64,000 nucleotides of DNA from Candidatus Saccharimonadota bacterium (GTDB taxonomy: Bacteria > Patescibacteriota > Saccharimonadia > Saccharimonadales > Saccharimonadaceae), in assembly GCA_017464135.1 (NCBI GenBank), contig JAFUEB010000004.1:207049-271048 (forward strand), written 5' to 3'. The notes below the pieces were generated by a model that made no database searches, was not told the origin of the DNA, and worked only from the letters and a program-made list of their open reading frames with translations. The position numbers were made by a program, and so were the translations under genes. How positions within the stretch are numbered: the stretch's first letter is position 1; each line of letters opens with the position of its first letter. Positions 1 through 64,000 of the stretch are shown here, in pieces.

Positions 1-1
1 G

Positions 2-1123
2 AAAAAGTTCATGCGTACAAACGAAGATTTAACGAAGCTCCTTATCTACATCGACCGCATTATGGAGCTCCAGAATCCGTTCATTAATATTATCTTCAAT
101 GGTACAACGCTCCTTTGCTCGTGGATTGGTATTTCGTTGCTCACGAAAGATTTTGCATACCTTGGTAACATGGCGGCGTTCGCACAATATGTTGGCCACG
201 TGATGATGGCGTTCTTAATGCTTTCGATCCTATTCGTGATGATTCCACGCGCCAATGTATCGGCAGAGCGTATCAACGAAGTATTGAAACCCACCAATAA
301 GATTCACTGGAAGAAGGAAACAACTGGTGTGCCTGATAAGGTGCCTTCTGTTGAATTTAAGAATGTTGATTTTATGTATCCGGATGCAGAAGAGAAGGTT
401 TTGTCCGGCGTGTCGTTTGTCGCAAAAGCTGGCGAAACGACGGCGTTTGTCGGTTCGACTGGCTCTGGTAAATCGACACTGATTAATTTGGTGCCGAGAT
501 TCTACGAAGCGACGTCTGGCGAGGTGATTGTAAATGGGATTTCAGTGAAGGACTACAACCAGGATGATTTGATGGGGCGAATTGGCTTTGTACCACAACG
601 TGGGATTCTGTTCTCCGGCACCGTGAAGTCGAACATTAAATTCGGCGCGCCACATGCAACCGATGCAGAAGTGAAGCATGCGGCTGAAGTTGCACAGGCG
701 GATGGTTTTATTTCGAGATTACCGGAAAAATACAATGCGCACATTTCGCAAGGTGGTACGAATGTATCTGGTGGACAGAAACAAAGGTTGTCAATTGCGC
801 GCGCCATTTGTAAGAAGCCGGAAATTTTCGTGTTTGATGATTCGTTCTCAGCACTCGATATGAAGACGGATGCAAAACTTCGTGCCGCTCTGAAGCCAGA
901 AACTAGGGGCGCGGTCGTATTAATCGTTGCACAGCGTGTCAGCACCATTAAAGATGCTGATCAAATCGTAGTGCTCGATGGTGGCAAGGTAGTCGGTATT
1001 GGTAAGCATTTGGAGCTTCTGAAAACCTGTGCTGTCTATGAAGACATTGCGAAGTCGCAACTTTCGGACGATGAGTTTAAGAATGAGATGAGGCTCGCGA
1101 AAGCGAAGAAGGTGGAGGCGTAA
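2..1123 (+). CDS. ABC exporter ATP-binding/permease subunit (5'-truncated by window edge)
   Basis: TM segments, then Walker A GSTGSGKS, signature VSGGQKQR, degenerate Walker B FVFDD; frame open to window start. Confidence 0.93.
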   Translation, partial: KKFMRTNEDLTKLLIYIDRIMELQNPFINIIFNGTTLLCSWIGISLLTKDFAYLGNMAAFAQYVGHVMMAFLMLSILFVMIPRANVSAERINEVLKPTNKIHWKKETTGVPDKVPSVEFKNVDFMYPDAEEKVLSGVSFVAKAGETTAFVGSTGSGKSTLINLVPRFYEATSGEVIVNGISVKDYNQDDLMGRIGFVPQRGILFSGTVKSNIKFGAPHATDAEVKHAAEVAQADGFISRLPEKYNAHISQGGTNVSGGQKQRLSIARAICKKPEIFVFDDSFSALDMKTDAKLRAALKPETRGAVVLIVAQRVSTIKDADQIVVLDGGKVVGIGKHLELLKTCAVYEDIAKSQLSDDEFKNEMRLAKAKKVEA

Positions 1124-1124
1124 G

Positions 1125-2906
1125 ATGCATGACGATTCATTGAACCATGGTGGCAACAAAGTTAAAAACGCCAAGGTTACGTTTAAAGAATATTTGGTTT
1201 CGATTAAAAAGTATCGTTTCTCGATTATTATGTCGATTATTCTCGCGATTGCTTCAGCCATAACTGGGCTGTTTACGCCAAAAATTCTCGGCGACATGAC
1301 GACGATTGCCTACGAAACTTATCCGGACATCGATTTCATTACGATTGGACAGAAGGCAATCCTTGTAATTGTCTTGTTCCTAATTTCAGCAGCCCTAAAC
1401 TATGCGCAGGCCTTCATTCTCGGTATCGTCACGGCGAAATACACTCGCGATATGCGCGAGAAGATTATCGATAAAATTTCGAAACTCCCGATTTCGTATT
1501 TCGATCGTCATAAATTTGGTGACACGCTTTCGCGCATGACCAACGATATTGATGTCTTAACAACCTCGATGTCACAGGAAATTGCAGACTTCTCACTCAG
1601 CCTTACCACGCTTGTTGGCGTGATGGTAATTATGCTCGTGATTTCGGTGCCACTGTCGCTGATTTCCTTCATCATTGTGCCATTATCGGTAATTGTGGTG
1701 GGGAAGATTGCGAAATTCGCGCAGAAGTATTTCCGCGATCATCAGGCACTCCTTGGTGTACTTAACAGCAAAATTGAAGAGGATTATGCTGGCCAATCGG
1801 TGATTAAATCCAACTCGTACGAGCCATCCGCACTTGAAGATTTTAATGAAACGAATGAAAAGCTCGCGAAGGCCTCGATGCGCTCACAATTCTATTCATC
1901 GCTCTCTATGCCGGTTACACATATTTTCACGAATTTAAGCTATGTAGCGATCTGTATCGTGGGCGGCATCTTCGTGATTGAGCGCGTGATTTCGATTGGT
2001 GACATTCAAGCCTTTATTCAATACGTCACGAGATTCAACCGTCCGATTACGGAAATTGCTTCGTCAACTTCCACGATTCAGGCTTTGCTCGCGGCGTCTG
2101 AACGTATCTTTGAATTCTTGGATGAACCAGAAGAAGAACCGGACATTTCGCCGGCGCAGAAGATCGAGAAAGTGAAGGGCGAAGTCGAATTCCATGAAAT
2201 TAACTTTAGCTATCTCAAGGACACACCAGTGATTAAGAATTTCTCGGTCAAAGTGGAGCCGGGTATGAAGGTTGCCATCGTGGGGCCGACCGGCGCCGGT
2301 AAAACTACGATTATTAATCTACTCATGCGCTTTTATGAACCAGATTCAGGATACATTTCGATTGACGGCGTGCCAACTAGGGAAATGGAGCGCGCGGACG
2401 TGCGTGGATTATTCGGTATGGTACTCCAAGATACTTGGCTATTCTCGGGTACGGTGGAAGAGAACTTGCGCTACGGCAAGCAGGAAGCCACGCTCGAAGA
2501 AATCAAAGCAGCTGCGAAAGCTTCGAATATCCATCACGTGATTGAGTCATTGCCAAAGGGCTATAAGACGATGATTTCCGAAGATTCGGATAACATTTCG
2601 GCCGGCGAAAAGCAACTCATTACGATTGCACGCGCGATGGTCGCGAACCCGCCGATGATGATTTTAGACGAAGCGACTTCCAACGTGGATACACGTACCG
2701 AACAACTAATTCAAGATTCGTTTGAGAAACTGACGAATGGTCGCACATCGTTTGTGATTGCGCACCGCCTTTCAACGATTCGAAATTCCGATCTCATTCT
2801 CGTGATGCGCGATGGCAACATCGTCGAGCACGGCAACCACGAAGAACTCCTGAAGCAGGGTGGTTTCTACGCCGAGTTATACAACTCACAATTTGCTGAC
2901 AATTAA
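1125..2906 (+). CDS. ABC exporter ATP-binding/permease subunit (heterodimer partner)
   Basis: TMD plus NBD with GPTGAGKT, ISAGEKQ, ILDEATS, IAHRLST. Confidence 0.95.
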   Translation: MHDDSLNHGGNKVKNAKVTFKEYLVSIKKYRFSIIMSIILAIASAITGLFTPKILGDMTTIAYETYPDIDFITIGQKAILVIVLFLISAALNYAQAFILGIVTAKYTRDMREKIIDKISKLPISYFDRHKFGDTLSRMTNDIDVLTTSMSQEIADFSLSLTTLVGVMVIMLVISVPLSLISFIIVPLSVIVVGKIAKFAQKYFRDHQALLGVLNSKIEEDYAGQSVIKSNSYEPSALEDFNETNEKLAKASMRSQFYSSLSMPVTHIFTNLSYVAICIVGGIFVIERVISIGDIQAFIQYVTRFNRPITEIASSTSTIQALLAASERIFEFLDEPEEEPDISPAQKIEKVKGEVEFHEINFSYLKDTPVIKNFSVKVEPGMKVAIVGPTGAGKTTIINLLMRFYEPDSGYISIDGVPTREMERADVRGLFGMVLQDTWLFSGTVEENLRYGKQEATLEEIKAAAKASNIHHVIESLPKGYKTMISEDSDNISAGEKQLITIARAMVANPPMMILDEATSNVDTRTEQLIQDSFEKLTNGRTSFVIAHRLSTIRNSDLILVMRDGNIVEHGNHEELLKQGGFYAELYNSQFADN

Positions 2907-3491
2907 ATCAAAGACTTCTTCAATCGTACCGGAAGCATCAATAATTGGGATGTTTAAGGTTTTAGCAATTTGAAGATATCCGGCATTAACTTTTTGTTGG
3001 AACTCATCCGGCTTTGCTTCAAAAGTCTCGGTGGCTTTACCACGGTTTCCTTGGCGTTCTAACCGGACTTTGTCGGATACTTTTAGAATAAAACCGCGGT
3101 CTGGATTGCAGTAGTGATCCGGCATCATTTCTTTAGTTACTCGGATAATTTTGCTTCTTGAAACGCCCTCGCCGTAGCCTTGGTAGGCGAGCGTAGACCA
3201 CCAATTGCGAGCGGAAATCACAATCCCGCCACGCTTTAAGGTTGGCTCCGCAATTTTACGCCAGAGCTCGGAGCGGGCGGCGGTGAAAAGTGCTAGGTTC
3301 GTGATTGGCTCAAGCTTCCATTCTTTACCTTTAATCACGATGATATCGTGGATTTCGTGTGCCTGTGGCAAATCACCGTCTGGCTCATCCATCACCACGA
3401 CCTCTTTGCCCTGTTTTTCGAAATAGTCTTTTAAAAGTCTGGCCTGAGTCGATTTACCAGTACCATCTTGTCCTTCAATGACGATATACAT
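2886..3491 (-). CDS. tmk: Thymidylate kinase
   Basis: IVIEGQDGTGKSTQ P-loop, EP motif, LFTAAR, STLAYQG. Confidence 0.93.
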   Translation of the reverse strand: MYIVIEGQDGTGKSTQARLLKDYFEKQGKEVVVMDEPDGDLPQAHEIHDIIVIKGKEWKLEPITNLALFTAARSELWRKIAEPTLKRGGIVISARNWWSTLAYQGYGEGVSRSKIIRVTKEMMPDHYCNPDRGFILKVSDKVRLERQGNRGKATETFEAKPDEFQQKVNAGYLQIAKTLNIPIIDASGTIEEVFDLIVSKL

Positions 3492-4081
3492 TATTTTTCT
3501 CCTTCTAGATATTTTTGATAGCAGGCTGGGCAGATAGCGCGGTATTCAATTTTAGTTTTACCGTCATCAATTAAAACATCCGGGCCATCGACGACAAACT
3601 TACCGTTTAAAAATCTCGCATTACAAGTCGCTTTACGCCCACATTCACAAATCGTTTTAATCTCTTCAATATTATGAGCAATTTGGAGAAGCCTGGTTGC
3701 ACCTTCAAACCCACCATCGGTCAGGCGAAAATTCAGTCTAAGCCCGTAAGCCATCACTGGAATGTCGAGTTTATTCACGATCATCATTAACTCGTCGACT
3801 TGAGCCTTCGTTAAAAACTGGGCTTCGTCAACTAATACACAGTGGACGTTTTGGTATTTTTTTGAAATCTCTTCATAAATATTGGTTTTTTTATCGAAAC
3901 AAAAATCAGTCTCTCTTTCTGGACCAATCCTAGTTAAAAGTTTCGTGCCATTCTTGGTGTCGGTTTTTGGTTTAATTACGCAGACTTTATGTCCACGTTC
4001 TTCGTAATTAAATGCGACTTGGAGAAGTTGCATGGTTTTGCCGCACCCCATTGCTCCGTATCTGAAATATAATTTCGCCAT
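3491..4081 (-). CDS. tdk: Thymidine kinase
   Basis: LYFRYGAMGCGKT, VLVDEAQFL, YGL, Zn-binding ICECG...ICPAC. Confidence 0.95.
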   Translation of the reverse strand: MAKLYFRYGAMGCGKTMQLLQVAFNYEERGHKVCVIKPKTDTKNGTKLLTRIGPERETDFCFDKKTNIYEEISKKYQNVHCVLVDEAQFLTKAQVDELMMIVNKLDIPVMAYGLRLNFRLTDGGFEGATRLLQIAHNIEEIKTICECGRKATCNARFLNGKFVVDGPDVLIDDGKTKIEYRAICPACYQKYLEGEK

Positions 4082-4098
4082 GCTATAATTATAGCATG
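4079..4098. promoter_or_regulatory. Perfectly palindromic bidirectional extended -10 promoter for leaderless tdk and ung
   Basis: CATGCTATAATTATAGCATG is its own reverse complement; each strand reads TGcTATAAT-6nt-ATG. Confidence 0.75.
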
Positions 4099-4743
4099 CA
4101 TGAGAGTTGGAAATCTTTTCTAGATAGTGAGTTTAATAAACCGTATTTTAAAGAACTCTCGAAGTTTTTACACGATGAATACGAACATAAAACGATTTAT
4201 CCAAAAAAGAGCCTGGTCTTTTCGGCATTTACAACTGATTTGAATGAAGTTAAAGTTGTAATCTTGGGACAGGATCCATATCACACACCGGGTGCTGCAG
4301 AGGGACTGGCTTTTTCGGTGCCTTCAACTCAGCCAATCCCGCCATCATTAATTAATATCTATAAGGAAATCGATGCTGACATTGGACACCATAATAATCC
4401 GTCTGGAAGCCTCCGGAATTGGCAGAAACAAGGCGTATTATTATTAAACACGGTTCTAACCGTAGAAGCCCACAAGGCCGGTTCACACCGAGGCAAAGGT
4501 TGGGAAACTTTTACAACCGAAGTGATTAAATACCTAAACGAAACTCGTCCGCATCTAGTTTTTATTCTGTGGGGCAGAGACGCGAGAAATAAAAAGACAC
4601 TGATTGACAGCTCGAAACATTTGATTTTAGAGTCACCACATCCATCGCCGCTTTCCGCCTACGCCGGGTTCTTTGGCAATCATCATTTTTCAAAAACCAA
4701 TGAATTTCTCGAGAAGAACGGCTTAAAGCCAATTGAGTGGTAG
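4096..4743 (+). CDS. ung: Uracil-DNA glycosylase (family 1)
   Basis: VVILGQDPYH, GLAFSV, GVLLLN, HPSPLS. Confidence 0.97.
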   Translation: MHESWKSFLDSEFNKPYFKELSKFLHDEYEHKTIYPKKSLVFSAFTTDLNEVKVVILGQDPYHTPGAAEGLAFSVPSTQPIPPSLINIYKEIDADIGHHNNPSGSLRNWQKQGVLLLNTVLTVEAHKAGSHRGKGWETFTTEVIKYLNETRPHLVFILWGRDARNKKTLIDSSKHLILESPHPSPLSAYAGFFGNHHFSKTNEFLEKNGLKPIEW

Positions 4744-4800
4744 TTTTTAATTCGTCTTTAAGGTTCATTTTTTATACTTAAAATGTAAAAAAGGAAAAAT

Positions 4801-5115
4801 ATGGACGAAGAAACTATTAGTAAAAGTATTAAAAACAATTCTGAAACAACCGATAGACCGGAACTACCAACCGATTTAGAAGAAGTTGGCGATGGTGAGA
4901 ATGTAGGTACGATGAACCGTGGCAGAGAATTTCCAGGCGAAAGAATGACGTCTGTAGCTCAGCCACAGGCTGATCCGATGGCACCACTCATCTATTTTTC
5001 GGCCGGTGCCGGCAGTGCTCTACTTGCCTTTTTAGTTTTTTATCTTTGCTTAAGATTTTTGCCAAAAAGAGGCTGTGACTATCGTCAAGAAAAACTAGCA
5101 AAAAAGGATAATTAA
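4801..5115 (+). CDS. Hypothetical single-TM protein
   Basis: AAGGA SD upstream; C-terminal hydrophobic helix followed by basic tail. Confidence 0.6.
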   Translation: MDEETISKSIKNNSETTDRPELPTDLEEVGDGENVGTMNRGREFPGERMTSVAQPQADPMAPLIYFSAGAGSALLAFLVFYLCLRFLPKRGCDYRQEKLAKKDN

Positions 5116-5660
5116 AGCCAAGCCGCTAGTCTTTTATATTCAGCTGAATCTTTCGGATAGGAATCAAGGATATCTTCGATATAAGATTTACCGTTCGAAA
5201 GGTTCAGCGTTTTTACATGCGGCATTGAAACAAGCATACGAATGACCGCTTCGTCGGTTTCAACATTAGTCATGGAATGTTTCGGATCGGTTGAATGTGA
5301 ATGTACCCGTAGCTCGTTATAGACAAAACGGGTAATACCAGCCTGCAAACAATACTTTAGGCAGTTTTCGCAAGTGGCGACTCGATTATAAATGGTGCAG
5401 CCGTGTAAATCTTGTTTAGCAAAAAGCACTGCATTCATTTCGGAATGAATCGCAAAATAATACTTCATCGGGCGCTCACTTAATGTCATTTTAGCTTCGT
5501 TCGCACCCTGAATCATACCATTGTAGCCAAGCGAGACGACGCGCTTGTTTTGGTCGACGATGCAGCAGCCCATTTTCGACGAAGGGTCTTTGCTTTTAAG
5601 CGCAACCGTTTCGGCAATTTTCATGAAATACTCATCCCACTCGCGTTGTTTTTTATCCAT
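5112..5660 (-). CDS. dCMP deaminase family protein
   Basis: WDEYFMKIA, SKDP, GYNG, HSEMNA, CxxC (CENC). Confidence 0.9.
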   Translation of the reverse strand: MDKKQREWDEYFMKIAETVALKSKDPSSKMGCCIVDQNKRVVSLGYNGMIQGANEAKMTLSERPMKYYFAIHSEMNAVLFAKQDLHGCTIYNRVATCENCLKYCLQAGITRFVYNELRVHSHSTDPKHSMTNVETDEAVIRMLVSMPHVKTLNLSNGKSYIEDILDSYPKDSAEYKRLAAWL

Positions 5661-5763
5661 TTTTCCTCCAATTCATCTCTATTATACCATAGTTTAACAG
5701 GTGGGGGGTTGCAAGATTTTGGTGCTCGTGATTTGATTCTCCAAAATAAATAGTGGAGGTAAA

Positions 5764-7437
5764 ATGAAAAGATTATTGTGGTACGTGAGTGCCGTAATTT
5801 TAGGCATATATATTATAAATGGTGGGGAAACACGGGCACAAACGAGTTGCAAGGACTTAAGAATTGTCTTTGCGCGTGGGTCTGGTGCACCGCGTGAGAA
5901 TAATGCGGATTACCAGGCGTTTAAGAATTCGATTGAGAATTTGATTAGCGACTCCGGCATTAGCTATGAGTTTATCGATTTAGACTATCCGGCGATTGGC
6001 GTAGGTTTTGATAATTTGAACGTGGTGATCGGTGCCGTGATTAGTGGAGGTGAAGGGAACGAGTTTGGAGAAAGCGTAAAGGCGGGGGCGACTAATCTCG
6101 CACGGATGGTAAATGACGAATGCGCGGATACAAAATATATACTTGGTGGGTATTCGCAGGGTGCGATAGTGATAATCAAAGCCCTGAAGGAGATTCGACC
6201 GGAGAGGATTATTTATGCGGCGACTTTTGGCGATCCAAAAATCTATTTGCCGGAGGGCGAAGGAATCATGCCGGCCGCTTGCCGAGGCGAGAATTTATCG
6301 CCCTACCGGATATATGTGCCGGACTGCATGGCATATAAAGGGTTGCTCGGGGCTTACATTCCGTATGTGGCGGATGAATACTTAAACAAAGTGGGGACTT
6401 GGTGTAACAAACGAGATATCTTTTGCAGTTCTAGGTTTAGTATTAGCGACCACGTGAGTTATGAAAGTACTGGGCTCTATGAAGATGCGGCGAAAGTAAT
6501 ATATCTTAAAATTGCCGATGCGTTCGGGATCGATAAGCGCGTAGTGTCGCCACATGATACGGTATTTTTAATCGATGCAACGTGGTCGATGGAAACGATG
6601 ATTGACGCGTACAAGTCCGAGGCTCTTAGTCTTGCAAAAGAAACGCTGGATAGTGATGGCAGAGTGGCATTATTCGCCTACCATGATTTAGATGATTTTG
6701 CGGATTCCTTAGTGCAGTATTGTGATTTTGAAAGTTGTGATTCAATTGAAACTTTTGAAAGCAAAATGAATGAGATTGTAACTGAGTATGGTGGCGATCT
6801 TCCAGAGTCGCTACTTTCAGCATCGCTTCATTTGATGAAGAGTCTAAACTGGAAGCTTGGCTCGACGAAATCTTTGGTAGTTCTGACGGACGCTGGCTAT
6901 CATTCGCCAGACCGAGATGGCACAACTTTTGATGCCGTCGTAAAACTCAGCAAGGAGATTGATCCGGTGAACTTTTACGTAATTACGAATGAAGAGATAG
7001 CTGATGAATATGTAGATTTGACTAGTGCAACTGGCGGAAGAGTGGAAACAGATTTTGGCAAGCTAAATCTGCTCACAGATTATATTATGGAAAGAAGCGA
7101 CGCCTTGCCGCGAGTCGAGGAAATACCGGAAGAAGTGCCGGCGCTCGAAATCCTGTTTCAATCTTACTATGCAGATACCGCAACGATTAAATATGCGACT
7201 GACGGGCAAAAGGTAATTGTAATTATCAATGGACAAATTATTGGAACAACGAACGAAAAAGAAATAACGATTACCGACCTAGATCGAAGAATTGAAAATG
7301 AGATTATGCTAGTACCGATTAATAATGACGCGCGGGGCGAGGCAAGTGTGATCATAGTTACGTCCGATGGGCTCGGCGGGACAAAAAACGACCTGCCGGT
7401 CGTGATTCCAAAAGCCCCTAGTACGGGAGGGCATTAG
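5764..7437 (+). CDS. Secreted cutinase-family hydrolase fused to VWA domain with C-terminal PKAPSTG motif
   Basis: Signal peptide; FARGS, GYSQGA nucleophile elbow, FGDP, CNKRDIFC; VWA FLIDATWSM, GGDLPES, VLTDA. Confidence 0.85.
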   Translation: MKRLLWYVSAVILGIYIINGGETRAQTSCKDLRIVFARGSGAPRENNADYQAFKNSIENLISDSGISYEFIDLDYPAIGVGFDNLNVVIGAVISGGEGNEFGESVKAGATNLARMVNDECADTKYILGGYSQGAIVIIKALKEIRPERIIYAATFGDPKIYLPEGEGIMPAACRGENLSPYRIYVPDCMAYKGLLGAYIPYVADEYLNKVGTWCNKRDIFCSSRFSISDHVSYESTGLYEDAAKVIYLKIADAFGIDKRVVSPHDTVFLIDATWSMETMIDAYKSEALSLAKETLDSDGRVALFAYHDLDDFADSLVQYCDFESCDSIETFESKMNEIVTEYGGDLPESLLSASLHLMKSLNWKLGSTKSLVVLTDAGYHSPDRDGTTFDAVVKLSKEIDPVNFYVITNEEIADEYVDLTSATGGRVETDFGKLNLLTDYIMERSDALPRVEEIPEEVPALEILFQSYYADTATIKYATDGQKVIVIINGQIIGTTNEKEITITDLDRRIENEIMLVPINNDARGEASVIIVTSDGLGGTKNDLPVVIPKAPSTGGH

Positions 7438-7634
7438 TTTGAACTTAAATGATAGTGGTCGCCATATTCGCATTTATAGACACTTAAATGTCCTTCAATA
7501 TGGTGGTCATATTCAGCCACGCGGGCCGCCATTTCGGCCTCCTCGCGAGTCTTGTAGCAAATTTTATGGGTATCACCAACCCAGCACCTTTCGGGCTCGT
7601 AGATTCCAGTTCTGATTTGCTTACGATTTGTCAT
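7434..7634 (-). CDS. Small hypothetical protein, possible metal-binding
   Basis: 66 aa with YKCEYGDHYHL; leaderless TGaTATAAT upstream on minus strand. Confidence 0.65.
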   Translation of the reverse strand: MTNRKQIRTGIYEPERCWVGDTHKICYKTREEAEMAARVAEYDHHIEGHLSVYKCEYGDHYHLSSN

Positions 7635-7703
7635 GCCAAATTATTATATCACATTTTAGACCATATATTGAATAATTAGTCAATAAGTGTTATAATAACG
7701 CCT

Positions 7704-9521
7704 ATGACTTTGAATAAAGATTTAATTCGTAATGTGGCGATTATCGCGCACGTTGATCACGGTAAAACTACCCTTGTTGACGGGCTTCTTAAACAGTCCC
7801 ATACTTTTCGTGACAACCAAGCCGAAATGAACCAGACGCTCATCATGGATTCGATGGATCAGGAACACGAGCGTGGTATTACAATTACTGCGAAGCAAAC
7901 CTGCGTTTACTACAACGGCTACAAGATTAACATCATTGATACGCCAGGTCACGCAGATTTTTCTGGTGAAGTCGAACGTACGCTCAATATGGCAGATGGC
8001 GTGCTTTTAATCGTGGACGCCCAAGAAGGGCCGATGCCACAAACTAAATTTGTACTTCAAAAGGCGCTCGATCTGAAACTCCGCCCAGTCGTGATTATTA
8101 ATAAAATCGATAAGCCAGCCGCTCGCATTGAAGAAGTGAAAGATGAAATTGAAAGTTTGTTCCTAGAACTCGCAACCGATGAATCGCAACTGAACTATCC
8201 GATTTATTATGCGATTGCCCGCGAAGGCAAAGCTGGCAAGACGACTGAACTCGATGACAATCTTAATGTGATTTTCGAAGCTATCATTAATGATATTCCA
8301 GCACCAAGCGTGGATGAAAATGCCGATGGTGCACAACTCCTTGTAGCTGCCCTCGCTGCCGATAATTACCTTGGCAAGTACTGCATTGGCAAAATCTTCC
8401 GTGGCAAATTGAAAAAGGGCCAGACCGTGAAGATTCTGCGTGGTGATGTAGTGAAAAATGCGAAGATTGAGAATTTGTTTGTTTATAAGGGTCTTGGTAA
8501 AGAAGAAGTACCGGAAGCCATTGCTGGTGACATCGTAGCGCTGACTGGCGTTTCGGAGGCTAACATTGGTGATACGATTGCAACTGGCGATAAGCCAGAA
8601 GCACTCCCAACAATTGAACTTGAGCCACCAACGCTTTCGATCTACATTGGCCCAAACACTTCGCCGCTCAAAGGTCGCGAAGGTGAGTTTACGACTTCTC
8701 GTCAAATCGCCGAGAGGTTAGAGCGCGAACTAGAAACCAACATCGCGCTTAGAATTGAGCCAGATGGTCTTGGCTACAAAGTGTCTGGTCGTGGCGAGCT
8801 CCATCTTTCAGTCTTAATTGAAACGATGCGTCGTGAAGGTTATGAGCTTGAAGCTGGTCGTCCGGAAGTAGTCTATCGTGAGATTGATGGCAAGAAGTGC
8901 GAGCCGATTGAGAGTTTAACCGTAGAAGTTTCGTCAGAATTTGTCGGTGCCGTTTCGCAAGAACTTGGTATTCGTAAAGCCGAACTTAAATCTCAGGAAC
9001 TCACTTCGACTGGTGCCACGAGATTCGTTTATGAGATCTCGACCGCCGCATTAATTGGTCTTCGCAACAATCTACTTACTGCTACTAAGGGCACCGTGAT
9101 TATGTCGAGCATTCCGTGCGGCTATCGTCCGATTGAAGGGAAATATAAGCCAGAACGTAATGGCGCGTTGGTTGCCTTTGAGGATGGTGTTTCAACTTCT
9201 TATGCGCTAGACGCCGCTCAGGCCCGTGGTATCCTCTACATTCCACCACAAGTACCAGTTTACCAAGGCATGATTGTCGGTCTTTCAAATAAAAAGGACG
9301 ATATTGATATTAATATCTGCAAAGAAAAGCAACTTACAAACATGCGTACGCATGCTTCGGATGGTGCAATTCAACTTACTCCATACACGCAGCTATCACT
9401 TGAGCAATGTCTCGATTTCTTATTGGATGATGAACTGCTCGAAGTTACGCCGAAATCTTTGAGGCTCCGCAAGCGTCAACTTGATCCAATCAAGCGCAAA
9501 CGCGAAAACCGGACTTACTAA
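7704..9521 (+). CDS. typA: Translational GTPase TypA/BipA
   Basis: IAHVDHGKTT, DTPGHADF, NKID, GRGELHLSVLIETMRREG, LEVTPKSLRLRK. Confidence 0.97.
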   Translation: MTLNKDLIRNVAIIAHVDHGKTTLVDGLLKQSHTFRDNQAEMNQTLIMDSMDQEHERGITITAKQTCVYYNGYKINIIDTPGHADFSGEVERTLNMADGVLLIVDAQEGPMPQTKFVLQKALDLKLRPVVIINKIDKPAARIEEVKDEIESLFLELATDESQLNYPIYYAIAREGKAGKTTELDDNLNVIFEAIINDIPAPSVDENADGAQLLVAALAADNYLGKYCIGKIFRGKLKKGQTVKILRGDVVKNAKIENLFVYKGLGKEEVPEAIAGDIVALTGVSEANIGDTIATGDKPEALPTIELEPPTLSIYIGPNTSPLKGREGEFTTSRQIAERLERELETNIALRIEPDGLGYKVSGRGELHLSVLIETMRREGYELEAGRPEVVYREIDGKKCEPIESLTVEVSSEFVGAVSQELGIRKAELKSQELTSTGATRFVYEISTAALIGLRNNLLTATKGTVIMSSIPCGYRPIEGKYKPERNGALVAFEDGVSTSYALDAAQARGILYIPPQVPVYQGMIVGLSNKKDDIDINICKEKQLTNMRTHASDGAIQLTPYTQLSLEQCLDFLLDDELLEVTPKSLRLRKRQLDPIKRKRENRTY

Positions 9522-9540
9522 AATCTGATATAATCAATTT

Positions 9541-10302
9541 ATGTCTTATCTCATCGATTCACATTGTCATTTGCATGATCGCCAGTTTTTTGAAGCCGAG
9601 CAAGCGGAAGAGATGGTGAAAAATGCTTCTCAAAAAAATGTTAAGAAGATTGTTTGTATTGGGACGGATCCGGACGATTCGCTAGTAGCGCGTGAATTTG
9701 CAAAAGCACACGAAAATGTCTTCTGGACTTATGGGATTCACCCAGAAGAGACCAATGGTGGCAAGAAGGTACATTTTGATGGTTCCGTGACTAGAAAAGA
9801 CAATGAGAAACTGGTCGCGATTGGCGAAGTGGGACTTGATTACCATTCCGAAGACTGCGACCGTGACGCGCAGATTAAACTGTTCAATGAGATGTTGCAG
9901 CTCGCGAAGGACAATGATTTACCTCTATCCTTCCATGTCCGTAATGCGTTTGAAGATTTCTTTGCGGTCGTGAAGAATTTCCCGGAAGTTCGTGGCGTAG
10001 TGCATTCATTTACCGATAGTAAGAAGACTTTGAGAAAAATTCTAGAAGAAACGGACTTTTACGTGGGCGTGAATGGTCTCGCGACTTATTCAACTTTGCC
10101 AACGCCGCCGCTCGAGAGAATCGTCCTCGAAACCGATGCACCTTTCTTGACTCCGATACCGTTTCGTGGTATAATAAACGAACCAGCGTATATCCACGAT
10201 ATCGCAGAATGGCTAACTAAAAAACTAGAAATAGATTTCGAGACTGTCAAGAAGGAGACTACTAAAAATGCAGAGCAACTCTTCCGTCTTTCACATTCCT
10301 GA
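9541..10302 (+). CDS. tatD: TatD family nuclease
   Basis: DSHCHL, GIHP, AIGEVGLDY, HSF, ETDAPFL. Confidence 0.93.
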   Translation: MSYLIDSHCHLHDRQFFEAEQAEEMVKNASQKNVKKIVCIGTDPDDSLVAREFAKAHENVFWTYGIHPEETNGGKKVHFDGSVTRKDNEKLVAIGEVGLDYHSEDCDRDAQIKLFNEMLQLAKDNDLPLSFHVRNAFEDFFAVVKNFPEVRGVVHSFTDSKKTLRKILEETDFYVGVNGLATYSTLPTPPLERIVLETDAPFLTPIPFRGIINEPAYIHDIAEWLTKKLEIDFETVKKETTKNAEQLFRLSHS

Positions 10303-10417
10303 GCTCGCTAAGCGTGAAGCCACAGTTTTTGGCGAAGCAAAAGAAGCCTTGGAAATCTATCAAGAACTGAACCAGATTTCTGAGGAGATTGAACAATGTC
10401 GCTTGCGCAATTCTTAG
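10268..10417 (+). CDS. Small helical protein (49 aa) below the ORF-track cut-off
   Basis: MQSNSSVFHIPELAKREATVFGEAKEALEIYQELNQISEEIEQCRLRNS fills the tatD-10396 gap, overlapping both neighbours. Confidence 0.45.
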   Translation: MQSNSSVFHIPELAKREATVFGEAKEALEIYQELNQISEEIEQCRLRNS

Positions 10418-10875
10418 ATGGCACGATTCTCGATCCGAAGAATATCGAATCGAAGATTTATCTTCCAAAGGGTATTACTAAACCATTTAGCAAGGTGAAT
10501 TTTTACGGTAACGCCAAGCAGGGAAATGCGGTGAAAAAAATCAACCCTTACGACATTCGCCAATCCAGCACGATGACTTATGCCGATTTGATTAACGCCG
10601 AATCGGCGCTCGGTCGCACGATTTTTGGACCGATTCCAGAAGGTCATCAGCGTGAATTTTGTCTTTCAAAAAAGAATATTTGGGTATGGTATGATGGTTG
10701 GTTCGACGAAAAAGGCGAGCCGCAAGGTGTCACGATTCGCTACGAAGTGAGACCGGATGGCGTGTTCAAATTCTACAATGGCAAGTATATTAAGTTAAAA
10801 GACACGGAACTCAACAATTTCTGCGAGGCAGTGCGCACTTATCATAAGCTAGTCAAGACTCATCTTTACTTTTAA
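10396..10875 (+). CDS. Hypothetical protein
   Basis: GAGGAG SD; 159 aa with conserved-looking LINAESALG...FGPIPEGHQREFC...WVWY. Confidence 0.8.
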   Translation: MSLAQFLDGTILDPKNIESKIYLPKGITKPFSKVNFYGNAKQGNAVKKINPYDIRQSSTMTYADLINAESALGRTIFGPIPEGHQREFCLSKKNIWVWYDGWFDEKGEPQGVTIRYEVRPDGVFKFYNGKYIKLKDTELNNFCEAVRTYHKLVKTHLYF

Positions 10876-10899
10876 GAGTTTAGTTGTTAAAATGTGCTT

Positions 10900-11547
10900 A
10901 TGGATACTGATATAAGCACGGGACCAAGAAAGGTAGCAACACCGAAGAAACCGGTTAATCCGAAAGCTCCGGTTAATCCTAAGGCTCCGGTCGATCCGAA
11001 AAAACCGGAAGAGGAAAAGAAACTGGACGACAATGCTCCGATTGAAGAACTTCCAGATTCTAAGGTTGACCCAAATAATGTCGTAGTGGTTGAACCAAGA
11101 GTTAAGCCTCCCGTGATTGAAGAACCGAAAAAAGAGCCGATGGACCCGAAGTTGAAACGTGCGATTTTCGTGTTTGGCATTGGTATCTTTACCTTGGCCG
11201 TTGGTGCATTTTTCCTATTTAAGACTCTGACAAAGAAACCGACTGAGCCGGATGGTAAATATCTTGTAAGTGTCGGGACCTGGGCGCGTGAAGATGAGCC
11301 AACCGTAATTTGGACTTTCGAAGAAGGTAAAGGTAAGCTCACGACTAATCGTCATTACAATGACTACGATTTTATCTGGTCAATTGAGGATAAGAAACTC
11401 AATATCGAGACATCTTGGCTCTATACTTTGAACGACTCGTTTGATTATGTTTTGAATCAGAAAAAGAATACTCTCACCTTGACAAAAGACGGCGTTGATT
11501 ATGTATTTGTGCCGGCTAGCGATGTGAAAGAAACTGAAACTAATTGA
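10900..11547 (+). CDS. Hypothetical membrane-anchored protein with Pro-rich N-terminus
   Basis: ATG 6 nt after TGtTAAAAT; PKxPVxP repeats, one TM, beta-rich C-terminal domain. Confidence 0.75.
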   Translation: MDTDISTGPRKVATPKKPVNPKAPVNPKAPVDPKKPEEEKKLDDNAPIEELPDSKVDPNNVVVVEPRVKPPVIEEPKKEPMDPKLKRAIFVFGIGIFTLAVGAFFLFKTLTKKPTEPDGKYLVSVGTWAREDEPTVIWTFEEGKGKLTTNRHYNDYDFIWSIEDKKLNIETSWLYTLNDSFDYVLNQKKNTLTLTKDGVDYVFVPASDVKETETN

Positions 11548-13006
11548 TATCGATTTCTGTACCAGACGTGGCGTTGATGCCAAGATTTGATAGCACGACC
11601 ATTTCGTCGTCGGTAATCATGTGAGTGGCGTGAAGTTCAGCGCCACTTAATTTATCGAGACTCTCGAGAATTTTTTTCACGACCGGGTTGGTGGTGGAAC
11701 AGATTGAAAGTGCAATTAAAACTTCGCCGAGTTTCAGATAGCTTTCTTTAAAATTTGAGGTCTTGTTCTTGATTTCGAGAATCGGTTCGAGCACGGCTGG
11801 AGCAATTAAATCGACTTCGTCTGGGATTTTACTGATTGTCTTTAATGCATTAATAAACGTACTCGAAACTGGTGAAAGAATACCGGTCTTCCTACCAACG
11901 ACAATCTTTTTAGTGCCGATGGAAATCGCAGCGGCTGGAAGATTGCCAGATTTTTTACGCTTTTCTTCGGCCGCCGAGACAACCAGACGATCTTTTTCGG
12001 AGATACTGAGTTCGTTCATTAATAGTTTAATGCGCTCCGGAACTTCTGGACCAACTAAGCCTTTTTTTAAATCAGTGAGGGCGCGGTAATAGCGACGCAC
12101 AATCTCGTCTTTGGCGGCTTTTTGGACAGCTTTGTCATCCGTAATACATTCACCAATTACGTTGACGCCCATGTCGGTCGGGGAGTAATAAATAGTTTTA
12201 CCAGTAATGCGATTCAAAATCTCCTTTAATACTGGAAAAGTCTCGAGGTCACGGTTGTAATTTACTGCCATGGTGCCATATTTCTCGAGATGGAAATGGT
12301 CGATCATGTTTTTGTCGTTCAGGTCGGCAGTAGCGGCTTCGTAAGCGATATTTACAGGATGTTTAAGCGGCAAAGCCCAGACTGGGAAAGTCTCAAATTT
12401 AGCATAGCCAGCGTTCACGCCTCGCTTATATTCGTGATAAAGTTGCGAAAGGGAAGTGGCGAGTTTGCCGGAGCATGGCCCCGGAGCCGAAACAACCACG
12501 AGTGGGCGCGTAGTTTCGATATATGGGTTGGCACCATAGCCTTCGTCCGACACAATCGTATCGACATCAGTCGGATAGCCTTTGGTAAAGGTATGGAAAT
12601 AGGTTTTAACTTTGTAATCTTTCAGTTTTTCGGCGAAATCCTTGGCTTTTTTCTGGCCTTCGAACAGAGTAATTACGACGGAGCTAACAAAAATGCCACG
12701 TGAGCGTAAAAACTCAATTAAACGCAAAACTTCCGTCTCGTAGGAGATTAAATGGTCGGCGCGGATTTTGGATTTCTCAATTGCATTAGCATTGATACAT
12801 AAAATGACCTCAGCGTCGTCCTTAAATTCTTGTAGGAGTCGGATCTTGAGGTCTGGGAGAAAGCCGGGGAGTGTGCGTGCGGCGTGTTGATCGTCGATGA
12901 GTTTACCGCCAAATTCGAGATAGAGTTTATCAAACATGGCGATGCGCTGTTTGATTCTTTTCTTTTGGATTTTCAGATATTTATCGGCATCAAAGCACTT
13001 TTTCAC
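11540..13006 (-). CDS. DUF1846 family protein
   Basis: KLYLEFGGKL, APGPCSGKLAT, GYAKFETFPVW, VNYNRD, SPTDMGVN; GTG start after AAGGAGG. Confidence 0.88.
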   Translation of the reverse strand: MKKCFDADKYLKIQKKRIKQRIAMFDKLYLEFGGKLIDDQHAARTLPGFLPDLKIRLLQEFKDDAEVILCINANAIEKSKIRADHLISYETEVLRLIEFLRSRGIFVSSVVITLFEGQKKAKDFAEKLKDYKVKTYFHTFTKGYPTDVDTIVSDEGYGANPYIETTRPLVVVSAPGPCSGKLATSLSQLYHEYKRGVNAGYAKFETFPVWALPLKHPVNIAYEAATADLNDKNMIDHFHLEKYGTMAVNYNRDLETFPVLKEILNRITGKTIYYSPTDMGVNVIGECITDDKAVQKAAKDEIVRRYYRALTDLKKGLVGPEVPERIKLLMNELSISEKDRLVVSAAEEKRKKSGNLPAAAISIGTKKIVVGRKTGILSPVSSTFINALKTISKIPDEVDLIAPAVLEPILEIKNKTSNFKESYLKLGEVLIALSICSTTNPVVKKILESLDKLSGAELHATHMITDDEMVVLSNLGINATSGTEIDIN

Positions 13007-13115
13007 GTTTACCTCCTTTAACTTTTTTATTATAGCACAGGATTTTTGCGGAAATGAAAAACCCACCTACTAAGAGGTGGGCGCTGGGGAAAGGTAGGGG
13101 GATAGAAGAAATGGG

Positions 13116-13778
13116 TCATGATAATCCCTCTCCTTCGGAATCTTCGGATTCACCGAAAAGCCCGTCAAGGAGTTGCCCTACCACACTACCGAGCCCGATT
13201 ACACCAATCTGGGTGGTGGGTAGGCGTAGGGTGCTTGCCATGTAGGCAAACAGTAGAGTAAGCGGCATCATTTGGTGCGTGTAGACAAACCGCACGAGCG
13301 GGGTGGTAAACGAAACATTTAGTTTCTCATATTTACCACTGACCAGGTATTCGCAAAGATTGATAAATTCATTTTCATTCATCATTGCAACGCGACCGGC
13401 AAACTCATCGTCAGCCTCGTTTTTATCGAGGATGGTGGCGATTTTCTCTGGGATATGCGGGTTTTCGTCCCTCGTATCGTCGTGGATGAAGAAGAGAAGC
13501 ATTTCACAGAACAGGAACGCGTTGACGTCCATCGACAGATGATCAATAAGTAAAGCTGCGGTTTCTTGGGAGAGCTGGCTACGACCGGCGAAGATTGAAG
13601 CGTAGTTCAAAAGCGCCGTTGAGATTCTCCAACCGTCCACGGTAAGCGCGCGTGGCTCGAGAGATCTTTGCAGATTGAACCCTTCAAGCATCGCCTTAAT
13701 GGCCTCAATGTCATTACCCATGACGGCTGCGATGATCTCCTCCCCGGTAAATCCAACGTAAGTGTCGCCAAGTTTCAT
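13116..13778 (-). CDS. Orphan hypothetical protein (stand-alone cassette)
   Basis: Own TTGACA-17-TATAAT promoter, GGAGG SD before ATG 13778, hairpin downstream. Confidence 0.7.
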   Translation of the reverse strand: MKLGDTYVGFTGEEIIAAVMGNDIEAIKAMLEGFNLQRSLEPRALTVDGWRISTALLNYASIFAGRSQLSQETAALLIDHLSMDVNAFLFCEMLLFFIHDDTRDENPHIPEKIATILDKNEADDEFAGRVAMMNENEFINLCEYLVSGKYEKLNVSFTTPLVRFVYTHQMMPLTLLFAYMASTLRLPTTQIGVIGLGSVVGQLLDGLFGESEDSEGEGLS

Positions 13779-13925
13779 TACTCTAACCTCCAAAATCTAA
13801 ATGTACGGGTCAAAAAAAGAAAGCTTTTGACCACATACTTAAATTATACCACACATTTTATAAAATGTCAATTATTTAGCGGTAGCAGTTTTGACTTTAC
13901 AGGGAAAATTTGTTATAATATTTTT

Positions 13926-15059
13926 ATGATTTATTTGGACCATGCAGCGGCGACGCCGGTATCTAGGAAGGTGTTAGAGGCGATGAAGCCATATTTTTTG
14001 AATGACTTTTTTAATCCATCTTCCGCCTATTTGCCAGCCAAAAAGGTCGCTTCTGAATACGAAGAGGCGAAGGGTAAAATTGCGCACGCAATTGGCGCCA
14101 AAGCCAACGATCTCATTATGACGGCTGGGGCGACTGAAGCGAATAATCTCGCATTTACGGCTGTGTCGCCAGATGGGGAAGTGCTCTATCTGAAGACTGA
14201 ACACGATTCAGTGAGAAATCCAGCTAAGCGTTTTGCTTACCAGGAAATTGAAGTTGATAAGAATGGCCGAATCTTGATGGATGATTTAAAGGCGAAGATT
14301 AGCGACAAAACGGAGCTGATTTCGGTGGCGCTCGCCAATAACGAGCTCGGCACGATTCAGCCACTTGCCGAGATTGCAACTCTCATTCGCGAAGTCTGTT
14401 TTGACCGTTTGTCGCGTGGGGTGAAGACACCACTTTATCTCCATTCGGATGCTTCACAGGCGATGAATTTACTCGATATTAATGTCGCAAGGCTCGGCGT
14501 GGATCTTTTGACTTTAAATGCTGCGAAGGTTTATGGGCCGAAGGGTGTGGGTGCGCTGTATGTTTCACACGATGTGAGACTCACGCCTTTGACGTTGGGC
14601 GGTGGGCAGGAGAATGGGCTACGCTCAGGTACGCAGAATGTGCCAGGCGTGATTGGTTTTGCCGAGGCACTCGTAAATGCAAAGGAGCACCTAAACGGCA
14701 ACCGCAAGAAATATGCGGAGTTTAGGAAGATTTTGCTTGATGGAATTAAGGATTACGAATTGATTAATAAGAAGCATTCGCTCGATAATTTCGTGGTGCT
14801 TTGTTTTGATGGGCTGGATGCCGAAAGGTTAGTTTATCTACTGGAAGACCGTGAGGTTTATGTTTCGACCGGTGCGGCTTGCGCGGCATCAAAGGGTGTA
14901 CGTTCGCATGTGTTAACGGCGATTGGTCTCAGTGATTCTGAAACTAATGGGTCGCTCCGACTCACACTTGGCGAAACCAACACCAAGGAGCAGATTCTTG
15001 AGGCCGTGGAGATTATTAATGAAGTAGTCGCGGGTGAGAAAGCGAGAATTCATGCCTAA
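13926..15059 (+). CDS. iscS: Cysteine desulfurase (IscS/NifS family)
   Basis: IYLDHAAATP, NNELGTIQP, HSDASQ, KVYGPKG, RSGTQN, STGAACA; real start 13926 after TATAAT. Confidence 0.92.
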   Translation: MIYLDHAAATPVSRKVLEAMKPYFLNDFFNPSSAYLPAKKVASEYEEAKGKIAHAIGAKANDLIMTAGATEANNLAFTAVSPDGEVLYLKTEHDSVRNPAKRFAYQEIEVDKNGRILMDDLKAKISDKTELISVALANNELGTIQPLAEIATLIREVCFDRLSRGVKTPLYLHSDASQAMNLLDINVARLGVDLLTLNAAKVYGPKGVGALYVSHDVRLTPLTLGGGQENGLRSGTQNVPGVIGFAEALVNAKEHLNGNRKKYAEFRKILLDGIKDYELINKKHSLDNFVVLCFDGLDAERLVYLLEDREVYVSTGAACAASKGVRSHVLTAIGLSDSETNGSLRLTLGETNTKEQILEAVEIINEVVAGEKARIHA

Positions 15060-16092
15060 AGTATTTGTCGGTATGAGCGGTGGCGTGGATTCAAGCGTCG
15101 CGGCGATGCTGCTAGTCGAGCAGGGTTACGACGTGACCGGGGTCTATATGAAGAACTGGTCGAAGGATTTACCAGGGATGAAATGCCCGTGGGCCGAAGA
15201 CCTCGCCGACGCGAAGCGCGTAGCGGTGAAGCTCGGGATTGATTTTGAAGTCTGGGATTTTGAGAAAGAATATCATGAAAAAGTGGTGGAGTATATGCTC
15301 AAGGAATTTAAGAAGGGCAATACGCCAAATCCGGACGTGATGTGCAATCAAGAAATAAAGTTTAAGTTGTTCTTTGAAAAAGCGATGGAAAAAGGCGCTG
15401 ACTTTATCGCCACCGGACATTACGCAAGAGTTGCTTCTCCGTCCCGTCTCCTAAGGGCAGTCGATGAAAATAAGGATCAAACTTATTTTCTTTACCGCAT
15501 TTCCGAAGAGGCGATTGCCCATACCCTATTTCCAGTGGGCGGAATGTTGAAGCCGGAAGTAAAGAAGCTAGCGAAGGAGCATGGACTACATAATGCCTAC
15601 AAGAAGGAGTCTATGGGCGTGTGTTTTGTGGGCGAAGTCGGGATGAAGGATTTTTTAAAGGAATATATCGACATCGAGCCAGGTGAAATTCGTGAAGTTG
15701 AAACCGAAAAGAAGCTCGGCGTACACGAGGGCGCAGTTTTTTACACGATTGGTCAGCGCCATGGTCTTTATCTCTCTGGTACGGCTGGCGAAGTGAATGA
15801 TGGTTTACCGTATTACGTCGTCGCAAAAGATCTCGAGAAAAACATCGTTTACGTTTCGAAGAATCTGAACGACAGCCACATTTGGACTAAGGAATTAAAA
15901 CTAAAGGATGTTTTGATGCGGGGCGAGGCAAAGGATGTACTCGTGAGGCTCCGCCATCGTGCACCACTTGTTGAGGCCACTTTTGACAAAGATACGCTCC
16001 ATTTTGAGAACGAGATTAAGCGCCCGGCGGCCGGACAATCCGCTGTAATTTATGACGGCGAAATCTGTCTTGGTGGTGGTATTATCGCCTAA
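15052..16092 (+). CDS. mnmA: tRNA 2-thiouridylase
   Basis: GMSGGVDSS, TPNPDVMCN, IATGHYA, KDQTYFL, YTIGQR, GQSAVIY. Confidence 0.96.
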   Translation: MPKVFVGMSGGVDSSVAAMLLVEQGYDVTGVYMKNWSKDLPGMKCPWAEDLADAKRVAVKLGIDFEVWDFEKEYHEKVVEYMLKEFKKGNTPNPDVMCNQEIKFKLFFEKAMEKGADFIATGHYARVASPSRLLRAVDENKDQTYFLYRISEEAIAHTLFPVGGMLKPEVKKLAKEHGLHNAYKKESMGVCFVGEVGMKDFLKEYIDIEPGEIREVETEKKLGVHEGAVFYTIGQRHGLYLSGTAGEVNDGLPYYVVAKDLEKNIVYVSKNLNDSHIWTKELKLKDVLMRGEAKDVLVRLRHRAPLVEATFDKDTLHFENEIKRPAAGQSAVIYDGEICLGGGIIA

Positions 16093-16093
16093 C

Positions 16094-16125
16094 AAAAAAG
16101 CCCAGCAAAAAACTGGGCGTTTTTT
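16094..16125. terminator. Bidirectional intrinsic terminator
   Basis: A-run, GCCCAG/CTGGGC stem, T-run between convergent genes. Confidence 0.7.
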
Positions 16126-16137
16126 ATCAAAACGGAA

Positions 16138-16332
16138 TTAGGCTGCCATCAATAATAAGTTAGCAAACAAAAGCGTAGCAGCGAGGAAGCTCATACCGAT
16201 GACAAAAACCATGTTGGACTTTTGGTTCTTGTTGTATCTCTCATAGCGCATGTATTGCTTGCTACCAGATTTCCTTGCGACAGTCTGTTTCTTTGCGGTC
16301 TTGGTCGCAGATTTCTTTTTTGCTTGAGCCAT
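16138..16332 (-). CDS. Small basic protein with C-terminal TM helix
   Basis: AAGGA SD before ATG 16332; Lys-rich N-terminus, hydrophobic C-terminus. Confidence 0.6.
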   Translation of the reverse strand: MAQAKKKSATKTAKKQTVARKSGSKQYMRYERYNKNQKSNMVFVIGMSFLAATLLFANLLLMAA

Positions 16333-16422
16333 GTTTATTCCTTTTTTATTTAATAATATTCTTATGATTATTTTATCACACTTTTTTGAAAATACAAGTA
16401 AAAATCTGATATAATTATCCCT

Positions 16423-18303
16423 ATGAATGCGAATGAAATTAGACAAAGATTCTTAGATTTTCAAGTTAAAAAAGGTCACAAGGTAATTCAGCCAGCACCA
16501 CTCGTCCTAGAGAATGATCCGACGACACTTTTTACCGGTTCTGGCATGCAACCACTTTTGCCGTTTCTGCTAGGTGAACCACACCCAGAAGGAAAGCGCC
16601 TTACTGATTCGCAGCCATCCATGAGATTACAAGATATCGAGGATGTTGGCGATCCACGCCATACGACTGTTTTCGAAATGCTGGGTAACTGGTCACTCGG
16701 TGATTATTTTAAAGAAGAACAGATTCGCAATTTCTTTGAATTTTTGACGAAAGAAGTCGGACTCGATCCGAACAAAATCTATGTCACTTGTTTCATTGGC
16801 AACAATAAATATGGCATTCCAAAGGATACAGAAGCTGCAGAGATTTGGCAAAAGGTCTTTAAGGAAGCTGGCATTGAAGCAAAAATCGCCGAGATTGGCT
16901 CCGCTAAGACCGGTGATAAGCGTGGCATCAAGCCGGGTGAAAGAATTTTCTTCTATGATGACCACGAAAACTGGTGGAGTAGAGGTGGCGGTTGCGAAAC
17001 CACGCCAATTGGTGATCCGTGTGGCCCAGATTCTGAGGTATTCTATGATTTTGGTGAAGATAAACAAGACGAAACCAAGTATGGCTTAGCACATCCAGCC
17101 TCGGATGGCGCCAGGTTTATGGAAATCGGCAACCAGGTCTTTATGCAATATCGCCGGCTCGAAGATGGTTCGTTTAAAGAACTTGAGAAGAAGAATGTGG
17201 ACTTTGGTGGCGGGCTCGAACGTATCGCGGCCGCTGCGATTGGTAGTTTTGATGTGTTTAAGATTTCACTCATGAAGCCGATTATCGACAAACTCGAAGA
17301 GATTTCAGGCAAGAAATATGATAATAATACTGATGAAATGCGCGTAATTGCGGATCACATCCGGGGTGCGTATCTCTTGGCTGCGCAAGGCTTAGTACCT
17401 TCGAATAAGACGCAGGGCTACGCGATGAGGAGATTGGTACGCCGAGCGATCCTCCGGGCACTCGACCTCGGCATTTCGCAAAACTTCTTGTCCGAGATTA
17501 TCCCGATTGTTGCAGAGAACTATAAGGATTTGCCGGATTCGATTTTGACCCACCGCGAAGTGGCGCTTGATGTACTACTTAAGGAAGAGAAAGCTTTCCG
17601 CCAGACTTTGAATAAAGGTCTCAAAGAACTTGGCAAAATGACGAGGAATTCGAAGATTCTCGATGGACGCGATTTATTCAAACTGCAGGATACCTATGGC
17701 TTTCCACTCGAGCTTTCAATTGAAGAGTGTTACCGCGAGGGAATTGAGCTTTCCGAAAAGCATCGCGAAGAATTTGACGAGGCATTAAAAGAACAACGCG
17801 AACGCTCACAAACGGCATCAAAAGGCATGTTTAAGGGTGGCCTCGAGGACCATGGTGAACAAACCGTGAAATATCACACGGCTTGCCACTTATTACTCGC
17901 AGCGCTACAAGATTTAGTTGATAAGAGCATCTGCCAGAAGGGCTCCAACATTACCGCCGAACGCGTACGCTTCGACTTTAACCTTGATCATAAGATGACT
18001 GAAGAAGAGTTAAAGAAGGTCGAGGGCCAAGTGAACGAATGGATTAAAGCAGATCTTCCGGTGGTGTTTGATGAATATGAAAAAGCCTACGCGCGCGATA
18101 CCTTGAAGGCGCATGGCCAATTCTGGGATAAGTATCCGGATATACTTAAAGTCTATACGATTGGTGATTTTGACAATCCGATTTCCCGCGAGGTTTGCGG
18201 TGGTCCACACGTAGAACACACTGGCGTACTCGGACACTTCAAGATTGTTAAAGAAGAATCTTCGTCCGCCGGCGTAAGACGTATCAAGGCTGTGCTTGAA
18301 TAA
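16423..18303 (+). CDS. alaS: Alanine--tRNA ligase (short form lacking C-Ala domain)
   Basis: LFTGSGMQP, FEMLGNWS, PCGPDSE, DFGGGLER, DHIR, DTYGFP, editing HTACH...CGGPH. Confidence 0.96.
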   Translation: MNANEIRQRFLDFQVKKGHKVIQPAPLVLENDPTTLFTGSGMQPLLPFLLGEPHPEGKRLTDSQPSMRLQDIEDVGDPRHTTVFEMLGNWSLGDYFKEEQIRNFFEFLTKEVGLDPNKIYVTCFIGNNKYGIPKDTEAAEIWQKVFKEAGIEAKIAEIGSAKTGDKRGIKPGERIFFYDDHENWWSRGGGCETTPIGDPCGPDSEVFYDFGEDKQDETKYGLAHPASDGARFMEIGNQVFMQYRRLEDGSFKELEKKNVDFGGGLERIAAAAIGSFDVFKISLMKPIIDKLEEISGKKYDNNTDEMRVIADHIRGAYLLAAQGLVPSNKTQGYAMRRLVRRAILRALDLGISQNFLSEIIPIVAENYKDLPDSILTHREVALDVLLKEEKAFRQTLNKGLKELGKMTRNSKILDGRDLFKLQDTYGFPLELSIEECYREGIELSEKHREEFDEALKEQRERSQTASKGMFKGGLEDHGEQTVKYHTACHLLLAALQDLVDKSICQKGSNITAERVRFDFNLDHKMTEEELKKVEGQVNEWIKADLPVVFDEYEKAYARDTLKAHGQFWDKYPDILKVYTIGDFDNPISREVCGGPHVEHTGVLGHFKIVKEESSSAGVRRIKAVLE

Positions 18304-18332
18304 AAAAGTCCCCCTTCAAGGGGGATTTTTTT
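18302..18332. terminator. Bidirectional intrinsic terminator
   Basis: AAAAAGTCCCCCTT-c-AAGGGGGATTTTT between convergent alaS and ftsA-like genes. Confidence 0.8.
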
Positions 18333-19551
18333 AGTTCTGTAAGAGTTTTGCGAGCTTCGCTTTTAGTTTGTTTTCTGGTGGCGCGCCAGCTAAAGTGTCG
18401 GTGCCAACACGAAGCAGACCTAGAGCTGTTGCAAAGGAATGATCAAGCTCAAAATCTTTCGTAATGAAATTTGGAAGTTCAGCGATGTCAATGAGATGAA
18501 TGACTGGGCGGCGCGAGAACGGTAGATTCTCGAACCAGTCGGAGGTAGCCAAGGTTTCTTGAATCGTGGAGAGGCTAGCACCACCACCACAAAGCATCAC
18601 ATTGCGTGGCAAACTGCCAAAGCTTTCAAACTCTTCGAGTGCGACTTCAACGCCAGTCAGCCAGACGGAAATGTTTTTTGAAATCGCAGTTTCAATTTTG
18701 GCTTTTTCGCGGTCATCTAACTCGCCAGTGTCAAATTGCAGCTTCTTTTCTTCGGCTGTATCAAAATCACAACCTAAGGCTTCCGCAATTTGGTGCGTGA
18801 AGCTCCGGCCACCAATCGAGAACATCTTGGTACCTTCGACACCACCATCATCAACGACGGCAATATCGGTCGTACCACCACCAATATCCATCACGATGCC
18901 AGAGAAAGAAGAGTCCGGATCATCACCAAGACAGGCGCGGCAAACTGCAAACGGCTCCACCGCCACGGCGAGTAAATCGAGATTGAGTTCGGCGCAGACT
19001 TTTTCAATTGCAGCCACGTGGATGAGTGGCGCAAAAGCAGTGTAAATTAAAATGGCGACATCGGAACCCTTAAAACCAACCGGGTTCATCACTTTGTAGC
19101 CATCAATCGTAAGGGAAACAATCGCAGAATTAATTAGACGAACTTCAATATTATCATTGCCGGTTTCGAGAGTGACCATTTTCTTCGCGACTTCGCCGGA
19201 TTTAAGCTGAACTTTTTTAATAATGTCGTTCATCTCGGCTTCAGAAATCGGCTTGTTTGGATTCTTGCGCGTATAGTGAACGGTGGTAGTGTTGCCTTTG
19301 ACGAGTTCGCCAGCAATACCAACTACAACTTGGTCGGCCCGCTCGCCAACTTTATCTTCTACCTGAATAAGTGCCTGCTCGCAAGTAGATATGACGGCCG
19401 GAATATCAGCAATGGCGCCAGCGTGCATGTTGCCTTCTTTTTGTTTGGCTTTGCCAATACCGATGATTTCGAGATTACCTTTTTTACCAGGCTTTGCCAT
19501 GACGGCTTTTACAAACTCAGTACCAATATCTAACCCTAAGATTGTACTCAT
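18331..19551 (-). CDS. ftsA: FtsA-like actin-fold ATPase
   Basis: LGLDIGT, SHS2-type insert, DIGGGTTDIAV, IGGRSFT, LCGGGA; no ftsZ adjacent. Confidence 0.8.
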   Translation of the reverse strand: MSTILGLDIGTEFVKAVMAKPGKKGNLEIIGIGKAKQKEGNMHAGAIADIPAVISTCEQALIQVEDKVGERADQVVVGIAGELVKGNTTTVHYTRKNPNKPISEAEMNDIIKKVQLKSGEVAKKMVTLETGNDNIEVRLINSAIVSLTIDGYKVMNPVGFKGSDVAILIYTAFAPLIHVAAIEKVCAELNLDLLAVAVEPFAVCRACLGDDPDSSFSGIVMDIGGGTTDIAVVDDGGVEGTKMFSIGGRSFTHQIAEALGCDFDTAEEKKLQFDTGELDDREKAKIETAISKNISVWLTGVEVALEEFESFGSLPRNVMLCGGGASLSTIQETLATSDWFENLPFSRRPVIHLIDIAELPNFITKDFELDHSFATALGLLRVGTDTLAGAPPENKLKAKLAKLLQN

Positions 19552-19579
19552 GGTTTCATTATATCATATATTCTAAGGC

Positions 19580-20290
19580 CTATCGCTTTAACTTTTGGAT
19601 TGTGGCTGGTGAGATTTCAGTGGTGGTGCCGGACTTTAAGTCATCTAGTTCGAACGGGCCAAATTTAGTGCGGTGAAGATTGATGACGCGGTATCCGACA
19701 GCAATGAAAGTACGACGAATTTGACGGTTACGACCTTCGCTTAAGATAACGGTGAAGTGTTTGCGGTCGTCAAATTTATCATCGCGGATAACGGCGAATT
19801 TCGATTTGCCATCTTCAAGATCAATACCAAAATCGGAAATCATTTGCTGATGGAGCGGCTCTAAATCGCGGTCGAGTTCGACTTTGTAGATTTTTTCTTT
19901 ATGAAATTTTGGGTGTGTCATAGAAAACGCAAAATCGCCATCGTTGGTAAGTAGAATTAAACCGGAAGAATCCTTGTCAAGACGGCCAACGGTTTTGAGT
20001 TTGCAATATTTTTCTGGCAATAACTCATATAAAGTTGGGGCATCGCCCTGCGCGCGACGTGAGCAAACATAACCTTTCGGCTTATTCATCGCGAGATACA
20101 AGAAATCGTTTTCAAATTGAACTATACTATTATTATAGCATACTTTATCATTTTTGTCAATACGAGCGCCAAGGACGGCTGGGTGATTGTTTACAGAAAC
20201 TTGACCAGAAGCAATCAAACCATCGGCCTCACGACGGGAAACGCCGAGGCGTTCAGCTAAAAATTTATTAAGTCGAATCCTACTGTCCAT
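19580..20290 (-). CDS. rRNA pseudouridine synthase (RsuA/RluB family)
   Basis: S4 domain RLNKFLA..SRR, NKPKG, VGRLDKDSSGL, EGRNRQIRR. Confidence 0.92.
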   Translation of the reverse strand: MDSRIRLNKFLAERLGVSRREADGLIASGQVSVNNHPAVLGARIDKNDKVCYNNSIVQFENDFLYLAMNKPKGYVCSRRAQGDAPTLYELLPEKYCKLKTVGRLDKDSSGLILLTNDGDFAFSMTHPKFHKEKIYKVELDRDLEPLHQQMISDFGIDLEDGKSKFAVIRDDKFDDRKHFTVILSEGRNRQIRRTFIAVGYRVINLHRTKFGPFELDDLKSGTTTEISPATIQKLKR

Positions 20291-20870
20291 TTGGGGCGGC
20301 CGGTTGTGGTGTTGGGGCTGGAGCTGGCTGTGGAACAGGGGCTGGAGCTGCTGGCGCAGCCGGTGCAGGTGTAGGTGCAGCGGCTGGTGCTGCTGGTGTC
20401 GGCTGTGGAGCTGGTGCAGGTGCAGCAGGAGCAGCAGGTGCAGGTGCAGGTGCAGCAGGAGCAGCAGGTGCAGGTGCAGCGGCTGGAGCAGGAGCAGCTA
20501 CTTGTTTATCACCGAGTACTTCATGAATCGTATTAATAACATCTTCAATACCAACTTGCGATTTAACGAGATAGCGATCGGCGCCGAGACGCTCGCCGCG
20601 TTGACGCTGATCATCGGAGGAGAGAGCAGTCATCATCACGACTTTAATACCGGCAGTTTCTGGTGTCGAACGCAAAATATCAAGCATATCAAACCCGGAG
20701 ATTTTTGGCATCATCACATCAGAAAGAATGAGATTTGGCTTTTCACGAACGGCCATTGCTAAGGCCTCTTCGCCATCACCCGCAGAAACGACTTCATAGC
20801 CTTCTGCTGTTATACGAATACTGTAAATCTCACGAAGCGCAGCATCGTCTTCTACTACCATTACTTTCAT
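20280..20870 (-). CDS. Response regulator: receiver domain plus Pro/Ala-rich tail
   Basis: VEDD, SDVMMP, TA, YLVKS; C-terminal PAAPAAP low-complexity tail. Confidence 0.9.
   Translation of the reverse strand: MKVMVVEDDAALREIYSIRITAEGYEVVSAGDGEEALAMAVREKPNLILSDVMMPKISGFDMLDILRSTPETAGIKVVMMTALSSDDQRQRGERLGADRYLVKSQVGIEDVINTIHEVLGDKQVAAPAPAAAPAPAAPAAPAPAPAAPAAPAPAPQPTPAAPAAAPTPAPAAPAAPAPVPQPAPAPTPQPAAPNGQ
20300..20498. repeat. Coding tandem repeats (GCAGGTGCAGGTGCAGCAGGAGCA-like) encoding a PA-rich tail
   Basis: Imperfect short tandem units within the response regulator 3' end. Confidence 0.7.
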
Positions 20871-22072
20871 TGTGGTTGTACTCCTCCGTTGTTGGTATTA
20901 TTAATTGCTATCATACGTTTTTCGTACTCTTCGCCGGTAATGCGTGGAAGAGAGACGTAAAAAGTTGATCCTTCGCCAAAGGCCGATTCGGCCCAAACGC
21001 GGCCACCCATGGCCTCAACACGTTGTTTTACTAAATACAATCCGAGACCAGTACCGCCAATGGTGCGGGTATCGGAATTGTCAGCACGATAAAACTTTTG
21101 GAAAATGTGTTGCAAATCATCAGACGAAATACCGATGCCGGTATCGGTCACGTTGATTAATACGCGATCACCATCACCAAGCACGTTTACATAAATCGAA
21201 CCGCCGGCTGGGGTGTATTTGATCGCATTATCAATCAAGTTGTCCATGATTTCGTGTAAGAAATTCACGTCGACGTAGCCGTAAACGACTTGGTCGAGAC
21301 GGCGGTCGAGACCGCCCACGGCATTTTGCTTATTGGCGCCAAATTGGAAATTTAGTTTGGCATTTTTCGCCGCAACGAGATAACCATCGGAAATTTGCTT
21401 GACGGTGCCAACCATTTCGACCGGACGAAAAACCGGGCGAAGATGACCATCGTCAAGTTTAGTCACATCAAGTAAATCTTTAAACAAATGGCCAAGGTGC
21501 TGAGAGGCCGCGTGGGCAGCAGCTAAGTAGCCACGAGCGCGCTCGTCAATTGAAGCGGTTTGCGGATTTAAGGCCAGCGACAAATAACCTTCAATTGAAG
21601 CAACTGGCGTACGCATTTCGTGCGAGGCGGTTGAGATAAATTCGGCCTGTTCGCCTTCTTCGGCAAGTTCTTTTGTAATGTCCCTAAAAGTAATAATGCG
21701 ATTACCGCCATCAGCCACAACTACGGAAACGGCAATCGGAATACGTTTACCGGATTTTGTACCAATGAGGCAGGCGGCAAAACGATCAAGCGATTGGCCA
21801 GTCTTCATGGCAATGATGAGTTTATTCTCATTTTCGGGAAGCTCGCGACCTTCTTTAGTCTCGAGTTTAATTAAAAGTCCATAATCAAGCCCAGTGGCGT
21901 TTTCGGCGGTGGCACATTCAGTCATGGCAACGGCAGCCGGGTTAATAAATTGCACGGCACCATTTTTGTTCGTGATAATAACACCATCATGAATCGTCAT
22001 GAGGGCCATTTCAGCAAGCACCGTCTTATCGGCACCTGAGTCTGTCTGATTTTTCTTACTAAAAAGACTCAT
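20867..22072 (-). CDS. Cytoplasmic PAS sensor histidine kinase
   Basis: PAS (DGVIIT..INPAA), ASHEMRTP, NLIDNAIKYT, DTGIGI, GTGLGL. Confidence 0.93.
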   Translation of the reverse strand: MSLFSKKNQTDSGADKTVLAEMALMTIHDGVIITNKNGAVQFINPAAVAMTECATAENATGLDYGLLIKLETKEGRELPENENKLIIAMKTGQSLDRFAACLIGTKSGKRIPIAVSVVVADGGNRIITFRDITKELAEEGEQAEFISTASHEMRTPVASIEGYLSLALNPQTASIDERARGYLAAAHAASQHLGHLFKDLLDVTKLDDGHLRPVFRPVEMVGTVKQISDGYLVAAKNAKLNFQFGANKQNAVGGLDRRLDQVVYGYVDVNFLHEIMDNLIDNAIKYTPAGGSIYVNVLGDGDRVLINVTDTGIGISSDDLQHIFQKFYRADNSDTRTIGGTGLGLYLVKQRVEAMGGRVWAESAFGEGSTFYVSLPRITGEEYEKRMIAINNTNNGGVQPQ

Positions 22073-22122
22073 CCTAAATTTATTTTACCACAAGCTAAAT
22101 AAAATGTGATAAAATTAATTAC

Positions 22123-23832
22123 ATGAATAAAGACGTCGTTTATATCGAACCCGAGGACGATATTACTGATATCATCAGTAAGATCGAGAATTCGAAACAG
22201 AAAATTGTCGCCCTTGTTCCGCCAAAGAAAGCTGGAATCTTACGCAGTATTGTCAACATTAAATTGATTGCGAAGGCCGGAGCGAATGCTAAGAAAACCG
22301 TAGTGCTCGTGACGGTTGATCCTTCAATCGTGAAACTTGCTGCCGCCTCGAAGCTTCCAGTCACTAAAGATTTACAAACTCCACCGACTGTACCACACGA
22401 TAAGCCAGAAATTGAAGAAACGGCGACCGAAAAAGTCGAGGACGAGGAAGAAGAGAAAGAAGACGATAAGAAAATGGAGGAAGCGGAGGCCGAAGCTGAG
22501 GCTGAGGAAGAAGCTAAGGACGACGAAAAGTCCGATGAAAAAGGCAAGAAAAAAGCCAAAAAAGAAAAGAAGGACAAGAAAGAAAAAAAGCTTCCGGATA
22601 ACCCGGTACTTGCTTGGATTGTTTCACATAAAGGCCTTGTAGTGGGGCTTTCAATTGGTCTTGTAGTTCTCATTTTATTCCTAGTTTGGGCGCTGGTGTT
22701 TGCTCCGGCCGTAACAATTACAGTTGGTCGCCGCACTACGACAAATAATTTCTCTGAGAACGTCACTTTTACTGAAAAACTAACCGAAGAAAACGCGAGT
22801 GAAGGTAAATTCTTCCTCGAACAGAAAAAGAACGAAAACAAGATTAAACGCGATGTTGAAGCGACCGGCAAGAAGAATGTCGGCGAATATGCCAAGGGTG
22901 ATGTAGTAGTTTATGCCTACTTCAAACAGTCTGGTACGATTGCAATCAATGCCGGCTCGACTTTCACGCTTTCGAATTTCTCATTTACTTCGACCGAAGA
23001 ACGCAGTCTCAGTTGGTCTGGTAAGAGTGTTGATGAATGTTTGAACGCTGGTCAGCCAACCATTATTACGTCGGGTTGTTTGGTTTCTGGTAGAGTACCA
23101 GTCAAGGCTGTCGCACCAGGTTCAAGTTATAACATTGCTGCTTCAAGCACTGGTTGGTCCACAACTGCTCCGGTAGGTGCCTATACGGACAATGCAATGG
23201 CTGGTGGTACCGACAAGACTATCACTGTCGTAACGCAGGCCGATGTCGACAAAGTAGTTGCGACGATTAAGACTGGCGACAAAGCCGTAGCGAAGAATAA
23301 TTTGATTGAATCAATTAAAGAAGCTTCGAGCGACGAGAATACGATCTTTATTATTGAAAGTAGCTACAAGCAAAGTGTAAGCGATCCGGAAGTGTCACCA
23401 AAGGTTGGTGAGGAAGTGAAGGAGGGCACTAAGCCATCGCTCACCGTCACGATTACGGATTCGATTTATGTAATTGATGAAACGAAGGTACGTGAATTTA
23501 TTACCGAAAAAGCCAAGCTCGCCAATAATTATAAGATTTACCAAATTGGCGATTCAAACAAAGAATATAACGGCCTATTTATCGAGAACTTCATCAAAGA
23601 CCAGGATAAATACACCGGCAAACTAAAGACGACCTACATTTCGGGTCCGTCGGTCACGGAAAATGATATTATCGAAATCGTAAAAGGTAAGGGTATCGGT
23701 ACCGCTACTCATGATCTCCAGAGTGTCGATGGAGTTGAAAGGATTAATATCCAGGGTTCTTATCCATGGGTATCCTCGGTGCCAAATGATCCGGAGAAAA
23801 TCACAGTAAACTTTGAAAAATTAGAGCAGTAG
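22123..23832 (+). CDS. Membrane-anchored conserved hypothetical protein (cytoplasmic N-domain, charged linker, TM, large extracellular domain)
   Basis: N-terminal YIEPEDDITDIISKI...LRSIVNIKLI; E/K-rich linker; one TM; ~370-aa external region. Confidence 0.8.
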   Translation: MNKDVVYIEPEDDITDIISKIENSKQKIVALVPPKKAGILRSIVNIKLIAKAGANAKKTVVLVTVDPSIVKLAAASKLPVTKDLQTPPTVPHDKPEIEETATEKVEDEEEEKEDDKKMEEAEAEAEAEEEAKDDEKSDEKGKKKAKKEKKDKKEKKLPDNPVLAWIVSHKGLVVGLSIGLVVLILFLVWALVFAPAVTITVGRRTTTNNFSENVTFTEKLTEENASEGKFFLEQKKNENKIKRDVEATGKKNVGEYAKGDVVVYAYFKQSGTIAINAGSTFTLSNFSFTSTEERSLSWSGKSVDECLNAGQPTIITSGCLVSGRVPVKAVAPGSSYNIAASSTGWSTTAPVGAYTDNAMAGGTDKTITVVTQADVDKVVATIKTGDKAVAKNNLIESIKEASSDENTIFIIESSYKQSVSDPEVSPKVGEEVKEGTKPSLTVTITDSIYVIDETKVREFITEKAKLANNYKIYQIGDSNKEYNGLFIENFIKDQDKYTGKLKTTYISGPSVTENDIIEIVKGKGIGTATHDLQSVDGVERINIQGSYPWVSSVPNDPEKITVNFEKLEQ

Positions 23833-25544
23833 ATGAGAGTTATTGGGCTAGATGTAGGTGAGAAGCGAATTGGTGTCGCCAAAGCAGACACCAATATTCG
23901 CATTGCTACGCCGGTCGGGTTCTTCAATGTTGATGGCACCGAATGGGCGATGATTGATCGCATCGCCAAGATGAATAATACGAATTTCTTCGTGCTGGGG
24001 CTCCCGCGTAGCAATGAAGGAAATGAGACTAAACAATCTATGTTTGTGCGTCAGTTCGCAAAGAAACTGACCGAAAAGATTCCGAATGCGAAGGTACGCT
24101 TCCAAGATGAGTCACTAACTTCCGTTCAGGCCGAAGAACGTCTCAAAATGCGCAAGAAAGCCTACGAAAAGGGCGATATCGATGCGGAAGCAGCGACAAT
24201 TATTTTACAAGATTTCGTTGAGCATTATAAAGAAGAGCCGGCCCAGCCAGCGCCAGTTGTTGAAACTGCCCCGCTAATTCCGGGCATGAAAGTGGCCGGA
24301 AGCGCGAAGACCGCAGCGCCGGCACCTACTCCGGCAGAGACCCCAAAACCAGTCGCCAAAGTGGCACCAAAAGTTACACCAAAGCCAGCACCAAAGGCTC
24401 CGGTAGTGGATAGTGGTGATGTACTGGAGAGTATAGCCAAGCAACTCTCGGAACCGACTGAAAAGAAGAATATCGTAGCAACCGCCGCCGATAAAGTTAA
24501 GGATGGAGCCGGCAAGATCAAAGATGGCGCCGAGAAATTAGCCGTCGAAACCAAGGCTGCTGCCAAGCGTGAAGGCGACAAAGTCGCTTTGAACGCCAAG
24601 AAAGCCGAACATCACGTTAAAAAATTCTCAAAGAAATTCTTTATTATTTCACCGATCGTATTAGTACTGATTATTGCAGGAATCTGTGGCGGGCTCTATA
24701 TTAAGAAACGTCTCGATGATCGCGCAGCTTATGAAGAATGGGTCAGACAAGAGGAAGCTAAAAAAGCGGCCGAGTTTTGTTTTACCGTGAAACCAGGTGA
24801 AAACATCTTTGACGTTAAGAAAAACTTCAGAAAAGTTAAATTGGTCGGCGAAGACGGAGAGGGTAACAAAGTCTGTGGCGAAAACCTCGAGAATTCCGTG
24901 TCAGTTGAGTATACGGAAGAGCAGATTGCTGAGGCCTTTTCGGCTGATTATGAGAAATCATTTATCCCGAAGGGTGCATCACTTGAAGGATTCCTGTTCC
25001 CAGAAACCTTGCGCTGTGCGGCCGATGGAGATAACCCAGTTCGATCCTGTGTACAGCGTTTCCTCGATGAGACTGAAAAATATATTGTAGAGAACGATCT
25101 CGAGATGGCCTATGCTGCTAGAGGGCTCAGTTTGTTCCAAGGCTACACACTAGCCTCGGTGGTCCAAAAAGAGTCACCATCGCAAGAAATGCCGACCGTG
25201 GCACAGGTGTTTTTGACTAGACTTAGCTATGGTATTCCACTAGGAAGCGATGTGACCGTGAAATATGCACTTGATGTGGCCGATCCAGAGAGAAAGATCT
25301 ATCGCGACAACCAATCTGCGCTTTTGATTGACTCCTGCTACAACACGAGGAAAGTCGCTGGACTTCCGTGCGGACCAATCTCGATGCCAGGAGAAGCCGC
25401 ATTAAAGGCGATAGCCAAGCCATCAGATACGTCTTATCTGTATTTCTTGACAGGAGACGATGGTTTGATGTATTATAGTTATACAGAGTATGAGCATAAC
25501 CAGAATATTTACCTACACTGCCAAGTACTCTGTAATGTATCACT

Positions 25545-25548
<4 letters not shown>
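23833..25548 (+). CDS. YqgF/RuvX nuclease fused via linker and TM to endolytic transglycosylase MltG
   Basis: N: GLDVGEKRIGVA, LGLP, DESLTS, IDAEAATIILQ; C: LEGFLFPET, LASVVQKE, YNTRKVAGLPCGPISMPG, YLYF; single open frame. Confidence 0.88.
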
Positions 25549-28003
<2,455 letters not shown>

Positions 28004-28044
28004 AAATTGCCCTTGACAAAATCGCGCTTATGCTTTATTATGGA

Positions 28045-28192
28045 GGTAAGCTGGTACGCTTCACAGGGGTTCCACTGACAAATAGTGGAGTGTGGAGACT
28101 TACTAAAACAAACAGCGGATTAAAACAAACCAATGTGCCCCAAGGGTGGGCGCGCATCAGCGCGGAGACGGCGAAGACCGTCTCCTTTGTTT
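28045..28192 (+). ncRNA. Candidate structured small RNA of unknown family
   Basis: TTGACA(28013)-17-TATTAT promoter, several stems, intrinsic terminator GGAGACGG-cgaaga-CCGTCTCC-TTTGTTT. Confidence 0.45.
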
Positions 28193-28286
28193 CACCCTTG
28201 TTTTACTTGATTTATTCGCAAAAGTATGCTAAAATATATAAAGTCCAAGAGGCTATAATCAAATCTTATATAAAGGGGGACTTTTT

Positions 28287-28775
28287 ATGCAGAAACCTCT
28301 CGGGAAGAACTTTATGAAAGATCATGGCAAAGAATTGGAAGTGTTCTTACGGAAAGGTATCAACTCGGAGTTCACCGTTCGCGCGGTTGAACGGCCGGAC
28401 GGCCGGCTGTTCCAGTCTTTCAAAGATGGAGACTGGGAATACGAGAATGCTTGGCTCATCGGCGAGCCGTCGAGTGGCGAAACCGTCATTCGCTATAAGG
28501 GTTCGCCCTGCTGGTCGATGTCTTATCGGAGCGAAATGATGGCTTACGCCGACAAGCTCGAGGTTTATGCGTGCTTAAGAGAGGCTCTGAAAAAGCCGAA
28601 CAGTGATGGCTACTTCCGTGGCCCCACCGAGTTCCACACGCGCAAGAACTATTCCTACTACAACGTCCAGCACGGTCCGCTCACTAAATTCAATGGCTAT
28701 GAGTACATCAAGGATATCGATGGCGATGTGGTCTTTCGTATCCACTACAATGGCGGCGTTATCGGCGTTTACTGA
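28287..28775 (+). CDS. DUF5680-like hypothetical protein
   Basis: GDWEY, GETVIRYKG.PCWSMSY, LREALK, FRGP, F.G.E.I, YNGG; own promoter, SD and terminator. Confidence 0.7.
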   Translation: MQKPLGKNFMKDHGKELEVFLRKGINSEFTVRAVERPDGRLFQSFKDGDWEYENAWLIGEPSSGETVIRYKGSPCWSMSYRSEMMAYADKLEVYACLREALKKPNSDGYFRGPTEFHTRKNYSYYNVQHGPLTKFNGYEYIKDIDGDVVFRIHYNGGVIGVY

Positions 28776-28785
28776 TAACCAGCCC

Positions 28786-28815
28786 ACCACCGCTACTAGC
28801 GGTGGTTTTTCTTTT
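28786..28815 (+). terminator. Intrinsic terminator
   Basis: ACCACCGCTA-c-TAGCGGTGGT followed by T-run. Confidence 0.75.
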
Positions 28816-28832
28816 ATGTTATAATATGTTTT

Positions 28833-29501
28833 ATGATTAAGTTTACGATTATTACATTGTTTCAGGAAGCTCTGGAACCGTATCTCAAGACTTCAATGAT
28901 GTGGAAGGCGGTAGATAAGGGATATGCAGAGTTTAATTTTGTAAACTTACGCGAATTTGGGCTCGGCCCGCACCGTTCTGTAGATGATACGCCTTATGGC
29001 GGTGGCGACGGGATGTTGATGCGTTGCGAGCCAGTATTTAATGCGATTGAGTCGGTGAAGGCAAAAGATCCATCCGCGAAGGTAATTGTACCGACACCAG
29101 CCGGGGAAGTCTGGGATCAGAAAAAGGCCGCCGAATTTGCGGCTTCTGGCACCGGCAGGGATGCTCATTACATTATTTTTTGCCCGCATTACGAAGGGTA
29201 CGATGAGCGTATTCTCTCAATTATTGATTATAAATTCTCACTCGGTAAATACGTACTGACGGGCGGGGAATTACCAGCACTCATTATGATTGATTCGATT
29301 GTGCGCCTAATCCCGGGGGTTCTAGGCGGTGAGCAGTCGGCCGAGATTGAGTCGTTTTCCGATGGCGATAATATTGAATACCCGCAGTATACTAAACCTT
29401 ATGATTTTCGTGGCATGACCGTGCCGGACATTCTGCTCTCGGGCAACCATGGCGAAATCGCCAAATGGCGTGCCGAGCATTCGAAAAAAGCTGATTATTA
29501 G
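28833..29501 (+). CDS. trmD: tRNA (guanine37-N1)-methyltransferase
   Basis: VDDTPYGGGDGM, HYEGYDER, YVLTGGELPA, EYPQYTKP, LSGNH. Confidence 0.96.
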   Translation: MIKFTIITLFQEALEPYLKTSMMWKAVDKGYAEFNFVNLREFGLGPHRSVDDTPYGGGDGMLMRCEPVFNAIESVKAKDPSAKVIVPTPAGEVWDQKKAAEFAASGTGRDAHYIIFCPHYEGYDERILSIIDYKFSLGKYVLTGGELPALIMIDSIVRLIPGVLGGEQSAEIESFSDGDNIEYPQYTKPYDFRGMTVPDILLSGNHGEIAKWRAEHSKKADY

Positions 29502-29531
29502 AAAGGAAAAAAGCCGAGGGGAACTCGGCTT

Positions 29532-30050
29532 TTAAACTGCTTCGTGCGGCATCATGCCCAGGAAATTGAGCTCTTCAATGGTCCATTTGAGTTCATCGTA
29601 GGTGCAGTTGTTTTTGGCTTCAAATTGCCAATTTTTCCAGCCATTTAGAAGTGTCGCAACCACTTTGAGATTATTATATCTGCCCTTGATAAACATGCGG
29701 ATTTCGCAACCCGCGCCTGGATAGATGCATTCACCCCGAGAGAGATGTTCCACGATTTCTTGAGCGGCCTTATAGAAAAAGGCCATTTCTTCGGATTTCT
29801 CACAGGGGCGGCAACTTTCCAGACCAAAGAACATCAGGTTCTGATCCATGACGTGCTCGCCGTCGTAACCACTGCAGTGCTTTTCACAGTCTACCATATA
29901 GCGGAAGACCATGTGTGGTTCGAATTTCTCGTGATTCTTGTTATGGGTCTGAAGTAATTCGAGTAAGCTCCTGGTGGCAAGATCCAAGAATTTCATCTCC
30001 TCAACGGGTGTTTTTGAAACAGTTTTTGAAGGTTCGGCTGTCTTTTTCAT
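29532..30050 (-). CDS. Orphan Cys-containing hypothetical protein (stand-alone cassette)
   Basis: TTGACA-17-TATAAT, AGGGGG SD, shared terminator at 29507-29533. Confidence 0.7.
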   Translation of the reverse strand: MKKTAEPSKTVSKTPVEEMKFLDLATRSLLELLQTHNKNHEKFEPHMVFRYMVDCEKHCSGYDGEHVMDQNLMFFGLESCRPCEKSEEMAFFYKAAQEIVEHLSRGECIYPGAGCEIRMFIKGRYNNLKVVATLLNGWKNWQFEAKNNCTYDELKWTIEELNFLGMMPHEAV

Positions 30051-30140
30051 TTTTTATATCCCCCTAAATAGATTTGTAACAGCTACTCTATTATTATACC
30101 ACACTTATGCTAAAATGTCAATCTGAGGTATAATAGAAGT

Positions 30141-32156
30141 ATGTTACTGACCGATTCAGTCGAGAGTTTGAAAGGAATTGGGCCAAAAACGGCGGAAGTC
30201 CTGAAAAAAGCCGGGATTAAGACCGTCCGGGATTTCTTTTATAATCTGCCTCGTGATTATGAGAATTTCGCTGCACCAACCAGTATTTCGGCGATGCGGC
30301 CAGGGAAGGTGGTGATTCGGGGGAAGATCGATTCTTTGTCAAATCGGCCATCACGAAGAAGGCACTTATCGATTACAGAGGGGGTGGTGCGCGACGGCTC
30401 TGGTTCAGTGCGGGTGGTTTGGTTTAATCAGAGTTACCGGATGCGCCAGTTCGATCCGGAAAAAGAGTACTATTTTTCGGGGGTTTACGAACTAAAAAAC
30501 AACCGCTATCAGATTACTTCGCCGTCGGCGATCTTAGTTTCGGATGTCGATGTCGGCTCTGGGCTCGCACCGATTTATGTGGCGCATGGATCGTTAAAAT
30601 CAAATGATTTTAAACGACTAATGAATAATTCCAGGGAAAGATTTAGCGAGATTCCGGATTTGCTACCAACCGTGGCCGCCGGAACACGTAAAGAAGCCTT
30701 GTTTAAAGTGCATTTTCCGGAAAGTGTGGCGGAAGCGACGAGCGGGCGAAACTATTTGGCTTATGAGGAGTTATTTGAGCTGATTTTAGCAGCGAGATTG
30801 AACCGCGAAGAGAACGAAAAACTCCGTGCTACACCAATACCGTTTAATGTCACTAGGGTTCGGGATTTTGTGAGCAAGTTACCCTTTAAATTAACCAACG
30901 CACAACGTAAATCCGCGTGGGAGATCTTCCAGGATATGGAAAAGGATGCACCGATGAATCGGTTACTCCAGGGCGATGTGGGCTCGGGCAAAACGATGGT
31001 GGCGGCGATGGCGGCGTTTGAGGCCGTGTCAGGTGGTAGCCAGGTAGCACTACTTGCGCCAACGGCGATTCTGGCAACCCAGCACTACGAAGGATTGAAG
31101 GATTTGCTGAAACAATTTGGTATTAAAACTACGCTTCTAATTGGCGCAACTAAAGAGAAAGATACTCTCAAGAAGAAGATTATAGACGGTGAAATTGATT
31201 TCGTAATTGGCACGCACGCGCTTCTTACCGATGACACGGAATTTAAGAATTTGGGGCTTGTGATTATTGATGAGCAACATCGGTTTGGTGTGGAGCAAAG
31301 GCAGAAATTGATGCTAAAATCCCCGGATGGGCTCGCGCCACATCTTCTGGCAATGACGGCGACACCGATTCCACGATCGCTTCAACTCACCGTGTTTGGC
31401 GATCTTGACGTTTCGATTTTGAATGAGCTGCCAAAGGGGCGACAACCGATTGAAACAGCGATTTTACCAGAAATTAGCATGCGCGAAAAACTCTATCCGC
31501 ATATGATTCAAACAGTGAAGGCCGGGCAGCAAATTTATTGGATTTGTAAGGCGATTGATGATAACCCAAAAACCGAAACTACCTCGGTAAAATCGCGTGC
31601 CGAGAAACTAAAAAAATTGTTTCCAGATTTTCGAATCGAGTTCTTGCATGGGCGGATGAAGCCGGCTGAAAAGGACGAAATTATGGAACGCTTTGCGAGT
31701 GGTAGAATCGATATTTTAGTCTCAACCACGGTGGTAGAAGTGGGCGTGAACGTGCCAAATGCGACACTCATGGTGATTGAAGATGCCGAGAATTATGGCT
31801 TGGCGCAACTCCACCAACTCCGCGGTCGTGTGGGGCGTGGCAGCGTGAAATCGTACTGCTATCTGATTACGAGCGAGGACAAAGGTCCGTCGAGGCGGCT
31901 AATGGAACTCGAAAAGTCGACCGACGGTTTCTATCTCGCGGAAGTCGACCTAAAACTCCGGGGTCCAGGTGAGATTTATGGATCGCTTCAGCACGGTGCG
32001 TTGGATCTAAGAATCGCGACTTTAACAGATACGAAACTCATTCACAAAGCCCAAACCGACGTGATGGATTTCTTGAAAAATGACGGAAATATGTTAAAAT
32101 ACGAAGAACTCCGTGCTGGTATCTCGAAATATCAGCAACTAACAACTTTAAACTAA
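30141..32156 (+). CDS. recG: ATP-dependent DNA helicase RecG
   Basis: LLQGDVGSGKT, IDEQHRFG, MTATPIPR, QLHQLRGRVGRG, DLKLRGPGE. Confidence 0.97.
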   Translation: MLLTDSVESLKGIGPKTAEVLKKAGIKTVRDFFYNLPRDYENFAAPTSISAMRPGKVVIRGKIDSLSNRPSRRRHLSITEGVVRDGSGSVRVVWFNQSYRMRQFDPEKEYYFSGVYELKNNRYQITSPSAILVSDVDVGSGLAPIYVAHGSLKSNDFKRLMNNSRERFSEIPDLLPTVAAGTRKEALFKVHFPESVAEATSGRNYLAYEELFELILAARLNREENEKLRATPIPFNVTRVRDFVSKLPFKLTNAQRKSAWEIFQDMEKDAPMNRLLQGDVGSGKTMVAAMAAFEAVSGGSQVALLAPTAILATQHYEGLKDLLKQFGIKTTLLIGATKEKDTLKKKIIDGEIDFVIGTHALLTDDTEFKNLGLVIIDEQHRFGVEQRQKLMLKSPDGLAPHLLAMTATPIPRSLQLTVFGDLDVSILNELPKGRQPIETAILPEISMREKLYPHMIQTVKAGQQIYWICKAIDDNPKTETTSVKSRAEKLKKLFPDFRIEFLHGRMKPAEKDEIMERFASGRIDILVSTTVVEVGVNVPNATLMVIEDAENYGLAQLHQLRGRVGRGSVKSYCYLITSEDKGPSRRLMELEKSTDGFYLAEVDLKLRGPGEIYGSLQHGALDLRIATLTDTKLIHKAQTDVMDFLKNDGNMLKYEELRAGISKYQQLTTLN

Positions 32157-32164
32157 GGAGCAAG

Positions 32165-32695
32165 ATGGCACTAAAAAACGGGGAAGCAGTCTATATTACA
32201 GCTGGAATCTACAAGGGAAGGCGGATTATGACGCCAAGGGCTGGTACACACCCGATGGGCGCCAGAGAACGCATCGCGCTCTTTAATATGATTGGTAACA
32301 ATCTTCTCGATTTTGCGGTTTTAGATGCTTACGCCGGCTCTGGAGCTTTGGGGCTCGAGGCGCTCTCGAGAAAGGCCGCCTACGCTGTCTTCATCGAGAA
32401 AAACCGGGCTGCCGCCGAAGTGATTAAGACTAATATTAAAACTCTGGGCAGAGACGACGTGGTTGAAGTATGCCCAGTTTCTAAATATAGTGATGACGAG
32501 GAATATAACCTGGTTTTGGCCGATCCGCCATACGATAAGTTTGATTTAGAAGAAGTTCTACATCTCGTGCAATTTGTAGCCGAAAACGGCATTTTTGTAT
32601 TGTCTCACCCTGGTAATGCACCGGAAATACCGGGCCTAAAACTCTGGAAATCTAACCAGTATGCCGGTGCCACGATTTCGATTTATCATAAATAA
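32165..32695 (+). CDS. rsmD: 16S rRNA m2G966 methyltransferase family
   Basis: ITAGIYKGR, LDAYAGSGALGLEALSR, ADPPY. Confidence 0.88.
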   Translation: MALKNGEAVYITAGIYKGRRIMTPRAGTHPMGARERIALFNMIGNNLLDFAVLDAYAGSGALGLEALSRKAAYAVFIEKNRAAAEVIKTNIKTLGRDDVVEVCPVSKYSDDEEYNLVLADPPYDKFDLEEVLHLVQFVAENGIFVLSHPGNAPEIPGLKLWKSNQYAGATISIYHK

Positions 32696-32798
32696 AAAAA
32701 TAACCATAAACATTTTATTGTCTTTTTGGCAATTTTATTAAAATGCTCTTGTATTTTTTATCAAAGTGTGGTATAATTAGAGGCATAAGGAGTTTTAT

Positions 32799-33236
32799 AT
32801 GTATTATACGAACACCGATTTAGAGAAAGCTGAACGTCGTAAGATCATCACTATTGTTGCAGTAGCGATGGCTCTTATCTTGTTACTCATTGCGGCTATC
32901 ATCATTGTCGCAACCAACAAGTCTAAAAAGAATGTTGGTGGTACTGATAATTCTACCTTCTCGATTGTCGATAGTTCTAAAGATAACAATTCTGACGATA
33001 ATAAGTCTGAAAGTGATTCAAAGACTGAAGACGATAAGAAAGAAGAAACCAGCACGTCTAAGGTCGGTACGGTTTCAACCAAACCAACCACGACGACTAC
33101 CACAACTCCTACGACTTCTACGACCTCCAATCTCCCAAAGACGGGTCCTGAGGATGGTCTCTATCTCGCAGCTGTGCTTGGCTTACTGACAGCCAGCGCT
33201 ACCGCTTACGTAATGTCTAAAAAGCGTAATGCGTAA
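32799..33236 (+). CDS. Small surface protein with N-terminal TM and LPKTG sorting signal
   Basis: TM, S/T/D/K-rich stalk, LPKTG + hydrophobic segment + KKR. Confidence 0.8.
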   Translation: MYYTNTDLEKAERRKIITIVAVAMALILLLIAAIIIVATNKSKKNVGGTDNSTFSIVDSSKDNNSDDNKSESDSKTEDDKKEETSTSKVGTVSTKPTTTTTTTPTTSTTSNLPKTGPEDGLYLAAVLGLLTASATAYVMSKKRNA

Positions 33237-33376
33237 TCAAAAAATAGATCCGGCCTCGAAGCCGGATTTATTTTTTTCTCTGAGTATGTTATAATTTGTT
33301 TTACGCAGAGCCCGTTCAATGCGGGCGAGTGTAGTTAACAAGAGCCCGTTCGCGTTAGCGCGGGCGAGCGTAGCGA

Positions 33377-33461
33377 GCCCGAGTGGTGAAATTGGTATAC
33401 ACGTATGCCTTAGGAGCATATGCCATATGGTGTGCAGGTTCAAGTCCTGTCTCGGGCACCA
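33377..33461 (+). tRNA. tRNA-Leu(TAG)
   Basis: GCCCGAG/CTCGGGC acceptor stem, TATGC-cTTAGga-GCATA anticodon arm, long variable arm, GTTCAAGTC, CCA. Confidence 0.95.
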
Positions 33462-33482
33462 TAACGACAAAATGGGTGCAAA

Positions 33483-33770
33483 ATGGAAGAAGAGGCAAAA
33501 CCAAAGAAATCAGGCAAAAAGGTGCTTAAATACACTTTTAACACCGTACTAGCCCTGATATTTTTATTTGTATTGTTTGAAACCGTGATGGGTCTTCTAA
33601 ACATGCAAAGGTTAAACGAAGACAAAGATCCACTTTGGTATATCAATTCGAGCACAGAAGCCATCGATGATAAAACGATTACAAAATACGATCTTGGCCT
33701 CTACGTAATTCATAAAGAAGAGAGCTCGTCTGAAAAGAAGCTTTTCCTAACTCTATTTTTCATAAAATAG
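33483..33770 (+). CDS. Hypothetical small membrane protein
   Basis: 95 aa, one N-terminal TM. Confidence 0.65.
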   Translation: MEEEAKPKKSGKKVLKYTFNTVLALIFLFVLFETVMGLLNMQRLNEDKDPLWYINSSTEAIDDKTITKYDLGLYVIHKEESSSEKKLFLTLFFIK

Positions 33771-33925
33771 TATCTATAATATTGGCGCAAATACTCTATT
33801 ATTTACGCCATTTTTTGTTATCAAAAAACATGATTATTTTTTCGCAAAAAATTGTGGAAAAAAGTTGCATAGTTTTAGTGCTTTTTTAACACATAAATGC
33901 TTTTTCGTGTTATTATGGTTATGTA

Positions 33926-36900
33926 ATGAGAGTGTTTGGAGGAACTCGACTAGAGTTTAGTCGCGTCATCCTAGGTAGGCGTTGCGAGCGTTCTACCACT
34001 AAGGACTTGCGATTACTCTTTTGTGCGCTGTCTCTCTTGCTAGCGTTTGGTTTTTCATCTGTCATGAACGCAAAACCAGCCAAAGCAACCGCGACTGCCA
34101 GCACGCTTTCTATGACCGTGAGCTCGGGCAGTCTTTCTGTGAGCTTGAATCCATCTCTAGATGGTACTTTTGGCGCATCAACGGATGCGTCGATTTCGGT
34201 TTCGACTAACAACTTCTCTGGCTACACCCTGTCAGTAGCCTCGCAGAGCTCTTCTAGTATGTTCTTTGGCTCAAATGAGATTCAGTCAATTAGCTCGATC
34301 ACTTCCTACAGCGACTTCAACACGCTAGCCGCATACAAGAATAAATGGGGTTACAAGCCGAGCAAATATCAACAAACTGTTCAGGGCGAAACTTCTATTG
34401 TCAACAACACTTCCAATTATCTTCCGGCTCCTTCAATCGGGGGCGATGTTCTTGATATCACTTCTACGGCCAATTCCACCGCGAATACATATACGCTTTC
34501 GTTCGGCGCGAAAGTTGATATGGGCTTACCAAATGGTACTTACACTTACACTTACATTCTCCAAGCCGTAGCGAACCCGACCGTCTACAATATCACCTAC
34601 AACCCGAATGCTTCGGATGGTGTTTCTTCGATGCCGTCACCGAATCCACAAATCGTGGAGCTATCTGGTGGCACCGATGTGACACACAGTATAGCCACGC
34701 TTAGTAACGCCACCCCAACCAGGACTGGTTATACCTTCAATGGCTGGTGCGATGTAGCGACAACCTTCAATTCGACAACCAGAAACCAAGAATGTAGCGG
34801 CACGATCTATGGCCCGGGGGATACTTATGGTATTGATCAGACGGCTGATGGCTCCAATATTATGCTTTATGCGATTTGGAATGCTAACGAGTACACAATT
34901 ACCTTTGAACCGCACAATGGCGAAAGCGCGATTGTTTGGACTAATAGAAAATATGGTGAGGAACTTGGCACTTTACCGGCACCAATCAAGGCCGAATATG
35001 TGCTTGATGGCTGGTATCCAAATACTAGCTATATCGAAGGTCAAAAGATTTCTTCCGATACTTTAGTGACCGGGACTATTACCTATCATGCACACTGGGT
35101 TGAGACTCTATTTCCGGTAGTCTGGAATCAGATGGGGGCATGTACATTTAATGGTGCAACTGATACTAATATTACCGGTTCGGAGTGTGAAGATTATTGG
35201 GATGTGAAATTTATCGATACAGGCATAGCGCTTTATAGCCAGGAAAACTATCTAAAAGATTACGAAATTCATTTTACGATTGATCACTACCTACCTTCTG
35301 AACAAGTGAACCACGATGGCGATAATAGTCAGCAAACCTTCGTAAGCGATAAGTTGGGTTCTAAAGCTGGCAATAAAAAAGCTCCTGGAGTTATCGTACG
35401 CAGAAATGGTAATACCAATATTGAATTCAACTCCAGGATGAACGATGAGGTTGGTCCGGGCAATATCCAAATTCCTTATGGTAGAGTATCTGATGTGTCA
35501 GTATTTAGGCTAAAGAATAAAGTATATTATAGTGTAAACGATGGTCCTCTGATTCTATTGCAAGACATTACTGGGTTTAGTGAACAATTCCCACTTACTA
35601 CTACATTCGGCGCATATCCAGGCAATGAATGTATTGGCGACGGTAATCCTGATTGTACATACAAACGCATCCCTCAAGCAACGCTTTCAAATATGTATAT
35701 TAGACTTGGCGAAGCCACCGATGAAGACATCCATACTATCAACTTTAAGGTTAACGACGGAACATCCGCAATCGCTACTACATATTTAATAAAAGATGGT
35801 GATAGCATTACTACTTTGCCAGAAGCGCCAACTTATACCGATCATCTGTTCCAAGGTTGGTTCACGGCAGCCAGCGGCGGCACCGAAGTAACGGCCGCAA
35901 CCGTACCGACTGTTTCTACGGATTACTATGCGCATTGGTTGGGTACGGTAGCATTAGCAAATATTGCGGATGATAGTTTTGAGCTTAATCCGCAAGAAAC
36001 CGGAACTATCGTAGTAACAAATAGTGCCGAGATTGAGTCATACGACTTCTCTTCAGACAATCCTCTTGTCGCTACGGTGAATAGTGCTGGCGTGATTACA
36101 GCACTAGCCCCTGGAAATGCCACAATTACGATGACTGGCTCAACTTCTGGCGACACAAAGACCATTAGTGTCACCGTGAATGGGGAAATTTACGATGTGT
36201 CGTTTAATGCACAGGGAGGTACTCCTGTAGACACCGTATCGGTGGGCGAAGGTTCCAGAATTGATCCTTTGCCAACCTCTATCAAGTCCGGCTATAGGCT
36301 GGTGGGTTGGTTCACTGGGCTAAATGGTACTGGTACGCAATTATTAACTTCGACGGTCTTTGATGATAATACTCCTACTGAATACAATGCTTATTGGGAG
36401 GAAGTTGAATACGTCTGTAAGATTGCCACCACGCTACATACCGAAACCTGTGGGAACACCAATGCTGGTTATGGTTGCCGAAAGGCCGGATACGCTTTGA
36501 ATGATACAATTACTTACGGCAATATAGTTGAGTCTTCTACAAAGACTTATGGTGATGCGTACAACTGCGATCTCAATAACGATGGTGAATTCAATGAAAC
36601 AAACGAAAGATTCTATTATATTGGCTCTAACAATGGCAACGCCGCTCTAGTCTATTACAAGAATGAGCCAGACGACAGCAATTACAACTGGACTAATGGT
36701 TCAGCCGCTTTACCGGACAGCACTCTGTGGACTAATCCTTTGCTTGTAGCGCAAGGCACCAAAGTCTCACGCTTTATGACGGTTGACGAGGTGACAGAGA
36801 TTTGTGGTGGCACGACTCAAATTGCTTATAAGATTAGTGATTCCACGAAAGGCAATTGTGGCTGGATTGCCGAGGAATCTTCATTCGCGTATGCATCCGG

Positions 36901-39900
36901 TAAGCTAGACACCATCTGGCTCCAACAAGTCAACGGAGCCAACCGAAGAGTCCATCTACGTGACTCTCTAGCAGTTCAGGCTCCGGCTACCACGAGCGTT
37001 AACGGTGTGCGCCCGGTGATAGAAGTACCACTAACCATGGTTGAACCATATGTTGAGAAATATGCGATTACCTTTGACCCACATAATGAAACTAGTTCAA
37101 CTACAGTAAATATTAATGCTGGTCAAGCACTAGGAGAGAACTACCCAGCGAATCCAATTTACACTAGCCACGTATTCCAAGGTTGGTTTACCGATAGTAC
37201 TGGAGGTACCAAGATTAGTAGCAGTACTGTGCCTACTGGCGCTACAACCTACCATGCACAATGGCTAAAGTCCGTAGCCCTAGCGCAGCTCGCAAGTGAT
37301 ACGTTTAGTATTGTGGAAGGCGGCACTGGTACCATTAACGTACTCAACGCATCTGAACTTGAGGAATACAGATTCGATTCCGACGATACCGATGTTGTTA
37401 CTGTTAATGCAACTACTGGTGTAATCACTGCTGTTGCTGAGGGTACGACCACAATTACGATGACTGGTACTATTTCTGGCGATACAAAAATTATCAACGT
37501 AGCGGTATTAGATGCTAGCGCAGTTTACACTATTTCATTCAACGCACATGGTGGTACTCCTACCCCATCCGATATTACAGTTCCAGCTGGTGATACGATT
37601 GGCTCACAGTTGCCATCGGCCCCGACATATACAAATCATGCCTTTATGGGTTGGTTTACCGCGGATACTGGTGGCACCGAAGTAACATCTGCCACTACCC
37701 CGAGCGGTAATACAACTTATCACGCACAATGGAAACTAGATGTAACTAACGCGGTGATTTCAAATGACTTGATACTAACGGTTGGCGATAATATCACGAT
37801 CGTCGTAAACAATTCGGCAGACCTAGAACCTTATACATTCAGTTCAAGTAATACTGATGTATTTACAGTTAATGAAACCACCGGCACCATTACTGGCGTA
37901 GGTGCAGGTACGGCAAACGTCGTTATGACCGGCACGAAGTCTAATCTCACAAAATCATTCGAAGTAGAGGTAGCCCCAATAATGCACACTGTAACCTTTA
38001 ACCCTAATGGCGGCACTACACCAACCCCATTTGCTTCAACTCAAATTGCAGATGGTGCCGCGGTAGGTAGCCTGCCAACCACAACAAAAACAAACTACAT
38101 GTTCTTTGGCTGGTACACTGATGATGGAACATTCTATGAAGAAGTGAAGTCTACTACAACTATCGACGACGATGTCACTTTCTACGCAAGATGGATAGAA
38201 GACACAGCTTCGCTCCCAGTTGTCTGGGCAGAGACCAATGAATGTACTTTCAATGGGAATAGCGCAGTGACTGGCGATGATTGTGAAAAGAAAGTAGCAA
38301 ATCAACAATATATCGACTCAAACATAAAACTGTTTGACGAAAATAATATTGGCAAGGATTTTGAGCTTGGTTTCACGATAGTGGAATATGACTATACTGC
38401 GCAGGTCTCAGGTACTGGTAATAACTCCGGTGCGCAAGCGACCTTCATTAATACTAAGCTAGAAGCCACTGGCTATCCTGGATTCGTAATTAGAAGATCT
38501 AGCGACAAACTCCAATTGACCGCCAAATTCAGTGGCACTGAAAATAAACCTATACCAAAAGACGCAATTAACACTCCAGACCCAAGTACTCTAAAACATG
38601 TCAAGATAGTAAGAAGTGGTAATGTTCTCTACTACTCATGGAATGGCGGCACATTAACCAAATGGTGGGATTTGACCGGATTCAATACTCCATTTAATAC
38701 CGAAGTATGGTTCGGCTCTTCCACAGCAAGCAACGGTACGTCGCCGATGAGACCGCTGGTAGGAAAGCTAACTGATATGTATATCCGTTTAGCTACAGCC
38801 AGCACTAGTTATACGATTAACTTCAACGTCGGCAGTGGCAGCTTTACAAACCCAGCAAGCGATAGCAGTCGCACCATTACGGCCGGTGATCAACTTGGCA
38901 CTTTGCCGGTACCAAATCCGCCAAGCGAAGATTTCACATTTGCTGGTTGGTGGGACGAGTCAGTCAGTCCGGCTATACAAATAAGCGCATCTACCATTCC
39001 AGATGGCAACAAAACCTACAAAGCACATTATTCCTATAATTCTTCTGATACGCCGGTTGAATTTGATATTTCAAATGATGCAACTAGGGGATATGAAGCA
39101 TTAATAAGCGGATGGACTCAGAGCCCAATTAATATTGCAACCTTTAACGAAGCCACCAGCGGATCACGCACCCCGGCAATCAACAATTCAACTTGGGGCG
39201 ATACAAATGAATTGTCGGAATTAGAATATTGGACCGCGATGAGAAACAACTTCGTCAGCAATCAATGTTTGATTAAAACCAATAGTTCCTATAATACAAA
39301 CAGTGATGCGACTAAACCGTTGTCTGAATTAGCGAACTTTACAAGTGGTTCAGTGGATTGCTCAAAACCAGACGCATACGATACCAAGATTGGTTCGGCG
39401 CTCAATGTGTATCTGAATAACGCTCAGGGTGAACAAGTTGCCTACGCCAAAGCCGAGAACGGTGTAATTCATAATATGATCCCAGGTCAGACATACTATT
39501 GGGAAGACCAAAATGATAGTACGGTATATGGCTACGTGACGGCAGTTTCAAACGGTTCCAGCACGGGTACGCGCTGGGTAGATACGGGCGTGGTTCGCAA
39601 TGTACGTGATTTGGGTGGTTTACCAGTTACTTATACTGATAATAATAGTCAAACCGTGACTGGTACCTTGGCATATGGTAGATTATTCCGTGGGGAAAAA
39701 CTGCAGAATGTCAATGCGACGGAGCTCACCAATCTTGGGATCAATACAGAATACAATGTTGGCGACGAATATAGTAGCGATACACATATCGGTCAGACAA
39801 ACGTTGATTATCATTTGAACCAGGTGATTCATTACGACTTTGACTATAACTCTGGCGACGAGAACAATAGCTCATCCAACTACATGAAAGCCTGGACAGC

Positions 39901-40261
39901 AATAACTAATATCATGCTCGATATTACAAACACAAGTACCACGAAGAATATTTATTTCCATTGCCGCGTGGGCGCCGATCGTACTGGCACCGTAGCATAT
40001 CTCCTTGAGGGGCTCTTAGGTGTACCGGATGAAAAAAGATATGAAGAATACGAATTAACATACTTATCTGGACTCTATGATAGAACTAGGTACTATAAGG
40101 AAAAAGTTGGCGGCTCCACCAATCCTACAAGCAAATTTGTTTACATGATGGGTTACGTCAAGACAAATGCCGATATTTACAATTGGTACATGCAAAATCC
40201 AAATGCAGATGCAAGCTTAATCCAGGCCTTCAGGACAGCTATGACTGTCACGAACAGCTAA
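33926..40261 (+). CDS. Giant surface protein: InlB B-repeat/Flg_new and Ig-like repeats, C-terminal Cx5R tyrosine-phosphatase-family domain
   Basis: Signal peptide; repeated F.GW(F/Y)T...GG...TY.A.W units; SS...VATV...G.ITA...G...IT Ig units; RNVRDLGG, RLFRG, HCRVGADRTG. Confidence 0.85.
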   Translation: MRVFGGTRLEFSRVILGRRCERSTTKDLRLLFCALSLLLAFGFSSVMNAKPAKATATASTLSMTVSSGSLSVSLNPSLDGTFGASTDASISVSTNNFSGYTLSVASQSSSSMFFGSNEIQSISSITSYSDFNTLAAYKNKWGYKPSKYQQTVQGETSIVNNTSNYLPAPSIGGDVLDITSTANSTANTYTLSFGAKVDMGLPNGTYTYTYILQAVANPTVYNITYNPNASDGVSSMPSPNPQIVELSGGTDVTHSIATLSNATPTRTGYTFNGWCDVATTFNSTTRNQECSGTIYGPGDTYGIDQTADGSNIMLYAIWNANEYTITFEPHNGESAIVWTNRKYGEELGTLPAPIKAEYVLDGWYPNTSYIEGQKISSDTLVTGTITYHAHWVETLFPVVWNQMGACTFNGATDTNITGSECEDYWDVKFIDTGIALYSQENYLKDYEIHFTIDHYLPSEQVNHDGDNSQQTFVSDKLGSKAGNKKAPGVIVRRNGNTNIEFNSRMNDEVGPGNIQIPYGRVSDVSVFRLKNKVYYSVNDGPLILLQDITGFSEQFPLTTTFGAYPGNECIGDGNPDCTYKRIPQATLSNMYIRLGEATDEDIHTINFKVNDGTSAIATTYLIKDGDSITTLPEAPTYTDHLFQGWFTAASGGTEVTAATVPTVSTDYYAHWLGTVALANIADDSFELNPQETGTIVVTNSAEIESYDFSSDNPLVATVNSAGVITALAPGNATITMTGSTSGDTKTISVTVNGEIYDVSFNAQGGTPVDTVSVGEGSRIDPLPTSIKSGYRLVGWFTGLNGTGTQLLTSTVFDDNTPTEYNAYWEEVEYVCKIATTLHTETCGNTNAGYGCRKAGYALNDTITYGNIVESSTKTYGDAYNCDLNNDGEFNETNERFYYIGSNNGNAALVYYKNEPDDSNYNWTNGSAALPDSTLWTNPLLVAQGTKVSRFMTVDEVTEICGGTTQIAYKISDSTKGNCGWIAEESSFAYASGKLDTIWLQQVNGANRRVHLRDSLAVQAPATTSVNGVRPVIEVPLTMVEPYVEKYAITFDPHNETSSTTVNINAGQALGENYPANPIYTSHVFQGWFTDSTGGTKISSSTVPTGATTYHAQWLKSVALAQLASDTFSIVEGGTGTINVLNASELEEYRFDSDDTDVVTVNATTGVITAVAEGTTTITMTGTISGDTKIINVAVLDASAVYTISFNAHGGTPTPSDITVPAGDTIGSQLPSAPTYTNHAFMGWFTADTGGTEVTSATTPSGNTTYHAQWKLDVTNAVISNDLILTVGDNITIVVNNSADLEPYTFSSSNTDVFTVNETTGTITGVGAGTANVVMTGTKSNLTKSFEVEVAPIMHTVTFNPNGGTTPTPFASTQIADGAAVGSLPTTTKTNYMFFGWYTDDGTFYEEVKSTTTIDDDVTFYARWIEDTASLPVVWAETNECTFNGNSAVTGDDCEKKVANQQYIDSNIKLFDENNIGKDFELGFTIVEYDYTAQVSGTGNNSGAQATFINTKLEATGYPGFVIRRSSDKLQLTAKFSGTENKPIPKDAINTPDPSTLKHVKIVRSGNVLYYSWNGGTLTKWWDLTGFNTPFNTEVWFGSSTASNGTSPMRPLVGKLTDMYIRLATASTSYTINFNVGSGSFTNPASDSSRTITAGDQLGTLPVPNPPSEDFTFAGWWDESVSPAIQISASTIPDGNKTYKAHYSYNSSDTPVEFDISNDATRGYEALISGWTQSPINIATFNEATSGSRTPAINNSTWGDTNELSELEYWTAMRNNFVSNQCLIKTNSSYNTNSDATKPLSELANFTSGSVDCSKPDAYDTKIGSALNVYLNNAQGEQVAYAKAENGVIHNMIPGQTYYWEDQNDSTVYGYVTAVSNGSSTGTRWVDTGVVRNVRDLGGLPVTYTDNNSQTVTGTLAYGRLFRGEKLQNVNATELTNLGINTEYNVGDEYSSDTHIGQTNVDYHLNQVIHYDFDYNSGDENNSSSNYMKAWTAITNIMLDITNTSTTKNIYFHCRVGADRTGTVAYLLEGLLGVPDEKRYEEYELTYLSGLYDRTRYYKEKVGGSTNPTSKFVYMMGYVKTNADIYNWYMQNPNADASLIQAFRTAMTVTNS

Positions 40262-40296
40262 TTAAAAAGCCGCCCCATTTGGGGCGGTAAGACAAA

Positions 40297-40773
40297 TTAC
40301 ATCATTTTGATGGCAATAAAACCTAGTAAACAAATCATCAAATCGATAAAGACACATTTGTAACAGGTTTTCTGCCAAACTTCGCGTTTTTCGGCAATAA
40401 CTGCTGGTGAAGGATAGTCTTTTGGCAGAGTTTTAATCACCTCCTCTGGTAAATCCCGGTAAGGTGCACCGCCGTGCCAGAAGAAAAGGCTGGGAAGTGC
40501 GTTAATAGCGACAACGTGGGCGGCGCCTTTGATGGCATTAATTTGCTCGGCAGGGGATAATGATGGCATTTGCTTCGCTAATTCTGGTACCAAATAAGGC
40601 ACAATACTGACATAGCTAGAGCCCATCAGGAAAATCGAGAAGACCACCCAGGCGATGCAGAAGGCACTGATTTTGGCTCGAACGAGCCGCGGAACCAACA
40701 TAAAAATCATAATCAACACTACCAAGTAAAACGTCATCCTATACGCAGTTTCGAATGCTTCAGAATTACCCAT
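40297..40773 (-). CDS. Orphan multi-TM hypothetical protein
   Basis: AGGAGG SD, TGaTATAAT promoter, 3-4 hydrophobic segments. Confidence 0.7.
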   Translation of the reverse strand: MGNSEAFETAYRMTFYLVVLIMIFMLVPRLVRAKISAFCIAWVVFSIFLMGSSYVSIVPYLVPELAKQMPSLSPAEQINAIKGAAHVVAINALPSLFFWHGGAPYRDLPEEVIKTLPKDYPSPAVIAEKREVWQKTCYKCVFIDLMICLLGFIAIKMM

Positions 40774-40891
40774 CTAAACCTCCTAAAGTACTATTTTGCA
40801 TTAAAAATGCAATTTGTCTGTCTTTAATTATATCATATTTTGTTATTTTTGTAAATATATATGCTTATTTTGGTTGTGTTATAATGAGGTT

Positions 40892-41251
40892 ATGGAAAAG
40901 AAGTTGCACGACTACGAAAAACAGATTGAAAAGCTCGAAAAAGAAGCCAAAACTCCAGCCGAAAGAGCGAAATTAGCCGAATACCACCGCGAGATGGTGA
41001 CGAATTTCCAACACGAGAGATTAATCCATTTGATTGTGACTTTATTTTTTGCGTTAATTTCAGTAACGTTCTTGTTTATCACGGCTTGGGCTGAGATCAC
41101 TTATCATTTTGGTAAGGAAATGATTCCGCTCTATATTTTGACGGCGCTCCTTGCGATTCTAACTGGATTTTATGTGCGGCACTATTATGTGCTAGAAAAC
41201 CATATCCAAGGGCTTTATAAATATACTGAAAAGCTACATTTATCAGAATAG
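40892..41251 (+). CDS. Hypothetical 2-TM membrane protein
   Basis: Leaderless start after TGtTATAAT; FQHERLIHLIVT and HYYVLEN motifs. Confidence 0.75.
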   Translation: MEKKLHDYEKQIEKLEKEAKTPAERAKLAEYHREMVTNFQHERLIHLIVTLFFALISVTFLFITAWAEITYHFGKEMIPLYILTALLAILTGFYVRHYYVLENHIQGLYKYTEKLHLSE

Positions 41252-41283
41252 AAAAATGCCGCGTATGTTACGCGGCTTTTTGA

Positions 41284-41568
41284 TTAGTACCTGACATTAC
41301 TGACTCTTAGATTGTAGCGGTAGTCTTCGCGAATGCGATCGGCGTAAAGGTGGGTGAGTTGCTCGACTTCGTCGCGAACGGACTTTTTAATGTCGTATGA
41401 AATTTCTTTCCAGGTGCCTTCTGCCGTAATAGTGCCGACTCTCTGGTCGCGATTCCAAAGATGCCAGTGCGGCTGTTTCCACTCCATACAATCACAAAGG
41501 TCGGTGTCGAGTTTTAGCTTATAGCCATGCACCGTCAGTGGTACTTCTAAAGTTCTAGGTTGGTTCAT
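41284..41568 (-). CDS. Orphan protein with PHWH motif (DUF4160-like?)
   Basis: TTGACA-17-TAAAAT promoter, AGGAGG SD; EWKQPHWHL. Confidence 0.6.
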   Translation of the reverse strand: MNQPRTLEVPLTVHGYKLKLDTDLCDCMEWKQPHWHLWNRDQRVGTITAEGTWKEISYDIKKSVRDEVEQLTHLYADRIREDYRYNLRVSNVRY

Positions 41569-41645
41569 ACTAACCTCCTAAAAAAGTAGTAACAGCCTAA
41601 GGGCTGTCCTACTTATATTTTAGCATAATTATTGTGTTTGTCAAT

Positions 41646-41744
41646 CTAGCGGTTCATATACCAGACGAGATAGTCGAGTTTGCGACGCGGTTTTTTGACC
41701 TTAGTTTTTAGCGCTTCAGGGGTGATTTCGTATTTCTTGGTCAT
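41646..41744 (-). CDS. Small basic peptide (32 aa)
   Basis: MTKKYEITPEALKTKVKKPRRKLDYLVWYMNR with TATAAT 6 nt before ATG. Confidence 0.4.
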   Translation of the reverse strand: MTKKYEITPEALKTKVKKPRRKLDYLVWYMNR

Positions 41745-41853
41745 AGTTTTATTATATCTTATTTTTAGAACTCTTATAATTGACTTTTATACTAATTGTG
41801 CTATAATATCGCAACAGGCTTCGGTCGAGCTTAGATAAAGCGGGGTAAAGTCT

Positions 41854-42402
41854 ATGTACATTAAAACTTTTATGGAAGATTTCGAGAATAAAGGAGAGTT
41901 TTTTCCAATCTGCGTGGAAATCAGCAGTCGGATTGGCGACTGGGACGGACCAGATGGCCGTTTTGAAGTCACTTATACGACTGACGGCAACGACAAGGAT
42001 CGGCAATTTGCACCGCTCTTTACGGTACTTGCCGAAGAAGCATTTGGCCGGCCTTCACTACTCGAGGAAGGAGAGAAGATTCGGCAGCCAAATCGCATCC
42101 GTCTCGATATCGATGACGGCATATGCCTTTGCTGGTTCATCTCGCAACTTGGCTCGCTCGAGGAGCAAATTCCGTTCGATTCTTTACTCGAAGCGTCTGG
42201 CGCTGAAGAGTACATCACGATTCGGATTGATATCCTTAGCGGGGATGGCAAGATGAACGGCACCGATTACGTGTATGAGCCTGGCGAGATCATTGAGACC
42301 TATTCTATTACCATCGGTTACGATGATGAGGATCCGGAATCAATTATCGCCTACGTTTCGATTGAAACTCCCGATGAAACCGAAGAACTCTGCATTTATT
42401 AA
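41854..42402 (+). CDS. Orphan acidic hypothetical protein (stand-alone cassette)
   Basis: TTGACT-17-TATAAT; very D/E-rich; terminator GGCTCCAG/CTGGAGCC at 42412-42437. Confidence 0.7.
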   Translation: MYIKTFMEDFENKGEFFPICVEISSRIGDWDGPDGRFEVTYTTDGNDKDRQFAPLFTVLAEEAFGRPSLLEEGEKIRQPNRIRLDIDDGICLCWFISQLGSLEEQIPFDSLLEASGAEEYITIRIDILSGDGKMNGTDYVYEPGEIIETYSITIGYDDEDPESIIAYVSIETPDETEELCIY

Positions 42403-42528
42403 TCTTCCATCGGCTCCAGGAAACTGGAGCCTTTTTTAGTGGTATAATTAAGGTATGAGCAGTATGATGATTTTGAGGTTGAGGCCTATTTTTCGGGTGA
42501 AGAAGATTTTGACGATGAGGACTATTAA

Positions 42529-43260
42529 ATGAAGATTGAGTTTTTGCCGGTTAAGACCAGGGTTATTCACCCACCGAAAGATGATATTTCGGACATTTTG
42601 GATTCACTCGAGATTAAAGATGGCGATATAGTTTTTATCTCGTCAAAAGTGCTCGGGATTTCGGAAGGGCGCTGCTTTAAGGTGGCTGAGCACGACAAAA
42701 CCGATTTGATCAAAGCTGAAGTAGAGCGCTATTTACCATATGTAAATAATACTGGCGATTTTCATGTTAATCTGACGGTGAACCAGAATATTTTAATCCC
42801 GAGCGGCGGTATTGATGAGTCGAATGCCAATGGTTACTATGTTTTGTGGCCAAAAAATCCGGATGAATCCTGCCGGAGAGTTCGCGAGAAGTTGATGGCG
42901 CGAACTGGGGTTAAAAATCTCGGCGTTGTGGCAACTGATTCACACACTACGCCACTACGTTGGGGCGTAACTGGTATTGCGATTGGTCTTGCCGGCGTGA
43001 AACCACTTGAGGATATTCGTGGCAAAGAAGATTTGTTTGGTCGCGCGATGCATGTCACGCAAATTGATAAAATTGACCCGCTTACTAGCATGGCGGTTGC
43101 AATCATGGGCGAATCAAGTGAAGCAACGCCGATTGTGATTTTGCGTGATTACAATGACATAAAGTTTTCCGACACCGCTTCGATGAAAGATTTTAAAATC
43201 GACCCGGATTTTGATTTATATTCACCACTAATTAAGGTTTTGCCAATTAATAAAAAGTAA
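42529..43260 (+). CDS. Coenzyme F420-0:L-glutamate ligase (CofE)-like protein
   Basis: DGDIVFISSKVLGISEG, GGIDESN, TDSHTTPLRWG, DIRGKEDLFGR, MGE...TPIV. Confidence 0.8.
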   Translation: MKIEFLPVKTRVIHPPKDDISDILDSLEIKDGDIVFISSKVLGISEGRCFKVAEHDKTDLIKAEVERYLPYVNNTGDFHVNLTVNQNILIPSGGIDESNANGYYVLWPKNPDESCRRVREKLMARTGVKNLGVVATDSHTTPLRWGVTGIAIGLAGVKPLEDIRGKEDLFGRAMHVTQIDKIDPLTSMAVAIMGESSEATPIVILRDYNDIKFSDTASMKDFKIDPDFDLYSPLIKVLPINKK

Positions 43261-43268
43261 GGAGTCTT

Positions 43269-43784
43269 ATGGACCAATACGTCAAAGTTAGTATCGATAG
43301 TAGAAGAGATACGATTTTTAACAGCTTTAATGTAAATGATAAATTCAAGAAGAAAATTGATGATTTATTTAAGAAGATTGAGGAGCTTGGCAAGACTTGT
43401 AAAGATTCGGCCGATTTCGAGGCAAAATTTGCAGCGAGTCCATTAAACCAAGAATACATGGATTTATTTACCGAACTTGCAACCGCTGGCGCGGTCAAGC
43501 CACTCGACGACAAAGCGAAAAAAGAGCAAGATCAAAGCATGGCCGAGGCCGTGGCAGAAGGTGCCATGAGTACGGCGGCCGACAATGTAAAACGCGCAGT
43601 TTTACCAACCCGCGCTTCGGTCCATCAAAAAGTCTATGATGAAGCTAGAAAAGTCCCAGTCCTAGGTGAAGCACTCCATGTTAAACAATATGCCGATTTA
43701 TTTGGTGGTTTTCGTCGTGCGAAGAAAGCCAAAGAAGAGCAAGAGCAGCTGAAAAAAAAGTTAGAAGACGACAAAAAAGACTGA
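43269..43784 (+). CDS. Hypothetical helical protein
   Basis: AAGGAG SD; 171 aa. Confidence 0.7.
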   Translation: MDQYVKVSIDSRRDTIFNSFNVNDKFKKKIDDLFKKIEELGKTCKDSADFEAKFAASPLNQEYMDLFTELATAGAVKPLDDKAKKEQDQSMAEAVAEGAMSTAADNVKRAVLPTRASVHQKVYDEARKVPVLGEALHVKQYADLFGGFRRAKKAKEEQEQLKKKLEDDKKD

Positions 43785-43876
43785 TTATTTGCGTTTTTTC
43801 TAAAATTATGCTACAATAAGTAATGGCGAAGGGCCTCTCTCGGCCCTTTGTATTATCTAAAGGGGGTACGTACATT

Positions 43877-44302
43877 ATGAAGACTGACGAGAGAAGTGTT
43901 GTGGTGGAAATCACAGAAAACGGCAGGGCGAAACGCCTGGTCTATCCCATCGTGACCGATGATGGTGAGCTAATGACGCATCGTTTGCGTCGCCTTTTAT
44001 CCGGGAAACTCGGAGCCTCCGGCGGCGACGGTGTCAGACGCGAGATCCACTTTGTCGGCATGGTCTGGCGGAAACCCTACCCTCTTCTCCAGGAGATTCT
44101 GCAGGATCGCCTGGCACTCCAGAGGGAACTCATCGAGCTTGGCGATACAGGTAAGCTCGCCCGGGTTCCGCCCATTACTATCCCCGAGCGGGCCAGCAAT
44201 GGCAACATCACCACTCTGATGCAGAAGGAGATGAAGCTCCGGGACAACTTGAAGCGCCGCATTAAGCGGTTCAAGTATCCAGGCGTCAAAGTCTGGCCGT
44301 AA
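43877..44302 (+). CDS. Orphan basic hypothetical protein (stand-alone cassette, GC-richer)
   Basis: TGcTACAAT promoter, AGGGGG SD before ATG 43877, terminator 44328-44356. Confidence 0.6.
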   Translation: MKTDERSVVVEITENGRAKRLVYPIVTDDGELMTHRLRRLLSGKLGASGGDGVRREIHFVGMVWRKPYPLLQEILQDRLALQRELIELGDTGKLARVPPITIPERASNGNITTLMQKEMKLRDNLKRRIKRFKYPGVKVWP

Positions 44303-44397
44303 CTCTCTCGCACCGTCCTTGGACGGGAATCCCTCACGTATGTGGGGGATTTTTTTATTGTAAATTTAAAAAGTTTTGTGCTATAATCATAAGCAAG

Positions 44398-45987
44398 ATG
44401 GGCAAAATCGCGAGGTATTTGAATCAGCTTACTATTGGCAATACTTTTGATTCGCCAGAAATTTTGGAATTCTATTCAACCGACCGTTCGGTCCTTAGGA
44501 TTAAACCAAAGGCGGTCTCTCTACCAGAATCAACTGAGGATGTGCGCAAATTAATGCGTTTTGTGAATCAACTTTCCGCTAAAGGTATTAAGCTTCCAGT
44601 TACCGTTTGGGGTTCCGGACTCGATGAAACCGGTGCCGGGCTTTCGAATGGCCTCATTGTTTCGATGGAAAAGATGAATAAGCTACTTGAGTCTGACAAG
44701 CGCGAGAGACTAGTCCGCGTACAGGCCGGCATTACGCTCAAAGAATTAAATACTGCACTTTCAATTAACGGTCTTACACTTCCGATTGGCGGCCACGACA
44801 ATGATACAATTGGCAGTTTGATTTCGAACTGTCCGTCCGATGTTTATGCTGGTAAATATGGTAGCATTACACATTTTATTGAACGTATTGAAGTAGTTCT
44901 ACCGACTGGCGATGCAGTTCAGACTGATTATCTAAGCGCCAGAAGTGTAGAGAGAATCGCACAGGAAAAAACTTCCGAAGGCGCCATTTACAAGAAACTG
45001 AGTGCGCTTTATAAGAAGAACGAGAAGTTGATTGACGAGATTCGCAAGAACAAGAACGAAACCCGTGGCTATGCCAAAGTTGGTATGGCGCTCCGCAAAA
45101 AATCGTTCGATCTCATGCCATTATTCTTTGGCGCACAAGGCACGCTTGGCATTATCACAGAGGTAATTCTAAGGGCCGTGCCGATTGAATCTAAAACTGG
45201 TCGCGTAGTTGCAGTTTTCGAAAAATTTGAAACAACGCAGAAATTCATGGATGAATTGAAATCGATGCAACCGCTCGAGCTCAATTTCTATGATATCAAA
45301 GTAGCAAAAGCGGCAGAAGAAGCCGGTAAAAAGCTTGGTATTAACACCGGGAAATATGAAGAAGGTGGCTTTGTGGTGTTTGCGAAGTTTGATAAGCGCA
45401 TTAACGCCAGATTGAACAAAATCAGCGCTATGAAAAAAACATTGCCACGCAATGCTCAAGTGATTATTGAATCGACCAAAAACCTGAAGATGCTGGATGA
45501 ATTTGAAAATTCATTAACTAGCTATTTGAACCAAGTGAAAGCCGGTGAACGTGTACCGCTCGCAACCGATTTCTATTTGCCGTCTGCCAAGCTCGGTCAA
45601 TTCCTCGAAGATCTGAAAGTTCTTGAAAGGAGCTTGAAACTTGATCTCGCGCTTTATGGTTCATATTCGGCTGAGTGCTATAATCTTCGCCCGAGATTCG
45701 ATGTAGAAGATGCAAAATTCTTAAAGAATGCGGTCGCCTTTATCCGTGCAACCAACTTTATAATTAACCGCGAGGGTGGCTCGATTTCCGGTGGTGCGGC
45801 GGAAGGTCGCGTGAAAGCGCTTGTTTCGAATATGAACCTCTCGGAAGATGAGAAGAATCTTTATACCGCAATTAAAGACATTTTTGACCCGCAGGGAATT
45901 ATGAACCCAGGAGTGAAGCTCGGTGCCGATCCAAGATTTACGCTTACCCACTTCCGCACTACCGGTTCAGGCAAAACTGTGTTATAA
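44398..45987 (+). CDS. FAD-binding oxidoreductase (GlcD/D-lactate dehydrogenase-like)
   Basis: PESTEDV..L, WGSGLD, VRVQAG, GAQGTLGIITE, IKDIFDPQGIMNPG. Confidence 0.85.
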   Translation: MGKIARYLNQLTIGNTFDSPEILEFYSTDRSVLRIKPKAVSLPESTEDVRKLMRFVNQLSAKGIKLPVTVWGSGLDETGAGLSNGLIVSMEKMNKLLESDKRERLVRVQAGITLKELNTALSINGLTLPIGGHDNDTIGSLISNCPSDVYAGKYGSITHFIERIEVVLPTGDAVQTDYLSARSVERIAQEKTSEGAIYKKLSALYKKNEKLIDEIRKNKNETRGYAKVGMALRKKSFDLMPLFFGAQGTLGIITEVILRAVPIESKTGRVVAVFEKFETTQKFMDELKSMQPLELNFYDIKVAKAAEEAGKKLGINTGKYEEGGFVVFAKFDKRINARLNKISAMKKTLPRNAQVIIESTKNLKMLDEFENSLTSYLNQVKAGERVPLATDFYLPSAKLGQFLEDLKVLERSLKLDLALYGSYSAECYNLRPRFDVEDAKFLKNAVAFIRATNFIINREGGSISGGAAEGRVKALVSNMNLSEDEKNLYTAIKDIFDPQGIMNPGVKLGADPRFTLTHFRTTGSGKTVL

Positions 45988-46011
45988 TATACAAAATTAT
46001 TAGGAGATAAC

Positions 46012-47292
46012 ATGAAAACAAAGCTGAAGAAGCTCGATGGTTCGCGCGTTGAGTTAACTGCGACTCTTGACGCTGCCGATTTAAAGAAAGCTGAAGACCT
46101 TGCGGTCGAGGAACTCGCTAAAGAAGTTCGCGTTGAAGGTTTCAGAAAAGGCAAAGTTCCGATGGAGGTCGCGAAGAAGTTCATTCCAGAGAATGATTTG
46201 GATGCCAAGACGATGGATCTTTCGGTCCGCATGACCGTAGTATCCGCCTTTGAGCAAGAGAAGCAAATGCCACTCCTTCGCCCAGAAATTAGCATCACGA
46301 AATTCGTCCCAGGCGAAATGCTAGAGTATGTCGCAACCGTGGAAGTTGTGCCAGAAGTGACGCTCGGCGATTGGAAGAATCTCGGCGTGAAGCGCGAGAC
46401 GGCTAAAATCGAAGAAAAAGACATCAAGGGCGTACTTGACAATATCGCTAAATCATTTTCTGAAAAGAAAGCCATCAAGCGTGCCGCTAAGCTCGGTGAC
46501 GAAGTAATTATTGATTTCGTTGGTAAGAAAGACGGCGTCGCTTTTCCAGGCGGTTCCGCTGATAATTATCCGTTACTTCTCGGTTCTGGCAACTTTATTC
46601 CAGGCTTTGAGGATGGCATCGTTGGCCACGAACCAGGCGATAAATTCGATCTCGAGCTCACTTTCCCGAAGGATTACGGTGTAGAGGACCTCGCTGGTGT
46701 TAAAACCGTTTTTGGCGTGCTCTTAAAGCAAGTTAATGAGGTAACGGTGCCAAAAATCGACGATGAACTCGCCAAAAAAGTTGGCCCATTTAAAGATTTG
46801 AAGGCTCTAAAAGAAGACATCAAGAAGAATCTCGCCATCCAAACTGAAGAGAGACTCGATGGCAAATTTAAAGATGACCTCATAAAAGCCCTTGTAAAAA
46901 AGTCCAAGATTGGCACAATTCCAGACATTTTGATTAATGACCAGATGCATGGCATCCGCGACAATTTGGAGCGCAACGCTAAGACGCAAGGCCTCAGCGC
47001 TGAAGAATACTTGAAGCGTGGTGGCGAAACAATGGAATCTTGGGAAAAGCAAGCTAAAAAAGTCGCTGAAGAGAATGTGAAAGCTTCGCTTTGCCTACAG
47101 AACCTCGCCTTGGCCGAAAAAGTCACCGTGGACGACAAACTCGTCGAAGCCAAAATCGCCGAGCTTAGGGATGTTTATCGTAAATCTCCTGATGCATTAA
47201 AGAATCTTAAGGATCCAGCCGTAAAGCAGGACATTAAAAACCGCCTAATTATTGAAGCGACGGTCGAAAAACTCGCCAAAGCGAACAAATAA
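46012..47292 (+). CDS. tig: Trigger factor
   Basis: GFRKGKVP ribosome-binding motif, FKBP domain IDFVG..FIPGFEDGI..TFPKDY. Confidence 0.96.
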   Translation: MKTKLKKLDGSRVELTATLDAADLKKAEDLAVEELAKEVRVEGFRKGKVPMEVAKKFIPENDLDAKTMDLSVRMTVVSAFEQEKQMPLLRPEISITKFVPGEMLEYVATVEVVPEVTLGDWKNLGVKRETAKIEEKDIKGVLDNIAKSFSEKKAIKRAAKLGDEVIIDFVGKKDGVAFPGGSADNYPLLLGSGNFIPGFEDGIVGHEPGDKFDLELTFPKDYGVEDLAGVKTVFGVLLKQVNEVTVPKIDDELAKKVGPFKDLKALKEDIKKNLAIQTEERLDGKFKDDLIKALVKKSKIGTIPDILINDQMHGIRDNLERNAKTQGLSAEEYLKRGGETMESWEKQAKKVAEENVKASLCLQNLALAEKVTVDDKLVEAKIAELRDVYRKSPDALKNLKDPAVKQDIKNRLIIEATVEKLAKANK

Positions 47293-47414
47293 CCAAAATT
47301 GGTTTCAACGGGGGTGATTATTGACTTTTTGTGTAATCTATGCTATAATAGACTTATGTGGGTTGTACCTTAAGTTTTAGTCCACAAAAATCTATTTTTA
47401 GGGGGAAAAATGGT

Positions 47415-47819
47415 ATGGATAGTGCAAAAGTTTATTCATTCAATCCGAGCATGACTGAATTCAAAGGCACCTACGCCTCAGATGCAAGTCTGGAGAAGAT
47501 TCTATCTAAATTGGACGCGTTCGCCTCCGAGGATTTCGAGTACTTTCGTGACTTGGCCGAGGAAGAGGAACTGGGAATGTGCGAGACCGACTCAATTGTT
47601 AGGTGCTTCGGCAACGACAATCGTTGGTATTACATCCACGCGCAGATTGACGACAATCAAGATGTCGCATTTGCAATCTACGATGAAGACGGCGTCGACA
47701 TTATTGTCTTCGTGCTTTCCAGAATGGCGGAAGATTTGAAAAAACTCGAAATTTTCGACGACATCGTCGAGGTTGAGCAGATTCTAAATCTCCTAATAGA
47801 GCCTTCTTGGATTGACTAA
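47415..47819 (+). CDS. Orphan acidic hypothetical protein (stand-alone cassette)
   Basis: TTGACT-17-TATAAT, AGGGGG SD, terminator ATCGCCCC/GGGGCGAT. Confidence 0.7.
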   Translation: MDSAKVYSFNPSMTEFKGTYASDASLEKILSKLDAFASEDFEYFRDLAEEEELGMCETDSIVRCFGNDNRWYYIHAQIDDNQDVAFAIYDEDGVDIIVFVLSRMAEDLKKLEIFDDIVEVEQILNLLIEPSWID

Positions 47820-47977
47820 AACTAAGATCGCCCCAACCGGGGCGATTTTTCCTTTTCTTATAGACTTTTTAAAACAGATATGGTATAATCACTTAAAGAG
47901 TTTCATCTCGTTTACTATTGCTGTACTTGTAAACGGGGCAAAATATAATATTAATCTATAATCATAGGATAATTTTA

Positions 47978-48391
47978 ATGCCAACTATTAATCAGTTGAT
48001 TCGCAAGCCTCGCAAGAAAAATGCGAAGAAATCGAAATCTCCAGCACTTGGTTCAATTATCAATACTCTTAAAACTAAGCGCTATGAGAAAGCTGCGCCA
48101 CTTAAGCGTGGTGTTTGTATCAAAGTTACTACCAAGACTCCAAAGAAACCAAACTCAGCTATGCGTAAAGTTGCTCGTGTGCGCCTTACCAATGGCCAGG
48201 AAGTTTGGGCATACATTGGTGGTGAAGGTCACAATCTCCAGGAGCACGCTGTGGTGCTCGTTCGTGGTGGTCGTGTGCCAGATCTTCCAGGTGTGCGTTA
48301 TCACATTGTCCGTGGTACGCTTGATCTTCAAGGCGTTAATGGTCGCAAGCAAGGCCGTTCGAAATACGGTGCCAAGAAGGAGGGTAAGTAA
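47978..48391 (+). CDS. rpsL: 30S ribosomal protein S12
   Basis: [33 protein letters not shown]. Confidence 0.98.
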
Positions 48392-48393
48392 TT

Positions 48394-48870
48394 ATGCCAC
48401 GTAAAACTACCAAATCTTTGGAGCGCAAAGTTTCTCCAGATCGTAAGTATCAATCCATCATGGTGCAAAGACTCATCAACAAGTCGATGCTTGATGGTAA
48501 AAAGCAAGTTGCTGAACGTGCAGTCTACTCTGCAATCGAAGGCGCTGCTAAAAAACTCAAATCTGAGAATCCAGTAGAAGTACTTGAAAAAGCCATTGCA
48601 AACGTTTCACCGGACTTTGAAGTTAAATCCCGCCGTGTCGGTGGTGCTAACTACCAAATTCCATTCCCAATTGCTGGCCACCGCCAAATGCATTTCGCAT
48701 TTACTTGGTTAGTACAAGCTGCACGCGCACGCTCTGGTATGCCATATGCAAAGCGTCTTGAAGCTGAAATCGTTGATGCATACAACGAGACCGGCGCTGC
48801 CTTCAAGAAGAAGGAAGATTGTCACCGCATGGCAGAAGCAAACCGCGCATTTGCACACTTTGCTCGTTAA
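48394..48870 (+). CDS. rpsG: 30S ribosomal protein S7
   Basis: DGKK, EVKSRRVGGANYQIP, HRMAEANRAFAH. Confidence 0.98.
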   Translation: MPRKTTKSLERKVSPDRKYQSIMVQRLINKSMLDGKKQVAERAVYSAIEGAAKKLKSENPVEVLEKAIANVSPDFEVKSRRVGGANYQIPFPIAGHRQMHFAFTWLVQAARARSGMPYAKRLEAEIVDAYNETGAAFKKKEDCHRMAEANRAFAHFAR

Positions 48871-48995
48871 TAAAAATAACAAAAAGTGCCTTTTCGGAGA
48901 CGCTTGGTCCAGCCCGTCGTTACGGGTGGACCGGCGCTCACTCGCTCCCCGTTGGTCGCGAAAGCTCCTTAAAGGCACTTTTTTGTTGTTTATTA
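48868..48995. repeat. Palindromic element copy 2 (intergenic, after rpsG)
   Basis: ~31-bp imperfect inverted arms (TAATAAAAATAACAAAAAGTGCCTTT..GGAG / CTCC..AAAGGCACTTTTTTGTTGTTTATTA) around a 65-nt core related to the obgE copy. Confidence 0.8.
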
Positions 48996-49038
48996 GCGAG
49001 TAACATGGTACAATAAGCGTAAGTATATAGGAGGTATA

Positions 49039-50043
49039 ATGGTAAAAGTAGCAATTAATGGTTTTGGTAGAATTGGTCGGAATGCGTTCAAGATTTTGCA
49101 AGGACGGAAAGATGCTGAGGTGGTAGCAATTAACGACATTACTGATGCCGCAACCTTAGCTCACCTTCTTAAATATGATTCGTCTTACGGAACTTATGAC
49201 CAAGAAGTATCTTCCAACGAACATGCAATTATTGTCGACGGCAAAGAAATCCCGGTTTATGCCGAAAAAGATCCACACAATTTACCGTGGGCAAATCTCG
49301 GCGTGGATGTTGTGATTGAATCAACTGGTTTCTTCACAAAGCCAGAAGATGCCAAGGCACACATTGATGCCGGTGCGAAGCGCGTGGTAATTTCGGCGCC
49401 AGCCAAGGGCGAAGGTGCTAAGACCATCGTGCTCGGTGTGAACGAAGAAGCCGTCACGCCAGATGATTTAATCCTTTCGAATGCATCTTGTACGACTAAC
49501 TGTATCGCGCCAATCATGAAGGTACTTGAAGACGAATTTGGTATCGAGAAAGCGATGATGACCACCGTGCACTCCTACACTGGTTCACAGCGCATTCTTG
49601 ATGCTCCAGCTAAGGATCTTCGCGAAGCACGTTCTGCAGCGGAGAACATCGTGCCAACCACAACCGGTGCATCAAAGGCGGCCGCACTTACGATTCCGAG
49701 TCTGCAAGGTAAATTCAATGGGCTTTCTGTCCGAGTCCCGACTCCAGTAGTTTCACTTTCGGATATTACTGCTGTAATTAAGCGCAACACAACCAAAGAA
49801 GAGCTTGTCGCCTTCTTCAAGAAGGTTGCCGACGAACAATATTACCAAGGTATCATTGGTGTGACCGAAGAAGAACTCGTTTCATCCGATTTTATCGGTG
49901 ATCCACGTTCCTGTATCGTTGATTTACCACTCATTGATGTGGTTGGTGGCAATATGATTAAGGTCGTCGCATGGTACGACAACGAGTGGGGCTATTCAAA
50001 TCGTCTCGTTGAGCTCACAGTTGATTTCGGTGGGGAGAATTAA
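49039..50043 (+). CDS. gap: Glyceraldehyde-3-phosphate dehydrogenase
   Basis: INGFGRIGR, SNASCTTNC, WYDNEWGYS. Confidence 0.98.
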   Translation: MVKVAINGFGRIGRNAFKILQGRKDAEVVAINDITDAATLAHLLKYDSSYGTYDQEVSSNEHAIIVDGKEIPVYAEKDPHNLPWANLGVDVVIESTGFFTKPEDAKAHIDAGAKRVVISAPAKGEGAKTIVLGVNEEAVTPDDLILSNASCTTNCIAPIMKVLEDEFGIEKAMMTTVHSYTGSQRILDAPAKDLREARSAAENIVPTTTGASKAAALTIPSLQGKFNGLSVRVPTPVVSLSDITAVIKRNTTKEELVAFFKKVADEQYYQGIIGVTEEELVSSDFIGDPRSCIVDLPLIDVVGGNMIKVVAWYDNEWGYSNRLVELTVDFGGEN

Positions 50044-50495
50044 TGGACGTCTACATCGGAGCAGACTATCGAGGATTCGAAAAGAAAAACCACTTGACCC
50101 AGTTTTTGAAGGCTAATGGTTTTAATGCTATCGATAAAGGTGCCTACGAATATAACGAAGGCGACGATTTTAACGATCCGGCCGTAGCAGTGGCAAAGGA
50201 AGTTCGTGAAAACCTTGGTTCATTCGGAATTCTGATTTGCGACTCGGCACACGGTGTCACGGCGCAGGCAAATCGTTTCAAAGGTATTCGCGCCGCGCAT
50301 TGTCACTGCACAGAATCGGCCCAGCTTGCTCGCGAACACGACGATGCAAACGTACTATGCTTATCCGCACATTTTATGACGAATGATGAAGAAATGGAAA
50401 ATATCGTAAGAACTTTCTTACAAACTAATTTTGAAAGTTTTGAACGGCGGGTCCGCCGCATTAATCGTTTAGACGAAAGGGAAGATTATGATTAG
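50043..50495 (+). CDS. rpiB: Ribose-5-phosphate isomerase B family
   Basis: GADYRG, GILICDS, ANRFKGIRAA, REHDDANVL. Confidence 0.88.
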   Translation: MDVYIGADYRGFEKKNHLTQFLKANGFNAIDKGAYEYNEGDDFNDPAVAVAKEVRENLGSFGILICDSAHGVTAQANRFKGIRAAHCHCTESAQLAREHDDANVLCLSAHFMTNDEEMENIVRTFLQTNFESFERRVRRINRLDEREDYD

Positions 50496-51144
50496 GGAAG
50501 TAACGATTATCCCGACAATTTTAGTCGACAATAAAAAAGACTTTCGCGACCAAGCCGAACGTATCAACGTCTTCACTCGTCGCGTCCAAATTGATTTAAC
50601 TGACGGTGTTTTTGCGCCAACAGCAACGCTCGATATTACCAATATTTGGTGGCCAAAGAACTGGATTACCGACCTCCACATGATGGTTTCAAAGCCTTCC
50701 GAATACATGGATACAATCGCGAAACTGACGCCGTCGATGGTAATTTTTCATGCCGAAGCGAGCGAGAATTTGTTACCGATTTTTGAGCAATTAAAGTCGA
50801 TGGATATTCATTGTGGCGTGGCGCTGTTACCATCTACTTACCCAGGCGCCGTGCAACAATACATTGAAGCGGCCGACCATTGTTTGGTCTTTGCGGGGCA
50901 ACTCGGCGTACAAGGCTCGCCGGCGGATCTCATGCAAATGGAGAAGATTCAATTAATCCGCAACATCAAACCAGAAATTGAAATTGGTTGGGATGGCGGT
51001 GCAAACATTTCGAATATTCGTGCACTTGCACACTGCGATCTCGACGTGATTAACGTTGGTTCGGCGATTTCGCAGGCGGAAAACCCGGCCGACATGTTTA
51101 ATCAACTCGTTGCCGAAATCGATAAGAGTGGGGTGGTGCTCTAA
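50488..51144 (+). CDS. rpe: Ribulose-phosphate 3-epimerase family
   Basis: QIDLTDGVF, DLHMMV, IFHAE, WDGG, VGSAI. Confidence 0.85.
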   Translation: MIREVTIIPTILVDNKKDFRDQAERINVFTRRVQIDLTDGVFAPTATLDITNIWWPKNWITDLHMMVSKPSEYMDTIAKLTPSMVIFHAEASENLLPIFEQLKSMDIHCGVALLPSTYPGAVQQYIEAADHCLVFAGQLGVQGSPADLMQMEKIQLIRNIKPEIEIGWDGGANISNIRALAHCDLDVINVGSAISQAENPADMFNQLVAEIDKSGVVL

Positions 51145-52115
51145 TGGCGCGGATTGTTTCGCTAGGCTCAGCCTTACAAGACATTTATCTCATCGATCAC
51201 GATGATTTGGCACCAACCACTATTGGTAGCGATGCGATTTTTGGCAATGTCTTAGTTGGCTCAAAGGTCGATATTGACTCACTTAGCTACGAAGTTGGTG
51301 GTGGTGGCATTAATTCCGCGATTTCATTTTCACGCCATGGCCACGAAGCGATTTTTATTGGTAATATCGCCCATGATTCGGCTGGTGAAGCGATTCTACG
51401 CGTGCTCGATCGTGAAGAAATCGACAACTCCTATGTGAATTTTGTGACCAGGAAATCGACCGGCACATCCGTGATTTTACTCGATTCAAAGGGTGGTGAA
51501 CGCACGATTCTGACTTATCGCGGCGCGAGTGAAACCTTTGACAATTTCAATGAAAAAGATTTGGAACTGATTCAACCGGATTGGCTCTATGTCACGACAC
51601 TGCGCGGTGACATGGATACGCTCCTTCGTTTCTTTGTGAAAGCGAAAGAACTCGGTGCCAAAATCATGTTTAACCCGGGTGTTAAAGAGCTCGCGCAAAA
51701 AGAGAAACTAATTGGTCTACTTGAAGATGTCGATATTTTGCTCGTCAATAAGTCTGAAGCATCAAAGATTGTGCCAGGCGTGCTATTAACTGAATTAATG
51801 TATCATTTAAATCAATATGTCCCAACCGTAATCATTACGGACGGCCCGATGGGCGGCATTGCCGGCAAAAAAGATACCGGTGAGATTTATCGCTTTGGTA
51901 TTTATGAAGATTCCAGAATTAAAGACGCTACGGGGGCTGGCGATGCATTTGGCTCAGGTTTTCTCGCCCACTATATCTCCGGTCATTCGTTTAGACAATC
52001 GCTGATTTTCGCTTCGGCAAATTCCACGTCCGTGGTCCGAAAAATCGGAGCAAACCGTGGTATACTGACAGGAAAAGAAGAATTGCATCCGATGCCGATT
52101 CAAAAATTACAATAA
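51144..52115 (+). CDS. PfkB family carbohydrate kinase
   Basis: GGGGINSA, GERTI, NKSEA, DATGAGDAFGSG. Confidence 0.9.
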   Translation: MARIVSLGSALQDIYLIDHDDLAPTTIGSDAIFGNVLVGSKVDIDSLSYEVGGGGINSAISFSRHGHEAIFIGNIAHDSAGEAILRVLDREEIDNSYVNFVTRKSTGTSVILLDSKGGERTILTYRGASETFDNFNEKDLELIQPDWLYVTTLRGDMDTLLRFFVKAKELGAKIMFNPGVKELAQKEKLIGLLEDVDILLVNKSEASKIVPGVLLTELMYHLNQYVPTVIITDGPMGGIAGKKDTGEIYRFGIYEDSRIKDATGAGDAFGSGFLAHYISGHSFRQSLIFASANSTSVVRKIGANRGILTGKEELHPMPIQKLQ

Positions 52116-52124
52116 GGAAAAAAT

Positions 52125-52832
52125 ATGTTACCGACTGAAGAAGAAATACTGAAAAAACTATCAATTGCTGACCTTGAGCGGGCTAATGCTTACGCTAAGG
52201 ATTTGACGATGGGGCTCCAAATCGTGCGATCATTCCCACAGGGCGTGACGATTTTTGGTTCCGCGAGACTCCCGCAGGACAATAAGTATTGCAAAATGGC
52301 CTATGAACTCGGTGGACTACTAGCTAAGAACGGTCACGCCGTCGTAACTGGTGGTGGTCCTGGCATTATGGAAGCGGCTTCACACGGCGCTTATGAAATT
52401 GGTGGCCGAACGGTTGGTTTAAATATTACTTTGAAGCACGAACAATTCCCAAATCCATATCTCACCGATTGTATTACTTTTGAATATTTCTTTGCTCGCA
52501 AAGTGTCGCTCGCCATGGCTTCGAAAGTATTCGTTTTCTTCCCAGGTGGTTTCGGCACGATGGATGAAATCTCCGAAATTTTGTGCTTGATGCAGGAATC
52601 AAAAATGCCAAAAATGCCGGTGTTCTTAATCGGTAAATCCTACTGGAAAACGTTTGATCGCATCATAAAACAAATGATCACGATGGGGCTCATTAATGCA
52701 AAGGATCCTAAAATCTTTAAGATCACGGATGATGTCAAAGAAGTGGTGAAGGCCGCCAACAAAATCGGCCATCCAAAAGTTTCCGAAAATTATTATGATG
52801 GTTTTCGTGAAGCAAATAGTACGAGTTTATAA
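52125..52832 (+). CDS. LOG family (TIGR00730-type) Rossmann-fold protein
   Basis: [30 protein letters not shown]. Confidence 0.9.
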
Positions 52833-54095
52833 ACCAAGTTTGGAATTAGTATCGGCGATACGAATCAATTCGTTGTATTTCGCGATACGTTCACTACGGG
52901 AGAGGGAACCAGTCTTGATTTGGCCGGTGCCAAGACCAACAGCGAGGTGCGCGATTGAAACATCTTCAGTTTCACCGGAACGGTGTGACATTACGGTCTT
53001 GTAGCCGGCTTTTTTCGCCATTAAAACAGCGTCAATCGTTTCAGAAAGCGTGCCGATTTGGTTTGGCTTAATCAGAATTGCATTTGCAACGCCTTCTTTG
53101 ATGCCACGGGCGAGAAGCTCAGTATTCGTCACAAACAAATCGTCACCGACGAGTTGGATACGATCGCCCATACGCTCGGTCATGATTTTCCAGTTGACCC
53201 AGTCGTCTTCGGCAAGACCGTCTTCAATCGAAATCACTGGATAATTGTTAATAATCCAGTCGTACCAGTTAATCATATCTTCGGCAGTCTTCCAGTCACC
53301 GTTAGTCTTCAAAACATAATGGTCTTTATCGTAGAATTCGCTAGCGGCGATATCCATGGCAATCGCAATATCATCGCCGAATTTATAGCCAGCCTTCTCG
53401 ACGGCGAGTTTGATACATTCGAGTGGCTCATTATTGCCGTCTCTAACTTTTGGTGCATACCCACCTTCGTCACCAACAGTGGTTGGATAGCCACGATCTT
53501 TTAATACATTCTTAAGCGCATGGAAAACTTCGGCACCCATGCGAACCGCATCGGCAATATTGCCGGCGCCACGTGGGATAATCATGTATTCTTGGAAATC
53601 CGTGGCCCAGGAAGCATGCTCGCCACCGTTCATTACGTTCATCATTGGCATTGGAATCGACATTTCATCTTCAGTATCAGCAAGGTAAGCAATGTATTTA
53701 TAAAATGGCACTTTGTTGGCACGGGCATTGGCTTTCGCGGTCGCAAGGGAAACGGCGAGAATCGCATTGGCGCCGAGATCAGATTTATTCTTAGTACCAT
53801 CAAGTTCTAGCATCATTTCATCAACGGTGCGTGGGTCAGAAGTATTGCCAACAAGTACGTCTTTAATCTTGGAATTTACATTCCAGACGGCTTTTAGGAC
53901 ACCTTTACCGCCGTAGCGGGATTTATCATCATCACGAAGTTCTAAAGCCTCGCCGGAACCGGTCGAAGCGCCGGATGGCACAATGGCGCGCCCATAACCA
54001 CCATTTTCGAGAAAAACTTCCGCTTCTACGGTTGGGTTACCACGTGAATCTAAAACTTGTCTTGCTTTAATATTAGAAATTGTCGAATTATCCAT
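52827..54095 (-). CDS. eno: Enolase
   Basis: [37 protein letters not shown]; start 54095. Confidence 0.98.
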
Positions 54096-54167
54096 AAAAA
54101 TATTATATACCAATTATTTAACTTATGTTAAAATAAATATAAGTATTAAAAGTAAGGAGTTTTTTAT

Positions 54168-55415
54168 ATGAACGAAAATCCTGAGGGAACACCAAATCCC
54201 CTCAACCCAGCTCCAGCTGATGAGGCTAAAACCGATACGGCGCCAGTCGAACCAGCTCCAGCGGAAGCTCCCGCAGAAGCTCCGGCTCCGGCAGCAGAAG
54301 CCCCAGCAGATAATGCTCCGGCCCCTGTTTCAGAAGAACCGGCCGGCACTGTAGTAGAGCCAGTTAAAAAGAAGAAAACCGGACTTATCGTCCTCATTGT
54401 GATTCTAGTTCTAGCAATTATTGGTGGTGCAGTGGCAGCCATCCTCATCCTGAATCCATTTGGCAATGGCAACGGTGGTGGTAATGGCGGTGGCGACAAA
54501 GATGCTGTCTCCAAGGCAATTGTTAAATTGCTTTCTAGCACCGAAGGTCCAAAGAAGCTTGGCACCAAGGGTACCGTTGAAGTAACGGCTGGAAGCACAA
54601 GTATTCCATTCAAGACCATTGATGCGACCATTGATGCTGGCTACGATGTAGAAACCGGCAAGAGTTCTGGTGATGTGACTCTCGGTGTGGCATTCTCATC
54701 CACTGACGAGATTACTATCAAAGCAAGCGAGATGCTAGTCGATAAGAAACTCTATTTGAAGGCGACTACCGACAAAGAAGTCGATACTACCGATATTGAC
54801 GAAGATGATGCGACGGCTCAGTATTCACTCATGATTGCTTCTGTCATCAATATGCTTGGTGGGAAGTGGATTTCGATGTCGCTTACCGATGCCACTAGCG
54901 GTCTCCCAAGCGGTTCGACGAACGAAACTGCACAATGTCTCATCGAAGCAATGAAAGACACCAGTGGCAATAAGATTGATCTTGGTGGCATTTATCAAAA
55001 CAACAAGTTCGTCACCTCTTCAACTGATAGTCTCAAGATTTCCAAGAAGAATGACCCACTTTACAAGCTTGGTGTTGACTCCGAAAAGGCCGCGAGCTTC
55101 GTAAATGCAGTAGTTGATGAACTTGGTTCAAGTGATGCCGCTAAGTGTATCGACACTACATCTTCTGAGGAAGTAACTGCCGAGCAAATTAGCGAAATCG
55201 TGAATGAGCTTCCAGCCGTTTATGTAGAAGTAAACAGTGACTACAACTTCACCAGATTCTACACTAATTACACGGCGAGTGACGAAAGCCTAGGAATTAA
55301 AGTTGATCTCACCCTTAACTACAATCCAACCGTTGAAGCAACTGCTCCAAGTGATTCAATCAAACTCGAGGATCTCTTCAAGAGCATGTACCAAAATCCA
55401 AGCACTTTGGATTAA
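54168..55415 (+). CDS. Membrane-anchored exported hypothetical protein
   Basis: PA/E-rich cytoplasmic N-terminus, KKKK-TM, large S/T/D-rich external domain. Confidence 0.8.
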   Translation: MNENPEGTPNPLNPAPADEAKTDTAPVEPAPAEAPAEAPAPAAEAPADNAPAPVSEEPAGTVVEPVKKKKTGLIVLIVILVLAIIGGAVAAILILNPFGNGNGGGNGGGDKDAVSKAIVKLLSSTEGPKKLGTKGTVEVTAGSTSIPFKTIDATIDAGYDVETGKSSGDVTLGVAFSSTDEITIKASEMLVDKKLYLKATTDKEVDTTDIDEDDATAQYSLMIASVINMLGGKWISMSLTDATSGLPSGSTNETAQCLIEAMKDTSGNKIDLGGIYQNNKFVTSSTDSLKISKKNDPLYKLGVDSEKAASFVNAVVDELGSSDAAKCIDTTSSEEVTAEQISEIVNELPAVYVEVNSDYNFTRFYTNYTASDESLGIKVDLTLNYNPTVEATAPSDSIKLEDLFKSMYQNPSTLD

Positions 55416-55459
55416 AACGTTAAGCTTTACATTTCTTAAATATGTTATATAATTAAGAA

Positions 55460-56716
55460 ATGGACGAGAGGCTAAAACAGAAACTCAGTAAACTCCCGGA
55501 CAGCCCGGGAGTTTATTTTCATAAAAACGCCAGTGGCGAGATTATTTATGTTGGCAAGGCAGCGGTTCTAAAAAACCGAGTGCGCCAATACTTCCAGAAG
55601 TCGAAAAAGGATGTAAAAACCGAGGCCTTGGTGGCCGAAATCTACGATACTGATTGGATTACGGTCGATACGGAGATGGATGCACTGTTTCTTGAATCCG
55701 AAATGATTAAGCGTTATATGCCGAAGTGGAATATCTTGCTTCGCGATGATAAGACTGTAAGCTACGTGCGGATTTCGATGCAAGAAGAAGTGCCAGATGT
55801 GTCGTTTACGAGAAATCCACTCGATGATAAAGCCACTTACATCGGGCCGTTTTATGGCAAATCGGTGGTGGAGAAGTCCGTCCGGATGCTTCGTCGGATT
55901 TTCCCGTATTACACGAAGCCGTATGATGGCAAAAAATCCCTCGATACGGATCTCGGCCTTACGCCGGGGGTTGAAATTGGCAAATGTACGCCAAAAGATT
56001 ATAAAAGAAATTTGCGCAAATTAATTCGTTACTTAAATGGCGAACGCGAAGGGCTACTAAAAGAACTCGAGAAAACGATGTATGATGAGGCATCAAAGGG
56101 GAATTATGAGCTCGCTGCGGAAGCCCGCGATCAACTATTTGGCCTTAAAGAATTAAAGAAAAAGATTGTCTTCTCGGATAAAGAATTCCTCGACATTTCT
56201 TCGGACCAGGCACTGAAATCCCTGCAGGAATTATTGGGCTTAGACGAGCCACCGCGCCGGATTGAAGGTTATGATATTTCACACCAATCTGGGACTAATA
56301 CGGTGGCAAGTATGGTGGTGTTTCTTAATGGTGCGTCGGCACGCAGTGAATATCGCAAATTCAAAATCCGTACTAGCACGAATGATGATTTGAAGAGCAT
56401 GCAGGAAGTAATTTCGAGGCGCTTGAAACACGAGGAATGGGATTTCCCAAGCCTGATTGTGCTGGATGGTGGTATTGGACAAGTAAACGCGATTTTGCCA
56501 CTCGTGGAGCCATTTAACATTCCAGTGATTGGGCGTGATAAGTCTGGCGATCACTCGAAATCGGCTGGCGTAAAGATTATCGTGCCAGGTAAAGGTATCG
56601 TGAAACTAAGCCAAAATTCACACATTGCTAGGTTGATTGCGCGGATTGATGAAGAGTCGCACCGGTTTGCAATCACTTATCATTCACTCCTTAAACGCAA
56701 GGGTATGCTGAAGTAA
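55460..56716 (+). CDS. uvrC: Excinuclease ABC subunit C (short, lacks C-terminal HhH)
   Basis: PGVY..IIYVGKA..L..RV GIY-YIG, UVR YELAAEARD, RIEGYDISH, LDGG, DEESHRFAI. Confidence 0.92.
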   Translation: MDERLKQKLSKLPDSPGVYFHKNASGEIIYVGKAAVLKNRVRQYFQKSKKDVKTEALVAEIYDTDWITVDTEMDALFLESEMIKRYMPKWNILLRDDKTVSYVRISMQEEVPDVSFTRNPLDDKATYIGPFYGKSVVEKSVRMLRRIFPYYTKPYDGKKSLDTDLGLTPGVEIGKCTPKDYKRNLRKLIRYLNGEREGLLKELEKTMYDEASKGNYELAAEARDQLFGLKELKKKIVFSDKEFLDISSDQALKSLQELLGLDEPPRRIEGYDISHQSGTNTVASMVVFLNGASARSEYRKFKIRTSTNDDLKSMQEVISRRLKHEEWDFPSLIVLDGGIGQVNAILPLVEPFNIPVIGRDKSGDHSKSAGVKIIVPGKGIVKLSQNSHIARLIARIDEESHRFAITYHSLLKRKGMLK

Positions 56717-56771
56717 GTTTGCTTTACTTTTCTTGGATTTTCCTTTATAATTGATAGTACTAGGAGTTATC

Positions 56772-56999
56772 ATGCAAATAGGAAGTTTTCTAGAAGTAGT
56801 TATATTAATCTCAGCCTTTCTTACAATCGTTCTGGTCTTGTTGCAATCCCGCGGAGCATCACTAGGCGCCGGATTTGGTAGCTCAGGAGAGCTTTATACG
56901 ACCCGTCGTGGCCTTGAGAAGTCGCTTTTCGTCACGACCATTGTAACGTCTGTCATCTTTGTTTCGTCGATTTTAGGATTATTATTAATTCCAGCATAA
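56772..56999 (+). CDS. secG: Preprotein translocase subunit SecG
   Basis: VLLQSRGASLGAGFG, RRGLEK, two TMs; AGGAG SD. Confidence 0.9.
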   Translation: MQIGSFLEVVILISAFLTIVLVLLQSRGASLGAGFGSSGELYTTRRGLEKSLFVTTIVTSVIFVSSILGLLLIPA

Positions 57000-57000
57000 T

Positions 57001-58737
57001 ATGGCAAATTCACTCAAAAAGCGTGGGCAAAAAATAGTTCGGAAGTTTTCTCGCATTTCGGTGAAAGCCCGCGAGGAAGGGAAAGAGCACATCAAGGAAA
57101 ACTTGATTGCAAGGGTTTCTCATATCCGTGATATCAAACTGCTCATTTGGGAGTGGTGTTTACTCGTGGCTGGGCTCGTAATGCTCGCCGTGACGCAGGC
57201 TTTTTGGTCTGGTTCGTCGTATGCCCAGGATGTATTTGTGAATGGCGGTAGCTATACAGAAGCTACTATTGGCGCAGTAAACTCGTTAAACCCACTGTTT
57301 GCGACGACTAATAGCGAAAGAGTCTTAAGTAAATTGATGTTCTCAACGTTGACGGCCGTAGATTATTCCGGCAATATCGGCATGGGACTCCTCGAATCTT
57401 TGACGCCGGACGATAATGGCAAGGTCTGGAAGGCCGTGCTTCGCCATGGCCTCAAGTGGTCTGACGGTGAATTTATTTCAAATGATGATATCTTGTATAC
57501 GATTTCGCTTTTGCAGAACCCGGCAGTGAGCACGATTTATTCATCAAGTATGCGTAATGTAAAAGTGAAGGAAGAAGAGGACGCCTCGATTACCTTTACT
57601 TTGCCTTCGGCTTATGCAGACTTTGCGAGCGCGCTCGACTTTCCGATTGTGCCACGCCACGCACTTGAGGATACACCAGCCAATGCTTTGATTGAGGATG
57701 AATTCTCACAAACACCGGTAGTGTCTGGGCCATTCATGTTTAATGCGACTCAGAAAAATACGATCGGTGACGACGTGACGGTATTTTTGTCGGCGAACCC
57801 ATATTATTATCGTGGTAAAGCGATGCTAAACAGCTTTGCAGTGCACGCTTATAGCGATAAGGATGCCGTGGTGAATGCACTAAATTCCGGCGCCGTGACG
57901 GCAACGGCCGAACTCTCTGGCCCGGAAGCCGACCGCGTAACTTCTGATAGCTTTATCCGCACCGACCAAAGCATCAATTCTGGCGCTTTCATGTTCTTTA
58001 ATATGACAAGCGACGGCGTGAAGAATAAAGAACTTCGTAAAGCAATTCGCCAAGGTCTCGATCTCATCAATGTGCGCACGAGCGCCCCAGGTGCCGTGAT
58101 GCTAGATTATCCTTTGATTGATTCGCAGATTAAACTCACGAACTATCCAAAGATTCCGGCTTACGATTTTGACGCCGCGAAGGAAAAGATTACCGAACTC
58201 GCGGGCGAGAACACGATTAATCTTAACATCGCCACGGTGAATTCTGGCTATCTACCGGCTGTCGCAGAGAGTATTAAGGCCCAACTTGAATTACTTGGTA
58301 TTGATGCGACGGTGACCACCTACGAAGAGACGCAGGATTTCGTCGGGAATGTGATTGCGAAGCGTAATTACGATATCCTGGTTTATGAAGTAGAACTCGG
58401 TGCCGATCCGGATCTTTTGCCATACTATCACTCAACGCAGGCTTCGACATCAGGATTAAACCTGTCTAATTATAAGAATGCGATTGTAGACGATTTGTTG
58501 ATTGGTGCAAGGGAAACGCTTGATGAAACGCTTCGGATTAGGAAGTACGAATCATTCCTAAACTACTGGGTTGATGACGTGCCAGCAATTGGTTTATACC
58601 AAGCGAATATGACCTATATCTACAACAAGAATACGCGGGCGTTTGGCAATAACGTGACGCTCGTAACGCCGCTTGATCGTTTCTCGGATGTGACAACCTA
58701 TGCTGCAACGAAGGCTACTAAAAACAAGACACCATAA
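57001..58737 (+). CDS. ABC peptide/nickel-type substrate-binding protein (family 5)
   Basis: SLNPLFA, LKWSDG, SGPF, LRKAI, DPDL..YHS, NLSNY; follows secG. Confidence 0.85.
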   Translation: MANSLKKRGQKIVRKFSRISVKAREEGKEHIKENLIARVSHIRDIKLLIWEWCLLVAGLVMLAVTQAFWSGSSYAQDVFVNGGSYTEATIGAVNSLNPLFATTNSERVLSKLMFSTLTAVDYSGNIGMGLLESLTPDDNGKVWKAVLRHGLKWSDGEFISNDDILYTISLLQNPAVSTIYSSSMRNVKVKEEEDASITFTLPSAYADFASALDFPIVPRHALEDTPANALIEDEFSQTPVVSGPFMFNATQKNTIGDDVTVFLSANPYYYRGKAMLNSFAVHAYSDKDAVVNALNSGAVTATAELSGPEADRVTSDSFIRTDQSINSGAFMFFNMTSDGVKNKELRKAIRQGLDLINVRTSAPGAVMLDYPLIDSQIKLTNYPKIPAYDFDAAKEKITELAGENTINLNIATVNSGYLPAVAESIKAQLELLGIDATVTTYEETQDFVGNVIAKRNYDILVYEVELGADPDLLPYYHSTQASTSGLNLSNYKNAIVDDLLIGARETLDETLRIRKYESFLNYWVDDVPAIGLYQANMTYIYNKNTRAFGNNVTLVTPLDRFSDVTTYAATKATKNKTP

Positions 58738-59168
58738 TGGACCAAGAACCGGAAGATTGGGAAGAAAAGAAGCGAATCAAGGCTGAAATTAGAAAAGCCG
58801 AGATGGCGGGTGACCAAGAAAACAAAGGCAATCTAACGCATCTTGGAGCGGAAGAATTCGCCGCTAGAAAAGGTTTTTCTCGGGAGCCTGAGGATTTTAG
58901 ACGGAGCGGAGAGAAACTCTCAGATGGCGCCGCCGCGTTAGCTGTACTGGGGCTACTCGGCGCTATGATTATGAAATTTGCTATAGGTGGAGGCTTGGTT
59001 GTCTTCGATATAATAATTGGAGCGGCGGGAGTACTTGGAGCGGCTGGTGTGGTCGCGGTGGTTATTTATCATCAGCAAACTGGTAAGAATTTAAAACACG
59101 TCTTAAGTGCATCAATCCTTTCAATTATTATTGCGTTGATTTGGATATTTATTAGACCATGGATTTAA
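58737..59168 (+). CDS. Hypothetical 3-TM membrane protein
   Basis: Coupled to upstream gene; three hydrophobic helices. Confidence 0.7.
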   Translation: MDQEPEDWEEKKRIKAEIRKAEMAGDQENKGNLTHLGAEEFAARKGFSREPEDFRRSGEKLSDGAAALAVLGLLGAMIMKFAIGGGLVVFDIIIGAAGVLGAAGVVAVVIYHQQTGKNLKHVLSASILSIIIALIWIFIRPWI

Positions 59169-59230
59169 TGTTCTAGCCTTCAGCCCAGAATATTGCACAA
59201 AAACAAAAAAATGTGATATAATATTGTCAT

Positions 59231-59321
59231 GCGCCTGTGGTGGAATTGGTAGACACGCTACCTTGAGGTGGTAGTGGCCACATTCACGGCTGTGCTAGTT
59301 CGAGTCTAGTCAGGCGCACCA
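59231..59321 (+). tRNA. tRNA-Leu(GAG)
   Basis: GCGCCTG/CAGGCGC acceptor stem, CTACC-tTGAGgt-GGTAG anticodon arm, long variable arm, GTTCGAGT, CCA. Confidence 0.95.
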
Positions 59322-59364
59322 AACCTAGTTCTGTTCTTAAGAGCCTGGTTAAAGACGTTTTCAA

Positions 59365-59398
59365 GAGGTTTCTTCCATCTGAAGGAGACCTCATTTTT
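59365..59398 (+). terminator. Intrinsic terminator after tRNA-Leu
   Basis: GAGGTTTCTTC/GAAGGAGACCTC stem plus T-run. Confidence 0.65.
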
Positions 59399-59499
59399 GT
59401 TGTTAATTTCTAGGTTCGTAACCAGTTTTCATACTAACTGGTCCTTTTGCCATGCTGACCTCGTTCCTTTTGAGGTTGCGCCATAAGGGCGGTATGGAG

Positions 59500-60216
59500 T
59501 TATGCTAATGGAGCGTAAATATGATTCTTTGGCTCTTCTTTGATTGATTCGTATGGGATATACTCGCCGTCAGCACGATCTTTCCATGGCTTTTGTGAAT
59601 GGGTAAAGTTTACAATTTCGGACGTTCGTTTATCTTTCCAGTACTTACAAATCTTATCGATGATACTTTTTTCATTATCACTTAAAGCTGAAGGATCTAC
59701 TTCTTCATTTGTGCTAGAAATAGAAATCATCTGGGCATAATCAAGAATATCAATGTTGATTTTGCCTTTATCGAACAACTTATCAGTTAGCACGAAGAAC
59801 TTTTCGGCTACTGGACCATAGTCTAATTTGTAGTATTTTGCGCCACTCATTGAATGATCGGTTTCGTAATAATTGGTGAAATCTACGAGATACAAAAGTT
59901 TTGCGAGCTTTGTTTTTGGAACTCCATTTTCAAAATGGTTTTTAAGAATATAGTAGTAAATCTGCTTTAATTTTTCTTCGGACTCTTTATTGGCTTCCTC
60001 GGATGGCAGAGTCAGATCAGAAAGAGAAACACCGAGTTTGCCGCAAATAATACCTAGTTCATCAATATTGAGCTTTCTTTTGCCGGACTCAATATTAATA
60101 TATGTAGCACGATTAATATCAAGAGCCTTTGCCATTTGCTCCTGTGTTAGATGTTTGGCGACACGAATATCACGTATTTTATTGACTATTGTATCGTTAT
60201 CTCCCATTTGACTCAC
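59500..60216 (-). CDS. XRE-HTH fused to DUF4065 (Panacea/SocA-like) domain
   Basis: IR..R....LTQEQMA..L...R.TY..IESG HTH; KTKLAKLLYLVDF, YGPV, TH.QKPW. Confidence 0.85.
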   Translation of the reverse strand: MSQMGDNDTIVNKIRDIRVAKHLTQEQMAKALDINRATYINIESGKRKLNIDELGIICGKLGVSLSDLTLPSEEANKESEEKLKQIYYYILKNHFENGVPKTKLAKLLYLVDFTNYYETDHSMSGAKYYKLDYGPVAEKFFVLTDKLFDKGKINIDILDYAQMISISSTNEEVDPSALSDNEKSIIDKICKYWKDKRTSEIVNFTHSQKPWKDRADGEYIPYESIKEEPKNHIYAPLA

Positions 60217-60354
60217 CTTTCGTTACCTCCATTATAAGTGTTGTGTTTGTTTTAGTCAATGCTTCGAGCATCATTTTGTCGCATATCACCACCTTATTAT
60301 AACGCTTATGTTAAAGAATTACAACATTTTTAATATATTTCGTGTGGTTTATTA

Positions 60355-60383
60355 TTGACATTATTCTGTTGGACTGATAGAAT
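60355..60383 (+). promoter_or_regulatory. Sigma70 promoter of DUF4417 operon
   Basis: TTGACA-17-TAGAAT with extended TG. Confidence 0.6.
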
Positions 60384-60622
60384 TAAAGTAGGTTGTGGAG
60401 GTAATCCCAACATAAAAAAGTACATTACACTAGCGTGGCTCCGACACATTAGTGTAGAGCCAACAAAAAATGCGTACTTATGTACCTGATCGGAAAATCT
60501 GACATAAGTACGCGAGAAGAGACGTATTACACATCTGTTCCTTTTTGATTGTAACATAGTTTCTTCTCTTACGCAAGCGTAAGGTCTTTAACAATATTAA
60601 CTTTAAAGATAAAGGAGACTCT

Positions 60623-61327
60623 ATGTCTGCTAAGTCAAAAAAGAGGCTAATCATTAATGATGGCTTCAATCCAGAACTCGCTGAAGGTGCCGAATTTGAG
60701 GGGCTTTTCCAATTTCCGGTTATCGAACCGACAAAAGAAATTGTCTACCCGAAATACCTGGTGCCGTTCTCCGAGCGCAACAAAATTACTAACCCTAAAG
60801 AAGCGTTCGTGGTCTTTTACGAACACGACGATAAGTTTGCCGATATTATTAGAAATCCCGATAAATATATCGACGACTTGAAACGCTTTGCCGGCGTAAT
60901 CTCGCCAGACAACTCACTCTATCGCGATATTCCTCTGGCCGTTCAGGTTGCTAATATCTATCGCAATAGACTGATTGGCTGCTTCTTACAAAGGAATGGT
61001 ATTCCGGTAATCGCTAACCTGCGTTGGGGTGATAGGCGTACCTATGGCAAAGAATTATTTGGCGAGGCGATTACATTCTCGTCCGTGCCAAAACATAGCG
61101 TCGTAGCTGTAGGATGTTATGGCTGCATTCGTGGTGAGGAGAATAAGAAGTACTTTATTGATGGCTTTCTTGCTATGCTGGGCGAGCTTGGGCCGGAAGC
61201 TGTGATTATCTATGGCAAACTACCGGATGATATCATCGAGCTACTTCGCATCAAGACCAAACTGATTATCTATAATGACTGGACTTCGGTTCGCCATGGA
61301 AAGGACTCGATCTATGGGCAGTGGTAG
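60623..61327 (+). CDS. DUF4417 family protein
   Basis: VFYEHDDKF, ISPDNSLYRDIP, NIYRNR, GIPVIANLRWGD, VAVGCYGC, VIIYG; AAGGAG SD. Confidence 0.8.
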   Translation: MSAKSKKRLIINDGFNPELAEGAEFEGLFQFPVIEPTKEIVYPKYLVPFSERNKITNPKEAFVVFYEHDDKFADIIRNPDKYIDDLKRFAGVISPDNSLYRDIPLAVQVANIYRNRLIGCFLQRNGIPVIANLRWGDRRTYGKELFGEAITFSSVPKHSVVAVGCYGCIRGEENKKYFIDGFLAMLGELGPEAVIIYGKLPDDIIELLRIKTKLIIYNDWTSVRHGKDSIYGQW

Positions 61328-61790
61328 AAGTGGCCTATACTCAAGCCTCGCTCAGTCCGTGAGCGGACGAGCTAGCATTAGTATCCCAGCTAGCACGATT
61401 ACGCACGCATCAATTGGCGAGTATCCAAATAATGCTAATAGATTAAAGTCTGGTGGCCATAGCCAAGCCAATATAGAAGAAATGGAACGCCGTGGCATTA
61501 AATATGTAATAAAGAAAACATTCCCAAACGGCGTGAGGCTAGGCTATGTACCGAACCACTACGAGAAGAGAAGGCAGGGCTTAGGCAAAAATCAAATTGG
61601 GCAACTTTGGTTCCCTAAAAGCTGGACCGAGGGCGATATTCGCAAGGCTGGCAAGGCGGTGCTAAAAGCTTACAAAGGCAGAATCAAAAACGGCTCTATG
61701 GTAACTGGATGGTATAATGGTGTTAAGGTCGGCATCATTGTGCGCAACCGTCAAATTAAAACAATTTTCCCGACCAAAGAACAGGAGTAA
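61314..61790 (+). CDS. Bacterial EndoU-like RNase toxin with short MGSGRSGLY leader
   Basis: THASIG...SGGHSQ, NGVR.G, WFPKSW..DI, G.YNGVKVG, TIFP; overlaps DUF4417 stop. Confidence 0.75.
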   Translation: MGSGRSGLYSSLAQSVSGRASISIPASTITHASIGEYPNNANRLKSGGHSQANIEEMERRGIKYVIKKTFPNGVRLGYVPNHYEKRRQGLGKNQIGQLWFPKSWTEGDIRKAGKAVLKAYKGRIKNGSMVTGWYNGVKVGIIVRNRQIKTIFPTKEQE

Positions 61791-61793
61791 TCC

Positions 61794-62162
61794 ATGGAAG
61801 AATTTAAGAAAAGAATCGAACCAATCTTAGAGGAACATCTAACACTTGATCGTAAGTGTGAAGAAGATCATTATTATGATTTTGATGCCTATGAGCGTGA
61901 TATAATCTGGGGGAAAGAGAAAGAAGCGCTTTCTGGCGTGAAGTTCGAAGACGTTATTGCATATCTCGATACTATAGATTCCGCCGAAAAGCTCGGGGCT
62001 TTAAGTGAGGGGTTCTACGATAATATAGCGAATGAAGTATATGGCAATAAGAGACAAGAGGTCCTCGAATGTTTTAAGAGAAACAATAAACGTTTGGGTG
62101 CTGATTTGGACGAGTTTTTAGAAGCAATGGAAACCCATAATTGGGACTACAAAGAAGAGTAG
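61794..62162 (+). CDS. Putative immunity protein of the EndoU toxin
   Basis: Acidic 122-aa helical ORF 3 nt after toxin stop, SD inside toxin 3' end. Confidence 0.6.
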   Translation: MEEFKKRIEPILEEHLTLDRKCEEDHYYDFDAYERDIIWGKEKEALSGVKFEDVIAYLDTIDSAEKLGALSEGFYDNIANEVYGNKRQEVLECFKRNNKRLGADLDEFLEAMETHNWDYKEE

Positions 62163-62366
62163 TCGGTTCCTGTATAATAGCTCCGTTATTAGCGGAGCTA
62201 TTTTTTTGTCGTTATTTTTCACGACATCCGCTATATGAAACTTTTGTTCTTTTGGTGGTAATTTCTGATCTTCTATAACCATATCGAGCAGACAATTGGC
62301 TAGTCTGGTCATTCGCGCTATATCTTCTTCGGTTGGTTGATATTCGTCTTTCTTTTGTTTAGCCAT
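62118..62366 (-). CDS. Small hypothetical protein
   Basis: AAGGA SD; protein-like first ~55 aa, tail overlaps immunity gene. Confidence 0.45.
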   Translation of the reverse strand: MAKQKKDEYQPTEEDIARMTRLANCLLDMVIEDQKLPPKEQKFHIADVVKNNDKKIAPLITELLYRNRLLFFVVPIMGFHCF

Positions 62367-62469
62367 TTATGTTCCTTTGTTATGTTATTATTCTAATTTT
62401 TTCAATGACATTGTAGGAATAAGTTATTCCTTTACATTGGTTCAATGTTCATTTCCTTGTGATCCCTAA

Positions 62470-62634
62470 TCAGAACGTAACATCTACTAAAACAGGGTAG
62501 TCCTTCTTCGGTATGACCTTTGTCTTAGGGTTGTATTCCGGATGCTCAAACATCCAATCAATCACATTATAGAGGCGGCGCGTTATCTCGTCTGCTGCAT
62601 CAATAAGTTCTCTGCAACGTTCGCCACAATAGCG
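62470..62634 (-). pseudogene. 5'-truncated gene fragment
   Basis: Open frame RYCGERCRELIDAADEITRRLYNVIDWMFEHPEYNPKTKVIPKKDYPVLVDVTF* preceded by an in-frame TAG. Confidence 0.4.
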
Positions 62635-62774
62635 CTAAGCCATATCTACATATGCATACATATAGCGGAAAGGATAGGCCGGAGCCCATGCCAATCACTA
62701 ATACAAAAGGTGATATAATCAATAAGAGCCTATACGAAAAGTATAAGGGATTCTTGAAAGGAATTAAGCTATGA
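62631..62774 (+). pseudogene. Orphan toxin C-terminal fragment (HxH-type)
   Basis: SAKPYLHMHTYSGKDRPEPMPIT...LYEKYKGFLKGIKL*, N-terminus missing, ATGA-coupled to next gene. Confidence 0.5.
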
Positions 62775-63049
62775 CAGAAGCTCAAGAAAAAGCGAAAAAA
62801 GAATATCTGGAAGTCTTAGGATATGGTGGCGAAATTGAATTCAATTACAATGGTTTCTTTTATCATATTGAACCAGATTACAAAAAAGAAGATACTTATA
62901 ATATTTGGAAGTTTGCCGACGAATACGAAGGTGGCGGAGAAATGATTGCGACCTGTTCGCCAGCCGTATCGATTCTAGAGGAGAAGGCTTTCGATGGCAA
63001 AACTATTCTCGAAATCGAGGATGATATGACAGGTTGCGCTTTGAGGTAA
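62771..63049 (+). CDS. Putative orphan immunity protein
   Basis: Acidic 92 aa, GGEIEFNYNG..YHI...FDGKTILEI. Confidence 0.65.
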   Translation: MTEAQEKAKKEYLEVLGYGGEIEFNYNGFFYHIEPDYKKEDTYNIWKFADEYEGGGEMIATCSPAVSILEEKAFDGKTILEIEDDMTGCALR

Positions 63050-63175
63050 CAAAATGACAGAATGTATCCTTCATTAATATAGGCAGTTGTATTAATAGCT
63101 CTGCGCACAACAGAGCTATTTTTGATGGTTCGTTTACGAGCTTTCTGCTTCAGATATTCTAGCATTATCTTTCAT
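63050..63175 (-). pseudogene. Possible decayed serine-recombinase N-terminus
   Basis: ATGA-coupled start; frameshifted MKDNARIS / KQKARKRTIKN / AYINEGY resembles YxRxS..Q...Y.DEG. Confidence 0.25.
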
Positions 63176-63303
63176 TTCAATTCCTTATTCTTTTTCTGGG
63201 CATGATAAAGGTCGATTATAATCCTCGCAAACTCATCCAACTCTCTCCGGGCTTGCTCTGGTAGCTCATAATAACTGATTGCTGATACTGTTTTCTTTTC
63301 CAT
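63172..63303 (-). CDS. Small protein (43 aa)
   Basis: AAGGAG SD; MEKKTVSAISYYELPEQARRELDEFARIIIDLYHAQKKNKELK. Confidence 0.5.
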   Translation of the reverse strand: MEKKTVSAISYYELPEQARRELDEFARIIIDLYHAQKKNKELK

Positions 63304-64000
63304 AGACACTCCTTATTATTAGTGTCTTCATTTTATAACATTGACATTGCAAGCTCTTAAGTGAGCTTTTACATTGACAATGGATCTACCTAGCTTAGTC
63401 TCCATATATGTATATATTACTAATAGTTCGTAATTGGTTTCGTTGCCATGGCTTTAATATATGAAATCTTGCAGTTCAGGGTTAAGTTTACTTTCGACCA
63501 GATCGAAGTCCGGCCGCCATGTTGGATTCACAATAACGTATTCAACTACCCCACAGAGAGGTTCGTAGAGATTTAGATACCGCGCACCATAGATAAAAAA
63601 GAATGCCTTAATGGCATTATTTTTTATCTATAATTTCGCCAGAGTAGACGAGAACGTAGTTCGTCCTTTCAAGGAGATGAGCAAAAAAGAAAAGTTTGCT
63701 TTTCTTTTTCCGAGTGACACAGAAAGGAGAGCGAGCGTAGCGAGCGATGTCTAGTCAGGCGCACCAAAATTAACTGGAATCTAAAAACCATAGCATAGCC
63801 ACTGATCCATGCTTCTCCACTGACTTTTGCATTGTCGAAGACCTATGTTTATTATCCTAGAATTATTTAGGCATTGGCAATACTTCATAGTTGCCGATAT
63901 ACCAAGTTTTCCATTTTCGCTTAGCAGGATAGTTTAATCTAATAGATTGGCCTGCACCGCCTTGATAGCCTACGACTACATCTGCTCCCACATCATTTCC

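Follow-up and report, generated by a model that had tools for sequence, protein, structure and literature searches.

Palindromic insertions with copy-specific stems in Candidatus Nanosyncoccus: a probable hairpin-loop-targeting element behind rpsG and inside obg

Behind rpsG, this Candidatus Nanosyncoccus genome carries a long hairpin whose GC-rich centre recurs elsewhere within arms of another sequence, and the question raised by the locus is what kind of unit keeps its middle and changes its ends. An earlier note on the window (the whole 64,000-nt stretch of DNA analysed here) had offered two answers: that the arms are made by inverted duplication of the target at insertion, or that structure alone is under selection. 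Our analyses lead to an account that retains parts of both. The focal feature is probably one copy of a palindromic insertion element, non-autonomous, GC-rich and made up of two hairpins, that enters the loops of existing hairpins and whose family does not extend, among the genomes searched, beyond Candidatus Nanosyncoccus.

An inverted-repeat search places the arms of the focal copy at 48881-48899 and 48965-48983 (19 nt, 89% complementary), enclosing exactly 65 nt. Folding lengthens the stem to 48861-49002 and gives a 142-nt near-perfect hairpin in the rpsG-gap interval, with a free energy of -67.5 kcal/mol and z = -8.2 against shuffles (Table 1). From outside inwards, the left arm consists of an outer part with the end of rpsG, an A-tract, a 5-bp GC stem and a semi-conserved inner arm (48890-48899); the rpsG stop codon (48868-48870), as the earlier note had stated, and also the last codons lie within the stem. 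The right arm continues from its inner arm through the 5-bp GC stem and a T-tract (48979-48984) to an outer part that mirrors the rpsG stop region. Between the arms, the core folds into a long hairpin, P2 (48901-48936, with an apical hairpin at 48913-48926), and a short one, P3 (48942-48961), with a conserved unpaired joiner between them and a conserved 3' tail after P3. It scores 77 bits against our covariance model R1, which was built on a hand-set structure, the first RNAalifold consensus having paired unrelated columns.

Table 1. Positions of the focal hairpin, the genes on either side and the sister copy, numbered from the first base of the window
Feature	Position	Strand	Basis
rpsG (ribosomal protein S7)	48394..48870	+	ORF list; exact protein beside Ribosomal_S7-annotated genes in strain contigs
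Left arm, focal copy	48861..48899	+	Folds, inverted repeat, conservation profile
GC-rich core (65 nt), focal copy	48900..48964	+	Fold, covariance model R1, covariation counts
Right arm, focal copy	48965..49002	+	Folds, inverted repeat; outer part absent in plain-terminator relatives
gap (glyceraldehyde-3-phosphate dehydrogenase), downstream gene	49039..50043	+	Pfam Gp_dh_N and Gp_dh_C
Sister copy in obg linker	27623..27741	+	Left arm 27623-27650, core 27651-27715, right arm 27716-27741

The arms also have the layout of an intrinsic terminator: the GC stem (48886-48890 with 48974-48978) is followed by T6 at 48979-48984, 3' of a gene, making the site a predicted terminator that a simple terminator scanner misses because the 'loop' exceeds its length range. 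Long hairpins with flanking A and T tracts are frequent within the window. Very long two-way terminator hairpins, with stems of 16-19 bp including the A and T tracts, are common, examples being found at 63589-63631, 33239-33276 and 18301-18333. As a separate observation on this neighbourhood, the gene called between trigger factor and rpsL (47358-47819) differs among strains (L333-L339), encoding 121-135 residues in five strain contigs and being uncalled in two.

Profile and covariance-model searches found seven copies of the element in the 669-kb genome. Four are located 3' of highly expressed genes (rpsG, rplL, nusG and tsf) and three lie in frame inside genes, namely obg, a methyltransferase gene and a membrane-protein gene. 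The recurrence of the 65-nt core in obg with arms unrelated to those of the focal copy, first pointed out in the earlier note, was borne out, as was the compensatory nature of the stem change between the two copies: the A-T pair 48911/48927 corresponds to G-C in obg. The obg copy scores 92.9 bits against R1. It lies in the linker that joins the GTPase domain to the C-terminal domain and is read in frame; the peptides encoded by it are low-complexity filler, and the linker is hypervariable. Its core is 100% identical to that of the rplL copy in this genome, and both already have long arms.

Outside this genome, the model found the element in 33 of 36 further genomes from the genus, at 1-32 copies per genome, and in none of 24 genomes representing one each of 24 other families of the order. 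An exact-pattern scan of 185,579 species genomes gave the same picture, every taxon-titled match being Nanosyncoccus or Saccharibacteria and a few further matches being 'bacterium' MAGs from gut and rumen bins. No published description of the element family was found in the literature. Across the genus sample, 105 of 133 copies (79%) lie within unbroken ORFs, the element being read through in frame inside genes. The orientation relative to the host gene is random: among the 105 in-ORF copies, the core runs in the same direction in 53 and in the opposite direction in 52. The obg gene itself has a second hot spot of insertion, at residues about 97-100 within the N-terminal fold of Obg (relatives L063, L065 and L066; L047, L051, L053, L054 and L064). 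Some species have full elements there and others 4-9 extra residues, mostly six; the latter alleles resemble decayed elements, and L047 keeps a visible core remnant.

The common part of the element is larger than its core. In an alignment of 56 copies, the information content falls to zero about 12-14 nt beyond the core on either side, the innermost 10-13 nt of each arm being semi-conserved in the family, and each copy self-pairs over a median of 26 nt. The conserved unit is thus about 85-90 nt, the 65-nt core and 10-13 nt of inner stem per side, and not 65. The claim that the arms have no sequence in common accordingly stands for their outer parts and fails for the innermost bases, and the related contrast with fixed terminal repeats is upheld, the outer arms having about 0 bits across the 56 copies and consisting of local DNA. 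Further copies did not alter this: arm sequence is held in common only among copies at orthologous sites.

The element comes and goes between close strains, and the origin of its arms can be read where filled and empty alleles are both available. The clearest case is the rplL spacer, where the strain contigs L352 (empty) and L354 (filled) differ by 1.4-1.7% over 2.7 kb of flanks. The empty allele is a plain terminator (L352:7973-7997) made of an A-tract, a 4-bp GC stem, a 5-nt loop, the returning stem and a T-tract. In the filled alleles (this genome, L350, L351, L355 and L354), the terminator stem seen in L352 is retained as the outer arms, and the loop bases are kept on one side of the element with an imperfect inverted copy on the other. 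Hence, the element lands in the apical loop of existing hairpins. In the L352/L354 pair, a 10-bp stem with A and T tracts was already present and merely 5-6 nt were newly mirrored; the duplication, known from this single filled/empty pair, is inverted and not direct. As the stem is found in the empty allele, most of the 'private arm' is a pre-existing hairpin and few bases are new, although L352 might in principle have lost the element by precise excision and so not show the ancestral state.

The focal spacer is filled in all 17 strain contigs, so that the comparison of filled and empty alleles proposed in the earlier note, informative at rplL where the arm is largely pre-existing target DNA, had no empty counterpart here. 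Plain terminators occupy this rpsG-gap spacer in several species of the genus, and the mirror of the rpsG stop region found in our right outer arm is missing from them, which indicates that the outermost right arm is derived. By analogy with rplL, and with these plain-terminator relatives in mind, we infer that the focal copy sits in the loop of the rpsG intrinsic terminator; its arms would then be the stem of that terminator, A and T tracts included, after outward growth had brought the right side to mirror the rpsG stop region. In the obg genes of G011 and G004, the conserved A-D-L codons form the end of one arm, and the other arm, on the left, is their mirror image; the nearest empty obg allele has just a weak quasi-palindrome at the A-D-L codon site. 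Filled coding sites are longer by a net 81-99 nt, close to the length of the conserved unit alone. Other searches for empty alleles returned filled ones only: for the obg copy, the sole close metagenome contig (L253) and nine of nine strain contigs are filled, and strain look-ups for the tsf-frr spacer and the membrane-protein copy gave filled, near-identical alleles. For the methyltransferase copy, we had taken the right arm to be ancestral but withdrew this, as a strain-level empty allele has a quite different loop and an old arm may itself be the source of the conserved motif there. Most copies are in genes, where long hairpins do not pre-exist and arm formation is seen only indirectly, which counts against our reading.

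How much of an arm has to be made anew separates our reading from the inverted duplication suggested at the outset, in which the whole arm on one side would be synthesised at insertion as an inverted copy of a 25-35-nt flank and no prior hairpin would be needed. Part of that proposal holds, since one arm does in part repeat pre-existing sequence in inverted form, at the rpsG stop region, the rplL loop and the obg A-D-L codons. At the rpsG end and the second obg site, moreover, one arm is ancestral and its mirror absent from the empty alleles, the copies with fully identical cores in obg and rplL are already long-armed, and better-scoring copies tend toward cleaner arms. As the whole story, however, we consider it unlikely: the sole near-isogenic pair had its outer stem beforehand, the gain at coding sites leaves little room beyond the conserved unit, and giant palindromes that have no core occur in the same spacer elsewhere. 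These last are AT-rich nested palindromes of about 190-225 nt (L369:2393-2609; L068, L086), which occupy the rpsG-gap spacer of other lineages and reach the rpsG stop codon; palindrome growth therefore does not need the element, and looks like a property of the genome and not of the element alone. In the same spacer of L078 (G002), an apparent focal left arm is fused directly to a T-run, with neither core nor right stem, which may be the footprint of a deletion.

Another family of elements, whose core is short at about 30-35 nt, uses the same sites and has private arms like those of the main family. We found it, on L359:449-1600 (methyltransferase), L353:7944-8067, L075 and L063, in the methyltransferase loop, the rplL terminator, the rpsG spacer of G027 and the second obg site in G004. 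In L353 it occupies the same rplL loop as the main family, and the loop bases are likewise mirrored. Among strains whose L27 is identical, the methyltransferase gene has three alleles: one filled, one empty, and one in which the same arms enclose the short-core family.

The stems of the core are maintained by paired change. Across 57 distinct copies, 14 of the 16 core pairs have changed on both sides, the covariation being 0.443, where shuffles give 0.145 and slid controls no more than 0.081; within P2, a 6-7-bp segment varies in almost every copy and retains its complementarity. The covariation expected from the earlier comparison of two copies is thus strong across the family. The same is seen between strains: the focal copy and L339 are set apart by compensatory double changes at two pairs, 48889 with 48975 in the arm and 48911 with 48927 in P2, and such double changes are also present between alleles of the methyltransferase and nusG-rplK copies. 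The idea that structure alone is under selection is partly supported by this, the arms and core stems changing in concert between strains. Mismatches in the core stems are asymmetric on the forward strand of the core, 26 being G.T and 4 A.C, which suggests that one of the two strands, in single-stranded form, is what matters. The copies are also less diverged than their surroundings. Positions 48879-48989 are identical between the focal copy and L334 (0 of 111 differ) while rpsG and gap differ by 8-12%; similarly, the obg element with its arms differs from L253 at 2 of 119 positions, both unpaired, against 10.6% for the gene, and the passage from a nearly invariant element to strongly diverged codons is abrupt, falling exactly at the outer arm ends (window 27601-27622, 27742). 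Such low divergence relative to the flanks is not predicted for neutral selfish DNA; the hairpin may be under constraint or, possibly, may have spread recently as one unit through a recombining population.

Covariation in P2 and P3, the excess of G.U-type over A.C mismatches on one strand, the conserved joiner and tail and the low divergence within alleles are what one would also expect of a functional structured RNA, whether a small RNA, a cis-regulator or a ribozyme, with a core selected for its fold and arms that form a closing helix and need only to pair. We nevertheless regard such a function as very unlikely. The copies are mostly in frame within ORFs and their orientation is random, either orientation is found at the same site in sister strains, presence varies between strains, and different cores replace one another at one site. 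At the gathering score, tRNAs alone passed in an Rfam search of the window, and relaxing the threshold to E up to 10 added just chance microRNA-like matches on the long stem; the element has no Rfam match at any threshold. The replacement is best seen at the focal site itself, which has two alleles: allele A with the focal core, forward (this genome, L336, L334, L339 and others), and allele B with a core of another subfamily, reversed (L333, L335, L337 and L338). The two have common outer arms, and L337 carries allele B though its rpsG differs from that of this genome at only 1 of 474 bases. These two alleles with different cores in opposite orientation, together with the large share of copies in ORFs and their even split between directions, argue for selfish DNA rather than sense RNA.

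The element can also invert in place between its arms. In the obg gene of strain L344, whose flanks differ from ours at 14 of 963 and 6 of 262 bases, a 100-nt segment consisting of the core and about 17 nt of each arm is reverse-complemented (99 of 100 identical), with the arm mismatch and the bulged base now on the opposite side; the gene is open (448 codons) with a different 40-residue linker, and both orientations leave obg in frame. At rplL, the L354 allele is the exact reverse complement of ours; the preserved asymmetry of the loop excludes an independent insertion. Altogether, strain comparison shows two of the seven loci (obg and rplL) flipped in sister strains, with breakpoints within the arms, the strain alleles coming from metagenome assemblies and the flips resting on assembled contigs, not reads. 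That these are programmed invertible switches, or invertons, with arms serving as recombination sites of an invertase and flips giving alternative linkers or terminator states, would agree with the flipped loci, their breakpoints and the open obg frame either way round but is highly improbable, as the arms differ at every locus and so provide no common recombinase site at the breakpoints, the peptides are filler, and no dedicated enzyme is required for short inverted repeats to invert, recombination or template switching being enough.

Overall, our verdict, held with somewhat more belief than doubt, is that the family is selfish palindromic DNA that targets hairpin loops, much in the manner of the Rickettsia palindromic elements. 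The active form would be one particular single strand folded as a hairpin. On entering a loop, it would leave unpaired target bases beside the hairpin, and these may be turned double-stranded by templated copying of the opposite flank, either through fold-back priming at insertion or through a later template-switch correction of the quasi-palindrome; the copying probably took place at one or other of these stages, and its outcome would be a perfect, copy-specific stem. Template-switch correction of quasi-palindromes is an established mutational route in E. coli (PMC7202029). The private arms are thus partly explained by the targeting of hairpin loops and templated mirroring, to which in-place inversion is added, and it is in this combination that the novelty lies.

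The enzyme that would move such an element did not emerge from our searches. A Y1/HUH domain (Y1_Tnp, PF01797, of RAYT) was found in none of five genomes, four of which have 24-32 copies, and control genomes were positive; with no RAYT in these five and no Rfam match, assignment to a known Rfam or REP family, which would have spoken against the earlier note, was not obtained. Reverse transcriptase was considered as the mobiliser and rejected as a correlate: it is encoded in 31 of 40 genomes of the genus and in none of G010, G011 and G012, which have 16-26 copies. Integrases of the rve type occur in some genomes and are absent from the high-copy G017 and G021. For the record, the 669-kb genome (G000) has two reverse-transcriptase genes (C3:66443-67084 and C2:123742-124287) and two rve integrase-type genes (C2:126057-126350 and C2:35192-35479). 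A bolder form of the selfish reading, to which we give little credence, dispenses with a classical transposase. The element would then be mobile DNA of a new kind. During replication, or once DNA has been taken up, its self-folding single strand would slip into a hairpin loop or quasi-palindrome and make its own closing stem by folding back and copying the target. It would invert freely and pass from one diverged lineage to another as a hairpin alone, with no flanking DNA, acting as a drive element that recodes the linkers of essential proteins. The spread might occur, for example, when a hairpin looped out in a recombination heteroduplex escapes correction and the flanking mismatches are restored.

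Saccharibacteria have some of the smallest genomes among free-replicating bacteria. Read as selfish DNA, the family implies that a genus with tiny genomes tolerates dozens of parasitic hairpins, also in essential genes such as obg. Loop targeting, templated palindrome-making and in-place inversion together give a concrete and testable account of copy-specific stems. If the mechanism holds, it would link mobile DNA with template-switch mutagenesis at quasi-palindromes and with protein recoding by intragenic inversion, and the copies could serve as natural strain-tracking markers in gut and rumen metagenomes.

Among known systems, IS1397 and ISKpn1 are autonomous IS3-family elements that insert in the loops of palindromic units of enterobacterial REP/BIME sequences, encode a transposase and make direct target duplications. 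The element described here is similar in entering the apical loop of a pre-existing extragenic hairpin and differs in being gene-less and, in one filled/empty pair, in having an inverted duplication. REPs are extragenic sequences of 20-40 nt, and REPs and REPINs are moved by RAYT (Y1 HUH) transposases. With these and IS200/IS605-type elements, our family has in common that the hairpin structure and not terminal repeats defines the element and, in its excess of G.T over A.C, a bias to a single strand; no Y1_Tnp was found in the five genomes, however, and we identified no conserved tetranucleotide head. Like MITEs, the copies are small, non-coding, numerous (seven here and up to 32 in relatives) and polymorphic for presence; unlike MITEs, they lack same-sequence terminal inverted repeats, having only the semi-conserved inner stem of 10-13 nt, and the target duplication is inverted rather than direct in the single pair L352/L354. 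The mobile GC clusters and hairpin elements of AT-rich mitochondrial genomes (PMC4478555), including the RHEs of sponges (PMC2800124), are organellar rather than bacterial but otherwise close in character: GC-rich hairpin repeats spread in a reduced, AT-richer genome, turn over rapidly, have no known enzyme and in part reside in genes (PMC4478555; PMC2800124). Intragenic invertons are segments within genes that are flanked by inverted repeats and occur in both orientations, recoding the protein, and are thought to be enzyme-mediated and adaptive (bioRxiv 10.1101/2023.03.11.532203). The obg and rplL loci, found in both orientations between strains with breakpoints in inverted repeats, resemble these, but the flips here are between strains, in filler sequence and within arms that differ at each locus. 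The nearest parallel is with the Rickettsia palindromic elements, which are described as small gene-less palindromic repeats of a reduced genome, with many in-frame insertions in unrelated housekeeping genes as well as intergenic copies and a peptide that is tolerated (PMC10969869). Our elements are alike in being small, gene-less palindromes that lie in frame and are read through, here in obg, the methyltransferase and the membrane protein and in most copies of the genus sample. The two are without sequence relation and belong to different phyla, and the Rickettsia copies have a full-length consensus that includes their ends, whereas here only the central 85-90 nt are common, each site has a closing stem of its own, the unit can turn round where it sits, and a small set of sites is occupied repeatedly by different cores.

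Follow-up and report, generated by a model that had tools for sequence, protein, structure and literature searches.

A three-gene cassette of DUF4417, a glycine-tagged toxin and a matching immunity protein in gut bacteria and phages, a candidate polymorphic toxin module

We analysed a 64,000-nt stretch of a Candidatus Saccharimonadota genome (contig JAFUEB010000004.1, positions 207,049 to 271,048 of the forward strand; hereafter the window), in which three adjoining genes encode a DUF4417 protein, an EndoU-type toxin and an acidic protein. As judged from sequence comparison, this trio recurs with swapped toxins in many gut bacteria and phages, and DUF4417 is its constant third partner. The toxin is modular: a conserved glycine-rich tag, predicted to be disordered, precedes a toxic body that is swapped between loci and is of the EndoU RNase type in the window. 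The acidic protein downstream is a putative toxin-specific immunity protein that would protect the producer. The reading we favour, with moderate confidence, is that the locus is a mobile three-gene polymorphic toxin module in which DUF4417 acts on or through the tag. A first-pass annotation of the same DNA had proposed a new class, of polymorphic toxins or of anti-phage systems, built on DUF4417 and a leader peptide. The comparative tests are neutral on the anti-phage form of this proposal and support the polymorphic-toxin form, since they recovered a shared tag, cognate immunity and no known delivery domain. A literature search found no paper describing the trio or linking DUF4417 to toxins.

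The cassette and its genomic islet

The features of the locus are listed in Table 1. In the Pfam scan, the window DUF4417 protein matched PF14386 with 153.4 bits (gathering cut-off 28.9) and the toxin matched PF14436 (EndoU_bacteria) with an E value of ∼5e-12 (46.7-47 bits vs. a cut-off of 25.3). The toxin carries a net charge of +18. Its ORF overlaps the DUF4417 stop by 14 nt, the immunity ORF starts 4 nt past the toxin stop, and a Shine-Dalgarno-like AGGAG or AAGGA lies 7-10 nt 5' of each of the three starts. Against close relatives, dN/dS was 0.08-0.19 for all three genes (0.19 for the immunity gene), and DUF4417, toxin and immunity gene are therefore real genes under selection. The Pfam scan found no RHS, LXG, MuF or any further domain in the three proteins and no recognised trafficking or secretion domain (T2, T5, T6, T7, PVC, PrsW or MuF), and no signal peptide, repeats or pre-toxin domain were seen. 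These results agree with the first-pass annotation, which had described three tightly coupled genes at 60623-62162, a 158-aa EndoU-like RNase (the PF14436 match is above the gathering score) and the lack of a known delivery domain. An alternative toxin start at 61275 was rejected because it lacks a Shine-Dalgarno sequence and all relatives begin at the MG motif. A programmed frameshift giving a DUF4417-toxin fusion was likewise rejected, given the varying offsets, the differing frames and no slippery site in the window; start-to-stop offsets lay between -69 and +8 nt in all but one of 44 loci (the exception, L074, has +185), and overlaps of 0-31 nt between the DUF4417 and toxin genes are common in the comparative loci.

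Table 1. Features of the cassette and its islet (positions in the window)
Feature	Position	Strand	Remarks
tRNA-Leu(GAG)	59231..59321	+	ARAGORN; Rfam tRNA 51.5 bits
HTH_3 + SocA/Panacea protein	59500..60216	-	238 aa; HTH_3 3e-13, SocA_Panacea 1e-19 (Pfam)
Promoter-like site, HTH-Panacea side	60259-60231	-	Consensus scan
Promoter-like site of DUF4417 operon	60355..60383	+	TTGACA-17-TAGAAT, extended TG; consensus match only
Candidate cis-antisense small RNA	60465..60541	-	∼77 nt; opposite operon 5' leader
DUF4417 gene	60623..61327	+	234 aa; Pfam PF14386, E 6e-45
EndoU toxin ORF	61314-61790	+	158 aa, counted from the MGSGRSGLY start
Tag (leader)	61314..61370	+	Toxin residues 1-19, Gly/Ser-rich, predicted disordered
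EndoU-type RNase domain	61371..61790	+	Residues 20-158 plus stop codon
Immunity protein gene	61794..62162	+	122 aa, net charge -16, no Pfam family
Intrinsic terminator of operon	62176..62202	+	12-bp stem, then T-run
Right 20-bp direct repeat, att-like	63749..63768	+	Perfect copy of 59304-59323

The cassette lies in a 4.4-kb islet (59324-63768) bounded by direct repeats at the tRNA-Leu gene, whose last 18 nt fall inside the left 20-bp repeat (59304-59323). The 20-mer occurs in exactly two copies in the genome, and the GC content of the islet is below that of its flanks. The islet contains no integrase, as there is no ORF longer than 240 aa inside it. The divergent HTH_3-Panacea protein is likely a repressor or antitoxin-type regulator of the islet, and a homologue with 80% identity keeps the same divergent position in locus L005. 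A short ORF at 62771-63049 (92 aa) was considered as a relative of the class-3 immunity proteins and discarded, the match being too weak (E 0.002 over 13 residues).

The promoter-like site of the operon matched 11 of 12 consensus positions and implies a 5' leader of ∼230 nt. The candidate antisense RNA opposite this leader has its own -35 (60576-60571) and -10 (60553-60548) elements, two hairpins, and a terminator with a stem at 60513-60472 and a U-run at 60470-60465; its folding energy is -30.4 kcal/mol (z -5.0). Conservation of the region extends to L004, L005 and L006, whose upstream genes differ, and the consensus structure comprises 21 pairs, five of them with compensatory changes, with G-U pairs that work only on the minus strand. 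No Rfam family matched it. We propose that expression of the cassette would start at the promoter-like site at 60355 and be damped by the candidate antisense RNA and probably also by the HTH-Panacea protein, and that DUF4417 and toxin are translationally coupled through their 14-nt overlap.

A second cassette with another toxin is present in the same 0.67-Mb genome (assembly 72% complete), whereas no cassette was found in 400 other genomes sampled from the Saccharibacteria phylum. Two cassettes in a reduced genome and none in 400 others from the phylum show that the module was acquired horizontally in recent time and has since been kept by purifying selection. Such retention is notable in this episymbiotic member of the Saccharibacteria, whose small genome has hardly any coding capacity to spare. 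The cassette is also covered by contigs of four gut metagenome studies, which speaks to its presence and contiguity only; a 2.2-kb bovine-gut contig spans 60541-62353 at ∼94% identity.

A shared tag, exchangeable toxins and matching immunity proteins

The genome scan was run with the narrower DUF4417 alignment A2 as query; the diverse alignment A1 has no conserved stretch. The 80 bacterial loci collected are the best matches to the DUF4417 subfamily of the window and were not drawn at random from the family's 4,007 representative clusters. DUF4417 was present in 47 of the 401 Lachnospirales species sampled. The gene order was DUF4417-toxin-immunity at 46 loci and toxin-immunity-DUF4417 at 29.

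The toxins share an N-terminal tag, MG[STA][GT]x[ST]..Y. A start of the form MG[STAG][GTS]x[SGT] was found at 71 of 1,477 candidate starts beside DUF4417 (4.8%) vs. 3 of 5,316 elsewhere in the same loci (0.06%), an enrichment of ∼80-fold. Across 41 toxins with unrelated bodies, M1 is invariant and G2, S6 and Y9 are nearly invariant. The structural model of the window toxin has pLDDT <50 for residues 1-19 and >90 beyond. Amino acid identity to L004 drops along the cassette, from 90% in DUF4417 to 72% in the toxin and 45% in the immunity protein. The break falls after the tag: 23 of the 24 N-terminal residues of the toxin are identical to those of L004, whereas the whole toxin is only 72% identical. 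The statement in the first-pass annotation that ORFs starting MG(G/S)xG follow DUF4417 genes thus held, as did the check that it suggested for a shared glycine-rich leader on variable toxins at DUF4417 loci. Its estimate of ∼30 aa for the leader was too long, since the tag has ∼14-19 residues and the EndoU domain with the invariant His31 starts right after it.

These comparisons bear directly on whether the three genes belong together. With the window alone in view, the three small genes might be no more than unrelated cargo of a low-GC islet: an ordinary toxin-antitoxin pair beside an unrelated prophage-derived gene. Such a chance neighbourhood is hardly credible: the trio is kept in 75 of 82 loci (the remainder mostly cut contigs), in several phyla and in two gene orders, the tag motif rises sharply next to DUF4417, DUF4417-effector fusions exist, and the same genome holds the second cassette.

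The tag variant tracks the DUF4417 clade in the DUF4417 tree and not the toxin class. Toxin classes c0, c1, c2 and c3 each occur in distant DUF4417 clades with different tags, and two toxin classes with one common tag were found inside one clade. Since tag and DUF4417 are adjacent on the DNA, plain linkage, with recombination breakpoints located after the tag, may explain this co-variation. Tyr9 is lost in the toxin-first clade (27 loci) and is therefore not universally required.

At least 10 unrelated toxin bodies, defined as ten BLAST classes, stand behind the one tag. Those with Pfam names are EndoU (16 + 24 loci), Ntox50, YwqJ deaminase, Ntox24 and Tox-REase-3. In the window toxin and 20 relatives, H31, H49, K68 and T150 are invariant. 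The Gln in place of Lys before FP, pointed out in the first reading, occupies a position that is variable in this EndoU subfamily and carries no signal. Zhang et al. 2012 (PMC3482391) give the EndoU active-site pattern as conserved H, H, [SNT], [SNT]. The top Foldseek matches of the toxin were XendoU, Nsp15 and the CdiA-CT EndoU domain (5hkq), all weak (E 0.035-0.2, TM 0.4-0.48), and a PDB sequence search with the toxin and an EndoU profile returned nothing meaningful.

Immunity classes map one-to-one to toxin classes regardless of tag or gene order (64 loci), which is the signature of cognate immunity. The window immunity protein belongs to a single BLAST class (42 members) found after every EndoU-class toxin in both orders. 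One cognate partner is the known family Imm7; nine further immunity classes have no Pfam family, and an Atlas look-up of the window immunity protein gave no usable match. The acidic last ORF had been called immunity-like in the first reading, and a test for cognate immunity genes beside variable toxins had been suggested; the co-variation of the next gene with the toxin class bears out both. Loci in Gardnerella, L. iners and Arcanobacterium carry three tandem immunity paralogues, as is typical of toxins received from other cells.

The surroundings of the cassette raise a different explanation. The usual neighbours of the 80 loci encode Xre HTH proteins, M78 ImmA, Fic, ABC-3C components, AbiEii-type AAA_21 and Schlafen/AlbA_2 proteins, as in defence or toxin-antitoxin islands. 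They would suit a suicide or addiction module, either of the abortive infection kind or a tripartite toxin-antitoxin system, that can be induced and whose toxin stays in the cell. The immunity protein would then be an antitoxin. On a phage or stress signal DUF4417, as sensor or activator, would release the tagged toxin or switch it on; until that signal, the antisense RNA and the regulators (Xre/ImmA or HTH-Panacea) would silence the module. A Panacea-domain, antitoxin-like regulator does adjoin the window cassette, the antisense RNA layout resembles type I toxin-antitoxin control, the islet has no secretion signal, and virion genes are absent near it and near most of the 80 bacterial loci. 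In one viral contig, the cassette sits between ParB-methylase and terminase genes as cargo, like the defence 'morons'. However, arrays of immunity paralogues and toxin swapping behind a fixed N-terminus mark cell-to-cell toxins and not abortive infection or toxin-antitoxin systems, and the toxin domains come from the catalogue of polymorphic toxins, one of the immunity proteins being Imm7. The phage versions, located in the head/packaging module, lack immunity genes and come with effectors that are not suicidal, for example a peptidase or an ART-like protein. No defence model in PADLOC-DB 2.0 matched DUF4417, toxin or immunity protein, and the PADLOC matches near the cassette were generic HTH models on the neighbouring regulator only. 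The cassette also differs from type II toxin-antitoxin systems in that the window immunity protein has no DNA-binding domain (Pfam), the unit is a conserved trio, and regulation apparently comes from separate HTH genes and the candidate antisense RNA. We consider a suicide module unlikely and retain the polymorphic toxin module as the preferred reading.

The DUF4417 protein and its phage versions

DUF4417 is predicted to be a TIM-barrel, enzyme-like protein (AlphaFold model, pLDDT 87). The window protein has all family-invariant residues, including D69, D96, R134 and G167, and D137 is near-invariant. Asp, Arg and Gln residues are invariant across both gene orders. The best structural matches were archaeosine TGT (1iq8, Z 10.7; 172 residues aligned with an rmsd of 3.2), DpdA (7ui4, Z 10.3) and QTRT2 (6fv5, Z 10.2), followed by 3unt (Z 8.5); other TIM barrels gave Z 7-8.6, and the TGT family was set apart from them only by the exhaustive VIA search. 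Foldseek of the model against the PDB gave nothing below 1e-3, and a PDB sequence search with the DUF4417 profile gave no match. The likeness to tRNA/DNA guanine transglycosylases is one of fold only. With its 234 aa the protein stops where the barrel does, and the Zn-binding/insertion subdomain is missing. We do not claim that it belongs to the TGT superfamily (hhalign probability 0.5% against a TGT alignment from Saccharibacteria genomes). Some database records annotate DUF4417 as 'nuclease'.

In-frame fusions of DUF4417, a Gly run and an effector occur at L104 and L095, and an Atlas cluster holds 86 DUF4417+Ribonuclease proteins. A weak, word-based search for longer (fused) relatives of the window DUF4417 found none; the fusions were found by other routes. 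Complex prediction of DUF4417 with toxin residues 1-40 gave a median score of 0.11 (mark 0.32), which says nothing either way. The clade tracking of the tag, the fusions and the translational coupling are consistent with recognition or modification of the tag by DUF4417. It may bind, process or couple the tag and so handle whichever toxin is attached.

An IMG/VR scan with patterns of the window's DUF4417 subfamily returned only four loci. L099 has the order SPP1-type portal, DUF4417, tagged Tox-REase-3 and Imm7, and in L095 TerL is followed by the DUF4417 fusion. Mycobacteriophage Gladiator encodes DUF4417 as gp1 and then gp2, which starts MGGRGG; gp1 lies at the left end of the genome, and the 3.5 kb shown include no terminase gene. 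The protein after DUF4417 in phage NatCom_6392 begins MGTRGSS, and Streptococcus phage SpGS-1 has a ParB-DUF4417 fusion. Genes for MuF proteins are located immediately downstream of portal genes (PMC5576092), and this slot is the one occupied by DUF4417 in L099. Taken together, the TGT-like fold, the ParB fusions and the position beside portal and terminase genes favour a role linked to DNA or the capsid over that of an enzyme that simply modifies proteins. From the same three observations, the handling of the tag probably involves nucleic acid or the DNA-packaging machinery.

The same fold and fusions can be read without the tag. DUF4417 could be a nucleic-acid-modifying or base-exchanging enzyme that works independently of it, for example in DpdA-like DNA modification, repair or an anti-restriction function, with the toxin-immunity pair as a selfish, stabilising passenger. 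The nearest structures (TGT, DpdA and QTRT2) fit such an enzyme, and the barrel shares with DpdA/TGT three conserved Asp residues, two invariant and one near-invariant. DpdA requires the ParB-like ATPase DpdB (PMC10164549), and the fusion of phage DUF4417 to a ParB_N domain of ParB fold parallels this DpdA/DpdB pairing. Phage DUF4417 is also found in the slot of ParB-methyltransferases before the terminase gene, and the 'nuclease' label mentioned above is in keeping. However, DUF4417 is half the size of DpdA/TGT, lacks the insertion subdomain and has no sequence-profile similarity to them. Genes for 7-deazaguanine (preQ0) synthesis are absent among the upstream neighbours of the 80 loci, and the partners of DUF4417 are tagged proteins and not a base. 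A tag-independent enzyme would leave unexplained the one tag on unrelated toxins, its tracking of DUF4417 clades and the in-frame effector fusions, and we judge it quite improbable.

More specific than the favoured module is a chemistry in which the transglycosylase-fold DUF4417 handles the tag itself, e.g., by coupling the protein to packaged or transferred DNA or by processing the tag, so that effectors travel with DNA or capsid. We put this forward as a speculative and rather doubtful proposal. If true, it would be a new protein-delivery chemistry common to hundreds of phages and to virion-less chromosomal cassettes.

Relation to known toxin systems and significance

We regard the cassette as one form of polymorphic toxin system, and its logic is nearest to that of the MuF toxins of phages. 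The MuF toxins of temperate phages have EndoU, Ntox50, Ntox24, deaminase, ART and other domains as interchangeable C-terminal domains (Jamet et al. 2017, PMC5576092). Both systems couple a conserved phage head-module protein to interchangeable toxins with a small immunity ORF behind them, both are frequent among gut Firmicutes, and DUF4417 of L099 stands in the MuF slot after an SPP1-type portal. In contrast to MuF toxins, neither DUF4417 nor the toxin contains a MuF domain (PF04233/PF06152 or MuF3/4; Pfam scan), and DUF4417 is an unrelated TIM barrel with an enzyme-like fold. As a rule the toxin is a small protein of its own, and only the 14-19-residue tag links it to its partner. Most DUF4417 cassettes, that of the window among them, form chromosomal islets that lack virion genes and are controlled by Xre/ImmA-type or HTH-Panacea regulators. 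The window cassette does not adjoin portal or terminase genes, whereas its relatives L099 (portal) and L095 (TerL) do.

With CdiA-CT/CdiI, Rhs, LXG and MafB systems the cassette shares a constant N-terminus, a variable C-terminal toxin and an immunity gene immediately downstream. Toxin and immunity genes are likewise exchanged together, additional immunity paralogues occur, and the toxin domain families are the same. It differs from these classical systems in that the constant part is a short tag plus a separate protein. The trafficking routes of polymorphic toxins named in the abstract of PMC3482391 are type II, V, VI and VII secretion, PVC, PrsW-dependent export and MuF, and none of these is encoded or implied in the cassette. 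The body of the window toxin is probably a metal-independent, EndoU-type RNase like CdiA-CT(EndoU) of E. coli STEC_O31 (5hkq), XendoU and Nsp15, given PF14436, the two invariant His residues plus Lys/Thr and the weak top fold matches. Unlike CdiA-CT(EndoU), it is free-standing, with 158 aa and no CdiA stalk, and unlike CdiI its immunity protein could not be matched to any known family.

The internal proteins IPI-III of phage T4 offer another parallel: a short N-terminal capsid-targeting peptide addresses diverse cargo for packaging and is cleaved by the prohead protease. To our knowledge, these T4 tags have no dedicated enzyme-like partner gene. The colicin operon is likewise a three-gene unit of toxin, immunity and helper, induced by stress; its third gene encodes a small lysis lipoprotein and not a TIM barrel.

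In the polymorphic toxin module that we favour, DUF4417 would play a role similar to that of the N-terminal trafficking domain of classical polymorphic toxins, or of the MuF head protein in phages, and the handling step would probably load tagged effectors that are then transferred to another cell. In dense microbial communities, competition is shaped by polymorphic toxins, whose known classes are each defined by the way in which the toxin is trafficked. The constant element described here is not a secretion domain; it is a tag of 14-19 residues together with an enzyme-like protein encoded separately, and this protein is widespread in phage packaging modules as well. If DUF4417 handles the tag, a large domain of unknown function would gain a role, and the tag would be a simple sequence rule for finding toxins, phage effectors and immunity proteins. 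A portable tag/partner pair for loading proteins may then also exist.

The three-gene cassette and the distribution of DUF4417

Gene prediction on this Candidatus Saccharibacteria MAG (of animal-gut origin; 0.67 Mb over 4 contigs) bore out the three ORFs that the first-pass annotation had placed in the window, namely DUF4417, a toxin with a short Gly-rich N-terminus (the tag, MGSGRSGLY in the window) and an acidic immunity-like protein. The toxin start overlaps the end of DUF4417 by 14 nt, the immunity gene starts 4 nt past the toxin stop, and a Shine-Dalgarno-like motif precedes every one of the three starts. Compared with the closest relatives, DUF4417 has a dN/dS of 0.10, the toxin gene one of 0.08 and the immunity gene one of 0.19. 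None of the three proteins matched a PADLOC model.

Features of the cassette and its surroundings in the window
Feature	Coordinates	Strand	Remarks
tRNA-Leu(GAG)	59231-59321	+	left edge of islet
HTH_3 + SocA/Panacea protein	59500-60216	-	Pfam; upstream of cassette, divergent
Candidate promoter	60355-60383	+	near-consensus; operon leader of ~230 nt would follow
Candidate antisense RNA	~60541 to 60465	-	~77 nt; opposite operon leader; predicted from sequence
DUF4417	60623-61327	+	234 aa; PF14386, 6e-45
EndoU_bacteria toxin	61314-61790	+	158 aa; preferred start ATG at 61314; PF14436, 4e-12
Acidic ORF, putative immunity	61794-62162	+	122 aa; no family matched
Intrinsic terminator	62176-62202	+	strong; directly after operon

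A DUF4417 alignment was scanned against species-representative genomes and gave 265 relatives. The best 80 of the 265, together with the window cassette and a second copy in the same genome, made up the 82 loci analysed. The gene order was DUF4417-toxin-immunity in 46 of the 82 loci and toxin-immunity-DUF4417 in 29; the remaining 7 were mostly interrupted by contig ends. Comparison of the loci showed an obligatory association of DUF4417 with toxin and immunity genes, in two gene orders and also in fusions, and chance adjacency is hardly credible as an explanation. A profile search of 1.84 billion proteins yielded 4,007 representative DUF4417 clusters (2,574 at 1e-10 or better). The family was present in 47 of 401 Lachnospirales species sampled and in 0 of 400 other genomes sampled from the window's own phylum; a few gut Saccharibacteria MAGs and the window form a separate DUF4417 clade.

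The second cassette of the window's genome (contig C1:7129-10647) consists of Xre, ImmA (M78), DUF4417 (227 aa), a basic 126-aa protein in the toxin position and an acidic 83-aa ORF, with the same 14-nt overlap as in the window. The 126-aa protein carries a degenerate tag (MASVKGYSNLH) and matched no Pfam family; its nearness to polymorphic-toxin C-terminal domains in the Atlas is a lead only. At four further loci (L010, L013, L019 and L021), the toxin-first cassettes are nearly identical and have three immunity paralogues in tandem; they come from Gardnerella, Lactobacillus iners and Arcanobacterium, vaginal taxa of two phyla. Their DUF4417 terminal branches are 0.02-0.05 long, which points to recent horizontal transfer.

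The tag, the toxin classes and cognate immunity

Toxins of the different loci have a start motif in common, M-G-[STA]-[GT]-x-[ST]-x-x-[Y]-x-x-T-x-G. Among 41 toxins whose remainders do not align, M1 never varies and G2, S6 and Y9 hardly do. The motif occurred at 71 of 1,477 candidate starts adjoining DUF4417, compared with 3 of 5,316 control starts elsewhere in the same loci. The model of the window toxin shows disorder over residues 1-19 (pLDDT <50) and high confidence from there on (>90). Since disorder ends at residue 19 and the invariant His31 is already inside the RNase domain, the leader of ~30 aa claimed earlier has to be shortened to a tag of about 14-19 residues.

Clustering of the sequence beyond residue 30 gave ten toxin classes. 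Bodies named by Pfam were EndoU (16 downstream and 24 upstream copies), Ntox50, YwqJ-type deaminase and Ntox24, and a Tox-REase-3 body was found behind the tag in a prophage; all of these are among the polymorphic-toxin domains catalogued in PMC3482391. Immunity classes coincided exactly with toxin classes in 64 loci, whatever the tag variant or gene order. One immunity partner is Imm7, and the 122-aa window protein falls into the class that goes with every one of the 42 EndoU toxins. Basic toxins (window +18) are paired with acidic immunity proteins (window -16). Comparison across loci thus shows a modular toxin, with a tag and a swappable body, and a cognate immunity protein. The common tag, variable toxin domains and matching immunity genes that the first-pass annotation had anticipated were found among the 82 loci (64 for the immunity map).

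The window and the related locus L004 are 90% identical in DUF4417, 72% in the toxin and 45% in the immunity protein at the amino-acid level, and 23 of the first 24 toxin residues are the same. Nucleotide identity is 97-98% in 60690-60929 and 92% in 60930-60989 (first half of DUF4417), and 72-87% in the second half of DUF4417 and the tag; across the toxin and immunity genes it is 50-77%. Judged by identity, this profile is a recombination mosaic of the classic constant-head/variable-tail pattern.

When 75 DUF4417 proteins are placed on a maximum-likelihood tree, the tag variants track well-supported clades (for example MGAGQSDLY, MGSGISTKY, MGTTKSGRY and, in Saccharibacteria, MGSGxSGxY). Four toxin classes are each spread over distant DUF4417 clades with differing tags, and a single DUF4417 clade contains two toxin classes with one common tag. 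The toxin-first EndoU lineage is one clade (27 rows, support 100/99; e.g. L020, L036 and L062), in which Tyr9 of the tag is replaced by Val, Thr or Leu, and DUF4417 has D13E, N111D/S/G and Q123S at otherwise near-invariant positions; the Asp/Arg core is invariant. Positions D13, N111 and Q123 may be tag-contact residues, which is only a hint because the loss of Tyr9 and the DUF4417 substitutions represent one evolutionary event. Co-variation of tag and DUF4417 may also come from plain linkage, the two being direct neighbours.

Islet boundaries and control elements

The 20-bp sequence at 59304-59323 recurs without mismatch, in direct orientation, at 63749-63768 and at no other place in the genome. 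Its left copy covers the 3' end of tRNA-Leu(GAG) and finishes 2 nt beyond the tRNA. The cassette is therefore placed in a 4.4-kb islet with att-like ends. GC content of the islet is below that of its surroundings, and no integrase was found among its ORFs. The plus-strand ORF 62771-63049 (92 aa, acidic) is followed by a hairpin (63093-63123) that is 74% identical to the cassette terminator. It shows faint similarity to the immunity protein of another locus, L008 (E 0.002 over 13 residues), so it could represent an orphan immunity gene. In one contig from bovine gut, a 283-nt joint goes back from 63053 to 62771, a tandem duplication of this ORF. Immediately to the right of the islet repeat are two low-GC minus-strand ORFs of 520 and 300 aa (63863-64000 on to C2:272473, and C2:272467-273369; C2 is a contig of this genome), possibly another acquired segment.

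Genes upstream of the cassettes at the various loci include Xre HTH, M78 ImmA, Fic, ABC-3C and AbiEii-type genes. A homologue of the window's HTH_3 + SocA/Panacea protein (80% identity) occupies the same position at the related locus L005. Xre and M78 ImmA replace it at two other relatives (L004 and L006) and at the second cassette, and the regulator module seems exchangeable. In the window, a Panacea antitoxin domain adjoins the toxin cassette.

The predicted antisense RNA would start from a separate -35/-10 pair, spaced by 17 nt. It has two hairpins and a terminator with a U-run, and its fold is far more stable than that of shuffled sequence (z -5.0). A check of public runs turned up no RNA-seq dataset with the locus. 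The region is kept in L004, L005 and L006 despite different upstream genes. Compensatory changes were seen in 5 of 21 predicted pairs, some G-U pairs are valid only on the minus strand, and no Rfam family matched. An intracellular, inducible Abi/TA-like module is another reading of such an operon; weighed together with the common tag and the phage loci described below, we consider it rather unlikely.

The DUF4417 fold, phage loci and a proposed route

The AlphaFold model of DUF4417 is confident (pLDDT 87, pTM 0.86). Foldseek, a check proposed at the outset, returned nothing significant with this model. In an exhaustive structural alignment archaeosine tRNA-guanine transglycosylase came first at Z 10.7, with the DNA preQ0 insertase DpdA (10.3) and QTRT2 (10.2) next; bacterial TGT reached 8.5 and unrelated TIM barrels at most 8.6. 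TGT and DpdA have three invariant aspartates (PMC10164549), and DUF4417 has three conserved ones (D69 and D96 invariant, D137 near-invariant). Membership in the TGT family is not claimed, because a PDB sequence search gave no match, hhalign against a TGT alignment gave a probability of 0.5%, and the Zn/insertion subdomain is absent. As modelled, DUF4417 is a transglycosylase-like barrel related by fold only. It could also be a tag-independent nucleic-acid enzyme with a selfish toxin-immunity passenger, which we find improbable next to the start motif of the adjoining toxins.

DUF4417 matched 492 phage records, several of which were spot-checked. Gene 1 of Mycobacteriophage Gladiator is DUF4417, and gene 2 starts with MGGRGG and has an HExxH peptidase at its end; in a Christensenellales phage, the protein after DUF4417 opens with MGTRGSS and, judged by eye, has an ART-like body. 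Streptococcus phage SpGS-1 has a ParB-DUF4417 fusion, then a gene with a GGGRG run, and the terminase large subunit two genes on. The fusion of phage DUF4417 to a ParB N-terminal domain resembles the way in which DpdA depends on DpdB, a ParB-like ATPase (PMC10164549). The window's own subfamily is mostly chromosomal, with 4 IMG/VR loci found. On the IMG/VR contig L123 (2447-5470), Fic, DUF4417, tagged EndoU and immunity are inserted as cargo, with a ParB-N4/N6-methylase gene on one side and the genes for both terminase subunits, small and large, on the other. The same slot holds ParB-DUF4417 fusions in other phages.

In one bacterial genome (L099), an SPP1-type portal gene is followed by DUF4417, a tagged Tox-REase-3 and Imm7. 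MuF is encoded by the gene after the portal (PMC5576092); DUF4417 takes the same position with an unrelated fold, and MuF toxins are therefore its closest described analogue in logic. At the bacterial locus L095, the gene for the terminase large subunit precedes an in-frame fusion (1135-2103, minus strand; 322 aa) of DUF4417, Gly run and effector, after which comes an immunity-like ORF; L104 has a similar in-frame fusion of 341 aa (1327-2352, plus strand). An FFG[GS]GGG run connects the parts of both fusions; their C-terminal domains match no Pfam family, and paralogous immunity-like ORFs of ~200 aa come next. These in-frame joints indicate that the Gly-rich tag can double as an internal linker. 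A further cluster, of 86 DUF4417+Ribonuclease (PF00545) proteins, is present in the ESM Atlas.

On balance we lean towards a proposal in which DUF4417 would act through the tag, standing in for a trafficking domain, and would probably link tagged effectors to DNA or capsid machinery for transfer. The action on the tag is what we infer; the link to DNA or capsid machinery is suggested by the fold, the ParB fusions and the packaging-module location. None of the papers searched connects DUF4417 (PF14386) with toxins, and a DUF4417-type route is absent from those given by Zhang et al. (2012; PMC3482391) and Jamet et al. (2017; PMC5576092). This work contributes the second gene order with its Tyr9 loss, the one-to-one map of toxin and immunity classes, a profile comparison with TGT that came out negative, an islet bounded by att-like repeats and the Saccharibacteria context. 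The tag, the ten toxin classes and the cognate immunity support the earlier suggestion that these cassettes represent a new class of polymorphic-toxin organisation.
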